A stretch of DNA of 63,264 nucleotides, counting the filler, from Sluysia triapertura (Eukaryota): assembly GCA_046118255.1 (NCBI GenBank). It is 5 parts of 5 records of this genome, joined end to end, with 100 filler letters (N's around TTAATTAATTAA, not from the genome) between each part and the next. Parts side by side here need not be neighbours in the genome. Positions count along the whole stretch, not along the records: positions 23,693 to 34,909 come from JBJNIA010187235.1; 4 more parts are not named here. One strand, 5' to 3'. Of the stretch, positions 1-63,264 are shown piece by piece. A program made the position numbers and the translations under genes. The first letter of the stretch is position 1; each line of letters begins with the position of its first letter. Below the pieces are notes generated by a model. It ran no database searches and was not told where the DNA came from. It saw only the letters and a program-made list of their open reading frames with translations.

Positions 1-26359: not shown

Positions 26360-29300
26360 TTATTTATTAACTAATGATTGAACTGAAAGCGGCTTATCAC
26401 GATCCTTCATTTTTTGTTTAAATTTTAATATTGACTTTTTCACAGTTCTATTTCTTAATTTATATTCATTTGGTGCTATCTCACATCTGTTCGCAATCAC
26501 TACAAATGTTTCTGGATCAAATTTGGTAATGTTCTTAACAAATAAGTTAGTGTCGGTAATTTTCATTACTTCATGTGGTCCTTTAAATGGATTGTGTAAT
26601 TTTGATGATTGTCCTGGTTTAGCTAATGTGTGTTCAATGAGCACTTTGTCATCGATCTGAAGATTATGTTCTTTAGCTTTATTATCGTACACATTCTTAT
26701 ACGACTCTTGTGAAAATTTTATTTGTAAACCATCGCGTTTCCAGGCATCTTGTAATCTTTCATGCATTACTGTTGCATATTCCGGCGTGTCTATATATTG
26801 TGACGTTGGTGGTATCCAATCTAAATCTACTGGTATATTTAAATGACGCCCACACATTAAATTAAATGGAGTAAAATTTGTAGCTGGATATACCGAGCTT
26901 CTTTATGCGAATAAACATGGCACAATATATAAGTTCCAATCGGACTGTCGATCATTTACTTATGATTGAAGCATATTTATTAGTGTTCGGTTAAATCGTT
27001 CGCGGATGGTATTGTGGTGCGTAAATCTAAATATGTTAAATATTTTCGCCACTCATTTCATTACGTCACTGATGAAGTTTGTACCATATCTATAAATTAT
27101 TTTTTTCAAGTATTTGTGCAACTGTTTTCGACTTTAGATTTGGCATTGGGTAAGCTTCAGACCATTTTGTTAGATAATCAGCTAATACAATAATATACTT
27201 ATTTCCGTTAATCGTTTCTGGTAATGGTCCCATGGCCGTAAACTCCATAAATGACAATGGTACAGGTATAGGTTTTAATGACACTCTTGTCTTAATTCCT
27301 GTGTTCTTTCGCCTACAGTATATAGAATAATCATTATATCATTTTTTAATATCTTTCATATCTTCCCAATAATATTTGTCATTTATGCGCGATAATGTTT
27401 TCTCATGGATAGGTGTCCACCTAACTGACACCAATTGTATTAAGATTGGTATTACTAATGATTTAGGAATCATTGTTTTCCATTCATCTTTTGAATTTTT
27501 AAATCTGAGAATTCTATTTTTTCCTTGATTTTCAGTTAATGTCCCTTTTGCCAATGAATCTATAATAAAAGCAGTTTTTTATTTTCTCTTTGATGTTTGA
27601 TAATTTCTTTTGTATCTTGTATCTTACCTGATATTTACATGATTTTTAAAAAGTTAATGTTTCCTTTATCATCTACATTTGTTAATCGTGACATACAGTC
27701 AGCGCCTGGCTTATAAATAACTTCTAAATTAAACTCTGACAATTTATTAAACCATCTATTTAGTCTACTAACTTCATCCCTATGATTACACAGATAAGTT
27801 AACGGTTTTTGTCCTAATAGGTAATGTCTAAATAATTTACATGCATATACTAAAGTTAAACATTCATTTCGGCTTTATTTAATCGTCGGCTGGCATATCC
27901 AATAACCGCCTCTAAATTATTCTTATCTTTTGGCCAAAAATTTCCCCGATAGCATAATTATTAGCATCTGTAGTGAGTATAAATGGCTTATTGACATCTT
28001 GAAAGATTAATATCGGTGCGTAGTTAATCGTTCAACTAAATTCATCTAAATTCAACATCTTTCTTTGTCAATTTTCTAAGCGGTTGCGCTGAACTCGCTG
28101 AAAAATTCGCTTGGAAGTTACATTTAACGAACCATAATCCTAGAATTCAACAACTCGTTACGTCAGTGACAGGAATATCTTTGGACAATACAAATATCAT
28201 AACTTAAAAGTAATCATATATTTTTATTATAATCATGTTGGTACTCTTATAATCTTGTTTTATTATTCCTTAATATTTTTTAGAAACGTGGAGAATTTGG
28301 TGTTGAAAAGTGTCAAGGAAATGATCTGCAAGAAACAAACTTTAAGATTAATCATCAATAAATTTTTAAATTTAAGTATAATAGATGTTAATGGTTTTCT
28401 TCATTTATTTAATGTTAAAGAAAATTGCTAATAATCAAATTTAAAGAAATTTAATTCTAATATAAATATAAAACTAAAAAATGTAAAAATTTATTTCAAT
28501 TCAAAAGTTTTTTTTATCTTAAACAAGTCATAACACAACAATCATAATAATAACAACAATACCTTAATTATCATATACTTTAATACAATGATGTTGATGA
28601 TGTGGTATTATAAGAATTACTATACGAAATTATTATAAAAATTATTATTACAATTAGATTTAAAATACAATAACTGTAACTCGTGATAATTATATACAAT
28701 GGCTATGCTTGTTTTTTGAATGAATCGAGTAGTTTATTTAGTGTTCTGTGTATGTAAGAAATGTTCGTATGTGATGAAGTGTGTTTGTGATTTAGATGTG
28801 ATTTCCCTACAATATCCATTTCCATTATCATTTCTTCGGGACATTTTTTCATAACTCTTAATCTAATCTCTAACTTATTTTGTCCTACTTCACAGATAGC
28901 TTTCATTACACCAGTTATATTAAGTGCATCGCCCGTAAATCCCGATAAATGAGATGTATGATTGACAAGATTTTTTAATTCTTTATTTAAGAAATTTTCA
29001 TTAATCAAAGAAGTTACTGCTCCTGTGTCTATCAATGCTTAGACCATTCTTCCATTTACTCTGAATTTGCCATTGGTCTTTTTGAGCCATTATAATTATT
29101 ATTTGACATGTATATACTACATGTGGTGGTGGTGGTGGTGACGTTGGAGTAATAGGATATATTACCTTTTCTGACTTTTTTTTAGTTGTTTGACTTTCCA
29201 TTATTTTTTGATTTTCTACAAATTTCTTCATTTTCATTGTTCTGTAATGATTTCATTATTATATTTAATTGTTGTCTCCTCTGATCTCTCCTTTCTTAGT

Positions 29301-31000
29301 GCATTTGCATGATGGTGTGTGAGATACTTCACTAGAAACGAAAAACTTCCGATTATTAGTTTCCACGTAATAAATTCCAATTACCGAAAATGCTTGAGAT
29401 ATTATTAGTGCATTTACTTTAATTACTATATAAATTCCTATTAGCCCGGAAAAAGCTTGTCCTAATATTAAAAATCTTCCCCATATGAGTTTTGATTTGT
29501 CTTGCGCGGTTTTTTTAAAATGCTCAGGTTCCAATAGTAATTCAAAATTTATTTGTCCATTCGACGGTTGCCGTATCTACCATTTCTGTTAATATTTTTG
29601 ATCTTTATATTGGGAATATTTCCCGCCAAGCCGCTTGAATATCATCATTTGTATAAATACCAGAATTACGTATATTTTTTGTAGCCAAAATTTTAATTTT
29701 CCTTTTAATCCGGTTAGTCCTATGATTTCTGGAGTTTTTACTTGACTTCTATGTGGCAATGATATCCATAAATTATCGTCTATTCTACATTCCGGTCTCA
29801 TGACATTTGAACAATGCATTAATTTCGGTTTGACTTTATTCGGAGAAATTACTCTAATTATCGGTTCTATTTTGCCATACATTATACACACTTCGTTTGT
29901 TCATTCAGTAGTTGATCTTAATTGCATCTCGACATTTTTACACTTGTACGTATATAATACTTCTATTAATCGACCGAATACTCTCTCTTCTAATGGTAGT
30001 AATGGTGCGACTAAATCAGGGTTTGTAATAGCCACTGTTAATTTTGTCCGTAAAATTTCGTTATTTAGTTGGCAATCACGTGTAACCATAATTTGGTAAA
30101 TCTTTGCTAATGATATTGAAGGTAAATGATAATAAAAATCGATTTTATTATTAAAATAAGTGTATAATTTTACATTTTTCGCATCAACTCCCTTTTTAGA
30201 TTGTTGTATTGTTTTTTCTGACAAATAAATTCCTTGGTAATTTGTTTCACTTATTATTGTTCCTTTTGAGATAAATATCAAACCATCTTATTCTCTGTTT
30301 GCCATTAATATTGTCGGTGTTTTGTACTTGATCAATATTTTTGTTCATTTCCTCTGTTGGGTATTCACCTTTGTTTTGATATATAAATCCGGATACTAAA
30401 TTAAATATTATTTGCTTCAAAAATATTAATGAAATTTATCCAACTCAAATTAACATCGATTCTCCTGTGCCACAACTTTATGATCGTGACAATATTCTGG
30501 TCACTCTTACAACATGATCGTGACATAATTGCACCTTTTCCCATATCAAAACTTTCGTTAAATGATTTTAGACTTAGTACATATGTCTCTTGTGAAATAA
30601 CATTATGGTAAATTTTTCCTTCATATTCTAGTGTTCCTTGTTCACACGTTCCGCCTATTTACGGAGGAGTCTTTCGTAACAGTCATTTTGAATGTTATTT
30701 CAAATTCCCGAGTTATAAAAGTGTTATAATAAATGATTTTACGGAACTACGAAATGATATACTTTGACACTTTATCTTCCGTCGATAATTAATCCGTGAG
30801 AATCTGATTTACATATAACATTATTTGCTGATAAACAATATCAACTATAACATAATTAGAATATTCCAATCGTTCTTGAGGAAACATTAACGATTTCATT
30901 GGGTTAATCCCAACATCGTGACACCATCTAATTTGAATTGTTTTTTCTTAACCTCGTCTAGATTTTCCAATTAAAAAGTATATTCTCGTGTGCGATCTGT
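26360..31000 (-). mobile_element. Decayed Ty3/Gypsy element with order env-like glycoprotein - protease - (RT) - RNase H - integrase
   Basis: Protease ALIDTGAVTSLI (DTG 29021-29029). RT end/RH: QPLRKLTKKDVEF..APILIF..PFILTTDAN..IGYASRRL..FRHYLLG..LSEFNLEVIYKPG..ADCMSRL. Integrase: GHLS..KYYW, MGPLPET..KYIIVLADYLTKWSEAYP, ERFNRTL, TPFNLMCGR, GPY/F-like FKGPHEV. No paired LTRs or gag found. Confidence 0.92.
29265..30930 (-). pseudogene. Chuvirus-like (class III, gB-type) envelope glycoprotein, frameshifted
   Basis: In order: CKSDSHG, GGTCEQG..YHNVISQETYVLSL, VDAKNVKLYTYFNNK..IYQIMVTRDCQLNNEILRTKLTVAITNPD..GRLIEVLYTYKCKNVEMQLR, IEPIIRVI..CSNVMRP..IDDNLW, NSGIYTNDDI, then W..F..LGQAFSGLIGIYIVIK transmembrane segment. 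This parallels remembered chuviral G motifs (YVNSK..LY..RC.LE..L..A..NPD..GEV..VKC.PV..LATSGIYT). Confidence 0.8.
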
Positions 31001-32217
31001 TATTTTCATGTCACTAAGCAATACAAGCTTTCCAAAAATTTTCAAATCTTGAATATCATTTAACAAAAATTGTTTCTGTCCAGTAAGTAATATTGAATAA
31101 TTATCATCAACTATTGATTTGCATTTTCTCGAATCAGTAGCCAGTACCGTTACAATTATTCTATTATTGGGTAATTTCAAAAGAGAAAAAGGAAAATAAA
31201 AATAAAAATTGATTAGCTTTTATAGAAATTCAATTGTTATTGTTATTTTATTGTTATTTATGATTAATTTAAGGATTTTGTTTTTCATCTGTTTGGATAT
31301 TTAAATGTTTATATATTTAGTTTAGTTTTATGTATTGTAAATGTGGCATTTTTGTTGTAGGTGTGATATTTTGTAAGGTAACGACTACAATTAAACAGAC
31401 TACTGTTTGAAAATTCTGATATTAACAGTTTAGTATAGTTGAATGTTCATAGATGAGTACTTTTTTTGTATTTCATGAGTAGAGCATGTTTAACTGAATG
31501 GCTTAGTTCTAGATTAATGCCTTATTATATTACACATACTTTCCACAACTCTTATTAGAATTATCTTATGATGGAAAGTGCTTCATTTTTCTATATCATC
31601 TTTTATTATATGTTTTGTTTAGTATTAACATATTTTTGTATTAAACTTTTTGAACTTTACTATTATTTAATTGATGCAATATTAGCAACATATCTCCGGC
31701 TCAAGTTTATTTCAACATGAATACCGGTTATTTGGTATTTAACTTTATTGAAGCTAACTTTTATTTCGTTTATTATCTTTTGATTAGTCGTTTTTAAATT
31801 GTATTTTATTATGTTTTAGATTGTCTTATTTAAGGTAATATGACATCGGCTTGCATATGTAACACATAAACTTTATAAAAGAAAACTTTACTTTGGTGTT
31901 TAATAATTCCACGACAGTTTTCTAATGCTATTTGTAACAACATTTCGGAAGCACTGCTCATTCTAAATTCGACATCATATTTGATAAACTCTTTAAATTC
32001 CGTCATTCTATTGTTAAAACTTCTTCGATGAGATTTGATGCACTTAATCTCATTTCACTCGTTACGTTCTTTGAAATAACTAACTGTTTTAGAAAGTCAT
32101 CTAATTCGTTATATCGCCATTGTTATCACTATCGAAATTATTCCAACAACCAAGTTGGCATCTTCTATTTGAGAAATTTTAGCCAGATAATACCTTGCTT
32201 TTTCTTTATTTCTCAGA

Positions 32218-32382
32218 TACTATAAGGTCCTCAATCGATCATAGCCTTCTTAACCAGCTCTATCCCAAAATGCTAACTTTATTTGCTTATTTGCTTTGCC
32301 ACATAATTCTTAAATACAATTGGACGCAAACTTCGGGAAATTGATCTTTACTAAACGATTTAATACCAACAATTATTTTCAG
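32218..32382 (-). pseudogene. RhoA-like GTPase N-terminal fragment
   Basis: KIIVG..[37 protein letters not shown] versus RhoA [44 protein letters not shown]. P-loop deleted and two stops. Confidence 0.9.
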
Positions 32383-32770
32383 TCATGGTAATTTGGAACT
32401 TTATTTAAAGGGTCGACAATTAAACGAGATAGAGATATTTACGTTTACAATTCATAATGCACCATTATAAAAAAGTGTATTAAGAATCTATTTTCCTTTT
32501 TAAAACAAAGGTTAAAGGACCATTCCATTGTGCAGTTTACTGCCATTTTACTACTGCCGAATGAGCTTTATTCCTGTGAATCTCCTTTAGTTTTCTTATG
32601 TGCTTTGTGTATTATTTTTCTCATTCTGCATTTAATTGTATCCTAAATGACCCTAGCTCCAGTTTATTGGATTTACTCTATGGAGCTTGAATTCTACCAA
32701 GTTCGTTTTCAGTTAATGCGCTAATTACTTGCAATACTGGGTTTTAATGTTTCTTGGAAAAGTACTTTTA

Positions 32771-32836
<66 letters not shown>

Positions 32837-32991
32837 GCCTTACTTTAACGTTTTATTAATTTTATCATTATCTTAATTTATTTTTTATGTTAAATGATAC
32901 ATTATTTTTATAATAATATTATGAGTAATATTTAAAATAAAATCGAACAAAAATGAAAAAATCAAAATATTTCCTTTTTGATTTCATGCAG

Positions 32992-33237
32992 ACACAATCA
33001 CATCAATATGAAGCAATTTATTCGATGAAATTCAAATGTTCCATGGATAATCAAACAAATATTCCTTTCGTTGGCTGTAATTCTATTAGTTATGGTGTAG
33101 ATCAATCAGTGATTCAACAGTTTCAATTGGTTCCTGTTAATTTCACAGAAGGATGTGTGCATCAAAATATGTCCCCACCGGCTATGCTTGAAATGGTTTT
33201 TAATAGAATTAATACCAACATTTCCATTATAGTACAA
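32992..33237 (+). CDS. Candidate internal exon of unknown gene
   Basis: Stop-free 82 codons bounded by cag and gtaaaa in phase 0, higher GC than the flanks. No family recognised. Confidence 0.35.
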
Positions 33238-34836
33238 GTAAAATTATTGTTATTATTATTATTATTATCATTATTATTATTATTATTACAGTCATATCTC
33301 GATTTAATACAAACTTTTATATATTGCCATTTTTATGTATTGCAAATATAAATACAAATTAACTATGATGATTGCTTTTATTTACAATAATAGTTTTTAA
33401 ATTTAGTAATTTTATAATATTAATATATGAAATTTTGTTTTTTAGTAAAATAACTAAAGTATAGCAGGCCAATATTTAAAGTAATTTATTTTGTTAATTT
33501 TTTTAAAGCTTTATTTATTGCAATTTTTCTTTTAATGCCATAAAATATGAAAAACAAAAGAAGTCAATAAGTCGTCATATGACTTTATTATTATTATTAT
33601 TGTCATTATTATTCAAAAATGAAAAATTCAATATTAAAATCAATTATACGTACACACAAACTTTAGAAAGAATCAAAATGTAATTAAAATGAGTAGTTTA
33701 AGGAACTTTTCTGTGCATCAAGGGACAAATTTCTTTAAAAACTGTTTTATTTGGAAAATAAACATTAATAAATTACAAAATTAAAATAAAATGAAAATAT
33801 AATTTTCAATAAATTTAAAAATATCTCAGTAATCATAAAATAAAAGTAACATTAAGTTAAACTTATTATAAAATGAATTGGTATTTTAAACAATACGATT
33901 TAAACGATTATAAGTTATGCAAAGTGAGTCACCGTATTTTTAAGTGTAAGAGTAAGATACACATGAATGTTCAAACAGAAAATTGTAGCAAATAAGAATT
34001 AATAGTAATAATAATTGAATTTAAATGAAAACTAAATTTTTAAATTTAAATATTTAATGGAATCAAAAGTATGTCAATTATTTAAATTATATTGATTATT
34101 TAAATGAGATTATCCAGCAAATATGGAAATATTAATTTTAAATTGTATGAGACAAAAATTATGATTATCTAGTAAATACGTCAATAGGTTAATTAGAAAA
34201 TATTATTGTATTATGCAGTAAAAATGTGTTATTACAAAAAATATGCATAAATACGACGTTGTTAATAAGGAAACACACAATTAATTAAAAAGTTGTAAAG
34301 TAACAACTACGCATACGAAGAAAGACGCTAGCTATTTATACGTAAAGGACATTCGTTTTCACTTCGATGCTATACAATAAACAAATTGGTGCAACAAATT
34401 ATTATTCATCTTTGGAGAATATTTTTGTCTGTTTCTGTAAGTATATTCTCAAAGTTTAATCTTCTTTAAAAGAAGATATATAATTAATTATATAATTTAA
34501 TTAATTATATTCATTTAAATTATATTCATTTAAATTATATTCATTTTGAATCTAGTTTAAGCTGGATATAAAGTCTGACTAAAATGGAAATAGAAAGTAA
34601 ATGAATATACATATGATAATATGGCCAATTAAATATTATAGCATAAAATTAAATAATATTTAGACGAAATTGGCAATAATATATATAAACATATCTTGGC
34701 GTGATTACATGATTAAATGATTAATATATTATGATTTTCGTTTTATTTTAGTTTATTTAGAACTTGTTTCAATTTTATTCTACATAATAAACACAATGTT
34801 TACTGTTTTACAAATTATCAGAAGATTTTTAATTGC

Positions 34837-34909
<73 letters not shown>

Positions 34910-35179
34910 NNNNNNNNNNNNNNNNNNNNNNNNNNNNNNNNNNNNNNNNNNNNTTAATTAATTAANNNNNNNNNNNNNNNNNNNNNNNNNNNNNNNNNNN
35001 NNNNNNNNNTCGTGTTTAACTCCTTAACGCGAACTTTTTTGAAAATGGTTAAGCTTGATTGAGTGTTCTGTTAGGAAATTTAAAATGAATAGTCTGTGCC
35101 CATAAACGTCACTTAGAACTTTGCATGAAACATTTTGAGAAACCGTATTAAATTTTTGATACTGAGTTTATCTTTACAG

Positions 35180-36576
35180 GTTACAAATAGCTCTAGTGTT
35201 ACTGAAGAAAGTCGTAAGCGTGATAGATTTAACATTCAAAAAGAAATGGAAAAAATTCGCAATAGTTTACAAACGGTAACAAAAAATATTCATCCAATAG
35301 GCAAATTAATCGATTTCTTGCAAGAAGATATTGATACGATGCAAAAAGAAAGCGATAAATGGAAACTTGAAAAATCGGAATTGATGAAAAAATACAATGC
35401 TGAAATCAGGTTAATTAATTTATAACTTCTTAGGACAATTTTAAATTTGTCATATTATTTATTACATGAGCTATTAAAAATTTTCAAAAGGTAGTTTTAA
35501 CAATTTTGTTCTTTATTTACTGAAAACTATTAAAATTAATTGCTCAGTATAATAAAGCTTTATCTAGTGACTCGGTGTTTGTTAGATGAATGTTTATATT
35601 CAAAATGTTTTCTGAAAATGCCTATCAAGTTAAATCATGTTATAAATGTTATAATTTTTGTTACACCTTTGTTACGTTTTTAAGCTAGAAGCCTGGATTT
35701 TATTATTAAGCATAAAGAATTTTTCTTAGAAAATAAAGAATTTACGATAAAATTGGAATTTTGAATAAATAAAATACAATAAAAACTAATTAATGAATTA
35801 TTTAAAATTCCAATTTTATCGTAAAATCTTTATTTCCTAATAAAATGTACTATTTTATAATTTTAGATGCTACTTATTTTTTTAAATTCATTGAATTTGG
35901 TGTAGATTAAGTTACATTATTAAATTCCATTAACAAATAATTAATAATGATTATATACTTGTCGATTACAATGTACTAAGTCCCCAAGGGTGTTAATGAT
36001 CCGTTTGAAGTTTTTTCTACCAACTAAAATTTTTCGTATTAACAAGAATTCTGTACGTTAATGTATCGTTTCTATCATCATGATTTATATTGTATTTATC
36101 ATTATTATCTTATGTTCATATCAAAGCACCATTCTTTGCTGAGATTAAGATGGCTCATTGATTTTTATCTTCATTTTATAACATTTCTACAGTTCATGCC
36201 TCCCTGAATTTTATTCTGGTCAATTTCGTTGCTTTGACATGCTTTTTTAAGCGTTTTTTCCTATTCATTGATTGAGGTAGTCTGTTTTGATTTATTTTCT
36301 GAGTTTGACAAAGTAAGTTACATTTTTTACTTTTTCATTTGGTAATATCATTACTTAATAATTTACTTTATTATTTTAAACTTAGTTTTAATAATTCAAT
36401 TAAAAATAATTTTTAGTGTTACAGACAAACTAATACAACCAATTAAAGACAAAATTGATGAACAAAATAATTTGACAAAAGAATATACAGAAATCATGGC
36501 CAAATTAAAGTCTCAGATTGCAAGCAACTCCAAGAAAATAGATTTGATTCTCATTAATAGTTGCAGTGTAGCGTAA
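35180..36576 (+). CDS. IFT54: Intraflagellar transport protein 54 (TRAF3IP1/MIP-T3), last two exons 35180-35409 and 36417-36576
   Basis: KEMEKIRNSLQTVTKNIHPIGKLIDFLQEDIDTMQKE..W matches the conserved C-terminal coiled coil ([37 protein letters not shown]). A phase-2 GT-AG intron joins it to SVTDKLIQPIK..IASNSKKI..stop. The 5' part is beyond the contig edge. Confidence 0.92.
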
Positions 36577-36807
36577 TAATTTTAATGTACTCTTATGTTA
36601 TTACATTATATACTTGATTTATAAATTATATTGTAAGCATTTAAATTTTAATTAGTTTAATTTTGAACGTGTGCCTTTTAAGGATGGGAGATTCACTTTA
36701 ATAAAAAGTAGTCATTTATACATTTAATATAAAACAAACTTAGTAATTTTTACAAGTTTTATGAGTTTCAAGGTAGTTTAGAAAATTCGATCATTCAAAT
36801 GTATTAA

Positions 36808-36877
36808 CCCTTTCGGTACAATGGGTACACATTTGTACTATCTACGACCATAAGTCACTGAATACGTCCCGAAAGGC
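36808..36877. mobile_element. 70-bp piggyBac-type MITE
   Basis: TTAA-CCCTTTCGGTAC ... GTCCCGAAAGGC-TTAA (TIR with two mismatches, TTAA on both sides). Confidence 0.65.
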
Positions 36878-38918
36878 TTAATAATGATGCTGTTGAGTAT
36901 TTTGAACAACTGTAATTATATCAAATATCTTTTAAATTGAAAGCTCAGAGTCAATGTATGATTTAAATGCAATAATATTACCAGTTTATTGTTAATAATT
37001 AACTTTATAGATCGCTAATCTAAAAATTGCAATCAAATTTCTAATGTTATCCCAAATTAAAATCCATCTAGCTCAGTTTAATCGAAGTAATAATTAACTG
37101 CTGTCCTTTAACAAATCTAATCTAATGCAACTTAGTGTTCAGATTTTATCTATAAACAATTATGAAAAATACGCTAAAACGGGTCCGCCTATAATCTAAG
37201 TTTTATATCTCACGGAAGACTTATAGGATTATATTATGTCAAAAAACTGCGAAAGATTCCTTATTATCTAATAATGGAAGGTCTTTATGTGTAAAACTTT
37301 AATTGCACTTTTAGAGTCAACTTATAAATCAAACTTTAATCAATCCTTTAGCTTTTCACAATTAATCCAAGAATCAAAAACAAAAAAATATAATACTAGA
37401 CGCATTCTATGAATATTTATTTAAATAAACTAGGGTTGTTTTCAATAAATAATTTTACAATCAATTATACACAAAGAAATATTCAATAATATAATAATAA
37501 ATTAATTTAATATTTTCAGGATTGCTCCTAAACAAATTATAATATAATTTTAAAATGATTTTAACCCAGGTGAATACTTGGGTGTGTAAAAATTAATGCG
37601 ATTTTGAGTTGATTTTAATACAGTATATCACTCTATAAAACTTAATATAAATAGCTTACAGTTAATAAATATTTCTGTGAATTCCAATAATCGAAGTTCT
37701 CTCGAGTAACGATTCCAAGCAATGTCAATTTCAACCGACAAATAATTTTTCCTTGAAGGATTATCCAAAGTTTCCAACCAGTAAATATTTATTCTATGAT
37801 TCCGACTTTTCAGTAACGATCCAATTTACAAAGATGTCTTCGAATATTCCAATAATTATGTATACCAAATATTCCACCGAATTATGTATACCAAAGATCA
37901 AAATTTTTTAAATGTCTTTTTTAACTATGTTTTTAAACGAAAACCGTGAGCTATTTATATAGAGTTCCTTACTACGTGTAACACGATAAAAGATAAAATA
38001 AATTAGTTTATTCAGAAAGTAATTTTTCGATTACATATATTATTTGATAAAATTACAAATAGATAATTATTAATTGTTTAAAGGTTATAGTACAGATAAT
38101 AATTACAAATGTTATAAATCAATAGATTATTTTAGCTAAATAAATGTAGATTATTTTTGTACTTTTTAATTAATTAATTCTTTTAAATATTTTTTCTAAA
38201 TTATAAATTTACAAAAATTTGTCTAATTTTTTAATATCTACATTTTGATATTTAATATCTACATATTCGTATTAGTGCTTCTATTAATTAGTATTTAATA
38301 ATACTCCTATTCGTATTCGTATTTTCATTCGTTTGTAATAGATTAAATACACGTAAGCTTTATTTTCTGTGCTTTTCTCATTTTATCATTAATATTGATC
38401 CATTAAAATTTTTTAGCACACTTTACATTTTTCCATAATAATAATTAATATTTTTAATTTAGAAATTAATGAATTATTTGTTTTATTTGTGCTTTTATGA
38501 CTTTACAAGAAATATATTTAAATTACAAAAATGATAATTAGTTTACGAAACTTCTTCATGTATAACTCGTTGCTACATGTAAGTTGTAAAGACTTACTAT
38601 ATTTTCATATAAATTAAAATATTAAATTATTTTTATTATTAATATTAATATTAATATTATTATTAAAAAGTCAAAAAATCTATAATTATTACCAAGACCC
38701 CAAACAAATTTCAAAATTTGAAAATGATTTTATCGATAATTGCTAAGCATTTGGTAATTATTGATGCTCTAAATGATCTACAATTTCTTATTCAAATGGT
38801 TCGCAAAATGCTTCCTATCAAGCAACGTGATGTCGGGATTATTAAAAGATACCGCTAATATGCAAATTCAAATCTACTTCCGATATAATTGATGAGGCGA
38901 TGTAAGAGTAATATAATA

Positions 38919-39107
38919 AACCGATAAATGAATTGAATATTAACCGATAAATGAATTGAATATTAACTGATAAATGAATTGACTATTAACCGATAAATGA
39001 ATTGAATATTAACTGATAAATGAATTGAATATTAACTGATAAATGAATTGAATATTAACTGATAAATGAATTGAATAATAACTGATAAATGAATTGAATA
39101 TTAACTG
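38919..39107. repeat. 23-bp tandem minisatellite, 8 copies
   Basis: Unit aac(c/t)gataaatgaattgaatatt, head to tail with no spacers. Confidence 0.95.
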
Positions 39108-41625
39108 CTTCGGTTGTTCCGTTAGAAATTTTGTATTACATGTAGTAAGAAGAAAATCAGTATATTGCTAATAATATAAGACTAACAAATGAACATTCTT
39201 GAGGTTCTGAAGTGTTTCGAGAATCAACAAATGTGTTAAATTTAATAACCAATAAATATGTGAAGTTGATGTTAGGATTATCAATGTCGATAATTATATC
39301 TACATTACTTAATGCTTTAATAATCATCCTTTTCAGATCAGATGCTGATAAAATAAACAATAATGATCCCTTTGTAAAAATCTATTGCACGTATTTTTAT
39401 TAACTGTTATTTGACATTATATTATTAGTTTTAGTTAAGTACAATAAAATAAAGGTTATTCTAAAAATAACTGGAATAGCTATTGTTATTTCTCTTATAA
39501 CTATGTCTCTTGTTCTGTGCATATTAGAATGTTCATCAATATTAATTTACATACAGTCTTTTTCTCATATTATTTCGTTCATAGTGTCTGTGTCATTTTA
39601 AATTGTTTCTTGATGATCATTATTGTTCTAACTATATGTGATTTAATCCGTTATTATAATTCGCATAACAATCAGATTATTACTATGTTCTTACTGAAAT
39701 ACATCTGCTTTTCTAATTATTTGATTGTACACTATCTATATGGTATCGAAAATCGCTCCAATGCAGTGTGTTGGTAAGAATTTTGTTTGTATATTTTGCA
39801 GTGTTGCTTTTGTCAATAATATAATAATTATTTTCTTGCGTGTTTTAACAGTGCAAACTACACTACAGTCAGAACTTTTTCTTGATTATTTCATAATTAA
39901 TTTCATCATACAGCCAATTTTACTCAATAATAAAATACATTTTAAATCTTATTTCATTTATCACATTCTCTATAATAATTCTGGGTATATTTCCATCGCT
40001 TTATTTATTTACTATTTTCTATATTCCAGTTATGTTATTGTACATTAACATCCGTTTTTATTTTATTCTGTAATATAACTTTATTTATATCCTTCTTAGT
40101 AGTAATTCATGTTTATTCTATACAGCTCTTTTCTTGACTAATTAAATTTTGTAAGCTTCAATCTTATTTTTATCTTTTCGATGTATTTATTGAGATGCTT
40201 TTCCATTTTCAAATTTCTGTTTGAAATAGTAATAGTTATTGGCTCGCGTTCGAGAGAATCTCAAAATTAAATACAAAATTATTATTATTATTATTAAATC
40301 AGAATTCTAGACTAAAATAAAAGCGTTGTTTCCAGTAGCTTCAAAGAGAAAACAAAGAATAGAGTAATGTAATATAAAAGGGAAAATATAAAGGTAAAAT
40401 AGGTAAGATATATTTGGAATAATCACTTTTGATAAGTGTAAAATAAGTGGAATAAGTGTATACTTTTGTCATTACGAGTAAGTGTAGTAGCTCAATTAAA
40501 GATAAAATCTAAAATAAATTAAATTTATGATATAAATATTTAGAGAAAATTTGTGAATTATATGTGTACAGACAATATATAGTCTAATGACAAACTAATT
40601 AAAAATTCGAAGATAAAGATAAGAATGACAAAAGTAAATATGAATTTAAGTTTTTCGAAACAAGATGAAGGGAATTTTTAAGTTTATCCTTTGTTTACTC
40701 TAAATAATAAATCAATAAGTCGGGTAGCCCAGCCATCTATTACGATTATATTATGTCATAAATACAACATACACACATGAAATCTCATTTTGAACTCACA
40801 TAAAATACTTCATCTTAAACGCATATTATAACATGTCTCGGGCATAACATCACATAACACTACATCGATTCACATATCTCCGTTGCTAAGTGTCAACCTG
40901 TAGAATGATGCTTCATTATTAGTTCCTACTATAAAACGAACAAGGAAATAACTGTTTTTGCAGTTTGAATTTAACTGGGATGCAGTGGCGTGCCAAGGGA
41001 GGAGCAAGACCTCGACATCACTGGTCAAAAGTCAATATATATTGACTGAAAAAGTCTAAATAAGAATAGTTTATTTTATCTTTTCCATTTGTACAACCGT
41101 GACATGCCACCAGGCCTGGCATTCAAAACTTGTCTATCACACTTATCAGCATCTATAAATTCAAATTGCCCCCTTTGTTAGTATCGGATTTATGGGTTAA
41201 ATTTTTAAATGTCGAATTTAAATATTTTAAACAAAGCAAAGTACCATTTCATAATATTAGTAGCGTCAAGACTGAACGTTTCAGTCTTTTAAGGTCTTTA
41301 AGTACACTATGTAACGTCCAGATTACTAAAATAATAATTATTATCAACGGAAAAGTCGAAGGTTTAATACGAAATAAAAGCAAAATTATTCGTCATACCA
41401 TTTCGGAATCATCAAGTTCGATCATGTTATAACCATATCATCTTGAGTTATCCGGTATTATCTTGTATTTGTAAAAACATTTTACATTTAGCTGGGTACT
41501 GCCGCTGCTCATTTATTACCTACCAGCTTTTTTTTCTTCACAGTATTAGAAACAAAAATTCGCATTATAATTGGTTTCAACTGATTCGATAATTCTTTAA
41601 TAATTTAATAATATAATATTTACAG

Positions 41626-44362
41626 GCTCTTATATTTGGTATATCTTCTATTCAATATTCAAATGAAAAAATGATGCTCGACTTCTTGAATCTGTTGAGA
41701 CCAGTTATTCCTATGACAACGGTATTTTTTCAGTTGCTTTATTTAGTAACTGTAGCAGCATTGAAAGATATCTCAGAAGTGGAAAAATTACTGGAAAATT
41801 TTTCGAAACATCCTGGTACAGATGTATCAAATACGAACTTGCCAAGTGGAAAATCTATGAATGAATTATTAGATGTTATTCGAGGAATTGTTAGTTATTA
41901 TTATTATTATCTAAGTGAATTTGAAATGAATTACACAATTTAATTAATAAATGTACAGTAGTGACAAAATTATTAGATTAAAACAGGAAAAATATGTTTT
42001 ACTTCAGTTTTCTTAATATTTGCTATTCTGGCCTGGAACTCTCCAAAGAAAATCTGTGGGAGATCGTCAAAAGGAGAGTTTCTACCCATAAACCAACCAT
42101 CAGGACGGAATTTATTGAAACCCTGATTAAGATGACGAGCTCATTCGTGGCATGCCTTTAAGGATTAGGGAATTATTGTATTCAAAGCAAGGCAAGCAAA
42201 TATATACAAAATACAGTTTGTATATATTTAATTTGTAGTAAATTGTGTTATCACATTCTCCATGAATAAAATTTCTGTATGTTTTGGATCTCACTATTTT
42301 TATCTATTATTTTATTTTCACCAGAATTTTTTAGAGAAAGTAGTTATTTTCCAACATTTAACATTTTCCGTGACAATGTTTTTATACACATTTGATTAAT
42401 AGTTTCATAGTATCCTTGAAAAATGTTGAATTTTATCACAAAATGGTCTTTAGATTAAAAGTATTTCTTTGCAATCAATTAATTCACAATGATATTCAAT
42501 AAAACATTCTAACTTGAAGCCCTTGAACATTAACGATGCACTAGACAAATTCATGCTGCAATTCAGCTACAGATCTTAGGTGAATGTGAAATAGTGTGTA
42601 GTAAATAGTTTTTACTTCTATTTATCTATCTCGGTTTGGTTTATCTGATAACAATTCTATTAGTTATTTAAATATGATTGGACTATACGTTTTTCTAGAA
42701 ATTTTTGATTTTTTCGATTTTATTTTATTAAGTTTTTGATTTAGCTATAGTGCTAAATTGTATAAGTAATAATATTCAATACGAATCATTAAGCAGATTA
42801 CTCTTGTGGAATTTGGAAGAAGATCGTATTAAGTTTGAAGATGCTTATGATTTGTATTGAAAAATAGGTGATGTGTAAGTATGGATCGAGCTTATACTTT
42901 GAGATGAATGGCTGTACCGTGTACATGAAAGAGTAAGAAGTATCATCAGGATGAATGTGAACAAAAAATTTGTTGAGTAAATCTTCATATGTATGTTTTA
43001 TCAATCTTTGTAATGTAATCTTAGTTGCTTCGAAACATAACTGATTATTAGTTCTGAGTTTTACGATTAGGCGCACAAATTGTATACTTTATCATAATTT
43101 GTAATTAATGACATTTTTTGGTGATGAATTTCCATTGTTATAAACAGAGAAATAAAATCAATATTCAAATGGAAAGATTGATTAAAACTATATTTTCAAA
43201 TTTTAAAAATAAATTTAAAATTAAAATCAACACAACAAAGATGAGGATTTATTAGATAAAAACTAGAAATAGCACTACTAAATATAAAACACTCGTTATA
43301 AAACGTAAAATTTTGTTCATACAACATGGTAAATCGATTAATATGAATGGTTACTAACTATAGTTCTCTTACTATTCCTACGATTGTGCAAAACACACAC
43401 AAAACAAATAATAAAATGAGAAATATGAAGCGGTAAAAACATGGTGACGACAGTGAATTGCGATCACAGCAGCAACATGTTATACTGTTTATGTGCGTTA
43501 TTGGGGCAGTCTGACAATATTTAGTAATTTGTGGGATCGAGTTTTATTTTGAAATAAGTTCAAGTCGAGGCTTTGATATGTGTGTGTCTAGATGTAAATG
43601 ATATAATCACTCCACAAATACATCTTACCTTCGGATTGACACTAGTATTTTCTTTCAGTGGCGTCTTTTCGATCTTTGATCTGTCTGGATAGGTCTTTCT
43701 CAGGATTGCTCCGTATGAGTAATTCACGTTTAATTTCATCTAGTTGGTAGACGCTTTGTTATCATTTCTAGCTTCAAGTATATCATTATCTTTAATTTAT
43801 CTAAAGCAATAATTGCTTACAATGTTTTTCTTTATAAGTCATTTAATAACTCTTATTTATGTAAATATCGTCGAAATAAAAGTAATTTAATAAATAATAG
43901 ATTTTAAGATTTTGTGTGGTAATAAAGTATTTATAGAACAGGAATATGTTTTACCATATTTCAGATAAAAGAATGTTTTGAAATTATCATAGTTTAATTT
44001 AATAAGCATTGAAACTGCGATACTTATATAACTTATTAAAGTATAAAACAATTACATATTTCCAGGTAAAAGAGCAATCGGCTCAACAAGTGCTTTCAGG
44101 TTCTATTCAAGCTGGTTCTATGTCCCCAAGAATGAATCCTTTTGCACCGTTGTCTCCTCTACCATTTAGACAAATGTCCATGCCAGGACCCTACCGTCCT
44201 ACTCCGTCAACCCCGACATCGTCATCTCAATCGCCTTTCTCAGTAGATCTCATGTCAAGTTCTGCCTCGACCGGTGGTCCGTCTCCGAATATCAATTCTC
44301 CTGGCTCTACTGGATCTTCCCTTCCTTCTCCGATACCCAAAACCTTCCAGAATCCTTTTTAA
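41626..44362 (+). CDS. 3' exons of an unidentified gene (41626-41889, 44066-44362) with a Ser/Pro-rich tail
   Basis: Both segments are stop-free, flanked by cag / gttagt / ccag in phase 0, and end at TAA. Helical-looking segment, then an S/P-rich tail ending NPF. Upstream exons not located. Confidence 0.7.
41956..42230 (+). mobile_element. Tc1-like deletion derivative within an intron
   Basis: TA-CAGTAGTGACAAAA terminus, then WPG..ENLWEIVKRRV..GMP.RI (Tc1 C-terminus WPxNSPDLNPIENLW). Confidence 0.7.
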
Positions 44363-46019
44363 ATATATTTATTATATTTCGGTTGTGTTTTAAATAATTT
44401 AATTCAATTCTGTTTTAAATTTAAATTCGAAACTTCAGAAAATCGAAATAATATTTAAATTTCGTTACGTTCTTAAAACAATTACCACAAGACATCAGTT
44501 TTCATAATTTAATTATCACGAATATAATTTAAAATAAATAAGATTAACACGTTCGCCACCAGCGTTAATACCTTATCACAGCGCGCAGAAACTGTAAAAT
44601 GTTTATATGTGAAGTGCACAGAAAATTGCAACAAAATGTTTGTTAAAATGAACGATATATGAAAACTAATTTTTTTAAACAATAGAAATGTTTAAAATAA
44701 TTATCTTTCGAGTTATCGGTATTAATTTAGTTAGCAAGACTTAAGTTTTTTTATTAATAATGTGGTTAGAGCAATTTTCATTTAATGTATAGCTTTTCCA
44801 AATATTACTTTAATCTAAAGATATTTTACAAATTGTATTTCAATTAATTTAATTAGGTTAAGTAAGAAGTGCACTTTTATAAAATTTGTTTACTTGGATA
44901 TGACGTGCTTAAATCTGTATTTGGAAAGTTTACAGCCAAGTAGCAAAAGCTTCATTTCAGAAGTGGTGGAGTATGCACCAAACAAAAACTGCGAAGAGAA
45001 ACAAGGTGTTGAAAATTGTTTAAAAATTTGCCATGAATAAGTTATGTACTTTTTGTGTTCACTTGTATTAAATAAATAGTTTCATTATTTTTAACATTCT
45101 TATCTTATTTACTTTATTATTATATTATATTATACTAAATTACCTATATTAATTAGAATAAATCCATTCTATTGCGCCAACTTATATTTTTCTGATTCCC
45201 ATTCACTTTTTGATTGTGATTGCATGACTGTTCAATCCATTTGAATTCTGATTGGTTTTCTTAAATAGACCTATCGTAAAATAAAATTGAGCAGAGTCCG
45301 GTTACAGTAAACGTCTGAAGTCGTAAATCTTAATGCCAATTTAACAAAATAATTATTCTCCTTAATCAATCGGATCCTAACTAATTTATAATTTTTAATG
45401 TTTGAAACTTATTGGTGAACTTAGTACTAATGAAAATCAAGACAAGTTTAAAAAATTTAAAACAAGAATTTATATTCTTTCGACAAAAATAGAAAGAGTA
45501 CTTTAATAATTTAAAATTAATTTTAATTTAATTATAAATTATTACCCTCAGTACATCGATGTTAAAAATCTCGTTTAAGAAAGATTTTACGTCTAATTTT
45601 AATATTTTAACTTCCTCTATGGAGAATAAAAACAGCCTAACAAAAACAACTTACGGTGTTCATGGATTGAAAAATAAATGAACTTGTTCTTGAAACGAAT
45701 AGTTGACTAAATAAAATAGAATTGTAGATAAAATGAATTCCAATGTGGCGTCTAAAAATTGCGATTATTTGTCAATGTTTTATGATTTATTGCAGCTATG
45801 CCTTCAAAGAGCACGAGTTTGATCGTATATAGTATAGGTAAAATTAAAACGTTCTAGGAATTAACTTCTAGTTGGCAGTGAACCTATCAATAAACTTTCT
45901 GATTTCCGTAATTGAAAATAATTCAAATTAGTAACACAGTCAAGTAAAACATTTTAAATCATAAATAAAAACGTTAACCAATAATAATTAATATATTAAA
46001 ATAACACAAAATCAATATA

Positions 46020-46147
46020 TTATTCATCTGTTAAAACCATCTCCAAGTTATTAGGATCTATTGGTGGAATATTTTCATCACTACCGGATATTTGTACGTC
46101 GAGTACGACCTGTTCGTCTAAAGGTGGAGTTTTCTGGTGATAATCAT
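46020..46147 (-). CDS. Candidate terminal exon of a minus-strand gene
   Basis: tag acceptor, then DDYHQKTPPLDEQVVLDVQISGSDENIPPIDPNNLEMVLTDE-stop. The parent gene is uncertain because a spacer separates it from WASHC2. Confidence 0.4.
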
Positions 46148-46439
46148 CTACAATTAGAAAACCGGCCTAAAATGTAAAACGAGTGTAAATGTATAATTAT
46201 AAATTGCTGTATTTTTCGTAATTTAAGCAAAATATTAAAATGGGTGCGTCTATACTATTTAATAAATAAAACACGAATAAAATATTACTTATTTATAGTT
46301 TCCAATTTTAGTACACTTTTAATTATTATATTGCATTTAGTTAAATAAATTTCGTTTCAAAAGTAAAGGGCACATTATACAAACTTTTTATTTTAGATAC
46401 TACAATACCTCTACACACCTTTTTGTCATCGAATTAATC

Positions 46440-46730
46440 AATGTATTTACTTTTTTTATTTGAATATTTTCCCCAACATCCAAGTAATGCAAGTATGCGA
46501 TATCCAATTATTTGGATAGTACTTATAAAAAAGCAATGGAAACAAATGGGTCGTCCTAAGGCACTTTCTAATCGGCAGAAAAGGAGTTTAATAAGGTATG
46601 CAAAACATAAAGCATTGTCTACAACTCGCAAAATGTCAGATTTAGAGCTAAACTGCAGTAAAACAACAGTATGGAGAATACTAAAAAATGCATGTTAAAC
46701 CTCCACTTACTGATACTCATAGCGCTGATA
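46440..46730 (+). mobile_element. Tc1/Tc3 transposase DNA-binding-domain fragment
   Basis: GRPKALSNRQKRSLIR..LELNCSKTTVWRILK followed by KPPLTDTH. Confidence 0.85.
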
Positions 46731-48313
46731 ATGCATACCACGACCATTTGATCAATAACAAAACAAAAACTAAGTGTAATTAATACGATAGACATGTTCT
46801 GAGTTGAATGTAATAGTAAAAGTAAACAATAAACGCATTATCAACACAGTGTCATATGAATATTGAATATTTATCATGAATGTAAATGCAAAGATGATGA
46901 TACAAAGTTTTACATATCAAATTCCATAATCTAACAAAATATGATGTCTTTGGTTTGTGTTTTCAACATTATTATAAATTATGCAATAAAAACACAACCA
47001 ATAAATGAATTTCAATATAATATATACGTATTCAAATTATTTGATTATAGAAAGAAATTTACTAAGTGAAGTTAAATCTAGAGAGAACACAATTGTAGAA
47101 AAAGTATTGTAAAAATTATTGGCCATAGTATAATATCAGTGGCACCAATCATTATTATCAATACAATTTTGTCGGCCATCGTAGTAATAATCATATTTAC
47201 AATTTTTGTTGAAATTTTTCGTAATAATCAATACGATTTTCTTGGAATCTTTTAGTACCAATTGTTAAATAATTTAAATATTATTAAATAAATATAGGTA
47301 TGTTTATGCGATGAGAACTAAAAATATTTAATAAGTTTAAGGTTAGCTTATTTTATTCTAGGTGGGTTATTATTTAAAGGTCATCCATCCTGATGTTAGT
47401 AAATCTGAAATCAGAATTTTCTCAGCTAATTTAACGAATTTGTTTAACTACATCTATAAAATAAAATTAGCTACACTGATATAAAAGTTAGTTATAATTA
47501 TAATACTGCATAAATTAACATACAAGTAAGTGTCCACGCTTTGTTTATACTTTGGATAAAATTTTCAACTTAAAAATCATTTAATTTTTTAAACAAAAAA
47601 ATACAGACTTTGTTCTTCAAGATTTTGTCAACAAACGAATTAACTGGATGTTTACGACCCAAATTAACTTGTAAGTTAGTTATAATTTCAAATACCGTTC
47701 AAGGTTGCCGCCATGTAATAATATTCTTTTACTAAAGGAAGATCGAAACATAACATAGGTAACTAAATTTTAAAAAATATTATATACGTTAACTCGATGT
47801 TAATAAATCGATTATTTACAACGAAAAAACTGTCAATTTTAAAGTTATATTGGATGACGCGCTAAATCATCCTAATATTAAATAGCATCAATTATTTTAC
47901 CACTGGATCAAAAGATGATAGAAAACAGTGGAAATGATTTTAGAAAAGAATGATTATAGTAAGAATGCAACAGTTTAAAATATTTTCAATATTAAACCCT
48001 ATAAATAATGGTGGAGAGGTATTAATTTCAATCAAAATGTGGATAAAATCGACTTAATATAAATGAAAATTGTTCTTTTCTAGTAATCCTGAAAAAACTT
48101 TTATTGAACCAGAACACCTCATAAGTATTATAGAAGATTTAAATAAGAGACTACAAATATGCAAAACACACTTTATTGAAAATGACTCGACAATAGAGTG
48201 CTTTAAAAGAAAATCGAATGATGGTTTGTACCAATATTTTCAATCTACAAATGGTTTGGAAATCGACGCTTCAAGTGCTGAATCGAGTCAGTCAATACTA
48301 ACTTATTTGTTAA

Positions 48314-48544
48314 CCCTTTGACTACCAATGGGATGATGGGTCCCACAGAAACTATGTTCTACATCAGTGGGTTAAAAGTAGCTTTAAACAGCCTAACAGA
48401 TCGTCCCTGTGGTTGTGTAGTGTTTATTGAATGACGTGAAATCAGCTGGTCGGTTACATTTTTTCAATTATGCCATGGCCATATTATTAGCCAATTAAGT
48501 TAATATTATAAGATGGGACCTAAAAAGGTTTGGTAGTGAAAGGG
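48314..48544. mobile_element. 231-bp piggyBac-type MITE
   Basis: TIRs CCCTTTGACTACCAA / TTGGTAGTGAAAGGG (14/15 match), with TTAA duplicated at 48310-48313 and 48545-48548. Confidence 0.9.
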
Positions 48545-50667
48545 TTAACATGAAGAAATCGTATCAATTTTTTAATTATTACAATTCTGTTTTCATTTAC
48601 TTATTTTGTTTTGACTTTAAAAATTGTAATAGAAAATTGCTTTTACTAAGTTTATGAAGTTGGAGACGGCAATGATGATACATTATTCAATTTTAAGTGA
48701 GATTATGAAAATTTAACATAATTTTTATTTTGCTCAAATTATAACAAAAGTAGTAAATGACTGAAATAAAGGAATCTAGTTTTGGAAAATTTATATATAA
48801 CTTAGTTTTTAATTCATTTGTTTGGCAGATGTATACGTTATTCTCATTGTCATTTTACATGATGATAAACTTAATATTAAATAACAAAGGTGCTTTATAC
48901 TTTTGAATCTTTGTATTGGTGTATTGCGAAATCAAACTGAGCTTTGATTTTTTTTGTTCAAACACTAATTAATACGATGATTTATTGTAATTATTAAAAC
49001 AATTTAAATTGAAAAATATAAAATTCAATTTATTGAGGCTTATTCTTTAGCAACCAACTAAAATAACACTTAGGGGAATATAAGAAAATTAGTTAGTAAC
49101 TTGTTTTTCATTCATTATATTTTAGTTAATACGGGTGCAAAATTTATTTTATTTGAGTTGTAATTTTTCAATATTAGTAAATTTTTAATATTAAAAGATT
49201 TGTAATTTTGAAGTTAATAATGAAAGACGTTTTGTTATTAAAGAATAGTTTGTATAGTAGAGGTGTATTGTTATAAAAGAATTTTCATTGTATACTTGTG
49301 TTTTTATAAAAGAATATATAGAGATCCGATTTGCTTAATTATTGGGTTATAGTTTCATAATTTAAGGTAAAAGTATAAAAGACACGACACTTCCTTAATA
49401 ATAATACAAATCGATTTGTTATTTGCTTAATAAATCTTTGTTACTATTTAATTTTTTTCAATCTAGAATTAAATTTAACATTTATTAAAATCAGAAAGAT
49501 TCAACTCAAATATGTTGCGTCTTTAAAAAATTGTTAAATATTAAAACTCAATCTTAATGTCTTGATCAGTTGAAACCGTAATCCCTTTTTTATAACTATG
49601 TCAATAACTATTATACCAAATTTAAATTTTTTGACAATCAAATCAGAACTAAAACAATAATGTACTATTAAATAAAAACCAAAATAGAATTTATTATTAT
49701 TATGAGTCTTCACAAAATGAAACTAAAATAGCAAAAGTAAAATAGCGATTACAATAATAACGAAAATATTACAATTTNNNNNNNNNNNNNNNNNNNNNNN
49801 NNNNNNNNNNNNNNNNNNNNNTTAATTAATTAANNNNNNNNNNNNNNNNNNNNNNNNNNNNNNNNNNNNNNNNNNNNAAATTTTACAACATTACATAGTC
49901 ATAGTAAACTGTATCCTAGCCAAAACCCATATATAGCTAGGTGTAAGAAACTAAATTATTTATAAAATTTAGTAAGAACGAATTGTATAATAAGTACAAT
50001 TTATAATAGAATATAGCCAAGTATATACAATAATCATGGCAATAATAAAAATACTAGGAAAAAATAGTTTATAAAGGCAGCAATTAGAAACAAAATCACA
50101 AATTGTTGAAGTACTTAGTGTTCGGATTGAAGTTATTGATGTTTTATTTAATTAATATTGGTCAAGCTATTGAATTTACATGTAGTTTATATTGAAAAAA
50201 AATAATATTTGGTTTATATTTGTCATGTTATTTGAATATTCAATATTCAAGTATTCGTGTGCTCAAATGTTCAAATCAAATGCGTACGCATTCAAACTAA
50301 AAAAATTCAAATCTGCATTAATAAAATTATTAAAATAAATAATACGCTAATATTTAAATTAAAATATTTAAAGATAAATTTTTGTTTCTTAACCTATATA
50401 TTTATAAGTGTTAGAACCGAATTGAATTTATTACTGTGATAAATAAAATTTACTCAGACAACTTTAAACTTATGTTTAGTATAGTTCAAGTTCACTTTAA
50501 TCCTTCAATTAGGACAAATAGAACCCCGACACTCAATTGTTTATTCATAATAGTACGAATTTGAGTTTAATTAATTAATAAATTAATAAATTATAATTAA
50601 CAGTAATATTAGTAGTAATAGTAATAGTAGTAGTAATAATAATGACAATGGTTATAATAATAATAAC

Positions 50668-53600
50668 TTCTTTTAGCTGTGTGTTTGCATTAGAAGACAC
50701 TACAATTTCTTCGTTTTCATCTTTTTCCTCCACGGAGATGATTTTCTTAAAAAGTTTTCATTAGTAAAACATTGAAATTTAAAATTATTTATAAATGCAA
50801 TTACAAAATAACTTATATGTATTGAGAAAATGAGACAAAAGTTAGAAACATATTTTTTATTCACTCTTAAAATATGAAATATTTTTACTTACCGTGAAGT
50901 TCCGTATTTAATGCGCATCCATGTTTAATGAAAAAGTTGTATATTCAAAGTATCAATACCATAAAATAGTGGTAGGCAACATTTTTTGGCGTAATGAACG
51001 GACTCATTAGTTGTTGATGGACAATATATATTTACTTAAATGTTTAAAGAAAAATAATTTTAACACTTAATCTTAACACTTTGATTAAGATTTTACTTAA
51101 TCAAAATTAGTTAATACAATAGTTTTAACTGAACTAACTACATAAAGTGAATAATTAACATCATCGTGATCATCAACTTCAGTATAAAATAATTTTTTTC
51201 ATTTGTAATTCTTTCAAGTCATATTAATCACTTTTGTTGTGTAATGTCAACACAAGTATTTAACTTATTGTTTCCAAAATTAATAATATAGGGTTTTTCA
51301 TTTAATTTAAGCCCCTTGTTATTTAATTTAATCCGGACTTTGAGGCTATAAGTTATAAATGAAAAACGCAGCAGTTAATAATGAAATTAGACGTGAAATC
51401 TGTCGAAGGTTTGAAAGCGGAAAAACAATAAAGGAAATATCTTTAGATTTTAATATAAATTCTAAAACAGTTTCTTCTATAATTAGTGTTTTAAAAAGGA
51501 TGGAAGAACTGACAAACTTGGTATTCGTGCACCTAGAGCAACGAAAATCGGAGAGAATGAAAAAAATTAAATAAAAAGTATCATTGAAGATGATGTTTCA
51601 ATAACATTGGAAAGACTAAAGGAAAAACTATCTTCGAACTTGAACATAAATTGTTCTATTTCAAAAATTAACAGACCGATAGATAATTTTAATTATAGTT
51701 TTAGCGTATTTCTTTGGTTCTGTAAGGTCGAAATACAGAAGCTAATATTGAAAAAAGAAAATATGCTAATTTGATTCTTCCACTAGAAGAAAACGATTTG
51801 ATCTTTTTAGATGAAATGGAAATAACAAGGAACAGCTATGGACGAAGTTTAAAAGGAACAACTCCCACCGAAACTGTCGCATCCGTAAGGAGTAAAAATT
51901 TTTCAATTTGCGCAGTGATGTCAAAAACATCACTAATTCAATTTAAAATTTCAGATAAGGCATTTACTGGGAAATCATACTTTTCTGCTATCCAAGAGAC
52001 TGTTGAAAAACTTATTCAGAACAATTTAAAATGGTAGAATTCTCATAACTGATAATGATTCGATTCATAAATTAACTCGAATCCATGAATTTTGCACATT
52101 TAATGGTTTTCAGATTGTTAAAACCAATTAAAGATGTTTTTAAAAAATTGAAAAATTCGATTAAATCCAGAAATTGCAGAACAGAGGAAATTTTTGATCA
52201 AAGCCTTTGAGAAAGTTCCTTTCAATTAAAGAAATTTTTATTTTACCGTCTTTTAATGGAATGAATATTTTTATAATTATTAGGGTATAATTTTTATCTT
52301 TTTTTCCTACCAATAATTTTTATGTTAGTTATTAAAAGAATTAAATTAATTATTATGTGTATTTTTATGATGGCCTAAAGGCACACAAAATTGCATTAAA
52401 ATACGATTGATTTTTATTAAAAAATCACAAATTTACTGATACGTAATCACAAGAAAAGTTATACTTGAAAGTAATTTACGAATTTCATGCCCTATATTTA
52501 ATAACATGTTCTGTTGAGTCATGGAAGAATTAGATCAAAATTCAAACATTCTACCTAATGGTAGTTTTAGTGGTGAAAAAGAATTAAATTCAACAATCGA
52601 CTCAACTGTACAAATCGTTGGTCAAATCAAATGCATTAGGGTAGCCATTTATAATTTTGCAAATAAAATCGTTTCAACTACGAGCCATAGCATTGTTTCA
52701 AAATGAACGTATTCTTTGATACAATAACTTTTGAAATGAATGGCATTAGTTATAATTATAATTTAAAACCGAAATATTTGAAAAGTTTTTTTAGTTGTTA
52801 ATTTGCGTAGATCTTAATGTTAAAAGGAATATCATATATTACAACCTAATGTAAGTAATGATACAACTTGATAAACACTTGTGTCGATTAATGTGGTATT
52901 TTTGCAACTTGCCAAACATGTTGTTATTTGTATATTTCATTGTACACATGTATTTCGTTGAATTTTGTTTAATCGGTTCTTGAACACCTATTTTATCTTC
53001 GAGTCAAATGTCGCCAATACAAAATTTTCTGAACCAAATGGCAATGCATTTTACACTGCAAATAATATTAAAATTCTATTAAAATTATATTGTGTTCGAA
53101 TTGTACTTCGAATAAACCCTTTTATGCTTTTTTGAAAACATTGTTATTGTTTTAATAATTTGTTAAGTATTAATTTATGTACAAAAATTATTTTTAGTAC
53201 AATCTAATAATGTTGAAAAATTATTTCATTACTATTTATTTGTTATAAAATAAAAGCTGCTAAATTATATTTTAAATCAAAATTGTTGAAGGAAGTTTTA
53301 AAAGGGGAATAATAACGGATTGAAAATAATTTTTATGAAAGTTGTTTTTGCAATAATATCGAATATTGATTTTCTAAGTATTGTCAAAAGTACAATTCCT
53401 TAAATTATACGAAATGGTGCTTATTATTTAAACACGAATGTTAAATAAGGCGTAAGACTATATAAACTAAATTATATAAACCATATAAACTAAATTACCA
53501 TATAAGTTACTAAATTAGGTTTAGTGAATAAAATAAAAATATTTAAACTTATTTAAACAAGATGTTAAAAGTTAAAAAAAATCACAAAAAACACTAACTT

Positions 53601-54408
53601 GATTGAATATATCGTCATCATTAGTATTACTATTAGCCGCACTATTAAAAATATTGTCTGAAGTTGATTTTGAGGAAACCATAAATTGATTATTGATCAA
53701 TCCATTATCACTTACTTTTGAAATCTGCTTGTGTTTATCTTCTTGATCTAATGTGGTGGTTTTACTAGTATTAGTTAATTTACTTGGAAGAAATAAATCA
53801 TCATCATCATCATCAATATCAACTTTACTATTTGACACAGTTTGGTTATCTAATTTCGATTTCGAAGATTCAACTGGTATTGCAGCCGTAGACTTTGTTA
53901 TGGTAGTATTTAATGGTTGTTCCTTTGTCACTGTTTCTTTGACGATTGAATTTTTAACAGAATTAACTTGTGAATTTGATGATCTCAAGCCAGATTTTGG
54001 TTTGGGATTAAATAAATCATCTTCATCATCATCATTCCAATCATCCCAAAGACCTTTAGTGGCAGATTTAACAGCTAAACATTATTTATAATCGTTTTAA
54101 TTAAACGCATAATTTCTATGTTAAAATTTTAAGCACGTTTTTATATGCACAATCGGTAATTGTCTGTGTACAAAAAATTCATGCAGCTGTAATGTAACTA
54201 ATTAATAACAAATCAATATACATTACTTACAAAAATATGTAATTAAAATGAAAATTATTAGGTGAGAAAATGAAGTCCAATTCAATTTAAAGTGTTCATA
54301 TAATTATAATTTAAATTACGCGAAATAAAAAATTATTTCATAAGATTGCATGAGTCGAATAAAAATTATGTAATAATTATTATTATAATTATGATAATTA
54401 TGATTACG

Positions 54409-54461
<53 letters not shown>

Positions 54462-55048
54462 GTTATATTATATAATAGTATAAAAAATATTGTAAATATA
54501 ATTTGAAGTCTAACGTATTTTTGATTTTGATTTCTCGTCATTCACTTTACTAAGTACATTAGATTTTGGTTTAATATCAAACAAGTCATCTTCGTCACTA
54601 AAAGATACGGATTTAGTATACTTTTTATCAACAGTTGTTGAAGTAGTAGAAACATCTGTATTTGTTATTTTAGTTGGTTTTTGACATTTATTATCTACTG
54701 TATATTGATTATTGAGTGATTTTTTAGTTAATTGTTCAGTAAAATCATCATCATTCTTATCGTCAATTTTATCATGACTATCTGCTGTTTTCAATGTATC
54801 AATAATATTAGCTTGATTAGTCGGTTTAGAAAAACTATTTGAAACATTAGTATTCGATTTTGTTTGGTTTTTCAGTGATTTCTCAGTTAATTTATTAAAG
54901 AAGTCATCATCATCATCATCACTAAATAAGCCACTTGATTTTATTGGTGGTTTTTTAATTGCACTTGTATTTTGAAAATTATTAATCCAATTATCATCAT
55001 CACTATCATCATCTTTAACATTATTCTTTAAATCTTTTTGTATGGTAC

Positions 55049-55114
<66 letters not shown>

Positions 55115-57772
55115 CATTCAATTTTTCGTTATCTTGTATATTTGATTTAGTTACATTAACTGATATATTTTCACTCGACTCAATATCGCTATCGTTAGAT
55201 CCGAACAAATCACTGATGTTCAGTTTGACTTTTTGACTTTGTTTATTATCGACTTTAGAATCAATAGACGGTTGTTTTAGTTTATTTTGAGATATAATTT
55301 TATTTTTATTTGAATCCATGAATAAATCTGATGAAGCAGAATTTTGGCGAGATCTCTTAGTGCCTACAGTACCTTAAATCAAATTTAAAAAATGTAGTTA
55401 TAATATATTCATAGTAATAATAGTATAATTATAAATATAAATAAATAAATAACTATATATGTGATCAGATTTATCACTTTCATTCTCTTCTGGATTACAT
55501 TTCTTCGATATTTCATTGATTAATGCATTTTGCTGAGGATTTGTGGACATATAAGATCTTTTAGGTAAAGCTTTTTTATCATTTACTACAGAACTTTCAT
55601 CTTTAAATAATGCTGATGGATCGATATCCTGCTTAATAAATTCATTATTAAGAATGACATGATTAATTAATAATTATAAGTACCAAAAACATAAACACTT
55701 ATTATTTAATCTACAATATATTATGCAAATTGGAATGAATATTAACTAATGCATTATACTTAATTTTATGTTCCACATTAAAAATTTTAGCACTTTAAAA
55801 GTAAATCTTAGTCGGATTTAAACATATATCTTTTATAAAGAATTTTTGAAATATATTAAAAGAACACAACGTTTTGCTGAGAATACAGTTTTAAAATGTC
55901 AACTAAATGTGTTACATCAGTAAAAATGCAACCTTTGTAAACCACTGAAACTTTATTTTACATTTCAACTTCTGCTTCACTAAATGCATCTGAAATTAAT
56001 TCATTTAACTGATCAGTATACCGTTTACATATCACCAAAGAAAAATATCCAATCGCTCTTCTTCAATCGTATTAATGTTATAACAGAACGAAATATGAGC
56101 TTGACAATCATTAAATAATTGATTGACAAAAGTAATATGGAAAGCCTTCAGACGAATTTTATATGTTAAGACTTTTCTTATGTAAAATACAGTATTTCCC
56201 TTAAAAGCTTTTAATTAAACTTGTTTAATTTATTATTAATGAATAAAACAAATGATTTATTTTGCTATAATTTCAATTGTCTGTGCTTCATTTATGTCAA
56301 ATTTTATTAGTTATATTAGTAAATCTAGCAAGAAACAATTTCAATGGAAAATCAGGTTTCAATTTTTGTTTAAAAAATGTTTATTTTTGTTCTAGAAGTA
56401 CAATTAAATGTGTTCAATTAAAACATTTTTGATGCTTTATATTTTAATATAATGTTAAGATTTATAAACTTTGTCAAAATTTATCAACATATGCAAAATA
56501 CAAAATAATCATGTTGATATTAGAATCAAAATTAAAACAGAGAAACATTTACTTTCATAAATATTTGCATGAGCATCATCTACAAAAGTTAAATTGCAAA
56601 TTAAAGTTTTAACACATTACGCATAATTAATAAATATACATTTTTATGTAAATCAAAGCAAACTTCTTTATCGAATCCAAAAATATCTGATCTAGAGTCA
56701 CTGGATTCAGAACTAGATATTTCTTTTCTAATAGGTTGTATTGAGTTCGTTTGTTTTACCGCTAATGGAGACGTACTTAGACCATCATTATCTGATTCCG
56801 TATTATCAATTTCCATCTCGTTTTCACTTTCACTTTCACTTTCGCTTTCACTTTCTTGATCATCATCTTAATATTTTTAAATATTATAACTTCTGATTAA
56901 ATGTAAAACAAAATTTTATGTACAAAATTTCATAAATTAAACAAGTAAATTTTAAATGATCGACTAATTTAGAAAACATTTAGTATAAACATTTTTTTGA
57001 AAATTTATACTTACATAAGTAGCCAATTCCTAAAGTATCATCTTCAAGAAATTCTGAAGTGCCAATTAAGTGAGGTAAATGCCGATTCTCGTAAGGATCT
57101 TTTGGTTGAAAAATAGGCTCATTTACCTGAGGAGTTTCTGTTATCATATTAACGTCATCAGAAGTACCGTTTGTGTGTTCAACCGAATCGCTTGTACTTT
57201 TATGCCTCAACACAGAATTACTACGCATTACTTCAAGTATTTCAAATTGAGTATCTAATATCTTAGTATTATTTCACAATAAAATTTATATTTTACCTCC
57301 ATTCCTATTTTTAAGCTTTCAGCAATTTCTTTATCAGCTATTTTTATTTTTTCTTCTTTTAAAACTGCTAACTTATCATTAGATGCATTACTAACAATTA
57401 CACTCGTAGCAACATCTTCAACTAACTGCAAACAAATAATTTAAAGCTAAAAATTACATTTTCCATGAATTGCATATTTGCTAACATACATAAATCATTA
57501 AATGAATTTTGAACCATAACATTAGTTGCCTTAATTTCGACAGAATATTCTGACAGACGAGAATTTATTTCATTTACATCTTTGAGCAAATTTGTAGATA
57601 GTTTTTTTAATAGTTCACATACCTAAAATTAAGTGTATATAAATTATTTATATACTCCAGAATCTGCTGCTAAAGACCATTTCTTGGAGGAAGAAACGAT
57701 TTCATTCAAATTCCACGGCCTCTTCCAAGACTGTTCGGTGTTAGAATTTACCATGGTGTCATTTGATGTCAT
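50668..57772 (-). CDS. WASHC2: WASH complex subunit 2 (FAM21); exons 57772-57656, 57622-57458, 57425-57297, 57261-57015, 56866-56664, 55628-~55460, 55372-54515, 54074-53599, probably 50745-50668; 3' end not resolved
   Basis: WKRPWNLNEI..WSLAADSG, KATNVMVQNSFNDLCMLANMQFMEN and PKDPYENRHLPHLIGT match the FAM21 head. The tail has acidic LFa-type motifs (GLFSDDDDDDFF, FSDEDDLF, DDDEDDLF). GT-AG junctions keep frame; the exon 6 donor is ambiguous. Confidence 0.93.
51359..52230 (+). mobile_element. IS630/Tc1-superfamily (DDE_3-type) transposase relic in a WASHC2 intron
   Basis: HTH GKTIKEIS..NINSKTVSSII, then DDVSITLE, LIFLDE..YGRSLKG..RSKNFSICA, and ILITDNDSIHK. Frameshifted. Confidence 0.85.
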
Positions 57773-60700
57773 TGTAAAACCGTTAATAATACCAATTAAT
57801 TATATATATTTGTATATATTCATATATTGTTTTAAAATTAATTTCAAAAATTAAAGAATTAAATAAAATTTAAGTTCCTCTTTTGATATTTCTGATTTGT
57901 GATAAATTAAAACAATTTATAAATCTTAAATATTGTTATGGTTTTTAAAAACAAATTTATAAAATATTACATAATTTATAATTGATTGTGATAATTTATT
58001 TTTGAACATCAATAAAATTAAAACATTATTATTCTATTAATTTAAAAAAAAGGAAAATAAATTTAAAATGAAACATATTTTTATTGATTTAAATAAAAAT
58101 AAACAAGTACAGAATAACCAAATCTGAATCCAGTTTTTCCGAAAATTCGCTTAAAACATAGCATATTTTGCACGGATAGTTTTTCTCTAACATCCGTTCG
58201 ATTAACCCAAATTTAATTATTCAAAATTATTATATCCATCTTTTTACTCAGTTAACACGAAATTAACAAGAGTCAATGTTTGGCTTTCTATAACAAAATG
58301 CCTTCTGAAAGAGCTACTTAAAATTATTTGATTTGTTGTCTTTAGTAAATAAATGAGAATTTATTAAATAGTGCTTACTCGTTTTTAAATTTTAAAGATT
58401 AAGATAGAGTTTACTGTGCTACTATTTTTTATTTTTGTATTTATTCCTGCAAACTGTTTATAATTAGTAATGGTCCCCTTACGATATACGATTTAGATCT
58501 AAGGAGACGTATTCGTAAGTAACAGCATTTTTTATTTCAAGAAAAGTACTAGTTATACCACTCGTACTTTAGGTATATATTTCCTGTAGTAATATTTAAT
58601 ACAGTAAAATTATCAGATTAGCAACAACTTAACCTTTTAAAATGCGTGAGAGTTTTTTTATTAAATTAGTCTGCTTAAGGTGGTTTATATTCTAGCTATA
58701 ATAAACAGTGAGTAGTATCTATATCGTATGGTCAACGTCTATCCTATATGCATTTAGTTCTTTCTAAATATACGCAACGATAATTTAAATCAGAAGGTCG
58801 ATTTAGGTAAACTACTTTTTAAAAAATTCTTACAATATAAACCGACCGAATACATGTAAATATATTTTATTCTTCTATAAATGTTTCTACCTTTTATAAA
58901 CTTTTCTTAATCTTCTTTTAGATAAATATTAAAATTTTATATTTCCATACTTATTTAAACCTCTTATAGACTTTTTTATATTTTAATAGTACACTTTCTG
59001 TGAAACAATTATAACTCCAAATAATTCTTCAACATCTTCTTTTAATCTCAATAACTTAAAATTATATTTATGGTATGCTATGTAAATTTTATTTTCTTCT
59101 TAATTTCGGATCTAAGATTGTTTGAGTAAGTTGGATCCTTTATTTAATCCTACAACTTTTTCGATTATTACTAAAACCTTAATATCGATAAAATTTTCTT
59201 AAGATTTTAAAAATTAAAAATAAAACAAAATAATGCCAAGATTCAAAATATATTACCAAGAGAAATCAACTATAAAAATGGTTTTAGATATGAAAAATGT
59301 TAGAATAATTAATGTTAGAAAATTAATTTAATTTAAAGCTATGAGTTCATCAACGTACTGGACTTACCAGCGAAGGCCAGCCGTTGGATTTTAACGTAAG
59401 AAACAGGATGTTTAACTTAAATTACGAAGATCTTACTTAACTTCTTAATTCTGGAGGTAATTTCTTAAAATTTAATTAAGTGTCGAGGCAAATTTTCAAG
59501 TTTAAATAAAGATCAAATTATTTAGCAAATAAATTGTAATGTTACGATGATTCCGTTATATGGAATCGGAAAAACGTATTTTACTGACTAGAATTAACTT
59601 CTAGTATATGAAAACTTCTAAATAATCAAGTTTATAATTTTAAAACTATAATGACAATGTTTGAACGAAATTAAAAAATTTATTAATAAAATAAATTAAC
59701 ATGGATAATATACAATAACTCAATTGATATAATAATAAATACAGATTTTACGTACAACTAATTCTACTTAATTAGTTTTTTATAAATATGTTGAGATTTT
59801 AAAAAGTATTTTACTTTAGATCTTTATAAGTATTTAATAATGATTTTAATTACTATCCCAATTAATAATGATTTTACGTCTATTTTACTTATGATATTTT
59901 TTCAATATCTTACCCGACAAAAACTAAACTAACGTGATCCTTGTATAAAAGATATGTTCTGGATCTTGAATAAAATAATTAAATTAGACACTTAAAATAA
60001 AATTTGTAAAGTATTTTTTGGTTATGTTACAATTTTGTTGTGATATTTATAGTTGTTTTAATCTGACCTTTAATATTTAAAATAATAATTCATTGATTTA
60101 TTTTAGAATAAAATAATTAAAATTCGTTGATTTATTTTAGGGTCACGTAAAAATTTTAAACCAAAATAATTTTAAAAATAATTAAGATATAAACATACTT
60201 TTTTAAATATTAATTAATTTTCTGAAAGTAACGTAATAATTTTACAAAAATAATAATTTTTTATGAAAATCAATAATAATTCAAATAGTAATGACGAATG
60301 AAATAATGATGTACTAATTCAAAAACGAATAACAATAATGTGATCAAAGTATCACTAATCAATAGTCATTCATTACAATATTATTATACATAAATGATTT
60401 TCAAAAGTATTTTGACAACTTTCAGTCTTTTAAAACATAAACTTTGTTACTTCTTAAATTTAAATTAGTTTAATATCATTGATTTTATAAATTTCTCACA
60501 CAAATAATCATTTGTATAAAAATTCTCGTTTACAAATACCTTCCTTAAAGTAAAAAAAACTAACCTAAGTTTATCAAATCTATGATTTCAAAAAGCAAAA
60601 AACGAACAAATTCACAACAATTAATAAAAACGTGTACACATCATAAATTCTTATGCCTTCAGAAACATCAAAATTTTGTATGGTGGAATTTTTAGATTTA

Positions 60701-60999
60701 TCAATAGGTTTCCTATATAAAAGAGATTGTATTGGTACATCTTCCATGTTCATAACGATAATATTCTTTGTAATAAGGGCTTTATATAATTATCATTGTC
60801 TTTTGCAAAAATTCTGGAAAAAATTCAAAATACGTTTTCCGTTCAAAAAACAAATATAAATTTTTGAAACATAAAAAGAAAGACTCTCGAGATCTCATAA
60901 AAAATAAACAATGTCACAACACGACAAAACAAATGATAAAAATATTTAAATGAAATTATGAAAATAATGAATTTAGATTTTAAAAAAATAATGATATTA

Positions 61000-61037
<38 letters not shown>

Positions 61038-61133
61038 TTTGTTTATTTATATATGTTTCATTGATTTAAAAATAAATAAATTTTATATTTATAAGTTTGG
61101 ACTTAGTTAAAGAAGATGTAAATATTTGGAGAA

Positions 61134-61179
<46 letters not shown>

Positions 61180-63264
61180 GTTATTTATTAAAAATGTTAT
61201 ATACATTTATACACTGAATTAATTCATTTTATATTGGTATTATCTCTAATTTTATCATGTTATATTATTAACTAATTTTTATTACGATCCAAATCGAAAT
61301 TTCAAACTTTTCTATACCGTTGACGATGAAACAAATACAATACAACATAATTTTAGGTGGTACTGAACAATCTATATCTAATCAAAGTTCCGTAAGCATC
61401 ATTATTATAATAAATATTGAAAATGAACAATAGACTTATTTATTGTATAACTTTATTAAGTAAAATAATTTTATTTATAATTACTGTATCCGCATTTAAT
61501 TATTATCTGTAATAATTATTAATAATTATTTACTTACACTACCTTCAACAGACACGAATTTTTACACTTAATCTAGCATATTATTTTTTTCGGATACATT
61601 TCAGAGAAAATTTTTTTACTATTTTAAAATTTAAATTTTTTGTATAAATATTTCAAAATGTTTGAAGTATTTACAAATCCTTCGTAAAATTAATTTAAAA
61701 TGTTTCAATATATTTATGATTACAAAACAATTATTAAAATTAATAATATTGACAAAAAACTTTTGTAAGAATTTCGGTATATTATCTTTTTTGACACCAT
61801 TAAAATGTTAAACGATTTAACTTTGCTTTAGAGTAATTATGAATAATATTAAAAATAGTTTTATAAATTGTTGTTGTTTTTTATATAAATTACTTAAATC
61901 ATATAATTATATAATTTAAATTATTACATACAATTAATTTATTAAACATATTGTAATTAAAAAATTATTTCACAAATAATTAAATGAGTATTAATAAAAA
62001 ATTTGTAACAAAAGAATTGAAATATCAAACTTGAAAAAAACTGAAGCAAATAAAGTGAGCATTAAAAACTCTTTGACACGTCAATTAATCTTTATAGACA
62101 ATAGGCCGGATATAACTTCTTATTTATGGATTCTTCAATTAATTTCCTCATTAAATGATACAATTAGAATTAAAGATTTACTTTGTATCTATTCAATTTG
62201 TTTTTCTAAACTTGATTTTTACAAAGAAAAACAATAATCTTTTCTACTCTAAAAATTCATAAAGAAAAGTTTGATAGAAACAAAACTAAACTAAATAAAC
62301 TATTTTACGCTACTTTTCTGAATATGATTAAAATTAATATTTTTTTTCAATTTTTATTAAATTAATATTTGATTATTATTTCTAAAAAAATATTTTTACA
62401 GCTTATCACACTATATCAATCTTGCAGAAAAAAGGTATTAGTATTAGTATTTCATATAATAATACGGGAAAATATGTAACATTTTTAAATAAATTTTTAA
62501 TTATTAAAATATAAACTCCAATATTAAATTTATTTAATAATTTAATTTTTTTTGAATTTTTTATCATATAATTATTGTGATATTATTATTATAATATTAA
62601 ATTTTATTTAAAATACTATAGAAAATAATTATTTCTCTTTAATATTTAATAATTTTATTTATCTACTTATTTATATTTTCCTTGTTCAAAATTAGAGACA
62701 TCTAATTTATTTCATTTATAAATAAATTAGATATATAATCGAATATTTTAGTAAAAAAATGTATTGAATAAAATAGAAAATTTGTATTAATTAAATTGTA
62801 TTTATAAAATAAATTAACTTCTTAGTTTGTTTTAATATTCAAAAAAAATGTCGAAAATTTATTTTAAGGATATGTTATTGCTTAGTAGAAAAAGTTCCAA
62901 AGAAATATGATAGAAAAAAGAATATCACTATTTTTAGGATTGCTTTAATAAATCTCTTCAATAAATTTGATGATATTTTATAAAGTAAAAACAGTGTCAA
63001 GTAAAAAAAGATTTTAATCCACTGTAAATTGACGTATAAAAAGTTTTCCAGAAATCGAATAATGTGTGCTATTCGATCTGTTTGGTTCAGAATTCAGTGA
63101 AACCAATGTTCATCGATAAAGTTCGATTCTCTTACATTTAATTTTCTTATATTTATTTGTTCATAATATTTCTTTATTATTATTATTATCATTTATTTGA
63201 AATTCTGTAAGCAAATTTTAATTAAAGTACTTACTTCTTAACAATGATACTAACATAAAATTAA

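Follow-up and report, generated by a model that had tools for sequence, protein, structure and literature searches.

A decayed Ty3/gypsy copy with an envelope glycoprotein relic ahead of protease, RNase H and integrase

On one strand of a stretch of DNA assigned to Sluysia triapertura, a viral-type glycoprotein relic lies upstream of the pol domains of a Gypsy retroelement, which raises the question of whether this order belonged to a single element or arose where two elements met. An earlier note, made from the sequence alone, had read positions 26360..31180 as an env-PR-RT-RH-IN element of possibly undescribed architecture. We followed up this reading across the window, that is, the whole stretch of 63,264 nt, in which several genomic parts are joined by spacers. 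With a probability of about 0.9, positions 26027-30655 (minus strand) represent a decayed Ty3/gypsy copy in which env stood before protease, RNase H and integrase, likely by descent from a gag-env-pol polyprotein of the Burro type. The window DNA is AT-rich, eukaryotic and intron-bearing; a uS3 ribosomal protein gene (10059-10721) and an IFT54-like gene lie on parts other than that of the element. The uS3 protein had no close match, and its best PDB match proved to be an artefact of a doubled chain.

The envelope relic occupies 29261..30655 on the minus strand and was recovered by Pfam, by tblastn with the relative P0003, by profile and by fold. In the Pfam search it matched PF24664 (Monjiviricetes_fusion) with E 1.6e-18, over the curated cut-off, and the three plus-strand frames of the region gave no Pfam match. 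The homology covers positions 151-605 of the 633-position profile, with approximately the first 150 positions and the early ectodomain missing, and is interrupted by stops and frame changes. A search of viral folds returned a chu-like G (E 3.4e-11); herpes gB in the PDB was a weak match to the window fragment (E 7e-3), and no PDB gB reached 0.001. The predicted fold of the intact relative P0008 (pLDDT 84.5) resembles herpes simplex virus (HSV) gB (Foldseek E 2.8e-14). By family match and fold, the relic is a class III-type, gB-like fusogen. A predicted transmembrane segment (29400..29456, minus strand) was placed by hydropathy, with a mean of 2.06 across 19 residues, and by alignment to the matching segment of P0003. 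At 30655 the env homology stops and sequencing depth falls from about 99,000 to 29-52, and 30656-31219 matched nothing in families, the PDB or the atlas. We therefore ruled out 30656-31180 as glycoprotein, and the upstream limit drawn in the earlier note moves in to about 30655. With about 35-40% identity to its nearest relatives, the window env is a divergent member; the repeat family it comes from is large.

A decayed coding linker, in which neither an LTR nor gag was found, connects the env tail to the protease (29069..29260, minus strand). Its assignment rests on length, motif position and composition: the window has 451 nt (150 codons) from WGRF to DTG, within the 131-225 aa seen in 11 of 13 relatives, a YP motif stands at the same offset as in P0004, P0006 and P0009, and the purine bias resembles that of the coding parts of the element. 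The aspartic protease relic itself (28802..29068, minus strand; DTG at about 29030) matched Pfam Asp_protease with E 4.4e-05 and our own profile with 57 bits. The transmembrane-like segment precedes the DTG by about 370-430 nt, in agreement with the spacing of about 400 nt, bridged by coding-like sequence, that had been claimed for the locus.

Further along the minus strand we found an RNase H relic spread over three frames (27674..28098; Pfam RT_RNaseH and RT_RNaseH_2, and profile), followed by an integrase relic that retains the H2C2 zinc finger, the core and a C-terminal portion (26363..27521; Pfam Integrase_H2C2 E 0.03, profile iE 4e-66) that is 40-45% identical to five close relatives. 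Protease, RNase H, integrase zinc finger and integrase core thus follow one another in Gypsy order. The proposed PR-RT-RH-IN succession stands for these domains and fails for RT, since a profile built from six relatives found none anywhere in the window. The protease-to-RNase H distance is about 353 codons, compared with 549-581 aa in all six relatives, approximately 200 codons shorter. The place of the expected dUTPase-like and RT region is taken by about 700 nt of unrelated, AT-rich sequence (28100..28801, GC 0.227). Another repeat, at 28628-28809, starts right at the end of the protease homology and recurs at 11358-11532 (78% across 183 nt). As the relatives possess RT, we take its absence from the window as loss by decay.

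Beyond the integrase, a second decayed protease-like domain (26027..26316, minus strand; profile iE 2e-07 and 0.0038) extends the element downstream of the limit first proposed. It scored 25.8 and 12.1 bits, against 4.6 bits for the best of 2130 shuffled chunks, and the relatives P0004 and P0150 carry such a domain at the same position. The adjoining stretch, 25700..26020, is highly repeated, with the highest depth of all (319,681) in the bin 25702-25952; it may be the 3′ part of the element or a separate repeat, and it gave no protein match to the relatives' C-terminal parts or downstream ORFs.

The copy is dead, as had been noticed from the start: 16 stops fall in 9 of the 13 homologous segments, together with several frame changes. 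It is 5′-truncated inside env, gag and LTRs were not found adjoining it, and the window holds no LTR pair. A gag relic at 5900-6700 sits on a different part of the window and is unlinked to the element. The sequencing match comes from one run, which may be the window's own source, with no RNA run among those listed. The short contigs of this run never bridge the element stretch, and the summed depth does not measure copy number.

The organization of relatives bears directly on whether the order is real. Among the 12 closest env relatives (E<=1e-30), a protease follows env in the same ORF in nine, three end without a protease, and pol precedes env in none. Seven relatives (P0004, P0009, P0025, P0028, P0150, L001 and L002) read env-PR-RT-RH-IN in one frame, and in L002 (3703 aa) and P0028 a single ORF runs across gag, env and pol; the window spacing fits such an ORF but its frame is broken. 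Intact relatives thus bear out the proposal that the glycoprotein either belonged to the pol polyprotein or stood immediately before it. L001 and L002 represent at least two related loci from a metagenome scan; none was found in viral_contigs or genome_contigs, and L001 and L002 showed no LTR pair where the available DNA stops near the ORF. Intact relatives encode in one ORF gag, then in some cases ubiquitin-like and Bcl-2-like domains, followed by env, at least one protease, RT, RNase H and integrase, the order in L002 being gag-Bcl2-like-env-PR-PR-RT-RH-IN. Gag or a zinc knuckle lies upstream of env in P0006, P0013/P0152, P0028 and L002; the Bcl-2 match in P0008 (E 0.00096) and the ubiquitin match in L002 (E 0.018) are weak and under the curated cut-offs, and P0150 shows an ankyrin match. 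Most full-length relatives have a signal-like hydrophobic segment ahead of env and a transmembrane-like segment behind it. All six relatives that extend beyond integrase end in a further signal-ectodomain-transmembrane module, which had no informative Pfam or PDB match and was not detected in the window. A more distant env match, P0103, has its env behind a BEL/Pao integrase tail.

The env and integrase trees agree: in each, the window falls with one and the same set of five relatives, to the exclusion of P0025 and P0028 (100/100 and 100/99). The integrase tree comprises only eight rows, every one picked via env, and lacks an outgroup of ordinary Gypsy elements. Longer proteins searched independently for integrase yielded no match, which is weak evidence. 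In the env tree the window lies in a clade of env-pol polyproteins (97/90) that leaves out P0047, the sole labelled chu-like virus G. The description of the glycoprotein as chuvirus-type therefore holds at the family level only. The glycoproteins of chuviruses (Jingchuvirales) and the env of Anakin-type BEL/Pao elements (Dezordi 2020, as far as that account was available) share the Pfam family and fold with the window env, but chuvirus G differs in its env-tree clade and is only about 20-30% identical, and in the BEL-like P0103 env follows the integrase tail.

Could the order nevertheless be an accident, in which the pol of one element has come to lie beside a chuvirus endogenous viral element or beside the 3′ env of a different, gag-pol-env element? 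The heavy decay, the lack of gag and LTRs and the arrangement in P0103 would fit such a history. We consider it very improbable, given that it is largely refuted by the single-ORF relatives, that the closest relatives place protease after env and never pol before it, that linker length and motif agree with theirs, and that the env lies apart from chu-like G while its tree is concordant with that of integrase. A chuvirus endogenous element was rejected, on the separation from P0047 (97/90) and the linkage to protease, RNase H and integrase. Neither finding that the earlier note had named as refuting its reading, a glycoprotein behind integrase in other copies or a protein with no class III match, was made. 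Because 9 of 12 relatives have protease after env, none has pol before it and the two trees agree, the sequence comparison indicates that the order did not arise where two elements met. The foreign repeat between protease and RNase H means that the env-protease half could stem from one copy of the family and the RNase H-integrase half from another, joined around the AT-rich gap, which would leave the architecture unchanged. RT is absent, the unrelated repeat begins where protease homology ends, no contig crosses the stretch, and, as some relatives have several proteases, the one behind env need not be the pre-RT protease. We regard this origin as unlikely: the halves share strand, family order and closest relatives and lie less than 1 kb apart, and a single deletion plus insertion is simpler.

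A single element of this order is a new example of a described architecture and not a new kind, so that the suggestion of an undescribed one is not upheld (PMC6431247 and PMC13524379). The giant Gypsy-like Burro/GYPSM1 elements of planarians were described in 2019 with an env that sits in frame behind gag and ahead of pol and that matches mononegavirus fusion glycoproteins, in the part of that account available (PMC6431247). The same part places Ubi/SUMO-like and BCL2-like domains ahead of env and a dUTPase-like region between protease and RT, and also lists ankyrin repeats (Arkhipova and Yushenova 2019). Compared by description, the window's closest relatives resemble Burro in their weak Bcl-2 and ubiquitin matches and their ankyrin match, whereas the window copy itself is without gag, accessory domains, RT and LTRs, and neither a post-integrase protease nor the relatives' C-terminal module is mentioned in the available Burro description. 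Chary and Hayashi (eLife 2026; PMC13524379) report GAG-ENV-POL gypsy elements with gB-type env from Nematoda, Bryozoa and Platyhelminthes, and state that GAG-ENV-POL elements are not monophyletic. The 'errantiviruses' of Platyhelminthes_C1a (HSV/gB-type ENV) share gene order, env class and multi-copy nature with our element, but are intact and often LTR-flanked where the window copy is dead and truncated.

Descent from a nematode NERV-type element in place of a flatworm Burro-type one has some points in its favour. NERV elements (Sacco et al. 2022, as cited in PMC13524379) are Ty3/gypsy (Metaviridae) with env ahead of pol in the same gag-env-pol order, and one atlas cluster for a host exon is labelled Nematoda, with a phylum assigned to just 1 member, the taxa for the IFT54-like exon being mixed. 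We nonetheless hold a nematode type to be improbable. The env motifs GTCE, CGTGESML, TPTILM and TNYQGIYLS match, by eye, the Platyhelminthes_C1a rows of Schmidtea mediterranea elements 1-6 (PMC13524379) and do not match, also by eye, the 18 nematode rows shown in the eLife supplement, whose env looks unlike that of the window; the relatives' Bcl-2-like and ubiquitin-like domains also fit the Burro description. On Burro descriptions and by-eye env motifs, the window element probably belongs, as a dead copy, to a Burro-like lineage.

We suggest that the ancestor would have translated gag, env and pol into a single polyprotein. Its env ectodomain would enter the ER by means of an internal signal sequence, and the transmembrane segment would bring the chain back to the cytosol. 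Host signal peptidase and the element's own proteases would then free Gag, Env and Pol, and the gB-like Env would allow particles to fuse with neighbouring or germline/stem cells. Having lost gag, the env start and RT, and with many stops and frame changes in what is left, the window copy is incapable of this cycle. Fusogens of the gB type often require a receptor-binding partner. In a bolder and rather doubtful extension, this would be a Burro-like lineage at high copy outside planarians, its gB-like fusogen and a fast-evolving C-terminal module after integrase forming a two-glycoprotein entry system within one polyprotein, with the module as the receptor-binding partner.

The window element itself adds a further dead copy to an architecture already in print, and the addition is modest: a divergent member of a large repeat family, and intact relatives with clear anatomy. 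A host other than a planarian would give the element more weight, by broadening the known range of Burro-like elements. Should the relatives' C-terminal membrane module serve as an attachment protein, it would bear on how gB-type errantiviruses enter cells, a mechanism stated to be unknown (PMC13524379, Discussion).

We translated the minus strand in three frames and scanned 26001-32500 against Pfam in all six, treating stops as X. By descending coordinate, the minus strand carries a Monjiviricetes_fusion glycoprotein (PF24664, E = 1.6e-18; 66.5 bits, cut-off 27), an aspartic protease (PR; E = 4.4e-05), RNase H (RH) and an integrase (IN) zinc finger. The plus strand gave no Pfam match in its three frames of the same interval. 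When eight intact relatives were combined into a profile, it placed the glycoprotein gene, env, at 30655-29358 (profile positions 151-605 of 633), and the env tail reaches 29261, beyond the profile-mapped part. The transmembrane (TM)-like hydrophobic segment that the earlier note had placed about 400 nt ahead of the protease DTG was recovered at 29456-29400. The copy is dead, as that note had also claimed: 16 stops are spread over 9 of 13 homologous segments, together with several frame changes.

The extent and content first ascribed to the copy required revision. The glycoprotein had been drawn up to 31180, but 30656-31180 is not env: no homology was found there, and the depth of aligned contigs from one sequencing run drops from about 99,000 to the flank level of 29-52. 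Nor does the element end at 26360, because a second protease relic continues at 26316-26027, scoring 25.8 and 12.1 bits where 2130 shuffled chunks reached at most 4.6 bits. A protease is present at the matching post-integrase place in the related database proteins P0004 and P0150 and absent in P0009, P0025 and the metagenomic loci L001 and L002. A reverse transcriptase (RT) had been included as well, and this did not hold: six relatives supplied a profile spanning the dUTPase-like and RT region, which matched nowhere in the window, and the protease and the RH motif are about 353 codons apart, compared with 549-581 aa in 6/6 relatives. The PR-RH gap is AT-rich and starts with another repeat (78% identity over 183 nt to 11358-11532). 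Neither gag nor an LTR pair was found beside the copy. The element lies wholly on piece 23693-34909; the joints at 12048-12147, 23593-23692, 34910-35009 and 49778-49877 are artificial 100-nt spacers (N44, a 12-nt all-frame stop linker, N44), and neighbourhood across them is no evidence.

Searched with HMMER against 1.84 billion representatives, the window env frame returned 147 matches, 12 of them at E<=1e-30, and all 12 were scanned with Pfam along with six weaker matches. The protease follows env in the same ORF in 9 of the 12 closest relatives and the ORF ends without a protease in the other three; pol precedes env in none, so the arrangement on which the first reading would fall, G after integrase, is not found among them. 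Seven relatives (P0004, P0009, P0025, P0028, P0150, L001 and L002) carry env-PR-RT-RH-IN in one frame, and the single 3703-aa ORF of L002 holds, in order, gag with zinc knuckles, weak ubiquitin and Bcl-2-like matches, env, two proteases, RT, RH and IN. In the window, env and DTG are 150 codons apart, which fits the relatives: 11 of 13 have 131-225 aa here, and the other two have 371 and 391. DTG-type motifs after env are multiplied, from 1 to 6 in the P0003-P0150 relatives, and in P0004 and P0150 also occur after integrase. Both metagenomic loci have a separate downstream ORF (L001:10617-12107 and L002:12085-13473) whose product matches RNase_T exonuclease (E = 1.4e-05 and 0.0011).

In an env tree of 48 rows, comprising the window and 47 of the 147 matches (98 were long enough; all close ones and a subset of distant ones were kept), the window falls inside a 15-row clade (97/90) containing all 11 labelled env-pol proteins. 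The sole labelled chu-like virus G lies outside this clade, as do two weaker matches, P0103, with env behind a BEL/Pao-type tail, and P0054, with env fused to RNase H. Trees of 8 rows each, one for env and one for IN, agree in placing the window with an identical set of five relatives, apart from P0025 and P0028, and env scores correlate with IN scores (Spearman 0.82, n=7). This comparison is a limited one, its rows having been picked through env and no ordinary Gypsy outgroup included. The predicted fold of the X-read window env fragment (pLDDT 78.9) matched chu-like glycoproteins in a viral structure library (best E = 3.4e-11) and, weakly, herpes gB in the PDB (best E = 7e-3); that of the intact relative P0008 (pLDDT 84.5) matched HSV gB at E = 2.8e-14. 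These predicted structures support the proposed assignment of the window env as a class III-type fusogen.

The polyproteins of all six relatives running past integrase (P0004, P0009, P0150, P0025, L001 and L002) end in a membrane-protein-like C-terminal module of 350-480 aa, which leads from a hydrophobic segment of signal type (sub-threshold in L001) through about 240-350 aa to a TM-like segment. The modules are highly divergent, the only alignable pair being L001/L002 (22%), and had no informative Pfam or PDB match; none was detected in the window. The module is a candidate second envelope protein.

One public run, possibly the source of the stretch, contains it; aligned to 25200-32700 it gave 8645 contigs, mostly below 95% identity, none spanning the stretch. 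Summed depth, which is not a copy number, was 6,000-320,000 over the element and 756 in the gap bin versus 15-194 in the upstream flank. The contig number, low identity and high depth relative to the flank thus point to a large, diverged repeat family. A separate gag relic at about 5900-6700 (-), a capsid-like stretch with a decayed zinc knuckle, weakly matches the relatives' gag (iE 0.007 and 0.08). The host genome is eukaryotic and AT-rich, has introns and carries an IFT54-like gene; a planarian is the best guess, given the env affinity and the composition of planarian genomes. Host and repeat sequence at 35129-36573 (+), 53572-57273 (-), 46438-46695, 51359-52037, 387-596 and 3408-3725 comprises IFT54/MIP-T3 exons, an acidic SDD-rich gene, which we take to resemble the WASH subunit FAM21, Tc1/mariner-type relics, and tubulin and kinase fragments; a 23-nt unit is repeated about 8-9 times in tandem at 38893-39110. 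An intact, intronless and strongly divergent uS3 40S ribosomal protein gene at 10059-10721 (-) is about equally distant from its best PDB chain (131 bits) and the human uS3 chain (117 bits), with no close relative in the databases searched; it is possibly a divergent paralog or of foreign origin, or else the host itself may evolve fast.

A single ORF of planarian Burro elements covers gag, Ubi/SUMO-like, BCL2-like, env, PR, dUTPase-like, RT, RH and IN (Arkhipova and Yushenova 2019, PMC6431247). GAG-ENV-POL gypsy elements with an HSV/gB-type ENV are recorded in Nematoda, Bryozoa and Platyhelminthes by Chary and Hayashi 2026 (PMC13524379), a paper that credits the nematode elements to Sacco 2022. 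Compared by eye, the window env motifs resemble the six Schmidtea rows of PMC13524379, unlike the 18 nematode rows shown there. In its way of working the element resembles Burro-type GAG-ENV-POL elements, and it is a likely member of that lineage.

In this lineage, gag, env and pol share a single ORF, with hydrophobic segments around env. We suggest that the env ectodomain would enter the ER by way of an internal signal sequence, that a stop-transfer segment would bring the pol part back to the cytosol, that the polyprotein would be cut apart by signal peptidase together with proteases of the element, and that Env may drive fusion for cell-to-cell spread; the window copy itself cannot function. 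The earlier note's observation is partly confirmed, and its interpretation as an undescribed Gypsy element with env before pol is right on the architecture, which the single-ORF relatives share, and wrong on novelty. What is new here is another example of an env-before-pol order that was itself already published (PMC6431247 and PMC13524379).
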